IMG/VR virus record: IMGVR_UViG_3300033388_005055
Coordinates: 1-50,440 of that record
DNA from: a virus
Lineage: Duplodnaviria; Caudoviricetes
Strand: one strand, 5' to 3'
Length of the DNA: 50,440 nucleotides
Below are positions 1 to 50,440 of this stretch, piece after piece. The position numbers and the translations under genes were made by a program. The notes under the pieces were generated by a model. That model saw only the letters and a program-made list of their open reading frames with translations. It was not told the origin of the DNA and made no database searches. How positions within the stretch are numbered: the first letter of the stretch is position 1; the number at the start of each line of letters is the position of its first letter.

Positions 1-114
1 ATGGATCTCCATATAAAAAAATGACAAACAGTATAATGAATGTGACTATGAGCTACTGTCCTTTATGTGGTGTAAAATCATGACCTTCGCAGAAAAACTA
101 ATTGAATACCGGAA
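1..114. repeat. Terminal direct repeat, left copy (circular assembly overlap)
   Basis: 1-114 is identical to 50327-50440; ORFs read through the junction. Confidence 0.95.
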
Positions 115-265
115 AACTCGGGGGTGGAAAGATATTGTCCCTATCTCCGAATACACCGGAATTTCTAAAGAGAATCTATGGGCATGGGAAGCAGGGAGAA
201 GAATTCCTCCCGATTATGTTCAGTACTTATTATTCAGAGAATTGGATCGGGTGGGGTTGCCATGA
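80..265 (+). CDS. XRE-family HTH DNA-binding protein
   Basis: MTFAEKLIEYRKTRGW..ISEYTGISKENLWAWEAGRRIP is an XRE HTH pattern; ATG80 overlaps the upstream TGA (ATGA). Confidence 0.8.
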   Translation: MTFAEKLIEYRKTRGWKDIVPISEYTGISKENLWAWEAGRRIPPDYVQYLLFRELDRVGLP

Positions 266-444
266 TAGATTCAGTATTTAATTTTATTTACAAAAGAATA
301 GGTCAGAATGAATGTGTACCGTCTGAAAAGAATAAAAAAAAAGCTGAAGGTTGTTTTAATGCAATAAATGATTATGGGAAAGAACCAACCGAAACAGCCT
401 GTAAAAGATGTTGGAGAGAATTTTTGGAAGAAGGTGAATCATGA
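262..444 (+). CDS. Hypothetical protein (Cys-containing)
   Basis: ATG262 coupled to the upstream stop; C..C..CKRC. Confidence 0.6.
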   Translation: MIDSVFNFIYKRIGQNECVPSEKNKKKAEGCFNAINDYGKEPTETACKRCWREFLEEGES

Positions 445-557
445 AAAAATCAATCACATGGAAACTGTTCACCCGTCTTAAAGGCTGGGCTGAAAAGAAA
501 AAGCATCCTGTTTTGAAAGGGATAGCGTATAGATTGAGAGGTGTGAAGATATGGTAG
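441..557 (+). CDS. Small basic protein (38 aa, not in ORF track)
   Basis: MKKSITWKLFTRLKGWAEKKKHPVLKGIAYRLRGVKIW; overlaps both neighbours. Confidence 0.5.
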   Translation: MKKSITWKLFTRLKGWAEKKKHPVLKGIAYRLRGVKIW

Positions 558-904
558 ATATAGATTTTATTAAGTGGATGTGTGAGAAGACTGAAGGTTT
601 TAAATTTGAACAGGGTGACTTTATTGATGATTGTTATATAAGGACTCCTGCTGGAATGGAGATTGACTTGATTGATTTTGATAATGATCTATGGAAGAAA
701 GATTATTCTCCTCATCTCCTCCAGCGAGCTATAGAAAGTGTTAATAGAACTGGTAATCATTTTATTATTCACGACTGGAATGAAATAACCGTTGAATCAA
801 AACGATACCAAGAAGGAATACAGCAATACATCTTCAAAGATAAACCAGACCAAGCCAAAGAATCAGCCCTTAAATACATCTATGAGCAGGAGAAAAAATT
901 ATGA
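551..904 (+). CDS. Hypothetical protein, paralog of 5739-6107
   Basis: Shares DIxFIKWxCxKTExFK, LLQRAIE and KESALKYIYxQE blocks with 5739-6107. Confidence 0.8.
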   Translation: MVDIDFIKWMCEKTEGFKFEQGDFIDDCYIRTPAGMEIDLIDFDNDLWKKDYSPHLLQRAIESVNRTGNHFIIHDWNEITVESKRYQEGIQQYIFKDKPDQAKESALKYIYEQEKKL

Positions 905-1221
905 ATAAGAAGATTTATTTATCCGGCGGCATAACCGGAGTCAGAAACTATAAAAAGCATTTTGCGAAAGCTGAAAAGCTATTGATTAAAAAAGGATATG
1001 AAGTTGTCAATCCTGTGACTATGGGAGAAAAAATCGATTTCCCGAAAAATATATCCGCTAAACATCAGTATGCAGTATTCATGAAAGCTGACATAAAAGC
1101 TCTTCTTGATTGTACTCACATCTATCTTTTAAAAGAATGGCATAAATCAAACGGCTCTATGGTCGAGTGTTCTGTCGCTGTCGCTTGTGGTCTTAAAGTC
1201 GTGCATGATGGGGAGGCTTGA
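901..1221 (+). CDS. DUF4406-like nucleoside 2-deoxyribosyltransferase-fold protein
   Basis: KIYLSGGITG...GYEVVNP...DIKALLDCTHIYLLKEWHKSNGSMVE. Confidence 0.8.
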   Translation: MNKKIYLSGGITGVRNYKKHFAKAEKLLIKKGYEVVNPVTMGEKIDFPKNISAKHQYAVFMKADIKALLDCTHIYLLKEWHKSNGSMVECSVAVACGLKVVHDGEA

Positions 1222-1222
1222 T

Positions 1223-1495
1223 GTGGAATGGATAAGCGTTGAAGATAGATTACCAGAGCCTGAAACATTGGTTTGGATAAAAAGAAAAAAAGGCTCAATA
1301 TATTTAGGCTGCAGAAATAACAAGCCGATTACAAACAATCCTGATTTTTCAAGAGATTGCCATTGGAATGGTAATGGTATTTATGAAATAGATGAAAATG
1401 TTTCATGTTGGAATGGTTTAAAATTTCGTTCTAATTTTCAAGATGGGACAGTTGAAAGCTGGATGCCACTACCACCACCACCGGAGAAATCATGA
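1223..1495 (+). CDS. DUF551-like phage protein
   Basis: EWISVEDRLPE...VESWMPLPPPP signature; GTG1223 follows GGGAGG. Confidence 0.8.
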   Translation: MEWISVEDRLPEPETLVWIKRKKGSIYLGCRNNKPITNNPDFSRDCHWNGNGIYEIDENVSCWNGLKFRSNFQDGTVESWMPLPPPPEKS

Positions 1496-2085
1496 AACTA
1501 ACCTTCTACGACATTCTCGGGATAACCTCTGATGCTATTCCCGAAGAGATTAAAAAAGCTTTCAGGGATCTCTCGAAAACTCATCACCCTGATTCGGGTG
1601 GTGATCCGGAGGAATTCCACACAATCCTTAAAGCATATGAAACTCTTATAGATCCCCTATTGAGAGCTGAATATGATAAATACGGGACAGGTAAAGATCA
1701 AATTCTTTCCATAGCTATGACTATTTTTAAAGACATAATGAAATCTAATCCGGTTGACATCTCCTCTTCTCTTGAAAATTCCCGGATAGAAGATATGATT
1801 CAGATTGACAGGGCTATTTCAGGGCTGCAGAAAGAATCGGATAAGATAGGGGATATTATCGGGAGAATTGGAGAAGCTCCGGTCCATGATTTTATCAGGG
1901 AGTCTCTTGAGGGGGAGATGGAGGATATTAAGTTACAAGTCGAACAGTTTGAAGAGAATAAAAAATTGACTCAATCAGCTTATGAAATGTTGGGAGGGTA
2001 TAGCTTTAATATGGGAGAAGGAAGGGTGAACAGGATGATAATAACTAATCGGTTGTATTCTGATCCTGCTGAGTGGATTGTATGA
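1492..2085 (+). CDS. J-domain (DnaJ-like) protein
   Basis: FYDILGI..EEIKKAFRDLSKTHHPD..AYETLIDP..RAEYD with intact HPD; coiled-coil C-terminus. Confidence 0.9.
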   Translation: MKLTFYDILGITSDAIPEEIKKAFRDLSKTHHPDSGGDPEEFHTILKAYETLIDPLLRAEYDKYGTGKDQILSIAMTIFKDIMKSNPVDISSSLENSRIEDMIQIDRAISGLQKESDKIGDIIGRIGEAPVHDFIRESLEGEMEDIKLQVEQFEENKKLTQSAYEMLGGYSFNMGEGRVNRMIITNRLYSDPAEWIV

Positions 2086-2249
2086 CCTGCCTACACTATA
2101 TCAAAAAGACCGGGAAATGCGACATGAGAAGCTGTACATATAACAAACGGGATTCTGATGGGACTTGTATCTGTCAAGGTAAAGATTATACCGGTAGTGG
2201 GAAACAGTCAAAGGCGCAGCATGATTATATGATAAAGAGGATGATGTGA
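2082..2249 (+). CDS. Small Cys-rich protein (55 aa, not in ORF track)
   Basis: [31 protein letters not shown]...; start and stop overlap the neighbours. Confidence 0.55.
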
Positions 2250-2482
2250 TGAACAAAAGAACAATAGATAGAAATATAAACATAGCGCTTATAAAAGCTA
2301 AAAATAAGCATCCTAATTTCCCTGAAGATATTATTCATATGGTTGCTATAATGGCTGAAGAATCCGGCGAAGCTGTCAGGGCTGCTTTACAGCTTCATTA
2401 TGAAAATGGTGATATAGAAGATCTTAAACTTGAATTGTATCAAACTGCAGCAATGTGTGTGCGAATACTAGAGAACATTTAA
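2249..2482 (+). CDS. MazG-like all-alpha NTP pyrophosphatase domain protein
   Basis: [14 protein letters not shown]...[18 protein letters not shown] (EExGE...E pattern). Confidence 0.65.
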
Positions 2483-2546
2483 AAGCCTCCCCACCTGCAT
2501 CCTTGTAATGCGCGCCATCTTACTGGTGACAGGGAGGCGGGTTTTT
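2481..2546. terminator. Bidirectional terminator-like structure between converging operons
   Basis: GCCTCCC (2485-91) pairs with GGGAGGC (2532-38), with an inner CACC/GGTG helix, flanked by A and T tracts. Confidence 0.6.
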
Positions 2547-2889
2547 AATCCAACAACTTAAGTTTCTCGATCGCTTCATTAATATCATCAACAGCTTTTC
2601 TATACTGATCAATATAAATCTGATATTCTTCTGGAGTGATTAACTTAACCGTTTTCCTGAAATATTGTCCCCAGGCTTTTAACCTGAAAACATCAATCAT
2701 CAATAAATATTCATTGACTGTGATCGGGTCCACATCTTCTAATTGAGACGGCTCCGGCATTGGTGATATTGTCGGCGGTTCTGGATCTACATAAATAATA
2801 ACCGGATCTGAAACACAACTAACTATACTAATTAGACTGATAAATATCACGGACACGAGTAGAAATCTTTTTAAGTTCTTTTTTAACAC
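2545..2889 (-). CDS. Putative o-spanin (lipoprotein)
   Basis: Signal peptide ending SIVS-C, Pro-rich mature part, overlaps the 3' end of the i-spanin candidate. Confidence 0.65.
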   Translation of the reverse strand: MLKKNLKRFLLVSVIFISLISIVSCVSDPVIIYVDPEPPTISPMPEPSQLEDVDPITVNEYLLMIDVFRLKAWGQYFRKTVKLITPEEYQIYIDQYRKAVDDINEAIEKLKLLD

Positions 2890-3157
2890 TCTGTTTTCCC
2901 CTTGCTTTTTCTAAGATATCAACTGAATCATTCATTTTTTTGACAATCTCATTATCTTCAGATTGAAATTGTAACATAGATTCAACCTGCTGTCGTTTTT
3001 CCTGGGATCTGCGGATCTCGTTAGCTAGTGCGATCTGTTCTGCTTTAAGATCTTCTTCGAGAGTTTCTATTTTTTTCTTTTTAAAATAGTTGATAGCTAC
3101 CTGTATTCCGTTGGTGACAATTCCAAGAATGATAGAAATTATTAGGGCTTGGATCAT
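2828..3157 (-). CDS. Putative i-spanin
   Basis: N-terminal TM helix plus coiled coil, in the lysis cassette. Confidence 0.65.
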   Translation of the reverse strand: MIQALIISIILGIVTNGIQVAINYFKKKKIETLEEDLKAEQIALANEIRRSQEKRQQVESMLQFQSEDNEIVKKMNDSVDILEKARGKQSVKKELKKISTRVRDIYQSN

Positions 3158-3381
3158 GATTTTTTACCTAAAAATTCGAATACACCAACTCCGAGAAGTC
3201 CACCACCGACTATCAATATGGTTTTAAAGCAATCTTTAGCTGTTTCAGGATCTTTTATCACTACAAACATGGCAGTCACGCCTAGAGCCAACAAAGCTAC
3301 AAGTCCTATTCCTGATACAATAAATCCAGCGACTCTTTTACTTGATGGATTCCCGTCTTTATCTTCTAATAGTTTACTCAT
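3154..3381 (-). CDS. Putative holin (2 TM)
   Basis: MSKLLEDKDGNPSSKRVAG then two hydrophobic segments and a basic C-terminus; RBS GGAAGGA. Confidence 0.6.
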   Translation of the reverse strand: MSKLLEDKDGNPSSKRVAGFIVSGIGLVALLALGVTAMFVVIKDPETAKDCFKTILIVGGGLLGVGVFEFLGKKS

Positions 3382-3382
3382 A

Positions 3383-3568
3383 TCATCCTTCCTTTTTAAA
3401 CATTCCTGATATTGCATGACTTAGAATACCCAATAAGATACCGACAAACATATATATGACATCCCCGTTCCCGTCTGGGATAGACTGAAAAAATAAACCT
3501 GTCATTGTCCCGGCAAGGAATAAGAGAAGACCTATTATAATAGTCAATTTCATGCTGTTAATTTTCAT
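3383..3568 (-). CDS. Small 2-TM membrane protein (holin/antiholin candidate)
   Basis: Two hydrophobic helices; start coupled to the endolysin stop. Confidence 0.5.
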   Translation of the reverse strand: MKINSMKLTIIIGLLLFLAGTMTGLFFQSIPDGNGDVIYMFVGILLGILSHAISGMFKKEG

Positions 3569-4008
3569 CAAATATCCTTGATCTGAAAATGACAAGGATC
3601 CCAACCATCTTTAAGATTTCCGTCTCCATTCCAATCTGCACCGCCAGTAATTGGAATATTCATTCTATTGCAATATGCCATAAATGCACCTGCAAGATAT
3701 AAGCAGTTTTCACGGTTCCACGATCTCTTCTTATTTATCCATGGGACTAAGTCAACGGCCAATCCTGTCTGATGATATGATTTTTTGTCATACCCGTCAC
3801 ATTTAGAATTCCCTTTTAAAAATAATTCATTCTGCATTTCTGCCGATCTATACCCACCATTCTCTATGACACAAAAATCCATAGGGGTATCGTTGATAAA
3901 ATCTTTTACAGCCTGTACTAATATTCTGGATGATTTTTTACCAGTAATCAGAATAGATTCGAGATTTTCAGTTGTATTTTTACCTAATTTATATTTCATT
4001 ACCGACAT
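3568..4008 (-). CDS. Endolysin, peptidase M15 (L-Ala-D-Glu type)
   Basis: GYRSAEMQ..SYHQTGLAVDL..WDPCHFQ (R, SxH, D, DxxH). Confidence 0.85.
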   Translation of the reverse strand: MSVMKYKLGKNTTENLESILITGKKSSRILVQAVKDFINDTPMDFCVIENGGYRSAEMQNELFLKGNSKCDGYDKKSYHQTGLAVDLVPWINKKRSWNRENCLYLAGAFMAYCNRMNIPITGGADWNGDGNLKDGWDPCHFQIKDI

Positions 4009-4012
4009 CTCC

Positions 4013-4378
4013 TTAATTCTTATTTTTCAACATATGTTTAAGAATTTCTTTAACATCTGTTTTAATTTCTGTTATGGAATTGTCTTGTGATTTCATATGT
4101 TCTTCTATTTTCTTAATATCACCGTCAAGTCTTAGGTCTTGTTTTTCCAAATCAGACACCTTTTTCTCAAGGTCTTTGACTGCCCCGACTGGGACATGAC
4201 ATCGTGAATGCATGTTTTCTATATCTTCTTTTATTTCTTCCATAATATGTGAATGTCTTTTTATTTTTGTATCGAGCTTGTTAATCCACATTGTAAGTTT
4301 CACGGAGATAGCTCCGAATAAAATAAATAATCCTACCGCTGGACCAAACTCTTTAATTATCATTAGAAAATCATACAT
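4013..4378 (-). CDS. N-terminal TM plus coiled-coil protein, first gene of the lysis cassette
   Basis: Hydrophobic residues about 12-32 then heptad pattern. Confidence 0.6.
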   Translation of the reverse strand: MYDFLMIIKEFGPAVGLFILFGAISVKLTMWINKLDTKIKRHSHIMEEIKEDIENMHSRCHVPVGAVKDLEKKVSDLEKQDLRLDGDIKKIEEHMKSQDNSITEIKTDVKEILKHMLKNKN

Positions 4379-4429
4379 TCTGACCTCACTGTTTTCTTAT
4401 CGATATGTATAATTTTAAGCTTATATCTT

Positions 4430-4481
4430 ATTTTGTGCTATATCCTATTTCTTGCAAGTAATAACTCTTTCGGGTTATACT
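4430..4481. promoter_or_regulatory. Divergent promoters sharing a palindromic -35 (CTTGCAAG)
   Basis: Plus strand TTGCAA(4452)-18-TATACT(4476); minus strand TTGCAA-16-CAAAAT(4435-30), weaker. Confidence 0.5.
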
Positions 4482-4518
4482 TGTCTTGTCGGTAGGTAAA
4501 ATACAAGAAGAGGGATAT

Positions 4519-4860
4519 ATGTTAGATAAAGCAGAAAAGTTTTTAATAGTCAGAATAGGAGAAAGACATCCTGAGATACCTAGATCATTAAGAATGAAAT
4601 GGGCTATGAATTATAACCTTGAGAAAGAAAATGAGCATATTTTTAATTCAGATATGTATGATTGTGAAGAAGATAGAGCAATCTCAATGTTTGAAGGGAT
4701 GCCAGAAGCTGAATTGAAAACTATTTCTCTACTCATGTATAAACACCGTGCCGACAAACACGGAGGAGATCATGAAAAACGTATTACAGAACTGGAAGCA
4801 GAGATTTCAGGAGATTCGGAATTACTGGAAATTTCCACAATGGACTGGTGGGTACCGTAA
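4519..4860 (+). CDS. Hypothetical protein
   Basis: RBS GAGGG, ATG4519; overlaps the next gene by 89 nt. Confidence 0.55.
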   Translation: MLDKAEKFLIVRIGERHPEIPRSLRMKWAMNYNLEKENEHIFNSDMYDCEEDRAISMFEGMPEAELKTISLLMYKHRADKHGGDHEKRITELEAEISGDSELLEISTMDWWVP

Positions 4861-5641
4861 TATAAAATATTTAAACATATCGGTTTTTTTTACGATTTGC
4901 GTATTTGGGGCTCTGGAAAAATTAAAATCTTCTGGGGATCCTCAAGTCGCAATTACGTTTTGCGTACCATTTATCATTCTTATATTGTTAAATATTTTTA
5001 TAAATCATTCATTTATAGATAGATTATCAAATATTATTTTAACTGTTCTTACTGTATTACTTGTACCATACGGAAATATGACGGGGCTTTTATTCTTTAT
5101 ATTCATCCTATTCTCAATAAAAGATAAAGTTGATTATTACACTTATGGAACGATTCTTTTAATAAGTGTCGTTATTTCTGGATTAAAACAGAATGTATCT
5201 GTAATCCAAATAGTTGTAATATTGATTGGATATTCATTTTTAGTAGGAAAATATATTTTTACAATCCACAAACCCACCACCGAACTAAAAGCCCTACTTC
5301 AATTCAAAGATTCAATAATATCCAATCTTACTACTAAACTTGAGATCCTGGGTGCTCCTGAGTTTTTAACTGATGACCAATTATTAAATAAATATCACTG
5401 GCTTGAATACTCCGGTGAAGATCTATACAGGAAAATTAAAGATATCAGGGATATGGGAAACGGCTTTTCAAATCAGGAATTAGCATATAGGAACGGAGTT
5501 GAACCGGATACTCAGAGTAAAAACTTGAAAAGATTAAAAAAAGAAATAGGCAGGGAAACGGGGATTGATATATTAAACAACACCCATTTAGTAAAGATAT
5601 GCATAGAATTAGGTATTATACAGGCAAGTATTAGACCGTAG
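4772..5641 (+). CDS. Multi-pass membrane protein with C-terminal LuxR/GerE-type HTH
   Basis: About 5-6 TM segments, then GFSNQELAYRNGVEPDTQSKNLKRLKKEIG...NNTHLVKICIELGII; RBS GGAGGA. Confidence 0.75.
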   Translation: MKNVLQNWKQRFQEIRNYWKFPQWTGGYRNIKYLNISVFFTICVFGALEKLKSSGDPQVAITFCVPFIILILLNIFINHSFIDRLSNIILTVLTVLLVPYGNMTGLLFFIFILFSIKDKVDYYTYGTILLISVVISGLKQNVSVIQIVVILIGYSFLVGKYIFTIHKPTTELKALLQFKDSIISNLTTKLEILGAPEFLTDDQLLNKYHWLEYSGEDLYRKIKDIRDMGNGFSNQELAYRNGVEPDTQSKNLKRLKKEIGRETGIDILNNTHLVKICIELGIIQASIRP

Positions 5642-5688
5642 GGATAATAAAGCTAATTAGTAAACTATACTATAATCAACTTATCGAC

Positions 5689-5729
5689 AGCCCCCAACCC
5701 GTGATGTGATCGGGGAAGGGGTTATTTTT
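5689..5729 (+). terminator. Intrinsic terminator candidate
   Basis: AGCCCC/GGGGTT with inner CCCG/CGGG, followed by ATTTTT. Confidence 0.5.
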
Positions 5730-5738
5730 ATTAGATTT

Positions 5739-6107
5739 TCATTTTGTTTCTTGATCATAAATGTATTTGAGGGCTGATTCTTTTGAATTATCAATTTCTT
5801 TAGATGATGCATGTAGATTACCATCTGAATCATTATAATCGAATATTTCAATATCTTTCCCTGTATCAACATTATGAATACATACAGAATACGGGTTTAT
5901 TTGAATGAAATAACACGTATCATCACTTTGGTTTATTTCCTCAATAGCTCGCTGAAGGAGGAAGGATTCTTGCATTTCATAGAAAGGAGAATCTTTTCTA
6001 ATCCATATACCCTTGAATGTTAGGTAATATTCACCGTCGTGCATTAACTCATATTTAAAATGTTCTGTTTTTGAGCACTTCCACTTAATAAAATTTATAT
6101 CACTCAC
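5739..6107 (-). CDS. Hypothetical protein, paralog of 551-904
   Basis: Same three conserved blocks as 551-904. Confidence 0.8.
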   Translation of the reverse strand: MSDINFIKWKCSKTEHFKYELMHDGEYYLTFKGIWIRKDSPFYEMQESFLLQRAIEEINQSDDTCYFIQINPYSVCIHNVDTGKDIEIFDYNDSDGNLHASSKEIDNSKESALKYIYDQETK

Positions 6108-6313
6108 AAAAAAGCCTCAAGCATCCCAGAAATAACCATAAAAACTACAAGCAGAGCCCCGAACATAATACATCCGTAAACAATCATCTCACTATCCTGA
6201 TGATTCTGATCTCTTCTAGTACCGCCCCTCTTCAAGTCTTCTTTCAAATATTTCCATTTCATCGGTTTCCTCCTGTTCTTCAATTTCCCCATTATATTCC
6301 TTAAACTCTTCAC
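6104..6313 (-). CDS. Hypothetical protein with C-terminal TM helix
   Basis: Basic N-terminus, hydrophobic C-terminus, coupled to the next gene. Confidence 0.55.
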   Translation of the reverse strand: MKSLRNIMGKLKNRRKPMKWKYLKEDLKRGGTRRDQNHQDSEMIVYGCIMFGALLVVFMVISGMLEAFL

Positions 6314-6355
6314 AGCATCCGCACCCGTTGCAGTCTGAGCATTGGTAAGAGTGGC

Positions 6356-6577
6356 TCATTTGTCAGCCTTCAAGGATTTTAACCATTCCCTTACATGAGT
6401 GCAATTTTTACAGTCTGCTCCTTCTCCGTCGCACCTGTCGCAGGGGTCTGTTATAATGGTAGCCTTTTTATCAACCATAGGAATCCAAGCAAGAGATTTA
6501 ATTTTACTGCATTTTTTCCTCATGCTATCGTTGCATCTCCCGTTATTTTCAGTCCTTCGGCAATTATTGCAATTCAT
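6356..6577 (-). CDS. Cys-rich (Zn-binding) hypothetical protein
   Basis: CNNC..C..C and CDRC..CKNC. Confidence 0.6.
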   Translation of the reverse strand: MNCNNCRRTENNGRCNDSMRKKCSKIKSLAWIPMVDKKATIITDPCDRCDGEGADCKNCTHVREWLKSLKADK

Positions 6578-6636
6578 TTTATACCACCCCGTTCTAGTTT
6601 TAATTTCTCATTCATAAACATTCTCTCCTTTCCTAA

Positions 6637-6692
6637 AGCATACTACACCTTATTTATATTGACAAGGTATTTTCTATGGTTTATTATGGTAA
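6637..6692. promoter_or_regulatory. Back-to-back sigma70 promoters sharing TTGACAA
   Basis: Plus strand TTGACA(6659)-17-TATTAT(6682); minus strand TTGTCA(6665)-17-TATGCT(6642); TATGGT repeated at 6675 and 6685. Confidence 0.75.
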
Positions 6693-6707
6693 ATATAAGG
6701 AGTATTT

Positions 6708-6926
6708 ATGGCAAAAGATAAAGTAAAATACACTGTTACTTTTCCTGAAAAGATTTCGAATATGATCGATGAGATGTCAGAAAAAGATAGTGTTTCTAAA
6801 CCTGAAATAATGAGGAGGGCTATTTCTTTGTATTGGTACATTCAGAATGAAGTCGAGCCATCAGGAAACAAAATCTGTATTGTCGGGAGTGATGACAAAA
6901 TAATCAAAGAGGTGGTTTTTAGATGA
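6708..6926 (+). CDS. Ribbon-helix-helix (CopG-like) regulator
   Basis: KYTVTFPEKISNMIDEMSEKDSVSKPEIMRRAISLY. Confidence 0.8.
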   Translation: MAKDKVKYTVTFPEKISNMIDEMSEKDSVSKPEIMRRAISLYWYIQNEVEPSGNKICIVGSDDKIIKEVVFR

Positions 6927-7147
6927 GCAAAACTAATGATGGTGGTAATGTTTATCCAGTACACGAAAGGGTATATGTCGGAGATGGAATTCATGAAGAT
7001 AAATATCATGATGGAATGTCGCTCCGTGATTATTTTGCAGGGCAGGCTATAAGTGGGAATATCAACAAGGGAACTGGTATAGCTGAAACAATTGCAGAGG
7101 ATGCCTACAAAGTAGCCGACGCAATGCTAAAAGAGAGGGACAAATGA
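6923..7147 (+). CDS. Conserved small phage protein (GMSLRDYFA family)
   Basis: DGGNVYP...GMSLRDYFAGQA...AYKVADAMLKER. Confidence 0.75.
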   Translation: MSKTNDGGNVYPVHERVYVGDGIHEDKYHDGMSLRDYFAGQAISGNINKGTGIAETIAEDAYKVADAMLKERDK

Positions 7148-7281
7148 CGGAGCATGAAGCATGGAAAAAAGAAATTACTAAAGTCCAAAAAGGTAATGAT
7201 AGATTATTTATTGTGGCTATTGTTTTGATCGTGGTAAATATTAGTCTGTTTATCGTTAGAATTGTAATGAAAGGAGCTTAA
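7144..7281 (+). CDS. Small single-TM protein (45 aa, not in ORF track)
   Basis: ATG7144 coupled to the upstream stop; LFIVAIVLIVVNISLFIV. Confidence 0.55.
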   Translation: MTEHEAWKKEITKVQKGNDRLFIVAIVLIVVNISLFIVRIVMKGA

Positions 7282-7284
7282 CAA

Positions 7285-7494
7285 ATGAGCGGAAAGAAGA
7301 CTAAGAGTTATCGAAAGACTGCTGAGAAGGAAGTCGAAAAGAAATACACATCGATCGTAGACGATGCTCACAAGAAATTTATTTCCGATATTCTCGCTAT
7401 GCCTAAACGGGATAGATGGAAATTTGGGTGGTTGGTTATCCGTGGGATTAACCCTTGGGAATGGTCAAGGAAACAGGTAGAGGGGGAAGTGTGA
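7285..7494 (+). CDS. Hypothetical basic protein
   Basis: RBS AAGGAG; fits the operon. Confidence 0.6.
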   Translation: MSGKKTKSYRKTAEKEVEKKYTSIVDDAHKKFISDILAMPKRDRWKFGWLVIRGINPWEWSRKQVEGEV

Positions 7495-7778
7495 TAATAG
7501 CAATAGATTATGATGGGACAATTACAGAAGATATTAATCTGTTTTCTCAAATAGTAAGTCTAATGAAAAAATCAGGACATAAACCAATAATTGTTACTAT
7601 GAGATATACCCATGAAGAGGATAATACTTTGAATGCAATTTTACAGAAAAACAGTTGGGATGTTCCTGTCTATTATACTGGACGTAAAGCAAAAAGAGAT
7701 TTTATGTTTAATCTGGGAATCCTTGTTGATATATGGATCGATGATAGACCAGATTGGATACTTGAAGACTCTCTATAA
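7491..7778 (+). CDS. HAD-superfamily phosphatase-like protein
   Basis: IAIDYDGTI (DxDxT), VTMR, K, IWIDD. Confidence 0.8.
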   Translation: MIIAIDYDGTITEDINLFSQIVSLMKKSGHKPIIVTMRYTHEEDNTLNAILQKNSWDVPVYYTGRKAKRDFMFNLGILVDIWIDDRPDWILEDSL

Positions 7779-7780
7779 CT

Positions 7781-7809
7781 AAAAAAATCCCCGCTCTCGA
7801 TAAGCGGGG
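7781..7809. terminator. Hairpin with A-tract (minus-strand terminator geometry)
   Basis: A7 then CCCCGCT-7-AGCGGGG. Confidence 0.45.
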
Positions 7810-7825
7810 CAAAGGAAGAATAATT

Positions 7826-8323
7826 ATGAAAAATGGAAAATTAAAAAATGTGCCTGTACTAATAATATACTTCATGATCTTAGGTTTTGCAAGCTGTGAA
7901 AATCCTGTAGTATCTGATCCAGTTGTCCCTGAGGTTGAAATCCAAGAAGAAGAACAGGAGATTATTCCTGATCCGGTTGAAGAGACAATCATAGAAGTCG
8001 AACCTGAGGTTATTATCGAAGATCCGATAATTGTAGTGCCTGGAATAGAATCTACGTTGTACAGCCTTCAGGGAGTGCAGAGAGTGGAAACTTCGGAGCC
8101 TTATGAAATAAACCGATATGTAATCTCTGAAGTAGAATATATTGATATGATGGTAGAGGTTGACGGTAAAGATTATTTCCTGTTTATGGGTGATAATATA
8201 TTAAATAATTTTGGGATTGACGCAACATGTATGACTTTAGAGGAATTTAATATTATTATTGAGATTGTGGGATTGTTTCCGGGGGTATCGCTGAAAGAGT
8301 TGAAGGAGGTTTATAATCCATGA
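7826..8323 (+). CDS. Acidic, Pro-rich lipoprotein
   Basis: Signal peptide ending LGFAS-C, then an E/P/V/I-rich tether. Confidence 0.7.
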   Translation: MKNGKLKNVPVLIIYFMILGFASCENPVVSDPVVPEVEIQEEEQEIIPDPVEETIIEVEPEVIIEDPIIVVPGIESTLYSLQGVQRVETSEPYEINRYVISEVEYIDMMVEVDGKDYFLFMGDNILNNFGIDATCMTLEEFNIIIEIVGLFPGVSLKELKEVYNP

Positions 8324-8448
8324 ATATTATTAAGAAGATAGTTTGTAAACATAACTATATAAAAAAAAGAGGGAATATCAGAATTGGATTTGAATATAAA
8401 TGTCTTGATTATAGGCAATGCTCAAAATGTAATAAAATCATTATATAA
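8320..8448 (+). CDS. Small Zn-binding protein (42 aa, not in ORF track)
   Basis: MNIIKKIVCKHNY...CSKCNK (CxH...CxxC). Confidence 0.5.
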   Translation: MNIIKKIVCKHNYIKKRGNIRIGFEYKCLDYRQCSKCNKIII

Positions 8449-8449
8449 T

Positions 8450-8480
8450 AAAAAAGCTCCCTTAATTGGGAGCCTTTTTT
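8450..8480. terminator. Bidirectional intrinsic terminator
   Basis: A6-GCTCCC-ttaatt-GGGAGC-C-T6 between converging operons. Confidence 0.85.
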
Positions 8481-8895
8481 ACTGATCTTTCGCTTTCCAA
8501 TCTTCCATGGTATGAGTTTTTAGATAATCTTCTTTAATCTGTAAATGTTCTATTTTTCTGTCTGGTTCTGTCATATTCCAATGATCAACAATAACTTTTA
8601 ATTCTGACAAATCAATCAGATTATTACAATCTTTATCATAGAATCTTTTATCATTTCCATTGATAAACATGAACTGTCTATTCACATCTATTTTCAGAAA
8701 GATTTTTATATCTTCACCTGACAGATAGACTCTTTGATTTTCAGGTGATTCGAAAATAAGGTCTTCTTCTGTTTCTCCGATCTGTTTTAATGGTTCTGGT
8801 TTTGATAAATCATATACTTTGCTGTTAATTGTGAGATTTGAGCCTGATAAACTAATCTCATCGGCTATTTTATTTAATTGCGTTTGTATTTTCAT
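8479..8895 (-). CDS. Hypothetical protein after the tail fibre (possible fibre chaperone)
   Basis: Last gene of the tail operon, TAATG coupling. Confidence 0.55.
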   Translation of the reverse strand: MKIQTQLNKIADEISLSGSNLTINSKVYDLSKPEPLKQIGETEEDLIFESPENQRVYLSGEDIKIFLKIDVNRQFMFINGNDKRFYDKDCNNLIDLSELKVIVDHWNMTEPDRKIEHLQIKEDYLKTHTMEDWKAKDQ

Positions 8896-10076
8896 TAGTA
8901 TTTCACTCCTGTTACAAAATATTCATATATTGCTGTTCCCGATACAGACGCCCCTGCAATGGTTCTAAAAACTAAATCACAATCTGGAGTGTCCGGAGTG
9001 AACCTATAACAAATAATACTTGATGCTGATACATTTTCCGTTGAAAGTGCATGTATGTAATAATCAGTAGACGCAACATCTATTACAAAAGGCAGAGTAT
9101 CTGTGGCTGAATTGGACGAAGAAAATGTTACACTTCCAAGCCCTGTGAATTCCACGTTACCGTCAGACCATTGTTTTACCTTGTCGTTTGATACTTTATA
9201 ATCGGAAGTAACCTCATTATCAGGGATCCATTTTGAAAGTGAAGCATCCCAATGGCCTGACGTTTTTAATCCATCTGATATTGGAGTTCCTAGAGAAGAA
9301 GCACCATTATGAATCCCTGTCCCTTTTAAATAAGTTAATCCAGAACCATTAGAAACGACTTTATATTTCTGACCATCTTCAGAACCATCTTCAAGAGTTA
9401 CAGTATTATTCCCACCTGAAGTGTCAGAATTAACTTTTATTTCTCTACTGTTCCCGGCTTCAACAGTTGTATCAGCACTGACAGAAACTTGATACTCAAA
9501 ATATGGCGGTTCCTGTGTAATAGTCAGAATCGATGATCCATCTCCAGTAAATGAACATAAAAGACAATCATAAATAGTCGGTGCTGTATCGTTGACAATT
9601 ATCTCAAAACTGGGCTCTTTTTCATAAACATAAGATCCCGATTTTTTCGCACGATTACGGCTTCCACCGTCAATTTCTTTATATTTGAGCTTAACATAAT
9701 TGACTGTTACTCCGTCGAGTGTCCCGGTTGCTGCAAGATCAAGATTTATTTGGGCTATACTCTCAACGATAAGCGCTAGAATGTCCTCACTCTGTACGGT
9801 CGGTGGTAAAGATGAAAAATCATCAGGAGTTTCTACCGAGAACCCTACAGAACCGAATGCTGCATCGATATTCATATCATCGAAATTGGTTCCTTTTGAA
9901 CAAATCCCGCCACGTAAAAGCTGCGGAGTAAGATTCGTAATAGCTCTCATCATCGTACTCATAAAGTCACGGGATGCGTTAAAATCTCTTCCTAGGTCCT
10001 GCGCGTAATATCTATCCCCTACAGCTAGAGGGATTCCACCTGAATATAATGGATTCTGATATTTTATTCTGCTCAT
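8895..10076 (-). CDS. Tail fibre / receptor-binding protein
   Basis: Follows the baseplate wedge genes; Gly/Ser/Thr-rich beta composition. Confidence 0.65.
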   Translation of the reverse strand: MSRIKYQNPLYSGGIPLAVGDRYYAQDLGRDFNASRDFMSTMMRAITNLTPQLLRGGICSKGTNFDDMNIDAAFGSVGFSVETPDDFSSLPPTVQSEDILALIVESIAQINLDLAATGTLDGVTVNYVKLKYKEIDGGSRNRAKKSGSYVYEKEPSFEIIVNDTAPTIYDCLLCSFTGDGSSILTITQEPPYFEYQVSVSADTTVEAGNSREIKVNSDTSGGNNTVTLEDGSEDGQKYKVVSNGSGLTYLKGTGIHNGASSLGTPISDGLKTSGHWDASLSKWIPDNEVTSDYKVSNDKVKQWSDGNVEFTGLGSVTFSSSNSATDTLPFVIDVASTDYYIHALSTENVSASSIICYRFTPDTPDCDLVFRTIAGASVSGTAIYEYFVTGVKY

Positions 10077-10092
10077 AAATTATCTCCTTTTT

Positions 10093-10878
10093 TTAGTTTA
10101 TTATACCATTAGGATAAACTATAAATTGACCTGATGTATTAAAGTATCCTAAAAATACTCTATAATATGCAGGAACAACGTCTTCTAATGATAATTTAAT
10201 CTGTTCAACTTCATCATATGTCAATATTTTATTATCTACATCTATATATATATTCCCTGCGATTTCTATCTCATCACCGGCTCCGATTAAATCAATGCCG
10301 AATTCAGTGTTTCCCATAGCTCCGACCTGAGAGCCCATTAAATCGGCTCCATAATCTCCGATGTTATCAGTTCCTAAAGTACCGTTAAATGAAGTGTCGG
10401 CAGCTTCAACTAGAATGAAATCTGTCGGAGAATCCCAGACCCATTCTGAAGTGTCGGACACATCAGTTCCAAGGATAGCCCAAAAATTATCTGGGTCATC
10501 GGCTTCATGTCCGAATAGAATCCAATCGGCTGAATCTTGAGCTCTAGCAATTTGAGAATCCCCGCCGGCTATAGAGTCAATTCTCGGCTTTGCGTCTTCT
10601 TCCCATAGTCCCCGGTTCTTATGAGCTTTTACAGCTCCTCTTATTTTTTCTCTTTTTGTTCTGCTGGAATCAGTGTCAAGAATTCCAGCGCTAAGATAAT
10701 TACCAATATCATTTAATAATATCTCTGGCATCCCTGCAGGATCAATTATGCAATTAAGACATAATACATCTTCTTTCCATTCTGCAAGATTAGAATCTAT
10801 CTTATCAGCCATAGCAATGAGTTTTTTATCTCGGGTAAAAAATGAGGGAATAAACTCTTTAAAGGGTATCGGTAACAT
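10093..10878 (-). CDS. Baseplate wedge protein (P2 gpI-like)
   Basis: IIDPAGMPEILLNDIGNYL..KREKIRGAVKAHKNRG..EDVVPAY; downstream of the J-like gene. Confidence 0.7.
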   Translation of the reverse strand: MLPIPFKEFIPSFFTRDKKLIAMADKIDSNLAEWKEDVLCLNCIIDPAGMPEILLNDIGNYLSAGILDTDSSRTKREKIRGAVKAHKNRGLWEEDAKPRIDSIAGGDSQIARAQDSADWILFGHEADDPDNFWAILGTDVSDTSEWVWDSPTDFILVEAADTSFNGTLGTDNIGDYGADLMGSQVGAMGNTEFGIDLIGAGDEIEIAGNIYIDVDNKILTYDEVEQIKLSLEDVVPAYYRVFLGYFNTSGQFIVYPNGIIN

Positions 10879-12633
10879 TTATACAATCTCCGTAATAGTC
10901 ATAGTCCCGTCCGTGGTGATCTCATCTACATCTACCGTAATCGGAAAAGAGGGGACCGCTACTGTTAAATAATCAACTCCGTTTACATTATTATCAACAT
11001 ATCCCAAAGCGTCAGATTCTTGAACATCTCCACCGACTGTACGATAAACAAGATTTTCAATCAATTTTTGTATCTGGTCGAAATTTTCAGCACCGAATGA
11101 AGTGGAAAAAATTGTATTTATGAGATTTACAGCTGATGTAATTCCACTTGCTTCGAAATTATCAAAGATTTCTTTCCCTGTTTCTGAGAAAAATAACTGC
11201 CAGGCTAAAACTGTGAAAGGTTGGACATTGACAAAAGTGAAACCAGGTAATAATTTAATCGCTGATGTTACATTTTGAGTCAAGAAAGTTGCATCCTGGA
11301 CCCGCACGTCGATTGATTCTAAAATTGTCCGGGAGATAAGATAATCTTCAAGGTCAGATTTTAACTGAGCTGATGCATTTCCCCCGCCGTTTGCAATTCC
11401 TATTACTTGAGCCGATAAAACTCCGAAAGCATTTTCATTTACTTTAACCTGAGAGAATCCCCCGAATGCCTCTGCGAGTGCTTCCCCGTCTTCAGCTGTA
11501 ATAAATCTTTCTCTTGCTTTCAATAGGAGAGGGCCGAGCCTTTTCCCTGTGGCTATACTTTCCGGATTATCTCCTCCGGATAATGTTGATTGATTAGAAA
11601 CTCCGACTATATTGGAATTCGCGCCGGCATATATATTTAATGAATCTATGACAGAAATATTACTATCTGATCCACCACCAATCGCGAAAGTTGCATTTAT
11701 ATCGAAAGCGGGAGGAACGATTCCATATTCTCCATCACCGAATCGAATAACTCCGACATTATCAGTCGTATATATTAATTCATAATTCTTATCGGTTGGA
11801 CCGGAAAAAACAAGAGTATCAACTTTTATATAAATATCCCCGTTTATTTCTATGACCAGAGTATCATCAACTATGCTTTCCTCGACTAAAGAAAAATCCT
11901 GCCAGTCTGTTATACCGTCCGAAGATCCGACCGATCTTGAATCCTGTGTTTCCTGCTGATATACGGTGACGGAAACTGAAAGAAGCTTTATATCATGCGT
12001 TCCTGTTCCCTGATCAAGAAGGTCGATAAATGTTCCGGAATAGGCATTTTCAAGGGAAGTTGCTATCCTGATTAAAGTATCTGAAACTTTAATAATCCAA
12101 TATTCAGTATCTACAACTAACGGGAGGGGAAGATCAGATCCAGAAAATACAACTTTTTCTCCAGTCGTAAAAACTCTCACTACTGTTATTGTATCGGTAC
12201 CGGTATTTACAGCCCCAGGGAGAAATCCTTCTGTAACTTCTGAAACTGTTATCCCTGATCTGGCTTCGAATATTTTTGATGATACATTTAAAGAGCCGGC
12301 TGTCTGTGCTTTTAAGTCTGCAGTTGAAACATTAAAAGGAAATGAAGCATTTTTATCTATATAAAATAGAATCGCTCCGGAGGATGTGTCTTGAGGATTC
12401 AGAAAATAATCAATCAATTCCAATAAATCCGCGGTATTCTGTCTGGTGTATGATGTTCTTAAAACAAGGTTGTTTCCCATGGCATTAATCCACATGGAAA
12501 TTACATCACCTATTCCCGCCCATATTCTTTTAAACCAATTCGGCTTATCTGCAAGTTCTGGATCTGAGTTTATATCATTAAGAACCGTGTTAAATGTTCT
12601 CGATGTGAATTGAATGGGGTTTTTGATAGACAT
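10879..12633 (-). CDS. Baseplate wedge protein (gpJ/T4 gp6-like)
   Basis: IQFTSRTFN..IRFGDGEYGIVPP..GGDNPES..RFITAED. Confidence 0.85.
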   Translation of the reverse strand: MSIKNPIQFTSRTFNTVLNDINSDPELADKPNWFKRIWAGIGDVISMWINAMGNNLVLRTSYTRQNTADLLELIDYFLNPQDTSSGAILFYIDKNASFPFNVSTADLKAQTAGSLNVSSKIFEARSGITVSEVTEGFLPGAVNTGTDTITVVRVFTTGEKVVFSGSDLPLPLVVDTEYWIIKVSDTLIRIATSLENAYSGTFIDLLDQGTGTHDIKLLSVSVTVYQQETQDSRSVGSSDGITDWQDFSLVEESIVDDTLVIEINGDIYIKVDTLVFSGPTDKNYELIYTTDNVGVIRFGDGEYGIVPPAFDINATFAIGGGSDSNISVIDSLNIYAGANSNIVGVSNQSTLSGGDNPESIATGKRLGPLLLKARERFITAEDGEALAEAFGGFSQVKVNENAFGVLSAQVIGIANGGGNASAQLKSDLEDYLISRTILESIDVRVQDATFLTQNVTSAIKLLPGFTFVNVQPFTVLAWQLFFSETGKEIFDNFEASGITSAVNLINTIFSTSFGAENFDQIQKLIENLVYRTVGGDVQESDALGYVDNNVNGVDYLTVAVPSFPITVDVDEITTDGTMTITEIV

Positions 12634-12652
12634 ATTCTCTCCTTATTTCGAA

Positions 12653-13054
12653 TCATACCGAAAACTTCGCTGTTGTATTTTGAGTATTTGCAATATCAAA
12701 TAATGCAATATAAAAAATTGATACATCAATAAAGTTCTCTTTATTATCAATTTTAACAGAATTTTGAGAAACTGCAATTCTTCTATCTTTGGATCCGTTC
12801 TGACCATTGCCGACATTAACGTTTCTTTTCGATAATGCTGATACAACATTATAGGGAATTAAAACTGATTGTACTATCGCGTTCGGTGTATTCTCATATT
12901 GATCTAATCCAGCTGAATCATTATCTCTATTATAATAAAGACTTCTTACATTCTGGTTAACGATAGAATGTATATCTGATTCGATTTCCCTTTTTAAATC
13001 ACCTTGTCCGTAATAGAAGAAATTGTCAAAATCTTTTAATTGTTCAATGCTCAT
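12653..13054 (-). CDS. Baseplate sheath-initiator (gp25-like)
   Basis: Size and position between spike and wedge. Confidence 0.55.
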   Translation of the reverse strand: MSIEQLKDFDNFFYYGQGDLKREIESDIHSIVNQNVRSLYYNRDNDSAGLDQYENTPNAIVQSVLIPYNVVSALSKRNVNVGNGQNGSKDRRIAVSQNSVKIDNKENFIDVSIFYIALFDIANTQNTTAKFSV

Positions 13055-13710
13055 TTATCACCTACTTCTACCTGGGAACTTCCCGAGGTAATTTTCCCGT
13101 CCTGTTTTGTCGGTGTTGGGTTTCCTCCAAAAAATGTTGTTAATGCTGTTTTGAGTGCTGCACCTCCATCATTAGGAACTGGTACCCATGCTTGAAATAC
13201 TGCTAGAAATCCAGACCAGAATGACCAGTATGCAGAATCCTCAGAACTTGAGGAAGTTGTCGTATCATCAACTCTCGAAGATGACCGATAATCTTTTTTC
13301 CCGATCTGCAATAAATCAGCTTCCTCATCATATTTCATCATTATTTTATCAGCAGGAGATTCAAATAATATATGCGTTGTCGGTTTTCCGTCGTAATTTT
13401 TGGGGATCATTCCCTTTATCCGGTTCGACTTCCCTATACAGATAGGAAAGTCCCGGTTTCCGTCAACAAATTGAATTATAACATAATCATCCTTTTTTAC
13501 AGTGGATAATAGATTTTTATCTGTCCCATGACACCATGCTGCCTTGTTATTTGTATCCCATCCGAGAGAAGGAACCTGAATTAAAACTCTCCCTAATTTC
13601 TCAGGATCGTTTAAATCTTTGACTTGTCCTTCCCTAGGAATTAAGAATTTCACTTGACGATCTATAATAGAGTTGATTATTCCGAATAAAGTATCTTTAT
13701 CATATATCAT
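13051..13710 (-). CDS. Baseplate spike (gpV/gp5 N-terminal OB fold)
   Basis: GQVKDLNDPEKLGRVLIQVP..VIIQFVDGNRDFPICIG. Confidence 0.85.
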   Translation of the reverse strand: MIYDKDTLFGIINSIIDRQVKFLIPREGQVKDLNDPEKLGRVLIQVPSLGWDTNNKAAWCHGTDKNLLSTVKKDDYVIIQFVDGNRDFPICIGKSNRIKGMIPKNYDGKPTTHILFESPADKIMMKYDEEADLLQIGKKDYRSSSRVDDTTTSSSSEDSAYWSFWSGFLAVFQAWVPVPNDGGAALKTALTTFFGGNPTPTKQDGKITSGSSQVEVGDK

Positions 13711-14948
13711 AATAATCCCGTCCCAATATCTGATATTGAGAAAACATCGACAATTTCAGTACTCATCTTATATCCTGTTTTTTCAATATTATGAGTAACT
13801 TTATTATAATAATATTTCGCCTGTTTTCCCCCTAGTCTATCCGGGAATCCATTATTGATTATTACCTGATTAGGAGGCATGACAAGCGGGTTTCCGATCT
13901 GTTGTGCTGCTATTCTATATCCGAATCCTTGCGGGGCTGTGGTGCTCTCGTATGGATCAAAGAAATGTTTTATATCCTCAAAATCGTTAGTGCGGAGTAA
14001 ATCTTTTACGACTTGTGTCTGAGCTGCTATTCCGTCACCTTCGACATCTGCGATCGCTTCTTTTATTCTCTCAGGTCTGAGTCTGTAAGTTATAACTTTT
14101 TCCTGTTCTGCAACAAATCTTTTTAAAACTACCCGACCATCTACAAAATCGAGTTGAACATTCGAGCCGACACCATTCTCTGATTCATTACTTTTCCAGT
14201 TATATGAGATAACATTGCTGATTTCTCCCTTATATCCAATTGCATGAGTTGAGCCGGTAGCATTGGAAACCCATTTCGGCATTAAAGAATTCCCTATTTT
14301 GTCATTATCCATAAATAAAGCTACAGTTTCACCAGTTGGAGAAAATCCAACAGAAAAAAGAGCTGACCATTCCCGAGCTAGTCTGGTTAAAAACTGAAAA
14401 TCAGTTTCGTCTTGTCTGACTGATCTGGTTGTATTAAGTCTATCAGTGGCATTCCTGAAATTGATAAATCTTTTTATTGGAGAAATTCCGATTCTGTTGA
14501 AAACTTCTGTGATAACATCTCTTCTGGTTCCAGAAGAATAAACGATTGATTCATCTAACCCACGGAATTTGTAACAAGTGAAATTACAATTATATGTGAT
14601 CTGTCCCTTACTGCTTCCACTCCCTGAAGGGGAAGAGATAAATCCTTTTAATCCTCTTCTGATTAGAGATCCGTTTATTTCTGAGGGGTTAAACTTATTA
14701 TTTAAAATATCAGCTTTTAATAAATTATCTCTATACCCCCAGGATATTTTTAGATTCACTCCGGTTCTTAGGATTCGGCTGAATAGATCATTTTTATCAT
14801 AAAAACTTAGAGTCCCTTGGGTCATAGCATCCCGTTGCTCAGTAACAGATAATTTAATAAGGTTTTTTGCCATTACATTATTGTCTAGTGCTACATCATC
14901 AGAGTCGATCTCAAAAAATGAACTGTCATCATTAGTTAATCCTATCAT
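13707..14948 (-). CDS. Baseplate hub (gpD/Mu gp44-like)
   Basis: LKISWGY..QDETDFQFLTRLAREW..VTHNIEKTGYKMS. Confidence 0.8.
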   Translation of the reverse strand: MIGLTNDDSSFFEIDSDDVALDNNVMAKNLIKLSVTEQRDAMTQGTLSFYDKNDLFSRILRTGVNLKISWGYRDNLLKADILNNKFNPSEINGSLIRRGLKGFISSPSGSGSSKGQITYNCNFTCYKFRGLDESIVYSSGTRRDVITEVFNRIGISPIKRFINFRNATDRLNTTRSVRQDETDFQFLTRLAREWSALFSVGFSPTGETVALFMDNDKIGNSLMPKWVSNATGSTHAIGYKGEISNVISYNWKSNESENGVGSNVQLDFVDGRVVLKRFVAEQEKVITYRLRPERIKEAIADVEGDGIAAQTQVVKDLLRTNDFEDIKHFFDPYESTTAPQGFGYRIAAQQIGNPLVMPPNQVIINNGFPDRLGGKQAKYYYNKVTHNIEKTGYKMSTEIVDVFSISDIGTGLL

Positions 14949-15217
14949 ACTGGAATCTTTAACCTCCTGATTTTAGTAAGGTCAAATCCTGATTCAAATA
15001 ATTCAATTATATTTGCATCAAAAATTCTATATGACTGATCTTCTGAGCCTGGCCCGTAAATATCAGAGCGACTTGCTATTTCATCGAGCGTATCAAGATC
15101 TTTAGATTTTATCTCAAAATTGATCTGATTATCTGGGATCGGCCGAATATCTTTTACCGGGACAATCCTTCCATTCTTGTCATTAAAAGATACAGTCTCT
15201 ATATCAAAATATCTCAA
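14945..15217 (-). CDS. Tail protein X / LysM-like
   Basis: DTLDEIA..IYG..YRIFDAN..LKIP. Confidence 0.7.
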   Translation of the reverse strand: MRYFDIETVSFNDKNGRIVPVKDIRPIPDNQINFEIKSKDLDTLDEIASRSDIYGPGSEDQSYRIFDANIIELFESGFDLTKIRRLKIPV

Positions 15218-15795
15218 AACGATTTCCCCCCTGTACCATCGATTGCATCAACAGCGATTACAGCCTGTTGAGTAAGTATAGCAAGTTTTCTGGACAACTC
15301 TTCAGCTTTATATAATACATTGTTCTCATCAAGCCACAATTCAATTGAGACCTCCGAATATTGCGGAATCCCGAGCTGGTTTGTCCATTGCTTTTTATTT
15401 GTGAAATCACATTTTTTCACGAAATAAACTAACGGTACTGATCCAGTTCCCCAGTAATATAAAACTTTAGGATTCGGGTTAAATTGAGTTGTAAAAATAT
15501 TTAGCAATCCTACAGACTGGTTTCTGAGTACGTCGAATTGTTTTAAAAGAAGAGAATTTCCGATTGTATTATTCCTTTTAACCAATGGAAGAGTGAAAGA
15601 TATTTTTCTATTACCGTTACCTCCATGTTGAATCGGGGAATAATTTAAACCGGGAATCGGGACTTCAGTTAAGAATATATCTTTATTGTCGCTCATATCC
15701 CCTGGGACTGTTTTTGATGTAATAATCTGCTTGTTCGATAGATCAAACATAAACCACGGGAGATTGAAGCTATAATGCGGTACATTAAAATTCAT
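15214..15795 (-). CDS. Tail tube initiator (gpU/CIS tube-like)
   Basis: IPGLNYSPIQHGGNGNRKISF..PKVLYYWG; follows the tape measure. Confidence 0.7.
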   Translation of the reverse strand: MNFNVPHYSFNLPWFMFDLSNKQIITSKTVPGDMSDNKDIFLTEVPIPGLNYSPIQHGGNGNRKISFTLPLVKRNNTIGNSLLLKQFDVLRNQSVGLLNIFTTQFNPNPKVLYYWGTGSVPLVYFVKKCDFTNKKQWTNQLGIPQYSEVSIELWLDENNVLYKAEELSRKLAILTQQAVIAVDAIDGTGGKSF

Positions 15796-17078
15796 AATCC
15801 GTACCTCTCAAATTCAGAATTAAACTCATTTCTCATTTGTTCAATTAATCCAGCCCCTAATCCTCTGCCTTCTTCAATCCCTCCGTTCTGAACATTTATA
15901 TTCATCCCGGTAAAATCGATATTTGCTGTAGAAGTATTTCCAACTGAGGTCTGTAGTTCTGGGAATAATCGCGCGTCCTGTTCTTTTAAGGCTGCAAGGT
16001 TGCTCTGTTCTGGTCCTTCTCCTTTCTCCCCAAATCCAAGAGCACCTAAGAGATTTTGAGTCTGTCCTTTTAAAGTACCAAAGAATCCGAATTCCTTTAT
16101 AGCGGTTATTGTATCGGCGATATCGCCAAGAACTGTAGCTATAAACTCGAATGTTTTTAATATCCCGGTTCCTATTATATTACCGAGACCTTCGAATAGT
16201 CCTCCCCATGCTTCTAATGCTTCTGTAGATCCAAATATGGATTCTCGGATATCTGACCAGGCATCTAGGATATTTTGTAATGGTGTCATTATTCCGCTTA
16301 TTGCAGGTACAAATCCATCAAGGAATTTATCTGTCATTTGAATGACAAAGCCGACCATTTCTCCTATTAGTTTGCCCATAGAAGTAAGAACACCTTTAAA
16401 AGAATTCCCCTCATCATTCACTTTGGTGAATATCCCAAGGAATTCCCCTAGATTCTCTACTATTCCCATCAAAGATGGGCCGATATTCCCAAGCCCAGAA
16501 AAGAATCCCGAGAATAATCCTCCGATTTGTTCGACCATTAAAGATACAAATTGTACGGCGGTTGCAATTTTAAAAACTATAAGATTGAAAATATTATCTA
16601 TGCTCTTTATTCTATCCCCGAATATCTTTTCCGCGAATCCGGCAACAACAACGGACATCCTTTTGATGAATCCGATTATGTTTTTTACACCCTGTACTAC
16701 AGCTCTAAAAATATTAGCGAGGTTCTGGCCCCATTTTACAAACATGACTCTTGAATCTCTGACCCAATCAAGCATTTTTTGAAGAAGAGGGAAAATTTCT
16801 TTTCGGAGTGGGAATAATAGATTTTTCAAGAAAACATCTTTAGCAATACCAAAAGCCTGCCCGACCTCCGGCATATCTAAAAGAGCGGTCTTTATGGCTT
16901 TGAATCCTGCGAATAATAGACCAAGTTTTCCGACTACGGCGGTCAATCCCCTGGATACACCTTTGGCCACTGTTGAGGCTTTAGTCTCCATTTGACCAAA
17001 TCCTCCCATGACCTTTTTAATTCCTTTATCAAAAAATGAGGTATCAAAAGTAAATCCTAGATCTGCTTCAGCTGCCAT
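15792..17078 (-). CDS. Tape measure protein (short, 428 aa)
   Basis: Amphipathic Gly/Ile/Phe-rich helices; canonical position after the chaperone. Confidence 0.8.
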   Translation of the reverse strand: MAAEADLGFTFDTSFFDKGIKKVMGGFGQMETKASTVAKGVSRGLTAVVGKLGLLFAGFKAIKTALLDMPEVGQAFGIAKDVFLKNLLFPLRKEIFPLLQKMLDWVRDSRVMFVKWGQNLANIFRAVVQGVKNIIGFIKRMSVVVAGFAEKIFGDRIKSIDNIFNLIVFKIATAVQFVSLMVEQIGGLFSGFFSGLGNIGPSLMGIVENLGEFLGIFTKVNDEGNSFKGVLTSMGKLIGEMVGFVIQMTDKFLDGFVPAISGIMTPLQNILDAWSDIRESIFGSTEALEAWGGLFEGLGNIIGTGILKTFEFIATVLGDIADTITAIKEFGFFGTLKGQTQNLLGALGFGEKGEGPEQSNLAALKEQDARLFPELQTSVGNTSTANIDFTGMNINVQNGGIEEGRGLGAGLIEQMRNEFNSEFERYGL

Positions 17079-17304
17079 TCTTATTATCCTTTACCAATTC
17101 AACTATTTCCTGAATCTTATCATAATCGAAATTACAAATATCCTGATAAGAAAATACCCCCGGATATTTGGTACCGATCTGAATAGATGCAAAAATCAGA
17201 TTATCTTCACCATAGCCTAGATCTAAAATCCCGTTAATACACAGATAGGGATTTTCTGAACCTTCACGGGTGGCTACTTCCCCGATCGGGTCTAGTCGAA
17301 AAAA
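17068..17304 (-). other. Programmed -1 frameshift extension of the tail assembly chaperone (gpGT-like)
   Basis: Slippery T TTT TTC at 17304-17298 just before TAG; the -1 frame is open about 77 codons to TGA 17070-17068, overlapping the tape measure start. Confidence 0.75.
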
Positions 17305-18086
17305 CGGTTAGTCTCGACAATAAACTTAAAAGTCTTATCACACTTTGAACAAGTCCTTTCAAGTTTTTTCTGTAGTCCGTAGATTTTAAGCTCATCAGCT
17401 ATTTTTTCAATATCGTCAAGCTCCAATCGATCAAAGATATACATTCCCCATGTAGACCGGAATTTATGGTCGACCTCTTCAAGGTTTTGATGTGTCATAG
17501 CTGAAACATACATCATATATTGAGCTCTTACTTTATCCGTTGGGAATTTCATTGAACCAGAAATCCCGTTATTCATATTCGGAAAATCGAAAGTAAGATT
17601 TTCTATGTTAAAAAGGACATCACCTTTTTTTGTCTTAATCTCGATCGGTTCATCAAGCTCAATAGTCACAGAAGGTCTTTCGTCTTTCTCATATTCAATA
17701 GCCTCTAAGTCGTCAAACTTAATTCTGTTGTCCATATCTTCATCTTCAGATATAAACTCATAAATATATTTATCGTTACATCTGGGACAATGAACTATTT
17801 GTTCTATCGATCCATCAGACCGTCGAACAAAAACAAGTTTAGCCAAATATTCTGCAGACTGAAAAGGCATGTGTCGAACAATGCCTTCAATCTGAGTTTT
17901 ATCTGTTATGACATCTCCATCTGAAGAGGTAACAGATTTTAGACACCCGGAGACTAGCCTGACTATTCCAGTCATTTCGTTGGGCGCTTTTTCTGCATCT
18001 GCAAGAACACCGCCTTTCGGTTTTACCAGTTCTCCATGGGTGTATATTTTCCCGCCATGATAGACGGGTACCAAGAATTTATCCAT
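17292..18086 (-). CDS. Tail assembly chaperone / hub-assembly protein with two CxxC
   Basis: Between tube and tape measure; CPRC...CSKC. Confidence 0.7.
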   Translation of the reverse strand: MDKFLVPVYHGGKIYTHGELVKPKGGVLADAEKAPNEMTGIVRLVSGCLKSVTSSDGDVITDKTQIEGIVRHMPFQSAEYLAKLVFVRRSDGSIEQIVHCPRCNDKYIYEFISEDEDMDNRIKFDDLEAIEYEKDERPSVTIELDEPIEIKTKKGDVLFNIENLTFDFPNMNNGISGSMKFPTDKVRAQYMMYVSAMTHQNLEEVDHKFRSTWGMYIFDRLELDDIEKIADELKIYGLQKKLERTCSKCDKTFKFIVETNRFFD

Positions 18087-18091
18087 TCAAT

Positions 18092-18508
18092 TTACTCCGG
18101 GTCAATTGGTGTTATATCTTCAGGAAGCAAAGTAATTGCAGCCTGTGCAAAAACAGGGGAGGAAGCATCATAAGCAGGACCGGCATATCTGGAACATTCA
18201 ACATTATCCCATATCTCCCGACCAAACTCTGCTCCGGCTCCGTCTGTTTTGATAATAACACAATCATGATACTCATTCTTATTTTTCCAATCCAGAAGAA
18301 TCTTTAATGTTTTTGAATTCCTCTTGATTTTAAATACCATAGGAACGGGAGGAATCTTTGTAACTCCATTTTTAACCGGGACCGTTTTATTCTGTCCTGG
18401 TACATCGACTACACCCTCTTCAAGAGGATATTCGTCCATTGATACCAGTCCTTCTAAGACTTCACCGTCTACGACAAGTATCTTCTTTTCTACCATATCA
18501 CCTTTCAT
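18092..18508 (-). CDS. Tail tube protein
   Basis: 138 aa directly after the sheath gene. Confidence 0.8.
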   Translation of the reverse strand: MKGDMVEKKILVVDGEVLEGLVSMDEYPLEEGVVDVPGQNKTVPVKNGVTKIPPVPMVFKIKRNSKTLKILLDWKNKNEYHDCVIIKTDGAGAEFGREIWDNVECSRYAGPAYDASSPVFAQAAITLLPEDITPIDPE

Positions 18509-18519
18509 GATTTATCTCC

Positions 18520-20358
18520 TTATCTTAAAAGTATACCGACACCAATCTGTATCGATTCAGCCGGGGCGGGATATGTGAAATATGTATCATATGTTCGCTC
18601 ACCTGCCTGTAGGTTAGTTTTTGAATTTTTAATCGGATCGATTGAAACTGTAAAATGATCTTCAGCTACCGAATCGGTTCCGTCGTCTTCCTGAGTCTGT
18701 CCGAAAGTTTCACCTTCTGGAGAATCTCCGGTTGATCCTGATTTCCATAATTTATAGAGAAATGTCAGAATTGCCATTTTATCATTTTTGAGTCTGGCGA
18801 TCGCGTTTGGAGTGTTCTCAGAACCTGAAAGACTATCAACAGAAGAAACTTTTATAAAGTTCCTCATCAATATCCCGTTTCCAAATGCATAAGCATTATC
18901 GGTTGAAGGAGTCCGGCAGTTAGCCAGTTTTATTCCTATCCCGGCTTTTTCCTGAATAAGATTAATTCCATTTTCTGCGATATCAGTACGGTCTCTATTG
19001 TTTAGAAACTGATCTCCAACAACTCCCTCGGCCCCCAGGATTAAAGTTTCATTTGTAGCTGGTACATAATGGATTCCGAAAGTTGCTATAGTCCTAACCC
19101 ATACTCCCATAACATGACCACAGTTAGGAACATTTCTAAGCGGTGCATTTGCTGAGACTGTGAAAGGGTCTGAAACTTTCAGCCAGTTTGCAGGGATAAT
19201 CATATCGACTTCATCTGATCTCTGATAAGAATTCCCGATTGTTGCCAACTGAGATTTCGTTCTGTCTTCAGTAATTACAGTGATCACGATAGGATTATCA
19301 TTTTTTGTTCTGGATTTACTGTAAATCTCAAGTTCTTTCTGAATCGCTTCATTTGTGCTCTCTGGATTTGCAAGAAATCTAACATCAGCATCATTTAAGT
19401 TTTCATAAAAAACCCTTGCTCCAGCTGCTGTATTAACTGTTGTTCCATCGGCTCCACTGGCTAGGAAAATTACAGTTGCGTTTTCAACTGGCAATCTTTC
19501 GCCTAAAGTAGATGCTGAGGCTTCAGTGATTTTTATGAATGTATTTGAAGCGTGAATATTTTCAACATAAAAGTCGGTAACTGCTGATTCTGTAGAACAG
19601 ATCTGAGTCCCGAGCTCTGCGTTTACTTCTGTAATAATTCCGGTTGTAGACTCTCTGTATGTCTGAACTGTGAATCCCTGAATTACAACATCGTCGTCTA
19701 TAGCCAGAGTTTCACCTGAAGATCCGGTCTGTTCAAAATCACCCGACCATGAAACAGAATTAGCTGATTCATTAATTGCTGTTACAACTTTATATACAGG
19801 TTTTGCGCCGGAATCGGTTTTAAAGAGAATAATATCTCCGACTACAATTCCGATTACACTATCGAGAACCGCGGTTGATACTCCAGTCGCTGCGACTGTT
19901 GCAGCTGCAAGGGTGGAGAATCTATCAACATGAGTTATTTTAAATCCGGTTCTATTTCCAGAAACACCGAATTCAAGTTCTTCCTGATAAGCAGCCTCAA
20001 TTGTGTAAGCGTCTGCGTCTGCGCCATCATCAGCGACCTCTTTTTCAGCGACTACCGAATCGATGGCGTTCCCATCATACCCGAGAAGAGTCTGTATCCA
20101 CAAAGTCGGAGAAGTCCCGACGGTATTATCGAAAAATCCTTTTACAGTGTCCGGTCCGTAATCGTTCGGATTAACCTGGCCTCCGAATATCTGTGCGAAA
20201 TCTTCCGGGGATTTAACCTCGAAAGCTTTGTTATAGCTTCTTTCAAAATTAGCAATTATACCACCGATTAAAAAATCAGAGGCAACAACGGCCAATGTCC
20301 GTTTAACAGGAAGATTTTTCCCGTTTAATCCGAATGTCCTTAAATTCTTAGTACCCAT
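18520..20358 (-). CDS. Contractile tail sheath protein
   Basis: VPNCGHVMG..IHYVPA..DIAENGINLI..YPAPAESIQI sheath motifs. Confidence 0.9.
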   Translation of the reverse strand: MGTKNLRTFGLNGKNLPVKRTLAVVASDFLIGGIIANFERSYNKAFEVKSPEDFAQIFGGQVNPNDYGPDTVKGFFDNTVGTSPTLWIQTLLGYDGNAIDSVVAEKEVADDGADADAYTIEAAYQEELEFGVSGNRTGFKITHVDRFSTLAAATVAATGVSTAVLDSVIGIVVGDIILFKTDSGAKPVYKVVTAINESANSVSWSGDFEQTGSSGETLAIDDDVVIQGFTVQTYRESTTGIITEVNAELGTQICSTESAVTDFYVENIHASNTFIKITEASASTLGERLPVENATVIFLASGADGTTVNTAAGARVFYENLNDADVRFLANPESTNEAIQKELEIYSKSRTKNDNPIVITVITEDRTKSQLATIGNSYQRSDEVDMIIPANWLKVSDPFTVSANAPLRNVPNCGHVMGVWVRTIATFGIHYVPATNETLILGAEGVVGDQFLNNRDRTDIAENGINLIQEKAGIGIKLANCRTPSTDNAYAFGNGILMRNFIKVSSVDSLSGSENTPNAIARLKNDKMAILTFLYKLWKSGSTGDSPEGETFGQTQEDDGTDSVAEDHFTVSIDPIKNSKTNLQAGERTYDTYFTYPAPAESIQIGVGILLR

Positions 20359-20621
20359 TATTCAGTCTCCTCTTTTTTGGGTTCTGGTGTCTGTACGATT
20401 TCTTTTTTAGGATTAGAGATCCCACTGACAACAAATAGTTTTTTAGCCTGGTTCCAATCTGGATGTTTAAGCCATTTTTTAGGAATTTCTTTTGTTTCCC
20501 TGGATAAAAAAGTGATCATATCTCTACCGATATGGAGATCATATTTTCTATTCCCTCTGAATGTTACCGGAATCATTTCAATATTTACAGTTTCCGGAGT
20601 AATAATTTTTACTCTTGACAT
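20358..20621 (-). CDS. Hypothetical protein
   Basis: RBS GGAGG; coupled to the sheath start. Confidence 0.6.
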   Translation of the reverse strand: MSRVKIITPETVNIEMIPVTFRGNRKYDLHIGRDMITFLSRETKEIPKKWLKHPDWNQAKKLFVVSGISNPKKEIVQTPEPKKEETE

Positions 20622-20622
20622 A

Positions 20623-20832
20623 TTATACAACCTCCCAATTTTCGCTAAACAATTCTATCATTGTTTCTTTCCATGGGACTTTCCCGAATCTGCTCTCAAC
20701 ATATAAATAAGGTGCTGTCATTTTACTGTTTTCATCAGGGAATTGTGCTCTAATAACAACGTCTTTTCCCCATTGTGGCAATCTCATCCCATATCCTTTT
20801 TTTACTTCTTCTAATGCTTTTCCAAAATCCAT
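20623..20832 (-). CDS. DUF2829 / Tad2-like anti-defence signal sponge
   Basis: MDFGKALEEVKKG..RLPQW..MTAPYLYV..VPW..ELFSENWEVV follows the DUF2829 pattern. Confidence 0.8.
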   Translation of the reverse strand: MDFGKALEEVKKGYGMRLPQWGKDVVIRAQFPDENSKMTAPYLYVESRFGKVPWKETMIELFSENWEVV

Positions 20833-20833
20833 A

Positions 20834-22033
20834 TTAATTTTCCCCCGAGATATTTATATTCGATGTTATATCTATAGTTTTAACTAATTCTTCAGCTTCT
20901 GCAAGCTGTTCGATAACTTCAATTGTCATTTGAAACTGGACTTTAGGAATTATATCAATCCCTTGTGGTGGCCTTGTTTCTGTTGGAGCTCCATTAAAAT
21001 CTATTTCGTGCTTTCTTCCGTTAATCCATATTAATTCATTCCCTATAAAATCCCGGATAGCTTTTGTCATTACGGCAATTAAAGAGGAAGCTCGCGCTTC
21101 ACAATCTAAAAGGATTAAATAATCCCAGACCTGACCCTCTTTCCGTTCTGTCATAGACCCGTCAGTTTTATAGGATTCGATAAAATGATCAAGTTTCCCG
21201 GTTCTAAGGATAGGATCTGCGGTAATACCCCAGACACATAAACCCGGTAATCTGACATTTCTTTCATCAGGATTGATATAAACAGGAAAAGTGATGTAAA
21301 TATCTGCATCGGTATAATCATTAAGAATAGTTTTCCCGTCGAAATTGTCATTAATTATCGCTACGGAGATATTATCATCCATAGAAGCGATTTGATGAGT
21401 CTCCGAATTATTCCCGTCGTCAATTAAAATAACTGCATACCTATCAAGATAATTATAATCCCCGGTTGGGATTTCTGTCTCTCCTGCTGATACCGATATA
21501 GTCCCGAGTAAAATTCCTTTTCCGACATTCTGTGTAAGGTAATATTCAAGATGTTCTTGCACTGAATTAAGTATGTCTATCGGTAATTCTTCAAGCTCGA
21601 CGATCATCTCAGATAAAATTATTGAATCATCACCTGGATAAAGAGCAGTGATTTCTATTCTATCGATCGAGGTAATATCTTTTACATTAATATTCACATC
21701 AGTGAAAGAGTCATAAACCGGGAGAAAATATTCATCAGTATCATTTATCTTAATTTTGTAGTTAAAATCTGATTCTAAATTCCGACCATAGTGTTGACGG
21801 CCTTTTGTATCGCTCCATATGCTGAAAGTAAGAATCTCATAATCAGTAATATCTATAGGTGAAAGGGATTTTGTGAGAGTCTTGATGGTATCACCTGATT
21901 TAAACTGAGCAATAAGAGAAGTATTATAATTCAAACTTGCGATATAATCAGAGAATTCATTCAATGCAATTACTGAAGGTGAATTGATTGTCCATCCGGT
22001 TAAACTGGTAAAATCTTCTATTTTAAGTTTCAT
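20834..22033 (-). CDS. Putative tail terminator/neck protein with accessory domains
   Basis: Position before the sheath; beta-rich; inference from synteny. Confidence 0.5.
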   Translation of the reverse strand: MKLKIEDFTSLTGWTINSPSVIALNEFSDYIASLNYNTSLIAQFKSGDTIKTLTKSLSPIDITDYEILTFSIWSDTKGRQHYGRNLESDFNYKIKINDTDEYFLPVYDSFTDVNINVKDITSIDRIEITALYPGDDSIILSEMIVELEELPIDILNSVQEHLEYYLTQNVGKGILLGTISVSAGETEIPTGDYNYLDRYAVILIDDGNNSETHQIASMDDNISVAIINDNFDGKTILNDYTDADIYITFPVYINPDERNVRLPGLCVWGITADPILRTGKLDHFIESYKTDGSMTERKEGQVWDYLILLDCEARASSLIAVMTKAIRDFIGNELIWINGRKHEIDFNGAPTETRPPQGIDIIPKVQFQMTIEVIEQLAEAEELVKTIDITSNINISGEN

Positions 22034-22233
22034 TAGATTTAATTACCTCCCAGCTTTAATATCCCATCATAAAAACTACAGGATACTCCGTGATATATCA
22101 TATAATCTCTCACTCTTTCTAAATCTTCATAAGGGATATCAGAATCATTGATTATTTTTATAGTTGAATGAGGATGATTGTTTAACATTGCAATTAAAAT
22201 ACTTTTATCAAATGATTCTATTTTAAGTTTCAT
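22016..22233. repeat. 18-bp direct repeat (ATGAAACTTAAAATAGAA on minus strand) 200 bp apart
   Basis: ttctattttaagtttcat at 22016-22033 and 22216-22233. Confidence 0.9.
22039..22233 (-). CDS. Hypothetical protein (inserted gene)
   Basis: Starts MKLKIE, the same as the downstream gene. Confidence 0.6.
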   Translation of the reverse strand: MKLKIESFDKSILIAMLNNHPHSTIKIINDSDIPYEDLERVRDYMIYHGVSCSFYDGILKLGGN

Positions 22234-22819
22234 CGAATTTATCCGTCTCCTTATTTTTTGCAAACAGCTTTTGAAAAGCCTGCTCATTGCCTTTCTGGAT
22301 TAACTGATCCATTGCATCCCGGACCGCTTTCACGTTTTCAGCTTTTTTCTTTTTATTCAGAAATTTTCTGAAAGCTTTTGAGAATGCAGGTCTGGGTGGT
22401 ATCCTTATTATACCACCATTTTTCATTTTAATCAGTGCCCCTTTTTCATGGATATCAAATAAATCTCTCAAGGGGATTCCGGCTTCATGATGTTTCGCCC
22501 ATCTGGCAAAAACTCTGTATCCTTTTTTTATCTTCCTGATAGCAAATAAATTTATATAACTATTGTCTTCTGTTTCACCATCTCCATATAGAGGTGTGTC
22601 CGGTTTCGGCTTTCCCTGTTTGGCTTTCGCTAAAATTGTTTTATTTTTTAACCTAGTTAATCCAAACGAATCATTTTTAATCCCATCCTGAAAAGTTTCG
22701 ATAAGAGAGACTGCATCTTTTTTGGAAAAAGTATCGGCGGTTTGTTCTACCAGTTTCGGGAGTCTGCGAATTCTCGATTTTACTGCAGCGTAATTTTTCG
22801 AGAATTTCGGCTTTATCAT
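22223..22819 (-). CDS. Neck / tail-completion protein (HK97 gp10-like)
   Basis: PLYGDG..IHEKGA..IPPRPAF. Confidence 0.7.
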   Translation of the reverse strand: MIKPKFSKNYAAVKSRIRRLPKLVEQTADTFSKKDAVSLIETFQDGIKNDSFGLTRLKNKTILAKAKQGKPKPDTPLYGDGETEDNSYINLFAIRKIKKGYRVFARWAKHHEAGIPLRDLFDIHEKGALIKMKNGGIIRIPPRPAFSKAFRKFLNKKKKAENVKAVRDAMDQLIQKGNEQAFQKLFAKNKETDKFDET

Positions 22820-22929
22820 TTTATTATATCCAACTTAGGAGGTTTTCCAATGTCTATTTTTAACATATTAGATGGTTTCTTTATTACGTTTATTTGATCC
22901 TTTGTGACTTCTGGTTTTTTAATTATCAT
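22816..22929 (-). CDS. 37-aa Lys/Pro/Ile-rich mini-protein (not in ORF track)
   Basis: MIIKKPEVTKDQINVIKKPSNMLKIDIGKPPKLDIIK with ATGA overlaps at both ends. Confidence 0.5.
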   Translation of the reverse strand: MIIKKPEVTKDQINVIKKPSNMLKIDIGKPPKLDIIK

Positions 22930-23369
22930 TTTAGATTTAATCCGAGAACAGTGTAAAGGAAATTTGTCCCGAATTGATCCCGTAGAGATTTATCAACAAT
23001 CTCATATGTTTTCCCGTTGACGATAACATCGGCTTTTACTGTGTTAATATCATTGATGTCATATCCGGCGTTCAACCAAACAATGGAAGAAGTCCATACT
23101 ATGAGGTCTGTATCCTCTCTAATCCCTGCGTTTGACTTCTCTTTTGTAGTTGGAGAGAAAGTTAAGGGGAAGGCTTTGAGCGATAGCTTGTCGGGATTAT
23201 TGGCTTTCCTGTTGATAATAGATCCGTATCCATCCCGGGTGATAGTGTCCTCTTGAAAGAACCGGATAAGAATCGGCGCACCGTATTGATTTATTGTTCG
23301 GGTAATATCGCATGCCGCGAGCTTGAACTCGTGATCAACACCACATCTTCCACTATTACATGTACTCAT
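22926..23369 (-). CDS. Head-closure/stopper protein
   Basis: Size, position, and a C-terminal DVIVNGKTYEIVD beta motif. Confidence 0.6.
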   Translation of the reverse strand: MSTCNSGRCGVDHEFKLAACDITRTINQYGAPILIRFFQEDTITRDGYGSIINRKANNPDKLSLKAFPLTFSPTTKEKSNAGIREDTDLIVWTSSIVWLNAGYDINDINTVKADVIVNGKTYEIVDKSLRDQFGTNFLYTVLGLNLK

Positions 23370-23375
23370 ACTTTT

Positions 23376-23404
23376 ATTATGTGCTTATTTTGAGAAAAAG
23401 ACAA
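23376..23404 (-). promoter_or_regulatory. Promoter re-initiating the neck/tail operon, probably leaderless
   Basis: TTGTCT(23404)-17-CATAAT(23381-76), then 6 nt to ATG23369; no SD. Confidence 0.5.
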
Positions 23405-23426
23405 TAAAAGGAGGTAAAAGAGTATT

Positions 23427-23461
23427 ATACTATTGATGTGATACTATTGATGTGATATAAT
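23427..23461 (+). promoter_or_regulatory. Strong sigma70 promoter overlapped by a 14-bp tandem repeat
   Basis: TTGATG(23433)-17-TATAAT(23456) with extended TG; ATACTATTGATGTG twice at 23427-23454. Confidence 0.8.
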
Positions 23462-23482
23462 AGAGGGTAAGGAGATATAATT

Positions 23483-23689
23483 ATGGAAGAAGAATTAAAA
23501 CCGTGCCCTTTTTGCGGTCACAAGCCTACATGGCAATTGACAAAGAAAAAGAATTGTCAGATGCATGGTGATGAATATCAGGATCATATTTTATTGTGTG
23601 CTAGTCCACATTGTCCCATCCATCCAAGGATGTTACTAATCGGACCAAATAAAGAATCGTTAAGAGAAGCTTGGAATACAAGAGCATAA
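23483..23689 (+). CDS. Lar-like (restriction alleviation) Zn-finger protein
   Basis: ELKPCPFCG...C...C...EAWNTRA. Confidence 0.75.
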   Translation: MEEELKPCPFCGHKPTWQLTKKKNCQMHGDEYQDHILLCASPHCPIHPRMLLIGPNKESLREAWNTRA

Positions 23690-23693
23690 TCAA

Positions 23694-23707
23694 GCCTCTT
23701 CGGAGGC
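23694..23707 (+). other. C(UUCG)G tetraloop hairpin in the intergenic space
   Basis: GCCTC-TTCG-GAGGC with no U tract. Confidence 0.6.
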
Positions 23708-23717
23708 AAGGAGAAGA

Positions 23718-24005
23718 ATGATGAACGATAAGAGAATATGGAAATATCAATTAGAGGCAACTGATATTCAAATTTTACAAATTCCTTCCGGAGGTGTAAT
23801 TCTAAGTTGTCAAATACAGAAAGGTAAACCGTGTCTATGGGTAATGGTTGAACCCGAATTAAAAAAGACAGATAGATTTATTGAAATAATAGGAACTGGG
23901 AATCCAGCCCATGAAACATTGAATGTTAAAAGAATATTCATTGATACAATTCAAATTGATGGTGGTGATTTAGTTTTTCATATCTTTGAAAGAGTTGAGA
24001 GGTAA
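23718..24005 (+). CDS. Conserved hypothetical phage protein
   Basis: RIWKYQL..PCLWVMV..IIGTG..LVFHIFE; RBS AAGGAG. Confidence 0.7.
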   Translation: MMNDKRIWKYQLEATDIQILQIPSGGVILSCQIQKGKPCLWVMVEPELKKTDRFIEIIGTGNPAHETLNVKRIFIDTIQIDGGDLVFHIFERVER

Positions 24006-24008
24006 ACT

Positions 24009-24272
24009 ATGACACCATCAGAAGTAAAAGAGTATAGGGAATCAAAAAAATGGACTCAGAAAGAACTTGCTCATATTTTGGGTTGTTCTAAAAGAACCGT
24101 TGAAGGTTGGGAAAATGGGATTATTAAGAAGTTTTCTAATATGGGTCAGAAAATGTGGGATCAGTTTTTGGAGAAATCGATAAAAGACAGTCTTGAAGTA
24201 ATAGGAAAATATGACAAGGAATTCGGTCCCAAAGATAGATCTCTTCATGAATTGTTGGAGAAAGAATCATGA
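24009..24272 (+). CDS. XRE-family HTH regulator
   Basis: MTPSEVKEYRESKKWTQKELAHILGCSKRTVEGWENG. Confidence 0.9.
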   Translation: MTPSEVKEYRESKKWTQKELAHILGCSKRTVEGWENGIIKKFSNMGQKMWDQFLEKSIKDSLEVIGKYDKEFGPKDRSLHELLEKES

Positions 24273-24568
24273 CTAAAAAAGATGTATTTGAAAAATACGA
24301 TTATAGCTTGCATAAGCTTTTTAAAAAGTGCTCATCTGTAATAAATACAACATGGTTTTACTCAATGCACTGGGGAAAACATCCTAAAGAACGTCACTGG
24401 ACTATGGATGCGAAAAACGATTGTCAACAAAGAATACTTGATCTTGAAAAAGAATTGTCTGAATTGAGAGGGATAAAAAAAGAGCTTGAAGAGATAGCGC
24501 CTTTTTTTTATCCAGAGAAAGAATCCACTTCCCTGACAAAAGAAGAAGTTGATAACTTATTATCTTAA
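24269..24568 (+). CDS. Hypothetical protein
   Basis: ATGA coupling; coiled-coil C-terminal half. Confidence 0.6.
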   Translation: MTKKDVFEKYDYSLHKLFKKCSSVINTTWFYSMHWGKHPKERHWTMDAKNDCQQRILDLEKELSELRGIKKELEEIAPFFYPEKESTSLTKEEVDNLLS

Positions 24569-24572
24569 TCAA

Positions 24573-24597
24573 ATAGTGGGACTAACCATCCCGCTAT
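24573..24597 (+). terminator. Hairpin closing the antisense cassette
   Basis: ATAGTGGGA-7-TCCCGCTAT; the G.U pair forms on the plus strand; weak U tract. Confidence 0.5.
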
Positions 24598-24607
24598 CTT
24601 CCATGTT

Positions 24608-25456
24608 TTAAGCTCCCACTATTCCAGTCTGATATTTCCTGAGTATCACAAATGCGTCAGCATCCATCATGTCAAGAATTTCCGTATACTTCCCCCGGTT
24701 CCCGTAACCTTTGCTGTATGACTGCATAGAGAGATTCCCCCCGCCTGTTCTGGCACCAATAGCGACAAGCATTTTCTTAGCTGTCATCACGGTTATCAGT
24801 TCACATATATCAATCGGGGTTTCAGCGTAACCATAAGTATACTTAACTTTTATATTATTTATTCCCTTGTAGAATAATGAATCATAACTTCCTTCATTGA
24901 AATTAGCTATAGATTTTAAGATTCCCTCTTCTTTTAAAACATCAACAGAGAGAAGAAGATTTCCGCTTGTGGTTTCTGCCGGGATATTTGTATATGAAAT
25001 GTTTGTCACTTCAATAATTGGTCTTCTATTCAATATCATAGTGCTTGTCCCGTTCCCGGAATAATGCTCCTCGATTTCTGATACTGAAGAAATAGACTGA
25101 TCGGTCGCATTTTCAACGTAAGGAATGACAAATCCGTCTCTCCGGTTCGCGATCCATTCGTCTGTCATCTCAGTATAGAACGTGAAAGTCAAATCGACTT
25201 GTGCTGCGGTGGCGGTGGCATTTACTGAGATTGTTATCTGTCCAACCTGTCCGACATTATCAACTGACTGAATCACGGCTCCAGCTGGAATTCCCGCGCC
25301 GGATATTCTCATTTCTTTTTCAAGGGATCTGGTATCGATATTTACAATTATAGCGGAGGTATCGGTAGTATCACCTTTAATGATTACAGTGTCCTCAAGA
25401 TCAACACAATATCCTCTTAAATATTTTCTTATATCATTTGCGGTTGGTATACTCAT
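24608..25456 (-). CDS. Head-tail adaptor with an inserted N-terminal beta domain
   Basis: EHYSGNG..LNRRPIIEV..NIKVKYTYGYAETPIDI. Confidence 0.7.
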   Translation of the reverse strand: MSIPTANDIRKYLRGYCVDLEDTVIIKGDTTDTSAIIVNIDTRSLEKEMRISGAGIPAGAVIQSVDNVGQVGQITISVNATATAAQVDLTFTFYTEMTDEWIANRRDGFVIPYVENATDQSISSVSEIEEHYSGNGTSTMILNRRPIIEVTNISYTNIPAETTSGNLLLSVDVLKEEGILKSIANFNEGSYDSLFYKGINNIKVKYTYGYAETPIDICELITVMTAKKMLVAIGARTGGGNLSMQSYSKGYGNRGKYTEILDMMDADAFVILRKYQTGIVGA

Positions 25457-26631
25457 AATCTGCTCCTAAATGTAAATCCAACTGTAGCGTCTGATTGTGC
25501 GCCGTTTGCGGTTGCAACTATTGTTATCTGTGAATCAGAGAATACCCGCTCATCAAAAATAGCCCCCAAATCAAACTTATCACCGCTGTCTTTCGGGATT
25601 GCTATATCTACAACCCCTATTCCATTTGAATATGATGTAGCTGCTGTATCAACCTGGGCCGGTGTGACATCTGTCAAAACATCAGTAAAAACTGGATCTG
25701 TTAGAGCTGCATTAAATAAAATCTTGAATGTAACATCTTTCCCGCCGATAACAGAAAGCGTCAATAGTGCTGGTTCTATGTATAATTTATTATCTTTTCC
25801 CTGATAATCTGAAGGATTTAAAATTGTAAATAAATAGTTGTCTCCGATAGATAAAGATTTGCTTATTGAATATCCTATCGGCAAAGTAAACGTGTTAGGG
25901 TAGGCAGGGCCATGTGTACCGCCCACCGAAGAGGGTGAGAGCATTGAAACCGGTGTTGTATTCCCAGCATTAGATACTCCCATTGATAGGGGCAATGAAG
26001 GAACGTCAACTGATGTTTCTGTATAGTTATTCGAATATTCTATCCTGTGGACTTCTTCAAGGCTTCCATTTTCCGATTCCATTCCAAAATATTGCATCCC
26101 ATATCCAAGCCATTGAAATTTTATCTCATACACATTGCCTTTGTGCGGGTCAAAGTCTGGTCTGGCTCCTGTTGACCAGTCTTCAATATAAGTCCATTCA
26201 TCAACTTTTACCCCGCTTGCTTTTGATCTTCTTAATATCCCGAATTTTAGTCCATCATATCCAAAAAACCAACCATCATTAAAATCCCCGATTCCGATTA
26301 ACTGCTGAGAATCTTCCTGTGGAGTCCCGAAAATAGCTGTAAATCTTGCGACTGCCCCAATCCCTGGGGTATATGTTAAATGCTGTTCTGTCCTGATGAA
26401 AGCTACTCCGGCGGGGTTTGTCCCTGTATTAACTAAAGCATAGTTTTTTTCATGGGTAATAGTTCCACCGTTTATAATTACCTGTCTGATTGCTGCTGGA
26501 TTTATATTATATGGGAATGACCATCCACAATGAACCTCGAAAGGTGCGACTGCTACCTCTCCGAATGCAGTTAATGAGCTTTGACTTTGAGGTGTTGTTT
26601 TTTGGACACTCCCTTTCCACTGCTTATTCAT
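25453..26631 (-). CDS. Virion structural protein (beta-rich)
   Basis: TAFGE..TYTPG..GWFFGYDG..FQWLGYG..SLPL, recalled as a phage virion family; in the head operon. Confidence 0.55.
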   Translation of the reverse strand: MNKQWKGSVQKTTPQSQSSLTAFGEVAVAPFEVHCGWSFPYNINPAAIRQVIINGGTITHEKNYALVNTGTNPAGVAFIRTEQHLTYTPGIGAVARFTAIFGTPQEDSQQLIGIGDFNDGWFFGYDGLKFGILRRSKASGVKVDEWTYIEDWSTGARPDFDPHKGNVYEIKFQWLGYGMQYFGMESENGSLEEVHRIEYSNNYTETSVDVPSLPLSMGVSNAGNTTPVSMLSPSSVGGTHGPAYPNTFTLPIGYSISKSLSIGDNYLFTILNPSDYQGKDNKLYIEPALLTLSVIGGKDVTFKILFNAALTDPVFTDVLTDVTPAQVDTAATSYSNGIGVVDIAIPKDSGDKFDLGAIFDERVFSDSQITIVATANGAQSDATVGFTFRSRL

Positions 26632-26987
26632 TGCGCTCTCACCTCTATTTTAACAGTTCCTGAATCAATTGTTTTTACTAATCGCAGGGCAGTAACAGGG
26701 ACGCACACATCTGAGCAATTTTTCTTTATTACTCCATGTGGCCAGTCTAAAGTGTTCGGGGTTCCTTCTTTAACTGTAAGAATTTTACTAGTAGTTGTTT
26801 GAACTTTAGCCCTCGCACCACCTGTAAAAATGAGTGATACTGTTATTTGTTGAACTCTCAAAGGGATTAAAATCCACTGAGTATTTCCGATAGATAAGAG
26901 TGACAACTCCATTTCATACGCAAAAATTCGTTGTTCCCCATCAGGAGAAATATTTGTCTTCTGCATCTCAATAAAGTTGTCAGCCAT
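26628..26987 (-). CDS. Putative virion structural protein
   Basis: Beta-sandwich-like; in the head operon. Confidence 0.5.
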   Translation of the reverse strand: MADNFIEMQKTNISPDGEQRIFAYEMELSLLSIGNTQWILIPLRVQQITVSLIFTGGARAKVQTTTSKILTVKEGTPNTLDWPHGVIKKNCSDVCVPVTALRLVKTIDSGTVKIEVRAQ

Positions 26988-26999
26988 TTTTACATCTGC

Positions 27000-27539
27000 C
27001 TACTTATCTTCTTCTACAATTTCTTCAGGTTGTTTTGCTTCATAATAACCTTTCTTGATAAGAGTATCATAAACCTTTTTATCAGTTGTGGTGATAACAC
27101 CCTCAACGATTTCGAGATCTATATTCTCATCTTTAATGGTTATTACAGTTTTCCCGCTTTTTTTCTCATCATCCATATTGTCTGGATGTCCGGCGAAATA
27201 AGTGTATTTTTTAGCAGGGGCTTTTTTCTTTGTGGTGCCTTCTTTGAAGGTTGCCTCTTCAATAAGTCCAGCATCAATAAAAGCTTTTCTGTAGATAGAT
27301 TTCTTCCCTTTCTCCCATGTTGTCGGGAGAGTGAAAGAGCCATCTTTAAGTTTAATTCTGGTTGGTTTTTCTTCACCCACATTCAGGAAGATTGAAGATT
27401 CCCCCTGAACGGGAGTAGGGAACCGAAACACTATGATATGATCAGGATGATTCCTGAAATCTGGTTTCGATCCTCTATTTACAACACCAGTATTAGGATC
27501 TTTTCTTTTCAAAAGATCGCTTGACGTTTTAACTCCCAT
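27000..27539 (-). CDS. Hypothetical protein after the major capsid gene
   Basis: RBS GGAGGTGG; Lys-rich. Confidence 0.65.
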   Translation of the reverse strand: MGVKTSSDLLKRKDPNTGVVNRGSKPDFRNHPDHIIVFRFPTPVQGESSIFLNVGEEKPTRIKLKDGSFTLPTTWEKGKKSIYRKAFIDAGLIEEATFKEGTTKKKAPAKKYTYFAGHPDNMDDEKKSGKTVITIKDENIDLEIVEGVITTTDKKVYDTLIKKGYYEAKQPEEIVEEDK

Positions 27540-27552
27540 TACTCACCACCTC

Positions 27553-28929
27553 CTACGCGGTTTTGTATCCTCTCACGATTCCACTTGTCGCCTCGAAAGC
27601 ATCAATCAGAGCCGGATAAGATTTAACCAGGAACGGTACAAAGTCGTCAGTTTCAGCCAGAGGCTTAACTGTAGCAAGTCCCTCATAACGAGAACCGGCA
27701 CTATTTGTATAAGCCAGTTTACCCATTCCCTGGAATTCATCCAAGTCCCAGAAGAAAATAACTTCCATAGGATTCAGGGCAGTTCCCTCAAGAGGAATAT
27801 CAGCCTGCATATGTACAGGAACTGTAGCATCAGGTGTAAGGGGATCAGTAGTGAAAACTATTGAAGTAGTATTCCCTGTTTTTGTTCCATCACCATCATA
27901 AGTATATCCAGCAACAACAGCGACAAGAACTTCTGTGTCAGTTGTATCGGCTGCATAAACTTTGTAGAACATAGCGTCTGCATCTTCAGTAAGAGTCAAT
28001 GTAATTGTTGAAGCTGAGCCAGTTGTGGTCTGAGTAAGTTCTGTGTACGCTCTCTGCTCTCCATCCCATGTGACTGCTGCAACTTTGAAGAAATAATCAT
28101 CAGCTGCGATAGTTCCACCACTTGTAGCAGTTCCGATTGTTACAGTTCCAGTCTGTTTCACTGGTCTTGTTGCTGTAGTTTCAACAATTGGAATATCTCT
28201 ATAAGTCTGTAATCTCCAACCACCATCAACTTCAACAACGGATGTTCCTCTGATCGCTTCTCTATTATCTCTAACCTGAGTATAAAGTCTTGAGAATACG
28301 GAAAGCATTTCAGGAGACATCTCGAATACACGACGATGAGAAGAACCGTTTTTCCTCATGTTATGGTCAATAATATCATCAAGAACGGCAAGGGAACCAG
28401 GAACCGCACCAGCTGCGACAGTATTTTTTCTATATGTCGCGATAAAAGTATCGAGACCGTCGAAAGTATACGGATCGGCTGCTTTGTTACCGTAGAGAAT
28501 ATAAGTTCTCATGTCATTTCCGAATGACTGAAGATGGGTTTCCATCTCGAAAGCCTGGGCATCCATATAATTGGCTGCTGCATCCTGCAAGAATCCAGTA
28601 ACAGCACCTTTTCTTTTCAGAACTTTCAGTTCAACAGAAGCTCTCTGAACAGAACTGTTTCGAGTTGGTGTCACTGAGTTTTCACCCATGGCAGAACCAG
28701 GTCCGGGAAGAGAAATGAGTCTATTAAACTCATGGAATTTCTGGTTATCAAATTTGAGAACCGGAATAGCCAATTCAGGAACAAGTCTCACAAGTGTGTT
28801 AGTGATAACCTCTTCCAAATGTTCGGGTACTAATGCCCCACCAACACCTGATGCAGAGCTAAAAGCTTTCTGAATCAGGCTTTTTGATTCGGGGGTACCG
28901 AATAGTTTATTAAAAGTAGTAACATTCAT
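27553..28929 (-). CDS. Major capsid protein (HK97 fold) with an inserted Ig/FN3-like domain
   Basis: GGALVPEHLEEVIT..HEFNR..ILYGN..FDGL..YRDIPIVET; follows protease and scaffold. Confidence 0.85.
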   Translation of the reverse strand: MNVTTFNKLFGTPESKSLIQKAFSSASGVGGALVPEHLEEVITNTLVRLVPELAIPVLKFDNQKFHEFNRLISLPGPGSAMGENSVTPTRNSSVQRASVELKVLKRKGAVTGFLQDAAANYMDAQAFEMETHLQSFGNDMRTYILYGNKAADPYTFDGLDTFIATYRKNTVAAGAVPGSLAVLDDIIDHNMRKNGSSHRRVFEMSPEMLSVFSRLYTQVRDNREAIRGTSVVEVDGGWRLQTYRDIPIVETTATRPVKQTGTVTIGTATSGGTIAADDYFFKVAAVTWDGEQRAYTELTQTTTGSASTITLTLTEDADAMFYKVYAADTTDTEVLVAVVAGYTYDGDGTKTGNTTSIVFTTDPLTPDATVPVHMQADIPLEGTALNPMEVIFFWDLDEFQGMGKLAYTNSAGSRYEGLATVKPLAETDDFVPFLVKSYPALIDAFEATSGIVRGYKTA

Positions 28930-28939
28930 TTATTTACTC

Positions 28940-29674
28940 CTAGTTTCTTTTTTTCAAAAGTGTTCCGATAGCTCCAGCAAGTTCACTATGCTGATCTTTC
29001 TTTACACTAAAATTGTTTGTCTGTGGAGTCTGATTAACGGAATTTCCACCCGCATTTTTCAGAACTTCCATAAACGCATTCATGATCATAGCAGAATCAG
29101 TATTCTGTACAGGTGTATGTTTTGGAGCTGATTTCTGTACCATCTGCTCGGCCATCTGATCAGTGAATCCGATTCCATCAAGGATATTACTCATAGCAAG
29201 ATCAGTCTGACCCTGTTTATCGGAAATTGACTTCATTACTGAGGTCATTTCAGAAAGAGCGTTCATGATAAGAGCGTCTGTCCCTTTGGGAGCTGCTGAT
29301 TTCTGGACTTTTTTAGGCTGGGAAGATTTCTGAACAAGGTTCATAAGAGCTGCGAGAGCTGCTTTTCCGACTTCAGATTCATTCAACTCATTGTTGAGCG
29401 TTGGATCTTCAACTCTGTCTTCAGCTTTTGTAGAAGGATTGGCAGTAGGCCCGTTGTTTTCTTTTTTCACTTCGTCCTCTTCGTCATCCTTAGCTTTCGC
29501 GACATCATCTTCTTCATTGTCTCCAGACATCATGACTTCATCTTCTACCGGATTCATGTTCCCGCCAGCCATGAGCTGAGAAATCATAGTTCCGATGTTC
29601 TCTAAAATTGTAATTTCTTCAGGTGCCATTTTCTGAACTTTACTAACCTGATTCTTTTTATTAACTGCGCTCAT
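28940..29674 (-). CDS. Capsid scaffolding protein
   Basis: Acidic, low-complexity, helical, with repeated VQKS; RBS GGAGG. Confidence 0.7.
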   Translation of the reverse strand: MSAVNKKNQVSKVQKMAPEEITILENIGTMISQLMAGGNMNPVEDEVMMSGDNEEDDVAKAKDDEEDEVKKENNGPTANPSTKAEDRVEDPTLNNELNESEVGKAALAALMNLVQKSSQPKKVQKSAAPKGTDALIMNALSEMTSVMKSISDKQGQTDLAMSNILDGIGFTDQMAEQMVQKSAPKHTPVQNTDSAMIMNAFMEVLKNAGGNSVNQTPQTNNFSVKKDQHSELAGAIGTLLKKRN

Positions 29675-30638
29675 CGTTTCCTCCACGCATTTTCACGAGT
29701 TTTTCCACCATCGACTCAAGCCCTAACAGAGCACGTAAATGGTTGGAATCCTGGTAAACTTCACCACCACCATCAGGTGAGGGATTCGTATTTTTGAAAA
29801 TGCCTTCATTCTGAAGGATAAGATTTACCATCAAATCGCTATATTCTTGATACAGAATTTGAAGCTTCTCTTTAGAAGTCCCATGTCTGTCATTAGAAAC
29901 TAATTCATGTATGGCCTGGTCGAGTTCATCTTCTATCATGTATTTTTTCTGATAGAAAGAATTACTCATTTCGGCCTGGTCCAATTTTTCATGCAATCTC
30001 TGACTGAGATCCTTATGAATTTTTTCAGCCACTTCGGGGGGAACTATTCCCAGGGCTTTATAAACAGAAGTCGCAACAGAATCTTTATAGGCCGGGCGGG
30101 GAACGACGACAACTCCGTCAAGTTGAACAGCATTCATAACACGTTTCCCTGTTCCGTCCATTGTTAAAATACCATTATCCGGAATTTCTCCCTCAATAGA
30201 AAAACCTTTCTGTTTCGCTTTTTTATATGGAGGTAAACCTTTGGTTTGCTTCCATAGATCATCGGCTCTCTCAAGTTTAACCGGGCCTATTCCATCTAAT
30301 TCATCATAAAGACGAAATTCGGTGTACCAATCTCCAGTCGGAGTTATTTCGGAATGAGCCAATAAGCCAAGATCATCAATGAAATTGACACCGTGTTGCC
30401 CTTCGTACAGAAGGATATCCCCGGATTCGGCTTGTTCATGAAAAGATTTGATGCAAGCTTCAGTCATATGTTCGCCGTGAAGGTCTTTTCTAATTCCAGA
30501 GGAAATACCTGTCAGATATCTTCTCTTTCGTCCACCTTCATCTTTTTCTACAGCATGATTCCCATGCTCAAAACCAAACGGTTGAAATCTAAAACTAATA
30601 TGTCTAGTTTCGTTTTCTATACCTGTTTCTTTATTCAT
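29661..30638 (-). CDS. Prohead protease
   Basis: GISSGIRKDLHGE..QH..KGFSIEG..VVVVPRPAY. Confidence 0.8.
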   Translation of the reverse strand: MNKETGIENETRHISFRFQPFGFEHGNHAVEKDEGGRKRRYLTGISSGIRKDLHGEHMTEACIKSFHEQAESGDILLYEGQHGVNFIDDLGLLAHSEITPTGDWYTEFRLYDELDGIGPVKLERADDLWKQTKGLPPYKKAKQKGFSIEGEIPDNGILTMDGTGKRVMNAVQLDGVVVVPRPAYKDSVATSVYKALGIVPPEVAEKIHKDLSQRLHEKLDQAEMSNSFYQKKYMIEDELDQAIHELVSNDRHGTSKEKLQILYQEYSDLMVNLILQNEGIFKNTNPSPDGGGEVYQDSNHLRALLGLESMVEKLVKMRGGNDERS

Positions 30639-31462
30639 AATGCCTCTTTTATTTCTGCAAAATGTTCTATGTCGCAATTGCAATTAATATTTTGCTCTTT
30701 GCGCGCTTCTGGATCATGTGGCCTACTCATCGGAGTATTATCTATGATCTCTCCCTTATGATTATATAACGGAACGATAAATTTTTCATTAAAATCTATA
30801 ATCTGTCCATTAACTTCATTATGTCCCTTCCTTGGCTTTATTGATAGTGACTTGTTTTGTCTCCACTTTTTCCTCATTCTCATATCAGGATTTTTGGAAA
30901 GCATGTCTTTAGTATATGCATCTTTGATGTCATTAATTGCGGATCTGGCCTCGGTCACTGCAATGGTTTTTATATTGGTAGGGATACCGAAGCGGGGATC
31001 TATTTTTGTATATTCGTTGAAAGTCTCTTTTATCTTAGCCTGGAAAATATCTATTAATTCAGGATTGATAGTCCCGGCCTTTGCACCACGTCTCCGGAGG
31101 AATGCGGGCTCATCTGTTTTTGCGGTTCTGAACTCTAAAAGAGTTTGTTGAAGATCCTCTGAAAGTTTAGTCCTTAAAGAGTTGGTTATTAACTGTCCCT
31201 GATCTGCAGTCTTTTTTATGTATACCGCATTTGTGGGTAGAACTTCAGAGACATCAGGAAGAATAAATCTTTTCTCTTTTGTCGATACTCTGGATAAAGA
31301 TTTCGTCCAGTGCTCATCGGTCAGTTTAGCAGTGGCCTCTGTAATATTTTTAGTATTACGGGCAAGAATCTGATTCATGAGAATCTGATAATTTTCACCT
31401 GAGACATTACGGGGATCAACTCCGTATTTTTTCGCTAACCGATTAAGATAGATTTTTGCCAT
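30635..31462 (-). CDS. Head morphogenesis protein (Mu gpF/SPP1 gp7-like)
   Basis: IAVTEA..KKW..PRKGHNEVNG..PHDP..NINCNC. Confidence 0.8.
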   Translation of the reverse strand: MAKIYLNRLAKKYGVDPRNVSGENYQILMNQILARNTKNITEATAKLTDEHWTKSLSRVSTKEKRFILPDVSEVLPTNAVYIKKTADQGQLITNSLRTKLSEDLQQTLLEFRTAKTDEPAFLRRRGAKAGTINPELIDIFQAKIKETFNEYTKIDPRFGIPTNIKTIAVTEARSAINDIKDAYTKDMLSKNPDMRMRKKWRQNKSLSIKPRKGHNEVNGQIIDFNEKFIVPLYNHKGEIIDNTPMSRPHDPEARKEQNINCNCDIEHFAEIKEAL

Positions 31463-31596
31463 TAAAGCCTCTTTCTTGGGGGCGCTGTCAAAGGTGCTGG
31501 AGGCTTTGGCATATATATTCTTTCACAATTACACATTAAGTAATTATCTTTTAATATTCTTTCTTTACGACATTTTTTGCATATTTGCTTAGGCAT
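31462..31596 (-). CDS. 44-aa Zn-finger/Pro-rich mini-protein (not in ORF track)
   Basis: MPKQICKKC..MCNCERIYMPKPPAPLTAPPRKRL; TAATG coupling at both ends. Confidence 0.55.
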   Translation of the reverse strand: MPKQICKKCRKERILKDNYLMCNCERIYMPKPPAPLTAPPRKRL

Positions 31597-31835
31597 TATA
31601 TCACCATATGAATATGATCTTGGGCGGGCTGTACTTCATAATTTTTAATATCATGAATATGCTCAACAGCACTATTCCCGATCATTCCAGTGGTGGCACC
31701 GTTCCCGTCACGGTCGATTAAATAACTGTGGCTATGTTCTCCGGTCGTGGTAGTCGCTCCGGTTTTCTGTAGTGCATCGTGTACGCCTGCAAGATTTTTC
31801 TGTACATCTCTAAAATTGTTGTAAACTGATTTCAT
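31596..31835 (-). CDS. His-rich (3x HxH) small protein
   Basis: EHSHSY...EHIHDI...DHIHMV. Confidence 0.65.
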   Translation of the reverse strand: MKSVYNNFRDVQKNLAGVHDALQKTGATTTTGEHSHSYLIDRDGNGATTGMIGNSAVEHIHDIKNYEVQPAQDHIHMVI

Positions 31836-32119
31836 ATATTCCTCCGTCTAACTAATTCTAACATATTTTCATTAATTTTATTTAACATAATCGATCTCTT
31901 GCTTTTCTCAATTATAATAGCGCCCGTCTCCCCTTGTGGAGATAAAAATCCGGTTATATCATCTATCAACTGCTCTGGAGTTTTCTCATCGTCAAAAGTT
32001 TCCGACATGATAAGTTCTTCTAAAACTTTGAAATATGCAAATAAATCCTGTTCTAATGGTGTGGTCATTTTATCGAATTGAGGCTGGGTTATTTTGCTGT
32101 CGGTTATTTTTGCAGCCAT
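31832..32119 (-). CDS. Hypothetical protein
   Basis: Coupled to the portal stop. Confidence 0.6.
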   Translation of the reverse strand: MAAKITDSKITQPQFDKMTTPLEQDLFAYFKVLEELIMSETFDDEKTPEQLIDDITGFLSPQGETGAIIIEKSKRSIMLNKINENMLELVRRRNI

Positions 32120-33693
32120 TATAGAGTTCTTACCTCACCAGTCATATTAATTGGATTAACTGCCGAACCGTCCGGGGCTTTTGCTCCCATTGCTGAGGGT
32201 CTTTCATATTCTTCTTCTGGATAGACATCGTCTCCTCTGGCTTCTCTCAACTCATTTGTTGAATATGTTCCAGTGTTGATTTTCTGCTGTTCAAGCTGAA
32301 CTTGCTCCTGCTCAGATAATCCAACGTCGAATTTAAACTCGTAATCATAACCGAAACGATAGGGAAGAATATCTCTATTCATAAGATGCTCGATCATTTT
32401 CAGAATAGGACCAATCCCTTTTTCCTGTTCAATATCTTTCTGAATATCTGAGGTTTCTTTTCCGGAGGTAAACTCACCACCTGCAAGATTGATTTCCATA
32501 TTTGTCATATTGAAAATAAGGGCAACATCCCGGAGGAGTTTGTCCTGTCTAGCCTGTTGAGCGGTGAAAGTATCCGATCTGGTCAAGTCGATTACTGTTG
32601 GATTTCCGACTCCGGATATTGTTTTAATCGCTTCCTGTCTGGCTGTATTTAGGGCGGTTTCTATTCGTTTCTGTTCTGCTTTCGGCATGGACTGATCAAA
32701 AAGTGTATCTGTAAGATTTCCCATTGGTGCGGGATCTTTTCCGAATGCAATAAGTTTCTCAGGAGGTCTTGTCCCGTCGGCCTGATCCGCTGCTCTTTTA
32801 TCGAACAAGAGAGATTCAGCAACTTTATTGATCAGAGCTTCGACCGGAACCTCTCCCATTGTCTGCCAGGATACCGGAACATATCTGATATAAGAAATCT
32901 CATTCGCGAAATATGCTTTTGATTCTAACGATGGAATTATCTGAAAATACATTTCAGGCCCGCCGACATGAGTTTGACGGTATGGGAAAATTGTCCCGCC
33001 CGGAAGAATGTAGAAATTCTCTATCTGCTGCTCGGGATTAGATTCTTTATAGATTCCGGCTGATCCATGTAACATCAAGTCAACTGTTGTTTTATGAAGG
33101 AAGTCAGAGAAGGTAACACCGAGAGACGGTTGTTTAATCCATTCGGAAATTATATCATTTTCACCTTTGTCTGATCTCTCATTCTGCTTTTTATATCTTC
33201 TGAGCGCTCCTGAAAAATTGGAAAGATCATCTTTCAATCCCGGAATAATAGCTTGAAGTTTTGATTTTATCTGAAATCTGATTGTCATAGATTTGACATC
33301 AAGGTCGGAAAATTCATCATAAACTTCTTTCAGCTCTTTGGCTTGGATAATCAGTTTTTCAATATCTTTGTTTTTTTTCGTTATGGTCCATTTTAAAGAT
33401 GAGATTCTTTTAGCTCTGGAAGTAAGAACACCCTGCAGCATAGTTGACCGTTTAAACATCTCGATTCTATCTGCAATGGAAAGCGCAAATAACGGGCGCT
33501 GAACTGTCCCGGTTAAATAGTTCCCGCTTTGGGCTCGACCTGTTACACCCTGTAACTGACTGACATTGTAAATATTTAATCCCCGATCGTCCGGGCTAGT
33601 GTGTGGATTCGGTCCCGATGGTGCACCCTGGAAAGTATCACCTGATTCGGCAAGATAAGCTTTTTCTACTTTGGTATTGGTATCTTCTGACAT
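32119..33693 (-). CDS. Portal protein
   Basis: DLMLHGSAGIY..GEVPVEAL..GIGPILKMIEHLMNRDIL..STNELREARG. Confidence 0.85.
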   Translation of the reverse strand: MSEDTNTKVEKAYLAESGDTFQGAPSGPNPHTSPDDRGLNIYNVSQLQGVTGRAQSGNYLTGTVQRPLFALSIADRIEMFKRSTMLQGVLTSRAKRISSLKWTITKKNKDIEKLIIQAKELKEVYDEFSDLDVKSMTIRFQIKSKLQAIIPGLKDDLSNFSGALRRYKKQNERSDKGENDIISEWIKQPSLGVTFSDFLHKTTVDLMLHGSAGIYKESNPEQQIENFYILPGGTIFPYRQTHVGGPEMYFQIIPSLESKAYFANEISYIRYVPVSWQTMGEVPVEALINKVAESLLFDKRAADQADGTRPPEKLIAFGKDPAPMGNLTDTLFDQSMPKAEQKRIETALNTARQEAIKTISGVGNPTVIDLTRSDTFTAQQARQDKLLRDVALIFNMTNMEINLAGGEFTSGKETSDIQKDIEQEKGIGPILKMIEHLMNRDILPYRFGYDYEFKFDVGLSEQEQVQLEQQKINTGTYSTNELREARGDDVYPEEEYERPSAMGAKAPDGSAVNPINMTGEVRTL

Positions 33694-33711
33694 ATAACCC
33701 TCTAACTATTA

Positions 33712-33740
33712 AATATAGACGATAAAAGGGAAGTTGTCAC
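33712..33740 (-). promoter_or_regulatory. Promoter for the portal/head operon
   Basis: GTGACA-17-TATATT just downstream of a terminator. Confidence 0.55.
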
Positions 33741-33761
33741 TATTGGGTGCTTAGAGAATAG

Positions 33762-33785
33762 AAAAAGCCCTACGGGTGTAGGGCT
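33762..33785 (-). terminator. Intrinsic terminator closing the cassette between terL and portal
   Basis: AGCCCTAC-4-GTAGGGCT followed by a U tract on the minus strand. Confidence 0.85.
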
Positions 33786-33805
33786 AGCGGGGTTAACCTA
33801 AGATA

Positions 33806-34126
33806 TTATTTAATGTGATAATTGACATCGCTTGTTAATCCATCGGAAATTACACAATTATCTCTTTCAATTTCATCGATGTATGTTCTAGCACTCGGGT
33901 AGTTAAGGTTAAAAGTTCGCTGTATGTCAGACATGGAGCATTTTTGGATTCTAATTATATGCTTTTCTATATTAATTTTATTCCAATTGTGGACGGCTAG
34001 CTCTGTGCTAGCTTTAGGTTTATATGAAATCCGGCAATTATCGCACACACAAAATGAAGCAGTAAAATTATGATGTATATATATTCCAAGGCTTCCACAC
34101 TCTACACATTTTACAATTTCTTCCAT
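33806..34126 (-). CDS. Lar-like Zn finger fused to an FtsK-gamma-like winged helix
   Basis: CVECG..CDNC..AVHNWN plus IIRIQKCSMSDIQRTFNLNYPSARTYIDEIE. Confidence 0.6.
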   Translation of the reverse strand: MEEIVKCVECGSLGIYIHHNFTASFCVCDNCRISYKPKASTELAVHNWNKINIEKHIIRIQKCSMSDIQRTFNLNYPSARTYIDEIERDNCVISDGLTSDVNYHIK

Positions 34127-34129
34127 CCC

Positions 34130-34276
34130 TCAATCCTCCCTGACCTTAATCTCAATTCTTCCGGCATCGTTTTTTCGGATACGGTCGGGGGTGATCGTCT
34201 GTTTTTTAATCCTGTGGTGTACCCCTTGAACCGTTAACCCGTTCGCTTTTGCGTATTCTTTTATTGTTTGGTACAT
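34130..34276 (-). CDS. Small excisionase-like (winged) HTH protein (48 aa, not in ORF track)
   Basis: MYQTIKEYAKANGLTVQGVHHRIKKQTI..KNDAGRIEI. Confidence 0.7.
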   Translation of the reverse strand: MYQTIKEYAKANGLTVQGVHHRIKKQTITPDRIRKNDAGRIEIKVRED

Positions 34277-34513
34277 TTAGGACTCCTGTAGATTTTCAAT
34301 AGCGTCTCTGACGATTACTAACATCTGATCCATTTTTACAATAAAATCATGAGCTTCTATGCAATCGCTTACTTTATCTTTATACGAAAAAACATCTTTC
34401 AAGGCATCAATCGCAATTCTGTAATCTTCTTCCAATGATCTAACTTCAGAAACAATAATAACCTCTTCATCAAAATAAGGTTTGGCAGGATAACTTTTTA
34501 ACTTCTCTCTCAT
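34277..34513 (-). CDS. Hypothetical protein
   Basis: RBS AAAGGAG; first gene after the promoter. Confidence 0.65.
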   Translation of the reverse strand: MREKLKSYPAKPYFDEEVIIVSEVRSLEEDYRIAIDALKDVFSYKDKVSDCIEAHDFIVKMDQMLVIVRDAIENLQES

Positions 34514-34536
34514 ATTTAATATTCTCCTTTACCAAA

Positions 34537-34581
34537 AGAATACAACACAATTAAAGAGATTGCAAGGAGTTTAAAGAGATT
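34537..34581 (-). promoter_or_regulatory. Sigma70 promoter with 11-bp direct repeats flanking the -35
   Basis: TTGCAA(34565)-17-TATTCT(34542); TTAAAGAGATT at 34551 and 34571. Confidence 0.7.
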
Positions 34582-34601
34582 TTAAGCTTTTACGCTTTTA
34601 C

Positions 34602-36146
34602 TCAAGCTCCCGCCAACCTAATCAACAGATTTCGAGCTATCAACTCATAAGCTGAAGCATGGAACAAATGATCCGGGCCGGTCTCGACCCATACATATTC
34701 ATTTCGTTTTTCATCATAGATTCTGGTGCTGGCCATCATATGATCATAATACTCGGGGATCTCTTTCGCATTTTTCGGGAGGAGTGTCTTTCTAAGTAGT
34801 ATTGATTCTTTCACATTGTCCAATGCTGAAGTACGATCCACTGTGATGGTCTTCTCTTCCATGTTCACCCGGTCTTCTTTCCCCCGACCATAGAAACAGC
34901 GGAATAATCCCGGATGTTTGGCGCAAAGCCTTTTTGACATCCTGGTTTCCGGGAGAGCGTCTATCACTCCGGCGACTATATTGTATCGCTCAAATAATTG
35001 ATTGACTTCCTCTTCAGACTGAACCGAACCGATAAACCTGGTTCGAAGTTCTCCAGAATCAGTCAAGCTAGAAATCTTTACATGAATCATTGTTCCAACG
35101 TCGAGCCCGGCAACACAAGCGGAATCAGTATAAAATTCATCAGTGAAGAAATCATTCACGCATCTGGAAAGCGCGGTCTCTGAAATGTTCGCACCTTCAG
35201 CCGTATATGGGAGACCGAAGTCAGCATTATAAACACGTTGCATGGTTGTGTCATTCATTAGACCTTTGTTGAATCTGTCGACGATTTCTCTCAAAGTAAC
35301 TTTTGTTGTAAACAATTTATTGATCTGCAGCCCGGTTCTCTTGTCCTTGAAAGTCGGTGCCCATAGACCATCACCCCTTCTATGTACTGGTTTCCCGCAT
35401 TGGTCACAGATAAGATTTATATCTCTGTCAGAATCCCAGTCATAGTCCTCATCCCGGATGACATATTCCTTTTCATCAACTTGTCTGAGTAAATGCTTGA
35501 ACGGGTCTGGTTGAATATAGTGCCCGCAATCGGCTTTTATATTCCATAAGGTCTGAGAAGATTCAAGCCAGTCAAGATGTATTCCGTATTTTAAAATAGT
35601 CGGGTTGGAAACATTCCAGTATCTCCGGTCGTCTGAGTTGGAAATTCTCTCGACTGCCATTTCGATGTTATCCTGATCACACTCGTTTTTCTCATCGATG
35701 ATATATACATCGGCGGGGAATTCAGTGAACCCTGCAGTTGAGTTGGAACCGACGAAAGCAATCGAACCATTTTTAATTATCTTCAGGGATACAGCATCAG
35801 ACCCCTTTATTGTTGAATCTCTCACTAGAGTTCTGTAGTAATCTGAATATTCAACTGATTTATTAAACCTGTTTTTTACGAATCTATTCCTGAGATTCTC
35901 ATCAGGGAGAACATGGAACACCTGTTTTCCTGAAGATGCAAGGGCAAAATCAAGAACAGACAACCATTCTGATAATCCCGACTGTGTTGACTTCATGATA
36001 TCTTTCCCGGACTCATCGAGATATATTTCCTTTTGATAAGGATAATTGACAAAATCCAACATCTGGTTTTTATGGGTTTTGTGGAATTTTGAGGCAATCC
36101 AGAATATATGATGATTATCGTGAAGGTATTTTTCTTGCTTGGTCAT
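34602..36146 (-). CDS. terL: Terminase large subunit (GpA-like ATPase plus RNase H-like nuclease)
   Basis: MKSTQSGLSE (Walker A variant), YIIDE (Walker B), SNPT, GLDVG, PDHLFHA. Confidence 0.9.
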   Translation of the reverse strand: MTKQEKYLHDNHHIFWIASKFHKTHKNQMLDFVNYPYQKEIYLDESGKDIMKSTQSGLSEWLSVLDFALASSGKQVFHVLPDENLRNRFVKNRFNKSVEYSDYYRTLVRDSTIKGSDAVSLKIIKNGSIAFVGSNSTAGFTEFPADVYIIDEKNECDQDNIEMAVERISNSDDRRYWNVSNPTILKYGIHLDWLESSQTLWNIKADCGHYIQPDPFKHLLRQVDEKEYVIRDEDYDWDSDRDINLICDQCGKPVHRRGDGLWAPTFKDKRTGLQINKLFTTKVTLREIVDRFNKGLMNDTTMQRVYNADFGLPYTAEGANISETALSRCVNDFFTDEFYTDSACVAGLDVGTMIHVKISSLTDSGELRTRFIGSVQSEEEVNQLFERYNIVAGVIDALPETRMSKRLCAKHPGLFRCFYGRGKEDRVNMEEKTITVDRTSALDNVKESILLRKTLLPKNAKEIPEYYDHMMASTRIYDEKRNEYVWVETGPDHLFHASAYELIARNLLIRLAGA

Positions 36147-36340
36147 ATGATAAAAGATCTTTTTATTGGTTTTTCTTTTTTCCCTTCAAGGCTCTGTAAC
36201 AATGTTGCTTGAAGTTCATCAATTCTATCTTTAAGTTTTTCGGTATCTTCCGGAGGAGTCCACCCGAGATCGATAAGAGTTTGTTTAAATTCTGGTACAG
36301 ATAACCATGCATCAAGAGAATCTTTCCATGCTTTATTCAT
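36143..36340 (-). CDS. Hypothetical protein coupled to terL
   Basis: RBS GGGGGG; ATGA overlap with terL. Confidence 0.6.
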   Translation of the reverse strand: MNKAWKDSLDAWLSVPEFKQTLIDLGWTPPEDTEKLKDRIDELQATLLQSLEGKKEKPIKRSFII

Positions 36341-36351
36341 AATATCCCCCC

Positions 36352-36497
36352 AAATAAAAAACCCGACGAAAACACAGGTTGACCGAATAGAAAAATAAAC
36401 GTATAAAGTTTTTTCTATTCACCATATGCTCTCATCGGGAATTATAATCTAATTAAAGATTATTTACGTTTTATAATCAATCAGTGGTCAAACTGAT
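36352..36497 (-). ncRNA. Candidate structured cis-regulatory/antisense RNA ending in a terminator
   Basis: 15-bp stem with 4 G.U pairs plus an 11-bp stem, GGUCA bulge and U tract; an upstream hairpin exposes the complementary UUGACC loop. Confidence 0.65.
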
Positions 36498-36518
36498 AAC
36501 ATAATCATAGTCTATTCT

Positions 36519-36983
36519 CTATTCGTTTTCAAGATTAGGAAATACACTGAGAAGATTATTCTTGAATTTCTCATTATCCTCTTCGCTCAATTCAATCCCT
36601 GCGATTCCAAGATGTCCGGAAATTTCCTTTTTATCAGCTACTTTGAATCCGGCTCGATCTAATAGGGAATTGATATTATTCAGTTTCCCATATTTGACAT
36701 CATCAGCAAACGCTTTGACGAACGCCCGGAGTAACATTGGTTTAGTTTTATCTTTACCTATCTCCATTAATTCAGTTTCGGTTTTATCGAATACCATTTT
36801 AATCAGATTTCTTACATCTGCAGCAGAGAGGTCAGACTCTATAGCGAACGCTTTTATCTTCGATTTCTTCCGACCTACTTTCCCTGGGTCTGGTTGATAA
36901 TCTTTCGAGAACTGATTACTCGGATGAGGATTCCCGCCGATTTTCCCCGAGTTTGATTCTGTCCCGTCTTTTTTCAATGCCAT
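36519..36983 (-). CDS. terS: Putative terminase small subunit
   Basis: NQFSKDYQPDPGKVGRKKS..LLDRAG..KKEISG; position upstream of terL. Confidence 0.65.
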   Translation of the reverse strand: MALKKDGTESNSGKIGGNPHPSNQFSKDYQPDPGKVGRKKSKIKAFAIESDLSAADVRNLIKMVFDKTETELMEIGKDKTKPMLLRAFVKAFADDVKYGKLNNINSLLDRAGFKVADKKEISGHLGIAGIELSEEDNEKFKNNLLSVFPNLENE

Positions 36984-37126
36984 AACTTACCTCTAAAATA
37001 TTTCGCTCGAAGTCGGTCGAGTTCTTGTGCTTCCTGAACCTCTTTTTGCAGTATAGCGCTTCTTTGCTGGACTCGCTTTTCCTGTCCGGCTTTTTTACTC
37101 TTTCTATCTTTTCCGCTTGCTGCCAT
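36974..37126 (-). CDS. Small basic protein (50 aa, not in ORF track)
   Basis: MAASGKDRKSKKAGQEKRVQQRSAILQKEVQEAQELDRLRAKYFRGKLWH; RBS GAGGT. Confidence 0.55.
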   Translation of the reverse strand: MAASGKDRKSKKAGQEKRVQQRSAILQKEVQEAQELDRLRAKYFRGKLWH

Positions 37127-37128
37127 AT

Positions 37129-37956
37129 CTACACCTCATAATCAATAGTCTTGTACCGGTCGATCATGGTACGTTGATATTCATAATTGAAATCATACAA
37201 ATCCGGACTTTCTTCAATCATAAGCTGCTCAACGTTCCCGGAGCTCCGAAGATTTGCAGAACCATGTATCACTATCTTCTCCCCTGAGTATAACTCTATT
37301 AGGGCTATTTTACAATGAGACCGACAAACCACCAACTGAAACCGGTTGTCTTTGTCGAGTTCCTGGTATAGATACGGGACAAGGTTATGTTTTTCGTGAG
37401 AGTAAAAATATGTAGAGATAAGAAGATTTAATTTATCACAGTATCCACCGTTCATAACGTTGGCCAGTGAATCGATATTATTCTCATTCATGGATAATGT
37501 AGAAATCGTTAAGGTTTTTACCCTGTAATCTTTCCCCACGATAAGTGCTTCGATGAAATCTCCGAAATAGAATTTTCCATTTACAAAAACATAATGTCGG
37601 GACCCGAGAGTAATCTCGATATCATCAGCGAGTTTTTTAGCCTTCGAGTATTGGAGAAATTCTTCTTTAATATCCGGTTCTATCTTCGGTTTCATATACC
37701 TGGTATCCAACCCTTCCCCGAAATCAAAATCCATATTAAAATCATCCATATCCAGTTCCATATTGAAATCGAAGGAATCAGAATTAGATAATGAGAGATG
37801 GATATTCTCTAATCTTTTGACTGAAGTTTTACCGGGAGGATTATCTCCCTTTTCCCATTTACGGAAAGTGGAGACGGAGAAATTATATTTCTCACAAAAT
37901 TCTTTCTGGTTTAGCCCGGTTTTATTTCTGGTCGCGATTATCTGTTCGGGTGTCAT
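37129..37956 (-). CDS. XRE HTH fused to a PLD-superfamily (HxK) nuclease-like domain
   Basis: N-terminal TRNKTGLNQKEFC..STFRKWEKG; C-terminal SHCKIALIE..IHGSANLRSSGNVEQ. Confidence 0.75.
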   Translation of the reverse strand: MTPEQIIATRNKTGLNQKEFCEKYNFSVSTFRKWEKGDNPPGKTSVKRLENIHLSLSNSDSFDFNMELDMDDFNMDFDFGEGLDTRYMKPKIEPDIKEEFLQYSKAKKLADDIEITLGSRHYVFVNGKFYFGDFIEALIVGKDYRVKTLTISTLSMNENNIDSLANVMNGGYCDKLNLLISTYFYSHEKHNLVPYLYQELDKDNRFQLVVCRSHCKIALIELYSGEKIVIHGSANLRSSGNVEQLMIEESPDLYDFNYEYQRTMIDRYKTIDYEV

Positions 37957-38489
37957 TTCATATCCTCTATCTGTTGTTCTAGTTGTTCACTGTACTCTTT
38001 TAGTTTCGCATAATCCATTTTCCATTGTTCAATCTCTTCATGAGCTTTTTGGGTGGCTGTGGTGTAGGCTGATTTGAAAATTTGATATCTACTATTCCAT
38101 ATATCTATAAGTTGTATAGGTGTTGTAGCTGAATCCCCTTTGAAACAATCCTGCTGTTTATCAAACACTATAGCATTTGAATGGAATGGAAATAGTATAA
38201 AAAAAGACTCTCTTCTCTCATCACTGGTAGACTGCTGAACAGCTAATCGTTTTTGTACTGATTTTGATGTTACTTCTGGCTGTCTTCCATCAGGAGTATC
38301 ACTACACTGTAAGCAGTAATCACCATCTGTTATTATATTTGGGCATGATAGACATTTATGCTGTTCTGGCTCTTCGCCTGTTCTACTGAAATCTTCAAAT
38401 TGATCAGGAATACTTTTGCATTGGACTGTATTCTCTGAGATACACATCCCGTTGTCATTTAGGGAACATCTTACTAATTTACACTTCAT
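37953..38489 (-). CDS. Cys-rich hypothetical protein
   Basis: Two Cys clusters; C-terminal coiled coil. Confidence 0.6.
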   Translation of the reverse strand: MKCKLVRCSLNDNGMCISENTVQCKSIPDQFEDFSRTGEEPEQHKCLSCPNIITDGDYCLQCSDTPDGRQPEVTSKSVQKRLAVQQSTSDERRESFFILFPFHSNAIVFDKQQDCFKGDSATTPIQLIDIWNSRYQIFKSAYTTATQKAHEEIEQWKMDYAKLKEYSEQLEQQIEDMK

Positions 38490-38817
38490 TCTGATCTCCT
38501 TCAAGCTGTTTGAGAACTAGTACAACTTCTCTATGTCCTGTTTCTTCAGCTACAATCTCCAAAGCATCAACAGCAATTTTAAGATTCTTCTCAAGTTTTC
38601 TGTTCATTTCGTTCAAAGTTCTTACTCTTATTATGTCCTCTTTATGCATGTTTTTAAATTCTCTTAGATTCTTCTCAAGCTCTGTGGTGTATTCAGCTCT
38701 TGTGAATCTAGGCATTGAATCAGGAGCATTAAAGCCATCCATCATTCCCAGGATTTTATCATAACCGTATTTCACTTTATCGTTTTTTGCTTCTATCGGC
38801 TTTCTGTCTTTACTCAT
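38479..38817 (-). CDS. Hypothetical coiled-coil protein
   Basis: Overlap coupling with neighbours. Confidence 0.6.
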   Translation of the reverse strand: MSKDRKPIEAKNDKVKYGYDKILGMMDGFNAPDSMPRFTRAEYTTELEKNLREFKNMHKEDIIRVRTLNEMNRKLEKNLKIAVDALEIVAEETGHREVVLVLKQLEGDQNEV

Positions 38818-39053
38818 TTCCTTTCCTTTGGCGCCCATTTAAAAATAGAGAATGCCTTAAGAGTTTCACTTTTTCTGTAGTATCCGGCTATAGTTGAAAA
38901 ATCATATTCAAGATCGTTGTCTTTGCAGAATGACTCGAATTTCTTCTCCGGAGTTGTCTCCTCACATTTTTTACACAGATCACAAATGATCAATGGTTCT
39001 TCTTCTTCTGGACATTCTGAAGTTCTGTAAAATTTGCATTTCGTATTTGTCAT
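38814..39053 (-). CDS. Hypothetical Cys-containing protein
   Basis: CKFYRTSEC..CDLCKKC; RBS AGGGG. Confidence 0.6.
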   Translation of the reverse strand: MTNTKCKFYRTSECPEEEEPLIICDLCKKCEETTPEKKFESFCKDNDLEYDFSTIAGYYRKSETLKAFSIFKWAPKERK

Positions 39054-39070
39054 AATTTTTCCCCTTTCCT

Positions 39071-39232
39071 CTACATTGCTGAAACTTTGAAACAAGTTTT
39101 CCCGATATAATAAAAGTCACCTTGATAAGAAAACCCACCACGAAGCTGTCCCCAAACCATCATTGAAGATTCAATCCCGACTTTTCTGATCTCAAGATAT
39201 TCCGCTGCAGTAATTCCAGTAACTTTATTCAT
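39071..39232 (-). CDS. Small protein (53 aa, not in ORF track)
   Basis: MNKVTGITAAEYLEIRK...; RBS AAGGAG right after the promoter. Confidence 0.6.
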   Translation of the reverse strand: MNKVTGITAAEYLEIRKVGIESSMMVWGQLRGGFSYQGDFYYIGKTCFKVSAM

Positions 39233-39256
39233 AATCTTCTCCTTAACTCTTAATCT

Positions 39257-39319
39257 ATTATACTTCCCATATGGTAACTAGTCAACCATATTCAAAGAAA
39301 TAACGAAAAGATATGGTAA
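39257..39319 (-). promoter_or_regulatory. Strong sigma70 promoter with an inverted-repeat operator candidate
   Basis: TTGACT(39285)-17-TATAAT(39262); ATATGGT(39269)/ACCATAT(39285) inverted repeat; extra ATATGGTAA at 39311. Confidence 0.8.
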
Positions 39320-39402
39320 GAAAATGATTTCGGAAATGCTCTCGTTTTTGAGCGGAAATTGTAATCATCGAGTATTACTTTAGTTTTAAACTATCTAACA
39401 TA

Positions 39403-39765
39403 TTAAAACCAATGCTGTGCTACATGGTTCTCGACTATTTTCTGCATATCATCCACCGAGAAAACCAGGTGATAATCATATCCGAATGAATGCATTTTTT
39501 TCTCAAACTTTTTCTGATTAGTGCTTTGGATCCATTTTTTAGGACTCTTAACTTCAACGAATATTATCTTATCTGGTTTCGTTTGCATCGGGAGGAAGAC
39601 TATGAGGTCGGAAAACCCTGGCTTTAATCCTGCGGTTATGGCTTGCATTGTTCTCACTGCATTTTTACCACCGAGTTCATTTGGAACATACACCGCATAT
39701 ATATCTTTGCTTTGGAGGTATTTGATTATGTCACATTGAATGAGAATTTCGTCGTTTCTACCCAT
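39403..39765 (-). CDS. VRR-NUC nuclease (Holliday junction resolvase-like)
   Basis: VPNE..GLKPGFSDL..FVEVKSP..QSTNQKKF. Confidence 0.85.
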   Translation of the reverse strand: MGRNDEILIQCDIIKYLQSKDIYAVYVPNELGGKNAVRTMQAITAGLKPGFSDLIVFLPMQTKPDKIIFVEVKSPKKWIQSTNQKKFEKKMHSFGYDYHLVFSVDDMQKIVENHVAQHWF

Positions 39766-40213
39766 GAGTTTGATTTTTCCTCATATCTTCTAAAATCTTA
39801 TTCATAGATTCTTTCGTTTTTTCTTTCGACATTTTCTTTTCTTTTAAATACATTTCATATTCAACAGGAGTTTTAATTGACTCGACATAATCATAAATAT
39901 TTATAATTTTAGAATTATCTATATTAAAGAATTTTCGCAATTGGATTAAAGATGAAAATAGAAGTTCAGATTCATGTTCTTTTATTAAAATTAAATCTTT
40001 GTTATTAAAGAATATTCCGCTGTCTTTATTAAAAGTAGTCCAGTAATTTGCTTTTCTTAATCTTCCATTTTTCAATACTATTTTTATATTTATTAAATTC
40101 CCTGCTCCTTCTTTAAAAAATATAATCCAACTATCTTGAACTTCTACTTCTCCTATCAATTTATATTCTAATAGATCGGGCAGATTCCCTTGATATGTTT
40201 TTGCTTTTTTCAT
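39758..40213 (-). CDS. Hypothetical protein (very AT-rich)
   Basis: 151-aa ORF with RBS GGGAG. Confidence 0.6.
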   Translation of the reverse strand: MKKAKTYQGNLPDLLEYKLIGEVEVQDSWIIFFKEGAGNLINIKIVLKNGRLRKANYWTTFNKDSGIFFNNKDLILIKEHESELLFSSLIQLRKFFNIDNSKIINIYDYVESIKTPVEYEMYLKEKKMSKEKTKESMNKILEDMRKNQTHG

Positions 40214-40274
40214 TTTCTACATTTCTCCCTATTCTTTAATATTTTTCTAAGTCAATTTAAAGCCATCTTCGGAG

Positions 40275-40381
40275 GTAGAATAGGTAGAAGCGTATACGCT
40301 TTTCTACTAATTCTACTTAAAACCCCTCGATTTGATCAAAAGTAGAATTTGTAGATTCTACCTAAATTCTACTTTTTCTAC
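40275..40381. repeat. Iteron-like GTAGAA/TTCTAC cluster, candidate replication origin
   Basis: About 9 copies in both orientations around the palindrome AGCGTATACGCT, at the primase 3' end. Confidence 0.6.
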
Positions 40382-42395
40382 ATAGCATCAATTTAGTTGA
40401 AAATTCATCCTCAATTATCAGATATCCGTTATTAAAAGGTCGTATGATATTTTTCTCAATAAACCTTGTGGCCATTCCTTTTCCACTCTTTTTTACTGCC
40501 TGAGAACCTGCATTTTCATTCTTTACGATTCCGTTATCTACTAAAAAAGTCTTCCATGCCGAACTTGTAATATAAGGGAAATTACTATTTTCATCATGTT
40601 CCATTCCAGAGCATAACCATGCCCCTTCAAGGTATTGCATGTCCTCGATTATTTTTGTTGGTAGCTCTGGTTTGTGCTCTTCAGTGTCGTGTATTGCTAC
40701 GCATGTGCTTTGCTTATTCTTAAACTTACCGAGTCCCATTTCTATGATTTCAAGCTTATAGTTGATTTTATCTCCCTTGCTCCCGAGCTCTCTTTCTTTT
40801 GTAATTTCTGCGGTTTTATACTTTCCATTATCTGATACTTTTATTTCAGTGTTGACATGAGCATAGATAGACGATGATCCCCTTGCACCTTTTGATTTAT
40901 CTTTACCCGAATGATGAATCACCAGTACTGAAGTATTAGTCATTTCTGAGATTAAAGAGAATTTCTGCATAATAGGACTCATATCCTTTACACCATTTTC
41001 ATCTGCTCCGGCTGATATTTGAGCCAGAGTATCGGCTATTATAAAGTTGACTTTCTGACCTCTCTTCTTTTCTACTTCAGTCACTAGCTCTATTATTTTT
41101 ATATGATCAGTTTGATTTTGATATAGATTTATTGGTTTTTTAACTACAGCGATATTTTTAAAATGATAATTATGATGTTTTTTCATAGCCTGTAATCTCA
41201 TCTTTATAGATCCTGGGGCTTCGGTGGCAATATAAAGAACTAGTCCTTTCTCTGTTTTCCTACCGTAACAGTCCCAACCCTCCGAAACGTCCCTGGCAAG
41301 GGATAAACAGAAAAATGTTTTACCGCTATTAGAGTCACCATAAACTACTGATACGGTTTTCTTGACTAAAAGATTTTGTATTAATTCGTCCGGTGGTTCG
41401 TATTCTTCTGATAGTTCATCGATAAAAGAAACATCAAGTTCTTTTATCAAGCTTGAAGAAAACAATAAAGATTTAACATCACCGCCTGATTCCCTATAAT
41501 CATTTATATCCCCTGGTTCCGGTGGCATAATTACAGAGCATCCTGATTGCTCTGCGGCTTCTCTGGCCTTCTTTTCTCCAGTATTAGTTTTAAGAGAATC
41601 ATTATCAGCAACAATTATTATTGATTTGTCCGGGTATTTGTTACGCATTATCTTTGCTACTTTTGGGATATTACCGGCTCCAAATGCCATTATAGATAAC
41701 TCTCCAGTTTCCTCGTAAATAGTGGCAGCTGTAGCGAATCCTTCCGCAATATATACCTTTTCTTTTAATTCCCCTATTGGATAAAAACATCCCCCGGCTT
41801 TGGCGTTTTTAAAGAACATCTTTTTTCCATTCGTGGGTATTGTCTGAATAGTAGAAATCTCTCCATCTTCATTAAACCCGGGAACTATTAAACTACCAGA
41901 AGCAGAAACCCTAGTCTTATAAGCTCCCGATAATCCCTTTTTTGCACAGTATCCGGTGGTAGAATCAGCTGAACCACAAGAATTCCATAAAGCTATAGCA
42001 TCTTTGGATGCTTCTTCCCATGCTTCTTCCTGTTCTTCCTTTCTTATTTTTTTGGCTTTTTCTTGTCTAACCTTTATAGCCATCTCTTCAGCTATAGAAA
42101 TAGGCCTCCCTATATTTGCACGGAATGAAAAGCCTTCCCCTCCCTGTCTCCAGTCTCCTATATATCCAGCAGGGACAAGAGCATCGGGATAAATCCTATA
42201 CCAGCCAACATCATCATTTTTCCCTTTCAATGGGAACCGATGAACTTCTCCATCAATCAAAACAACAGGAGGAGCAGGCCATCCAAAATCACGAATAGCA
42301 TCTTTTACTTGTTCTTCAACTGATCTCTGATCTGCATCACTATCTGTACTAAACCCACCAAGTCCAAAAAACGGTTCTAAATTTCCAGCAGCCAT
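40362..42395 (-). CDS. Primase-helicase (Toprim plus RecA-like AAA_25 helicase)
   Basis: YIAEGFATA..IVADND..GDIND Toprim; YGDSNSGKT Walker A; IIADT; IHHSGK..RGSS. Confidence 0.9.
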   Translation of the reverse strand: MAAGNLEPFFGLGGFSTDSDADQRSVEEQVKDAIRDFGWPAPPVVLIDGEVHRFPLKGKNDDVGWYRIYPDALVPAGYIGDWRQGGEGFSFRANIGRPISIAEEMAIKVRQEKAKKIRKEEQEEAWEEASKDAIALWNSCGSADSTTGYCAKKGLSGAYKTRVSASGSLIVPGFNEDGEISTIQTIPTNGKKMFFKNAKAGGCFYPIGELKEKVYIAEGFATAATIYEETGELSIMAFGAGNIPKVAKIMRNKYPDKSIIIVADNDSLKTNTGEKKAREAAEQSGCSVIMPPEPGDINDYRESGGDVKSLLFSSSLIKELDVSFIDELSEEYEPPDELIQNLLVKKTVSVVYGDSNSGKTFFCLSLARDVSEGWDCYGRKTEKGLVLYIATEAPGSIKMRLQAMKKHHNYHFKNIAVVKKPINLYQNQTDHIKIIELVTEVEKKRGQKVNFIIADTLAQISAGADENGVKDMSPIMQKFSLISEMTNTSVLVIHHSGKDKSKGARGSSSIYAHVNTEIKVSDNGKYKTAEITKERELGSKGDKINYKLEIIEMGLGKFKNKQSTCVAIHDTEEHKPELPTKIIEDMQYLEGAWLCSGMEHDENSNFPYITSSAWKTFLVDNGIVKNENAGSQAVKKSGKGMATRFIEKNIIRPFNNGYLIIEDEFSTKLMLCRKSRI

Positions 42396-42397
42396 AA

Positions 42398-42565
42398 TCA
42401 ATTCTTCTCAAGATAATCAGACAGTTTTTTCAGTATACTATATCTGGGGTCTGTTTCTCCTCGCACCAGCTTATATAGCGTATTGTGGTGAATCCCGGTT
42501 TTTTCAGAAACTTTTAAAATATTTCGATCAGAGAGCAATTCTCTTATTTCTTCAATTGTTAACAT
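42398..42565 (-). CDS. Cro-like HTH protein (55 aa, not in ORF track)
   Basis: MLTIEEIRELLSDRNILKVSEKTGIHHNTLYKLVRGETDPRYSILKKLSDYL; RBS AGGAGG. Confidence 0.85.
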   Translation of the reverse strand: MLTIEEIRELLSDRNILKVSEKTGIHHNTLYKLVRGETDPRYSILKKLSDYLEKN

Positions 42566-42583
42566 AATTTTTGTTTCCTCCTA

Positions 42584-42617
42584 TTGACATGTTAAACTTA
42601 TCATACTAATATGTCAA
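42584..42617. promoter_or_regulatory. Overlapping divergent promoters built on the inverted repeat TTGACAT/ATGTCAA
   Basis: Plus strand TTGACA(42584)-17-TAATAT; minus strand TTGACA(42617)-17-TAACAT. Confidence 0.75.
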
Positions 42618-42665
42618 GTATAAGCCGACAAGAAAAAATCTGACTGGCTGAAGGAGAACATATTT

Positions 42666-43385
42666 ATGAGTATTCAATTAAAGAGTACTAAAGACGTTCA
42701 CATGAATGGCGCTAAAGTGCTTGTTTATGGTGCGTCTGGATCGGGGAAGACTACCCTGATTAAAACATTACCGAATCCGGTGATACTGTCGGCTGAGTCG
42801 GGGCTATTGTCTTTATCTGATGAAGAGATCCCTTTTATAGAGATCGGGACAATAGATGATCTATATGAAGCTTATCAGTGGATTACAAGTGATGAGGCAA
42901 CCGGATTTGATTCTGTAGCAATCGACTCAATTTCTGAAATTGCAGAGGTTGTTTTGTCTGCAGAGAAAAAAATCGCTAAAGATCCCCGGCAGGCATACGG
43001 TGCGACTCAGGAAAAATTGACAGATCTTATCAGAGCGTTCCGCGATCTTCCCGGGAAGAATGTTTACATGACTGCAAAACTGGAGAAGGCAACCGACGAA
43101 CAGGGTCGTTTATTGTATTACCCTTCGATGCCTGGAAACAAACTTGGACAAGCTCTTCCTTATTTCTTCGATCATGTGTTCGCAATGAGAGCGGAGAAAG
43201 ATGAAGAGGGGAAAACTCAGAGGTTTCTTCAGACTGAAAATGATGGCCTATGGATGGCGAAGGCTCGCGGGGTTCAGTTAGAAGCTTATGAGCTCCCCGA
43301 CCTTGGCGCGATTATCGGGAAACTGGGAGGTTCTTCAAAGAGCGCTAAAGAGGAAGTACAGAAAGAGGAGGTAATTGATGTCTGA
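42666..43385 (+). CDS. Sak4-like AAA_24 ATPase (ssDNA annealing)
   Basis: LVYGASGSGKTT..VAIDSISE..LPYFFDHV. Confidence 0.85.
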   Translation: MSIQLKSTKDVHMNGAKVLVYGASGSGKTTLIKTLPNPVILSAESGLLSLSDEEIPFIEIGTIDDLYEAYQWITSDEATGFDSVAIDSISEIAEVVLSAEKKIAKDPRQAYGATQEKLTDLIRAFRDLPGKNVYMTAKLEKATDEQGRLLYYPSMPGNKLGQALPYFFDHVFAMRAEKDEEGKTQRFLQTENDGLWMAKARGVQLEAYELPDLGAIIGKLGGSSKSAKEEVQKEEVIDV

Positions 43386-43731
43386 GGGGAATCTATACCA
43401 GAAGTGGATTGACGCGAAAGCAGCGGAGAAACTTTTAACTGATCTGAGAAGGGAAATTGAAGACCAGATCCTCTCTGAAGATCCGGACACAGCGGGATAT
43501 TCTGTTGTAATAACTACCCGTGTTAATAAAAAGATCAATGCTGATCTTCTTCAGGAGCTGGCAACTGAGGCGGGATTGACTGAGCATTTATCGAGTCTTT
43601 TCCGATGGAAACCGGAGATTAATTCCAAAGATTGGAAAGCTGCGGATAAAAGTATTACTGATCCGCTGTTGGATGCAATAACAAGCACTCCGGGACGGGC
43701 ATCGTTTAAGATTGAACGCTTGGAGGTTTGA
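43378..43731 (+). CDS. Conserved hypothetical protein of the Sak4-SSB module
   Basis: WIDAKAAEK..RREIED..LFRWKPEIN..AITSTPGRASF. Confidence 0.7.
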   Translation: MSEGNLYQKWIDAKAAEKLLTDLRREIEDQILSEDPDTAGYSVVITTRVNKKINADLLQELATEAGLTEHLSSLFRWKPEINSKDWKAADKSITDPLLDAITSTPGRASFKIERLEV

Positions 43732-43734
43732 AGG

Positions 43735-44025
43735 GTGAAAAAAATCTATGTATTCATAAATGGAAGTAATTCTATGGGAGTTCATCCTGTTGCATTATGT
43801 GAAGATGGAAATTCTTTAGCTGGACACCTTTGTTCTCATGAAGGGTTTGTTAAACATGATATGGGATTTACTTCAGATTGGAAGCATGAACATTACGATG
43901 AGCATTGTGGAAAAGACAATTGGGAGCTTGAATATATTGAAGATGAAGATATTGAAGCTCATGAGGGATTGCAAAAAGCTATTAAGCTAAATCAAGAATT
44001 ACCAGAAGAGGAGAGTAAAAAATGA
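43735..44025 (+). CDS. Hypothetical His/Cys-rich protein
   Basis: ALCEDG..GHLCSH..HDMG..HEHYDEHC. Confidence 0.65.
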   Translation: MKKIYVFINGSNSMGVHPVALCEDGNSLAGHLCSHEGFVKHDMGFTSDWKHEHYDEHCGKDNWELEYIEDEDIEAHEGLQKAIKLNQELPEEESKK

Positions 44026-44501
44026 ATCTAGGACAAGATATTAATGTAGCAGACATACCAACGGAATCGGCATTCACACCACTGCCGGCTGGATGGTATC
44101 AGGCAAGTATTGAAAGTGTAGAGCTGAAACCTTCGAATGCTGGGACCAGTACTTATATGAATATTAAATATTCAATCCTGGGACCAACTCATCAGGGCAG
44201 AGTGGTTTTCGGAATGTGTGGAGTATCTAACCAGGATGCAGAGAAAGAAAAAACATCCCGGTATTTTCTCGGGCAGCTCATGAGAGCTACCGGCCTACAG
44301 AGATTGACAGACACTGATCAGCTGGTAGGTGCAAATCTTAAGATAAAACTTAAGGTCAGACCTAAAACTGAACAGTACGACGCTCAGAATGAGGTCAAAG
44401 AGTATGAAGCTATTTCGGGAAGTCAATTGCCTAAAGCTGCGGGAAGTGGCCCGGTAGTGGAGAGTGTCCCTGGGAATAATCCTCCATGGGCTAAGAAGTA
44501 A
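44022..44501 (+). CDS. DUF669 family ssDNA-binding protein
   Basis: FTPLPAGWY..HQGRVVF..DTDQLVG..NEVK..PPW. Confidence 0.85.
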   Translation: MNLGQDINVADIPTESAFTPLPAGWYQASIESVELKPSNAGTSTYMNIKYSILGPTHQGRVVFGMCGVSNQDAEKEKTSRYFLGQLMRATGLQRLTDTDQLVGANLKIKLKVRPKTEQYDAQNEVKEYEAISGSQLPKAAGSGPVVESVPGNNPPWAKK

Positions 44502-44628
44502 TAATTTCCCGTATGGGTAAATATAAAAATAAAACAATTTTTTTATGAAAATGTAGTAGTAGGATTAAAAAATAAAAGGAGGTAATGTTTTCAGGATGTC
44601 GGCAGACTCGATGCAAGCAATGTATATC

Positions 44629-44664
44629 AATCAGGAGTGCCCTAATAACACACTCCTGGTTATT
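44629..44664 (+). other. Hairpin immediately 5' of the tRNA-like gene
   Basis: AATCAGGAGTG-11-CACTCCTGGTT then ATTT. Confidence 0.55.
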
Positions 44665-44665
44665 T

Positions 44666-44767
44666 GATCAGGTGGCGCAATTGGTAGCCCTTTGGGGCGA
44701 ACGCACTATGTACCAAACATAGGTTGGTTATCGGTATATCATGCAGGTTCGAGTCCTGCCCTGATCA
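44666..44767 (+). tRNA. Atypical tRNA-like gene (class II/Leu-type body, CCA in the anticodon position, D-loop insertion)
   Basis: Acceptor GATCAGG/CCTGATC plus A; D arm GCG..TTGGTAG..CGC; anticodon arm CTATG-TACCAAA-CATAG; 20-nt variable arm; T arm GCAGG-TTCGAGT-CCTGC. Confidence 0.75.
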
Positions 44768-44796
44768 TATCAAATAATTTTAAGGAGATTATTTTT

Positions 44797-45204
44797 ATGA
44801 ATGAAAATGCATATAGGTCGTGGTGTAAACATCCTGAAAGTGATTCTGAATGGTTCGAATACTTTACGGCTGTAAATGGGATTGAAGATCAAGATCCGTT
44901 GGTTGAGATCGGAAGTCTTGAGCAATATATTAACCGGAAAGATAAAAATGGATCTTATCTTTTTAAGGGAGATATCCTGATAAAAGAATCCGATCATAAA
45001 ATAAGAATTTCCGATGGTGAAAAAATGCCTCAATATTCTTATGAAAAAATAGTAATAGGAGAAGAAAGAGGTTGTTTTACTTATTCGATAATTGAACAGG
45101 AAAACTCTTATTTTGCTGAATTACCATCTAAACCGGAATCAATATGGCATTTGGATTTGTCTCTTTATACACGAATCGGAACTATTCACGAGGTTTCAAA
45201 ATGA
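44797..45204 (+). CDS. YopX-like protein, copy 1
   Basis: EQYINRKDKNG..FKGDIL..IGTIHE; RBS AAGGAG. Confidence 0.75.
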   Translation: MNENAYRSWCKHPESDSEWFEYFTAVNGIEDQDPLVEIGSLEQYINRKDKNGSYLFKGDILIKESDHKIRISDGEKMPQYSYEKIVIGEERGCFTYSIIEQENSYFAELPSKPESIWHLDLSLYTRIGTIHEVSK

Positions 45205-46352
45205 AACTAGAAACCCCAATAGACAATTCAATATCTTCCCTTATCGATAAATACCACGAATCAAAACCAGAACAGCCCAGACCGCACATGGGTGTCTCCC
45301 TTATCGGTAATGAATGTGAACGCTACTTATGGTTAAATTTCAGGTGGAGCGCAGCTCCCGAATTCCCTGGAAGAATATTAAGACTTTTCCGTCGGGGACA
45401 TCTCGAAGAGAATCAGATAATACTCGATCTAAAAAACATCGGAATTCAAGTTACTGATCAACAGAAGAGAGTCAATTTCAATTCTCATGTATCGGGATCC
45501 ATTGATGGTATCATAAAGGGTGGTATCCCCGAAGCTCCAAATACAGAACATCTTCTTGAAATGAAAACCTATAATGATAAGCGGTTTAATACCCTTAAAT
45601 CCAAGGGGGTCGAAAAATCCGATCCGACATATTTTATTCAGTGCCAGGTTTATATGGATGGACTCGGGATAAAAAGAGCTCTGTTTTATGCAGTTAATAA
45701 AAATACTGATGAGATTTACACTGAGAGAATCAAACTGGATAAAGAAGTCTCCAAAAAATATATTGACCGAGCTAAAAGAATCGCTCTTTCGGATAGAATG
45801 CCTCATCCATTATCAACTGATCCGACATTTTTTAAATGCCGACTCTGCTCTAAGAATTGTCAAGATTTTTGTCATAAGACAAATAAAACAAAAAATGTGA
45901 ACTGTCGGACTTGTGCTCATTCTACAGCATTGGGAAATAATACATTTTACTGTGAATTGCATGAAGGTAGTATCCCTTTAGAATACCAGCATGAAGGATG
46001 TCGATCTCACGTGCTGCATTTTGATCTTATTCCATGGGCTGTCAGTGAGGAAGATAGTACAGAAAAAACAGCTTGTTTTATTATAGATGGGAAAAATGTT
46101 CTTAATGGTGAAGAGGGCTTTAGCAGCCTGGAAGTTCTTGAAGGGAAAATTGGTCTGGTTAAATCTGTATTTGAAGGTGCCGAAGTAAAAAGCACTCCCG
46201 AGGGGAAAAGAAGGGAAGAAATAGGAGCGGAGAAAAAAGAAAAATCTGAACCCGTAAAAGAACCAGAACAATTAAATCTTATTGATGATGCATTCAAGAA
46301 GGTGATATCAAAAGAAATTTTAGACCTTTCTAAAGATTTGGAGATTTATTGA
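45201..46352 (+). CDS. Cas4-like PD-(D/E)xK exonuclease with Cys clusters
   Basis: CERYLW..SGSIDG..LLEMKT..QCQVYM..CRLC..C..CRTC. Confidence 0.85.
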   Translation: MKLETPIDNSISSLIDKYHESKPEQPRPHMGVSLIGNECERYLWLNFRWSAAPEFPGRILRLFRRGHLEENQIILDLKNIGIQVTDQQKRVNFNSHVSGSIDGIIKGGIPEAPNTEHLLEMKTYNDKRFNTLKSKGVEKSDPTYFIQCQVYMDGLGIKRALFYAVNKNTDEIYTERIKLDKEVSKKYIDRAKRIALSDRMPHPLSTDPTFFKCRLCSKNCQDFCHKTNKTKNVNCRTCAHSTALGNNTFYCELHEGSIPLEYQHEGCRSHVLHFDLIPWAVSEEDSTEKTACFIIDGKNVLNGEEGFSSLEVLEGKIGLVKSVFEGAEVKSTPEGKRREEIGAEKKEKSEPVKEPEQLNLIDDAFKKVISKEILDLSKDLEIY

Positions 46353-46353
46353 T

Positions 46354-46755
46354 ATGAAAGAAAATGCATATAGATCATGGTGTAAACATCCTGAAAGCGA
46401 TAGTGAATGGTTTGAATACTTTACAGCTATTGAAGGGATTGATAATCTAGATCCTTTGGTAGAAGTAGGTCTCTCCGAACAGTATATTAATCGAAAAGAT
46501 AAAGATGGAACACATCTTTTCGAAGGTGATATTTTATTAAAAGAATCAGACTATAAAATAAGAATTTCAGATGGTGAAAAAATACCTCAATATTCTTATG
46601 AAAAAATAGTAATAGATTCAGAAAAAGGATGTATTTCTTATTCAATAATTGAACAGGAAAACTCTTATTTTGGGGAATTACCTTCTAAGCCTTGTTCTAT
46701 TTGGCATTTGGATTTATCTCTTTTTACTCTTATTGGTAATATTCATGAAACCTAG
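46354..46755 (+). CDS. YopX-like protein, copy 2
   Basis: Gap-free alignment to copy 1 with 27 differences in 133 aa (hand count). Confidence 0.8.
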   Translation: MKENAYRSWCKHPESDSEWFEYFTAIEGIDNLDPLVEVGLSEQYINRKDKDGTHLFEGDILLKESDYKIRISDGEKIPQYSYEKIVIDSEKGCISYSIIEQENSYFGELPSKPCSIWHLDLSLFTLIGNIHET

Positions 46756-48409
46756 ATATTACCAGACTAATGCTGTTAATGAATTATATGAATGGATAAG
46801 ACAGAATAAAGGGGGGAACCCTGTTTTAAATCTCCCTGGTGGAGCTGGAAAGTCTGTTATAATTGCCATGATTTCAAGTGATGCAATAAAGAATTTTCCA
46901 GATATAAGAATATTAATGTTAGTCCATTCTAAAGAATTGGTTTCTCAGAATGCAGAAAAATTAAAACTGGTTTATCCTGATGCTCCTTTAGGTATTTATA
47001 GTGCCAGTCTTAAAAAGAGAGAAATAGGAAAACCGATTCTTTATGCCGGGATTCAATCTGTAAGAAATAGAGCTGTTGAAATTGGTCACATAGATATCTG
47101 TATGATCGATGAAGTGCATTCCGTTAATGATAAAGAAACCGGTGGATATAGAAAATTATTGAGTGCTCTTTCTTTAATAAATCCAGACATGAGAATAATA
47201 GGGCTCTCGGCTTCTCCCTATCGAATGGGATCCGGTCTAATTACTGAAGGTGATACAGCTTTATTCAGTGATATTATTGATCCTATAACCGTTGAAGAAC
47301 TCATGAATGATGGTTATTTATGTAAGCTTAAAAGTAAACATACAAAAGAGAGAATTTCTACTGAAGGGTTGCATCGTCGAGATGGAGATTATATCAAAAA
47401 AGAACTTGCTGAGAAAATAGACATTGAAGATTCTAACCGATCAGTAGTAAGGGAAATGATTTCTTATTCTGAAGGTCGTGAAAGCGTTTTAGTATATTGT
47501 GTCAGCATAGACCACGCTTTACACATAACTGAGTTTTTGAAAGAATTTGGAGAAATCGCCGATTATGTAACTTCAAAAGATACTGACACAATTAGAGATA
47601 ATAAGATTATTGATTTTAAAGAGAAGAAAATAAGGTTTCTATGTAACGTGGGGATTTTAACCACCGGGTTTGATTTCGCTGGAATCGATTGTATTGCAAT
47701 GATCAGACCGACCGCCTCTCCGGGTTTGTATTCTCAAATTTGCTTTCGAGGGACCCGACCTATTTATGCTGATGGTTTTGATTTAGAAACAAAAGAGGGT
47801 AGATTGTCCGCTATTGCTGCCAGTGTAAAACCTGAATGTCTTGTTTTAGATTTTTGTGGAAACGTTGAAGTTCACGGCCCGATTACCGATGTCCGGATCC
47901 CTGGAAGAAAATCAGATGAACCGGGAATACCACCGTCAAAGATTTGTCCTGAATGTGATTCTATTGTTGCAGCTCAATGCCGGGTTTGTCCTGATTGCGG
48001 GAATGTCTTCGATATCCAGAAACAATTAAAAGAATGGAAACTCCACCATGATGATATAATGGGATTACTACCTAAAGAATTAGAGGTTGGAAGCTGGTCA
48101 TGGTCAAAACAGGTATCAAAAAAAAGCGGAATAGAAATGTTGATGGTAAAATATTACGGGACCGCGATCAGTGACAATCCTATTTCTGAATATCTGTGTG
48201 TTATGCATTCCGGATATGCTGGACACCGGGGAATGGAGACTTTAAGAATTATTGCAAAAGAGTCCGGGGTTGATATTATGAAGTATGGGAATCTTGAGGA
48301 ATTGTGTGTTGCTATGACTGCGAGCTGTAAACCGGACATGATAGAATATAAGAAAGATGGCCGATATGATCGGATTGTGAATAGAGCATGGTCGGAGATC
48401 CCGTTTTAA
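46745..48409 (+). CDS. SF2 DEAD/DEAH helicase with Zn finger (RadD/YejH-like)
   Basis: LPGGAGKS, IDEVH, GLSASPYR, LTTGFD, RGTR, CPEC..CPDC. Confidence 0.9.
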   Translation: MKPRYYQTNAVNELYEWIRQNKGGNPVLNLPGGAGKSVIIAMISSDAIKNFPDIRILMLVHSKELVSQNAEKLKLVYPDAPLGIYSASLKKREIGKPILYAGIQSVRNRAVEIGHIDICMIDEVHSVNDKETGGYRKLLSALSLINPDMRIIGLSASPYRMGSGLITEGDTALFSDIIDPITVEELMNDGYLCKLKSKHTKERISTEGLHRRDGDYIKKELAEKIDIEDSNRSVVREMISYSEGRESVLVYCVSIDHALHITEFLKEFGEIADYVTSKDTDTIRDNKIIDFKEKKIRFLCNVGILTTGFDFAGIDCIAMIRPTASPGLYSQICFRGTRPIYADGFDLETKEGRLSAIAASVKPECLVLDFCGNVEVHGPITDVRIPGRKSDEPGIPPSKICPECDSIVAAQCRVCPDCGNVFDIQKQLKEWKLHHDDIMGLLPKELEVGSWSWSKQVSKKSGIEMLMVKYYGTAISDNPISEYLCVMHSGYAGHRGMETLRIIAKESGVDIMKYGNLEELCVAMTASCKPDMIEYKKDGRYDRIVNRAWSEIPF

Positions 48410-48410
48410 T

Positions 48411-48641
48411 ATGGAAAGATTCGATTTTTCAAAAGGACATATTTTTATTCAAAATGGGAATTGGTCTATATTTATGAATGGCGCTGGCAATTGTGGCCGG
48501 TCTAAATATAAGGAAACAGCGATAAAAGAGATTCTGAATCATTGGAAATTAACAGAAGATTTAAAATCTGAATTATCAAAAATATTAAAAATTGAAATAA
48601 AAACTGAAATAAAAATAGGCGAACAATTACAATTATTTTGA
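48411..48641 (+). CDS. Hypothetical protein with a C-terminal QLQLF (beta-clamp-binding-like) motif
   Basis: Ends EQLQLF. Confidence 0.55.
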   Translation: MERFDFSKGHIFIQNGNWSIFMNGAGNCGRSKYKETAIKEILNHWKLTEDLKSELSKILKIEIKTEIKIGEQLQLF

Positions 48642-49204
48642 GGAGTACAACTGTGAGGATTTCAATACTATCAGGAATTATAATCCTATCTATTTCATTA
48701 GGTCTATTAATCGGGGTTTATGTAATTCCAGTTGAATCCGAAACTATTTATATTAATGCCCCTGTATCCTTACCTATGGGCGGGTATGATAAGCCAACAA
48801 TCGTTAAACCGGAAGCGATTACGGAGAGTATAAAAGTCGATCCTGTGGACAATCCGATAATAACTTCAGAAGTAGGTGTGAGGATATCCCCTATAACTGG
48901 ATTGAACTCTATACACTACGCTACGGACATGTATTCAGAAGAGTCTATGAATGTGTACGCGGTGGAGGACGGTGTTGTGGTGCTTCATTATCCGGCTCCT
49001 AATGGGTATTTTAAAGGGCATTCTGTCTATGGTGGATTAATTGAAATACTTCATAATGGCGGGCTGTCAAGGTATGGACATATGAGTGAAACCTATATCC
49101 AAGAGGGAATGAAAGTAAGAGCCGGTGATGTTATCGGACGAATCGGAGATACTGGTTTATCTCGTGGTCTTCATCTTCATTATGAATATTTTATGAAACT
49201 ATAA
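48638..49204 (+). CDS. Membrane-anchored M23 metallopeptidase
   Basis: N-terminal TM helix; HYATD (HxxxD), YGHM, GDVIG..TGLSRGLHLHYE. Confidence 0.9.
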   Translation: MRSTTVRISILSGIIILSISLGLLIGVYVIPVESETIYINAPVSLPMGGYDKPTIVKPEAITESIKVDPVDNPIITSEVGVRISPITGLNSIHYATDMYSEESMNVYAVEDGVVVLHYPAPNGYFKGHSVYGGLIEILHNGGLSRYGHMSETYIQEGMKVRAGDVIGRIGDTGLSRGLHLHYEYFMKL

Positions 49205-49255
49205 ATAAAATTGTGAATAATCCCTGTATAGGGATAAATATATTTTTTTAGGAGA

Positions 49256-49525
49256 ATGAAAATGAATGCAAGTGTAGAAATTCCTAAGTACAAATGTCAC
49301 AAGGAAGTAAGAGCTGCAAAAATCACAGAAATTGAGAGCCATGAAAGCGATGGTACCGGATCTCATACAATGATTTTTGGAGAGATTCAGGGAAAACAAT
49401 TTCTAACTGATGAGTGGAAAGAGAAACATAATCCCGAAGTCGGAGGATATTATGTCGTCTATGAAGATGGTTATACATCTTATTCACCAGCCGAAGCTTT
49501 CGAAGATGGATATACAAAAATATAG
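49256..49525 (+). CDS. Conserved phage protein (GYxVxYxDGYxSxSP motif)
   Basis: YKCHKEVRAAKI..GGYYVVYEDGYTSYSPAEAFEDGY. Confidence 0.75.
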   Translation: MKMNASVEIPKYKCHKEVRAAKITEIESHESDGTGSHTMIFGEIQGKQFLTDEWKEKHNPEVGGYYVVYEDGYTSYSPAEAFEDGYTKI

Positions 49526-49569
49526 GAGAATTGAATTGTGAGTGACGAACTGAAGAAAGAGAAGAAAAT

Positions 49570-50016
49570 GTGATTAACATTAACAGAGAGAATTTACCTG
49601 ATGAGGCACCTTTGGCAGAAATAGAAGAACAGAGACTCCGAAAAAGAAAAGAAGATCAGGTCATTGAAAAATTGACCAGACTTCGAGACCGTGTTCTTTC
49701 AATCAAAAGAGTCATTGAAGAGGATCAGTTTATCGAGATCTTTGTAAAACCGATTCGGGGCAATATTGCAGAGATTAAAGATTTTCTTGAAGTTGCTGAT
49801 AAACCCAGAGACATTGCTATGAGTCAGGGAAAATTGAAAGCTTACAGAAAAATGCTGAATTTCCCTGAAACTGCCTGTAATTCTCTTGCTGAAGAATGTA
49901 GAGATATCGAAAGAGACCTTCCTCTTTTCTATGGCGAAAATGAGATGGTCAAAGAATGTCGGAAATTCCGATGGGATCAGAAGAAATATAAAATCTTTAC
50001 TGATTATTCGGAATAG
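49570..50016 (+). CDS. Hypothetical helical protein
   Basis: 148-aa ORF before a terminator. Confidence 0.6.
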   Translation: MININRENLPDEAPLAEIEEQRLRKRKEDQVIEKLTRLRDRVLSIKRVIEEDQFIEIFVKPIRGNIAEIKDFLEVADKPRDIAMSQGKLKAYRKMLNFPETACNSLAEECRDIERDLPLFYGENEMVKECRKFRWDQKKYKIFTDYSE

Positions 50017-50046
50017 GAAAAGCAAAGAAAGAATTCTTTTATTATG

Positions 50047-50074
50047 AAAGACTCCTTAACGGGAGTCTTTTTTT
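50047..50074 (+). terminator. Intrinsic terminator
   Basis: AAAGACTCC-ttaacg-GGAGTCTTT followed by TTTT. Confidence 0.9.
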
Positions 50075-50097
50075 ATTGAAAAGATAGAAAGAATAGT

Positions 50098-50126
50098 TTG
50101 CATAATATAAGGGATAGATATATAAT
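50098..50126 (+). promoter_or_regulatory. Sigma70 promoter for the operon crossing the junction (50149 to 2482)
   Basis: TTGCAT(50098)-17-TATAAT(50121). Confidence 0.75.
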
Positions 50127-50148
50127 GATTATTAAGGAGAATAAAATT

Positions 50149-50409
50149 ATGTGTAAATGTTTTGATGATACTAAAGAGAAGATTGTAGAAAAGATTAAGG
50201 AAACTTTACCAGAACATACAGAGTTTGATGGTAGATGGAAAAATAGAGTATTCTTTTTTGGTGAAAATCCTCCCACAATACCTGTAATTATTCCATTTGA
50301 ATACTTTTATAGAGAGGTTAAGGTAGATGGATCTCCATATAAAAAAATGACAAACAGTATAATGAATGTGACTATGAGCTACTGTCCTTTATGTGGTGTA
50401 AAATCATGA
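50149..50409 (+). CDS. Zn-binding hypothetical protein
   Basis: MCKC...SYCPLCG; RBS AAGGAG. Confidence 0.75.
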   Translation: MCKCFDDTKEKIVEKIKETLPEHTEFDGRWKNRVFFFGENPPTIPVIIPFEYFYREVKVDGSPYKKMTNSIMNVTMSYCPLCGVKS

Positions 50410-50440
50410 CCTTCGCAGAAAAACTAATTGAATACCGGAA
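50327..50440. repeat. Terminal direct repeat, right copy
   Basis: Identical to 1-114. Confidence 0.95.

Follow-up and report, generated by a model that had tools for sequence, protein, structure and literature searches.

A conserved leader and terminator between the putative terminase genes of a marine phage: a candidate gate on late transcription

The window analysed here is a whole stretch of 50,440 bp from an uncultivated marine phage. Between a putative small terminase gene and the large terminase gene it holds a conserved, non-coding island of 149 nt (36350-36498, minus strand), which is found again in contigs of public runs and is present once in the genome. We propose that this element is an RNA-level module in which a 58-nt leader is joined to a long intrinsic terminator under read-through control, similar to lambda PR'-tR', and we give this reading a probability of roughly 0.45. 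The element probably acts as a gate on late gene transcription. The observations on which we build are its fold, its strand bias, its rank among the hairpins of the genome, its position, its near-perfect conservation, its sharp borders and its absence from distant relatives.

How phages time their late genes is understood for no more than a few models. What is new here is a sharply bounded, near-invariant non-coding module at the boundary of early and late genes, with no counterpart among described RNA families. Should the leader indeed set read-through, the element would be a compact and testable case of late-gene gating beyond those of the lambdoid, Gram-positive and GTA systems; it would also mean that a transcriptional gate can stand between the putative TerS and TerL, with a bearing on the packaging ratio of the two.

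Position and fold of the element

The minus-strand genes upstream of the element encode a primase/helicase, a resolvase-like protein, an HTH protein of 275 aa and the putative TerS, whereas those downstream encode TerL and the portal, within about 28 kb of late genes. The element therefore stands at the early/late boundary, at which genes for replication and regulation give way to those for packaging and structure, and this position fits a gate on the late genes.

The gene directly upstream (36519-36983, minus strand) encodes a protein of 154 aa that matches phrog_15125, a family of unknown function. No Pfam family is found in it at E<=0.01, its closest Atlas clusters bear DUF5681, and its profile matches to small terminases in the PDB are weak (E 0.36 and 0.78). 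Over the C-terminal 34 aa it shares 41% identity with an Sf6_terminase-like protein of 160 aa that occupies the same position in the nearest complete relative (locus L003), and its AlphaFold2 model, built on an alignment of 11 sequences, is poor (pLDDT 52.9). By these resemblances the gene is a probable TerS.

On the other side, the ribosome-binding site that follows the element (SD GGGGGG, 36351-36346) belongs to an ORF of 65 aa (36143-36340, minus strand) and not to terL, as the preliminary description had supposed; terL (ATGACC, 36146) starts about 200 nt further on. Its product is a large terminase of the gpA type (34602-36146, minus strand; 514 aa), which matches PF05876 (E 4.5e-13) and phrog_675 (E 4e-70). 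The stop codon of the 65-aa ORF overlaps the terL start (ATGA), and the ORF is predicted to be translationally coupled to TerL. L003 has an ORF of 86 aa in this place, and the two ORFs have an LGWTPP motif in common (E 6e-7). The terL start had also been said to contain a complement to the bulge of the terminator hairpin described below; the complement is present, only 5 nt long, but it lies 200 nt away and beyond another ORF.

The largest part of the element is a hairpin of 78 nt (36362-36439, minus strand). Its minimum-energy fold comprises 29 pairs: a 15-bp basal stem is followed by one unpaired U, by a GGU/ACC helix and by an upper part with a 5-nt bulge on the 3' side (GGUCA), an 11-bp stem and an apical loop of 14 nt. 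The base of the hairpin is G+C-rich (CCCG.../...CGGG), and directly 3' of it the sequence holds the U-tract UUUUUUAUUU (36352-36361), the minus-strand motif TTTTTTATTT being located at 36361-36352. A stable hairpin, a G+C-rich base and a U-tract on the transcribed strand together make up the sequence pattern of an intrinsic terminator. Four of the 29 pairs, all in the basal stem, are G.U, and the predicted energy is -32.6 kcal/mol on the minus strand versus -17.8 kcal/mol on the plus strand. Both the hairpin and its G.U-dependent strand specificity had been described beforehand, with the unpaired U left unmentioned, and all 13 of the motifs named at that time are found on the minus strand where they had been placed.

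The same asymmetry is seen when the 178-nt gap is folded as a whole. The minus strand reaches -47.8 kcal/mol (z = -4.0), and none of 200 shuffled sequences is as stable, while the plus strand reaches -29.4 kcal/mol (z = -2.9). This bias in fold energy fits an RNA that is transcribed in the direction of the genes. When both strands of the 50.4-kb genome are scanned, the terminator hairpin is the strongest hairpin-plus-T-run (-33.3); apart from it, the minus strand has clean stem-plus-T-run terminators only at 8454 and 7787, at and beyond the end of the gene array. A standard terminator scan, with its loop limit of 3-8, missed the hairpin because of the 14-nt loop. Neither tandem repeats nor tRNA or tmRNA genes were found. 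A frame of 30 aa (36425-36333) was rejected as a gene, as it starts within the hairpin, has no SD and crosses the conserved border.

The terminator hairpin is preceded by the 58-nt leader, which carries two weak hairpins of about -4 kcal/mol each. Hairpin 1 (36480-36497; AUCAGU-[UUGACC]-ACUGAU, 6 bp, -4.1 kcal/mol) exposes a loop with a mean probability of being unpaired of 0.93. Hairpin 2 (36444-36463; AUAAUCU-[UUAAUU]-AGAUUAU, -3.9 kcal/mol) has arms at 36463-36457 and 36450-36444, joined by seven A-U or U-A pairs. Between the two lies the linker motif AAACGUA (36465-36471).

A consensus scan also finds a sigma-70-like match, TTGAAA-17-TATGAT (10 of 12 positions; 36504-36532, minus strand), within the 3' end of the 154-aa gene, whose predicted start near 36497 falls on the 5' edge of the element. 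Such sites are not in excess, since the scan found 16 of them versus 17.1 in shuffled sequences. At the other end, only about 11 nt separate the U-tract from the SD of the next ATG, too few to hold a promoter downstream of the terminator.

Under our preferred reading, RNA polymerase would arrive from upstream, or start at the promoter-like site, and would stop at the U-tract. Termination would yield either transcripts that end after TerS or a short RNA some 140 nt long, or the two together, and the approximately 28 kb of late genes would be transcribed only upon read-through of the terminator. The conserved leader would be the part that sets or regulates read-through, whether by binding a phage or host factor (as nut or qut do), by acting on the polymerase itself (as put does), or through contacts between loops. 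From the features above we infer termination itself, the regulation of read-through and the identity of the regulator. Among the 16 ORFs of the window that were scanned, none is recognisable as an antiterminator, be it Q, N or another. Two genes upstream of the element there is a very basic ORF of 50 aa (37126-36974), an N-like candidate on purely speculative grounds.

Conservation, borders and distribution

Conservation was assessed in contigs of four public DNA-type runs (X1-X4), a sample drawn from only two studies. The X3 contig spans the element with differences that are not partitionable, and the scoring rests on X1, X2 and X4. In these three, the matches extend over 36350-36498 (X1), 36350-36496 (X2) and 36350-36499 (X4), with one differing letter each, that is, one difference per 147-150 nt. 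The flanks, in comparison, differ at 180 of 1141 positions in X1, 74 of 514 in X2, 105 of 718 in X3 and 46 of 415 in X4 (11-16%), or have been replaced, and the excess conservation of the element over its flanks has P between 2e-10 and 4e-7. The single difference is a T>C change at 36443 (plus strand), present in all four runs. It is the sole variable position in the three scorable contigs, A in the window and G in the relatives, and it lies in the linker that joins hairpin 2 to the terminator, with a probability of being unpaired of 0.52.

This conservation is not confined to the terminator. The 58-nt leader taken alone has one change, against 11-16% in the flanks (P 6e-4 to 9e-3); it is kept as strictly as the terminator. 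The earlier suggestion that the element is more than a plain terminator is borne out in this respect.

The borders of the island are equally well defined. All four runs show a break in the sequence at 36496-36499, and of the two borders 36350 falls at the end of the U-tract, while 36496-36499 falls where hairpin 1 begins and where the promoter-like site has its predicted +1. Beyond them, X4 has 154 unlike letters on one side and 78 on the other, and X2 has 79 nt in place of 32 and 319 in place of 100. The flanking pieces closest to the element are less diverged (5/56, 3/49 and 8/98) than the distant ones.

In L003, whose genome is complete and whose TerL is 71% identical, the homologous flanking genes overlap and the gap is zero; the element is absent from five related records, four of which are at least 90% complete. 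Since the element is near-invariant in the contigs of the runs and the nearest complete relative has no gap at all, its sequence marks it as a discrete, lineage-specific module, as far as these comparisons reach.

Searches of wider collections agree with this. Neither TerL nor the 154-aa protein, used singly as a query against IMG/VR, returned any relative, and blastn in its 'distant' mode found no match to positions 36100-37000 among 50,697 phage records. The loci used for comparison were 74 from a TerL alignment of 29 sequences and two from genomes; the closest protein relatives are on Logan/ENA contigs, namely the TerL proteins P0002 and P0003 (90% and 87% identical) and the homologues P0121-P0127 of the 154-aa protein (72-92%). 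Against loci L002-L082, blastn-short with the element gave only chance matches to hairpin 1 and short matches. The 18-mer of hairpin 1 occurs in five stretches of IMG/VR, all unrelated coding DNA, and the 26-mer of the 3' arm in none. In JGI metagenomes, a 26-base pattern of hairpin 2 and the basal stem has no match, and a pattern of the upper stem and bulge has eight, none of them element-like and five of them one common coding-like stretch. A hairpin of -15 kcal/mol or better with a T-run lies within 1.5 kb upstream of TerL at 16 of 64 loci, and is lacking at the other 48. Canonical terminators that are not homologous to ours stand directly ahead of the packaging genes in some relatives, L004, L016 and L052 among them.

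The near-identity of every base, loops and linkers included, exceeds what RNA structure usually needs, and it could instead reflect a recent spread by recombination. The element would in that case be a plain long terminator at a mosaic junction, its 149 nt kept alike by recent homologous exchange, or a linker cassette for the swapping of modules, for which the PeSL cassettes offer a precedent in the portions of PMC4122927 and PMC2839356 that deal with them. The abruptness with which unlike sequence begins outside the borders (in X4 and X2), the adjoining small ORFs that differ, the genes between TerS and TerL that vary among relatives, and the lower divergence of the nearest flanks, as is expected around an exchange point, all suit this explanation. 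We nonetheless consider it unlikely, because the element has a single copy in the genome whereas PeSLs have many, and because at least three variants of the flanks accompany an identical element with the same single change, so that exchanges would have had to recur at the same two borders. Nor is there a copy in any other context: the IMG/VR 26-mer and the JGI 26-base pattern have no matches, and the other two patterns have chance matches only. Were exchange the cause, the element would mark a preferred exchange point between the terminase genes, which would matter for the shuffling of packaging modules.

The borders also bear on whether the element is a gene for a stand-alone small RNA, that is, an ORF-less 'moron' inserted after terS, with a promoter, an RNA of about 140 nt and a terminator, whose product acts in trans on RNAs or proteins of the host or the phage. 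A promoter-like +1 at the 5' border and a terminator at the 3' border would delimit such a gene, the element is inserted when compared with L003, RNAs that have to match a partner are typically conserved base by base, and a small RNA of Stx phages made at PR' provides a precedent, as outlined in the relevant part of PMC7547250. But the promoter-like site is not kept in the relatives, where X3 has indels at 36506, 36522 and 36527 and X2 has the replacement of 32 nt noted above. Comparing the leader, the apical loop and the bulge with both strands of the phage genome yields no convincing target beyond the trivial self-antisense match, as the best non-self duplexes (-27.7, -14.3 and -17.4 kcal/mol) involve the strand opposite to the local ORFs. 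The element moreover has the sense orientation within a long co-directional array, where transcription would be expected to read into it regardless. A trans-acting RNA gene is, for these reasons, quite unlikely in our estimation.

Complementarity between leader and terminator

Two short segments of the leader are complementary to two segments of the terminator hairpin. The hairpin-1 loop UUGACC can pair with the bulge motif GGUCA(A) (36379-36384; duplex -6.4 kcal/mol), and the linker motif AAACGUA with the apical-loop motif UACGUUU (36397-36403; duplex -4.8 kcal/mol). All four segments are predicted to be mostly unpaired (0.70-0.93): the mean probability is 0.91 for the linker motif, 0.70 for the apical-loop motif and 0.81 for the bulge motif. 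The last A of GGTCAA, which the six-base pairing requires, is itself predicted to be paired in the GGU/ACC helix, with a probability of being unpaired of 0.28. Both complementarities, which had been reported in the preliminary description, exist, although the full bulge pairing has this obstacle.

In order to assess how often such matches arise by chance, the upstream 79 nt were shuffled 5000 times with dinucleotides preserved, a test devised post hoc, after the observation. An apical-loop match of at least 7 nt appears in 7.8% of the shuffles, a bulge match of at least 6 nt in 4.1%, and both jointly in 0.3%; by this post hoc measure the two together are non-random. In the 50,440 bases there are just two occurrences of the composite pattern TTGACC-N8-24-AAACGT, which both lie within the element, in inverted orientation; 0.06 occurrences are expected by chance, and none of 100 shuffles has two. 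TTGACC alone is not enriched in the genome (18 found versus 23.5 expected).

These pairings are the basis of a further explanation, in which a doubly pseudoknotted switch or attenuator for TerL alters the efficiency of the terminator through UUGACC:GGUCA(A) and AAACGUA:UACGUUU. The rarity of the joint matches and the confinement of the composite motif to the element speak for it, as do the conservation of the leader, which carries the upstream partners, and the geometry of the contacts, which are nested and antiparallel, match in spacing (20 and 19 nt) and span a single turn of helix, the 11 bp of the upper stem. Yet the duplexes are short and weak, the shuffle statistics are post hoc, and nothing in the element points to a ligand or trigger. 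A sequence this invariant offers no covariation, its sole difference (36443) falling in an unpaired linker; and the pairings are purely Watson-Crick, so that a DNA inverted repeat explains them equally well. A nested fold with both pairings enforced has -26.6 kcal/mol, versus -43.0 kcal/mol for the preferred fold. In this model the loop pairings, if they form, would supplement the terminator fold rather than compete with it, and so would not be a classical antiterminator. Of the original proposal of a structured element gating terL, the strand-specific fold with a terminator ahead of terL stands, and the switch by loop pairing lacks support from covariation. We regard the pseudoknotted switch as doubtful, and rank it after the stand-alone RNA gene.

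The same contacts could serve a different purpose. The element may encode a phage RNA of about 145 nt, doubly pseudoknotted or assembled hand in hand into a multimer like the pRNA of phi29, that docks onto RNA polymerase, so that read-through is self-acting, or onto the terminase/portal motor; docking would then account for conservation at the level of single nucleotides. We see in this only an outside chance. If true, it would mean a new class of cis-acting riboregulator of late genes, or a packaging-associated RNA in a phage with a gpA-type terminase.

Because the same complementarity is equally readable as an inverted repeat in DNA, we must also weigh a site that acts at the DNA level, in which the inverted copies of TTGACC-N12-14-AAACGTA and the 18-bp palindrome are bound by a protein such as TerS (as a cos- or pac-type site) or the HTH regulator; in a variant, the repeats would be convergent promoter-like sites, with TTGACC-17-TATAAA on the plus strand. 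Terminases of the gpA type are those of cos phages. The bipartite motif, found twice in inverted orientation and nowhere else in the genome, adjoins the terminase genes, and conservation of all positions fits a DNA site contacted by several proteins. Against this, the element has features of an RNA that exist on one strand only, namely the four G.U pairs and the U-tract, and the genome holds no more copies of the palindrome ATCAGT-N6-ACTGAT than chance would give (4 matches with at most two mismatches, versus 3.15 expected). The putative TerS has diverged, with 72-92% identity in seven relatives (coverage at least 88%) and 52% and 79% in two partial ones, and in part of its gene the DNA divergence exceeds 20%; the binding site of TerS would be expected to drift as well. 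As for convergent promoters, TATAAA lacks the near-invariant final T of the -10 hexamer. Among the explanations considered, we hold a DNA-level site to be the least probable.

Comparison with known systems

A search of Rfam 15 was taken to cover RNAs of the P1 C4 and P4 CI kind, put, pRNA and riboswitches. At gathering scores it gives no match anywhere in the window; with covariance models run over 35900-37000 at E<=10, the only hits are snoZ7 (E 7.6) and U6 (E 0.63), both at chance level and outside the element. No family matches the element, and hence it does not match the P1 C4 and P4 CI kind, with which an analogy had been drawn. The likeness lies in two short unpaired segments that complement two others in the same transcript. 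The element, however, lies outside any immunity operon, between the putative terS and terL, and its complementary partners are located within the element, in the terminator's own loops, instead of in a downstream leader or ribosome-binding site. The analogy is thus not upheld.

In the lambda nut/N system and in HK022 put, small hairpins of the nascent RNA, located between promoter and terminator, render the polymerase resistant to terminators. Our element shares the small hairpins upstream of a terminator, but Rfam detects no similarity to boxA/boxB or put, and the hairpins are weak (about -4 kcal/mol). The processing hairpins for RNase III of the T7 type are long and intergenic, with two stems parted by an asymmetric bulge on the 3' side. 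The element resembles them in its two stems, its asymmetric 3' bulge and its intergenic place, and differs in that a U-tract follows its hairpin.

The PeSLs of T4-type phages are cassettes of a terminator and a promoter, in the sections of PMC4122927 and PMC2839356 that describe them. As far as those sections go, they share with the element a conserved stem-loop combined with a promoter-like site, sharp borders and variable small ORFs on the flanks; the element differs in being single-copy rather than multi-copy, in being longer, in its extra leader, and in belonging to a phage that is not T4-type.

Cases in which a processive antiterminator carries transcription past a terminator that heads a late or packaging cluster are on record, in the pertinent passages of PMC11150451 and PMC7547250. 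In the Caulobacter GTA, the terminator terGTA lies 3' of the first gene of the cluster and is bypassed by GafZ, according to the portion of PMC11150451 devoted to it. By that account, both systems place a strong terminator within a packaging and structural cluster, right after its first gene, whereas terGTA consists of three G+C-rich direct repeats of 150 bp and our element of one A+T-rich hairpin with a conserved leader.

In lambda, PR' is followed by qut and tR', the terminated product is the 6S RNA (StxS in Stx phages), and Q brings about read-through. In Stx phages, transcription from the late promoter PR' that terminates shortly after it gives a regulatory small RNA, as the corresponding part of PMC7547250 relates. 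The differences from this module are that no Q-family gene is recognised, the upstream 154-aa protein resembling DUF5681 proteins and small terminases; that the element follows a putative terS rather than preceding the lysis and packaging genes; and that it has neither sequence nor Rfam similarity to PR'-tR'. The likeness lies in the short leader and strong terminator ahead of the late genes, in the promoter-like site at the 5' edge (a consensus match, not conserved in relatives), and in the default product, which would be a short RNA, with some 28 kb of late genes dependent on read-through. By analogy, then, the design of the element resembles both lambda PR'-tR' and the GafZ/terGTA arrangement of Caulobacter.

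Genomic setting of the non-coding module

Between a 154-aa gene and a 65-aa ORF on the minus strand lies a 149-nt element (36350-36498), consisting of a 58-nt leader, a 78-nt hairpin and a U-tract. We conclude that this non-coding module, which lies where the early genes meet the late ones in an uncultivated phage lineage, is real and strand-specific, has sharp borders and shows remarkable conservation. The window is a complete 50,440-bp IMG/VR virus record with direct terminal repeats (114 bp) and a G+C content of 32-41% in 2-kb windows. Searches of the entire window found no tRNA and, at gathering scores, no Rfam family; the Rfam check of the element, as the preliminary description had proposed, matched no family.

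The element is embedded in a co-directional minus-strand array that extends from about 42401 to 8479. The array starts with a primase/helicase gene (42401-40362), followed by genes for a resolvase-like protein (39765-39403) and a 275-aa HTH protein (37956-37129), a 50-aa basic ORF (37126-36974), the 154-aa ORF (36983-36519), which putatively encodes the small terminase, a 178-nt gap (36518-36341) containing the element, the 65-aa ORF (36340-36143), the gene for a gpA-type large terminase, TerL (36146-34602; PF05876, E 4.5e-13; phrog_675, E 4e-70), and the portal gene (33693-32119). The gene that follows the element is not terL, as had been supposed, but the 65-aa ORF; the stop of this ORF and the ATGACC with which terL begins overlap as ATGA. 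On the plus strand, a divergent block (42666-48409) has PHROG matches to a Sak4-like annealing protein, an SSB-like protein, a Cas4-domain exonuclease and a helicase, which together make up a recombination/replication module.

That the 154-aa gene encodes the small terminase, which the preliminary description took for granted, is suggested by weak profile matches and by a C-terminal likeness. The protein has no Pfam match at E<=0.01 and matches phrog_15125, itself without known function; the ESM Atlas clusters nearest to it carry DUF5681, and one homologue (P0124) is 76% identical. A profile of 11 homologues finds two PDB small terminases, weakly (E 0.36 and 0.78). Over its final 34 residues, the 154-aa protein shares 41% identity with the C-terminus of a protein of 160 aa at the same position in the relative L003, and that protein of L003 has a sub-threshold match to Sf6_terminase (E 0.0024).

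Conservation of the element as a bounded unit

Five public sequencing runs, from two studies, contain a small share of the sequence words of 35800-37200; four are labelled marine metagenome and the fifth is unlabelled. We aligned contigs of four of these runs (X1 to X4) at >=80% likeness; these are contigs rather than reads, and those of co-occurring strains may share collapsed segments. A single letter differs within the element in X1 (36350-36498), X2 (36350-36496) and X4 (36350-36499), and the change is identical in all three: at 36443 the plus strand has C in place of T, an A-to-G change in the linker after hairpin 2 (36463-36444). The X3 piece (36358-36584) has 14 other letters, counted over element and flank together, and four indels, all of them outside the element (36499, 36506, 36522 and 36527).

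The flanks, by the pieces listed, differ at 180 of 1141 positions in X1, 74 of 514 in X2, 105 of 718 in X3 and 46 of 415 in X4, many of the differences being spaced by three bases, like codon third positions. Some segments are replaced whole (319 nt stand in place of 100, and 79 in place of 32), and another, of 192 nt, has the same length but has diverged. At these flank rates, which are underestimates because pieces below 80% likeness were left out, the probability of at most one change is 2e-10 to 4e-7 for the element and 6e-4 to 9e-3 for the 58-nt leader alone. Apart from its copy in the window, the same element occurs with at least three variants of the flanks. Similarity breaks off at 36496-36499 in all four runs and at 36350 in three, the points at which hairpin 1 begins and the U-tract ends.

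Conservation as a bounded unit leaves two explanations: strong selection on an RNA (or RNA and DNA) function, or the recent spread of a cassette by recombination. A recombination linker would be comparable to the reported PeSL cassettes (PMC4122927; PMC2839356); unlike PeSLs, however, the element has a single copy per genome, and we consider a linker rather unlikely. Conservation is as strict in the leader as in the terminator, which speaks against a terminator that is long by accident. We favor, with a probability of roughly 0.45, a functional transcriptional gate, in which transcription would by default terminate at the element, the late genes would be expressed by read-through, and the leader would set or regulate that read-through. 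To judge from the sequence, termination is a well-founded reading; that the leader regulates read-through is inferred from its conservation.

Fold and loop complementarity

Every motif named in the preliminary description is present at its position, and the 78-nt hairpin (36439-36362) folds as depicted there, with 29 pairs, four of them G.U, at -32.6 kcal/mol, as against merely -17.8 kcal/mol on the complementary strand. The 178-nt gap has a z of -4.0 on the minus strand, where none of 200 shuffles folds as well, and of -2.9 on the plus strand. The hairpin is followed at once by UUUUUUAUUU, then by GGGGGG and the ATG of the 65-aa ORF. Within the hairpin, the plus strand carries a promoter-like TTGACC-17 nt-TATAAA (36379-36407), directed antisense into the 154-aa gene; its -10 lacks the usual final T, so our promoter scan did not list it.

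An RNA switch had been proposed in which the UUGACC loop of hairpin 1 (36497-36480) pairs with the GGUCAA bulge, and the AAACGUA linker with UACGUUU in the apical loop. Holding the terminator fixed and dinucleotide-shuffling the upstream 79 nt 5000 times, we found an apical-loop complement of at least 7 nt in 7.8% of shuffles, a bulge complement of at least 6 nt in 4.1%, and both jointly in 0.3%. The composite TTGACC-N8-24-AAACGT has two copies in the genome (0.06 expected), both in the element and in inverted orientation. Both tests were framed post hoc and are therefore indicative only. All four pairing segments are predicted to be mostly unpaired (0.70-0.93); the pairings are weak (-6.4 and -4.8 kcal/mol), and a fold enforcing both as nested helices reaches -26.6 kcal/mol, versus -43.0 for the terminator fold. 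If they form, the pairings would be pseudoknots that decorate the terminator without competing with it. A loop-loop switch may exist as a special case of the transcriptional gate, although we regard that version as very unlikely, and the analogy drawn with P1 C4 and P4 CI RNA fails on location and target geometry. Both pairings are purely Watson-Crick and are therefore accounted for just as well by an inverted repeat in the DNA; that the element is a protein site at the DNA level seems to us highly improbable.

Transcription map, relatives and known systems

Among hairpins with a T-run after them, sought on both strands, that of the element ranks first (-33.3), and the only other clean stem-plus-T-run terminators on the minus strand, at 8454 and 7787, lie at or beyond the array's end. 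The element therefore divides the array in two: replication, regulation and the putative small terminase on one side, and about 28 kb of packaging, structure and the rest on the other. The terminator at the array's end (8454-8474; GGCTCCC...GGGAGCC) is canonical and bidirectional, each strand having a T-run.

The stretch from the U-tract to the following RBS is too short to hold a promoter. A sigma-70-like match, TTGAAA-17-TATGAT (36532-36504, minus strand, 10/12), would put its +1 near 36497, where hairpin 1 begins, as a stand-alone sRNA gene might have it; such matches are no commoner in the region than in shuffles (16 found, 17.1 expected), and we think such a gene quite unlikely. A near-consensus sigma-70-type match, TTGACT-17-TATAAT (11/12), lies within the early genes (39257-39285, minus strand).

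TerL has 215 metagenomic homologues at E<=1e-10. From a 29-sequence TerL alignment we took 74 IMG/VR loci and two from genome bins (labelled Spirochaetota and Clostridia). L003 (a complete 53-kb record; TerL 71% identical), the nearest of the retrievable relatives, has homologues of both genes flanking the element; these overlap each other and thus leave neither gap nor hairpin. L041 (42% identical) likewise has no gap, and the 149-nt element was absent from all five related records searched, four of them at least 90% complete. Among the 64 loci with enough sequence upstream of TerL, 16 show, in the 1.5 kb ahead of TerL, a T-run preceded by a hairpin of <=-15 kcal/mol, and 48 do not; in L004, L016 and L052, canonical short terminators stand just ahead of the ORF(s) preceding TerL. 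Thus, a terminator at the head of the packaging genes recurs non-homologously, but the element itself is lineage-specific.

The genes between the TerS-like gene and TerL also vary: where the window has its 65-aa ORF, L003 has an 86-aa Cys-rich ORF, sharing an LGWTPP motif with it, and a 63-aa ORF (2560-3004), and L041 has a 208-aa ORF, J-domain-like by eye (HPD motif), and a 100-aa ORF (2027-2977). This interval is a hot spot of small-gene turnover. Two TerL homologues, P0086 and P0093 (881 and 895 aa), have intein/LAGLIDADG Pfam domains (PF14528, PF14890), so the large terminase of some relatives is interrupted by an intein. In L053 (about 2080-2180), short direct repeats (TATGGCTATGGT-type units) form an array beside a terminator-like hairpin, upstream of the packaging genes; this array could be an iteron, pac or cos-type site.

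No Q-family protein is recognizable upstream of the element. The 50-aa ORF (36974-37126, minus strand) is very basic, with an N-terminal K/R-rich stretch and then a predicted helix; it is preceded by a good SD (GAGGTG), fits closely between its neighbours, the HTH gene and the 154-aa gene, and has no family match except phrog_4481 (E 0.042). Its small size, its richness in R/K and its place just ahead of a hairpin with terminator make it a speculative candidate for an N-like protein.

A literature search, conducted mostly outside the subscription journals, agrees with the preliminary description in finding no conserved leader-plus-terminator module between terS and terL; it gave RinA-type activators, which act at promoters upstream of terS, and a gene transfer agent (GTA). 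In the Caulobacter GTA cluster, GafZ lets transcription pass a strong terminator that follows the first gene (PMC11150451); the short RNA made at lambda PR'-tR' is reported to serve as a regulatory sRNA in Stx phages (PMC7547250). The transcriptional gate would follow the same logic as both systems, with default termination and late read-through.
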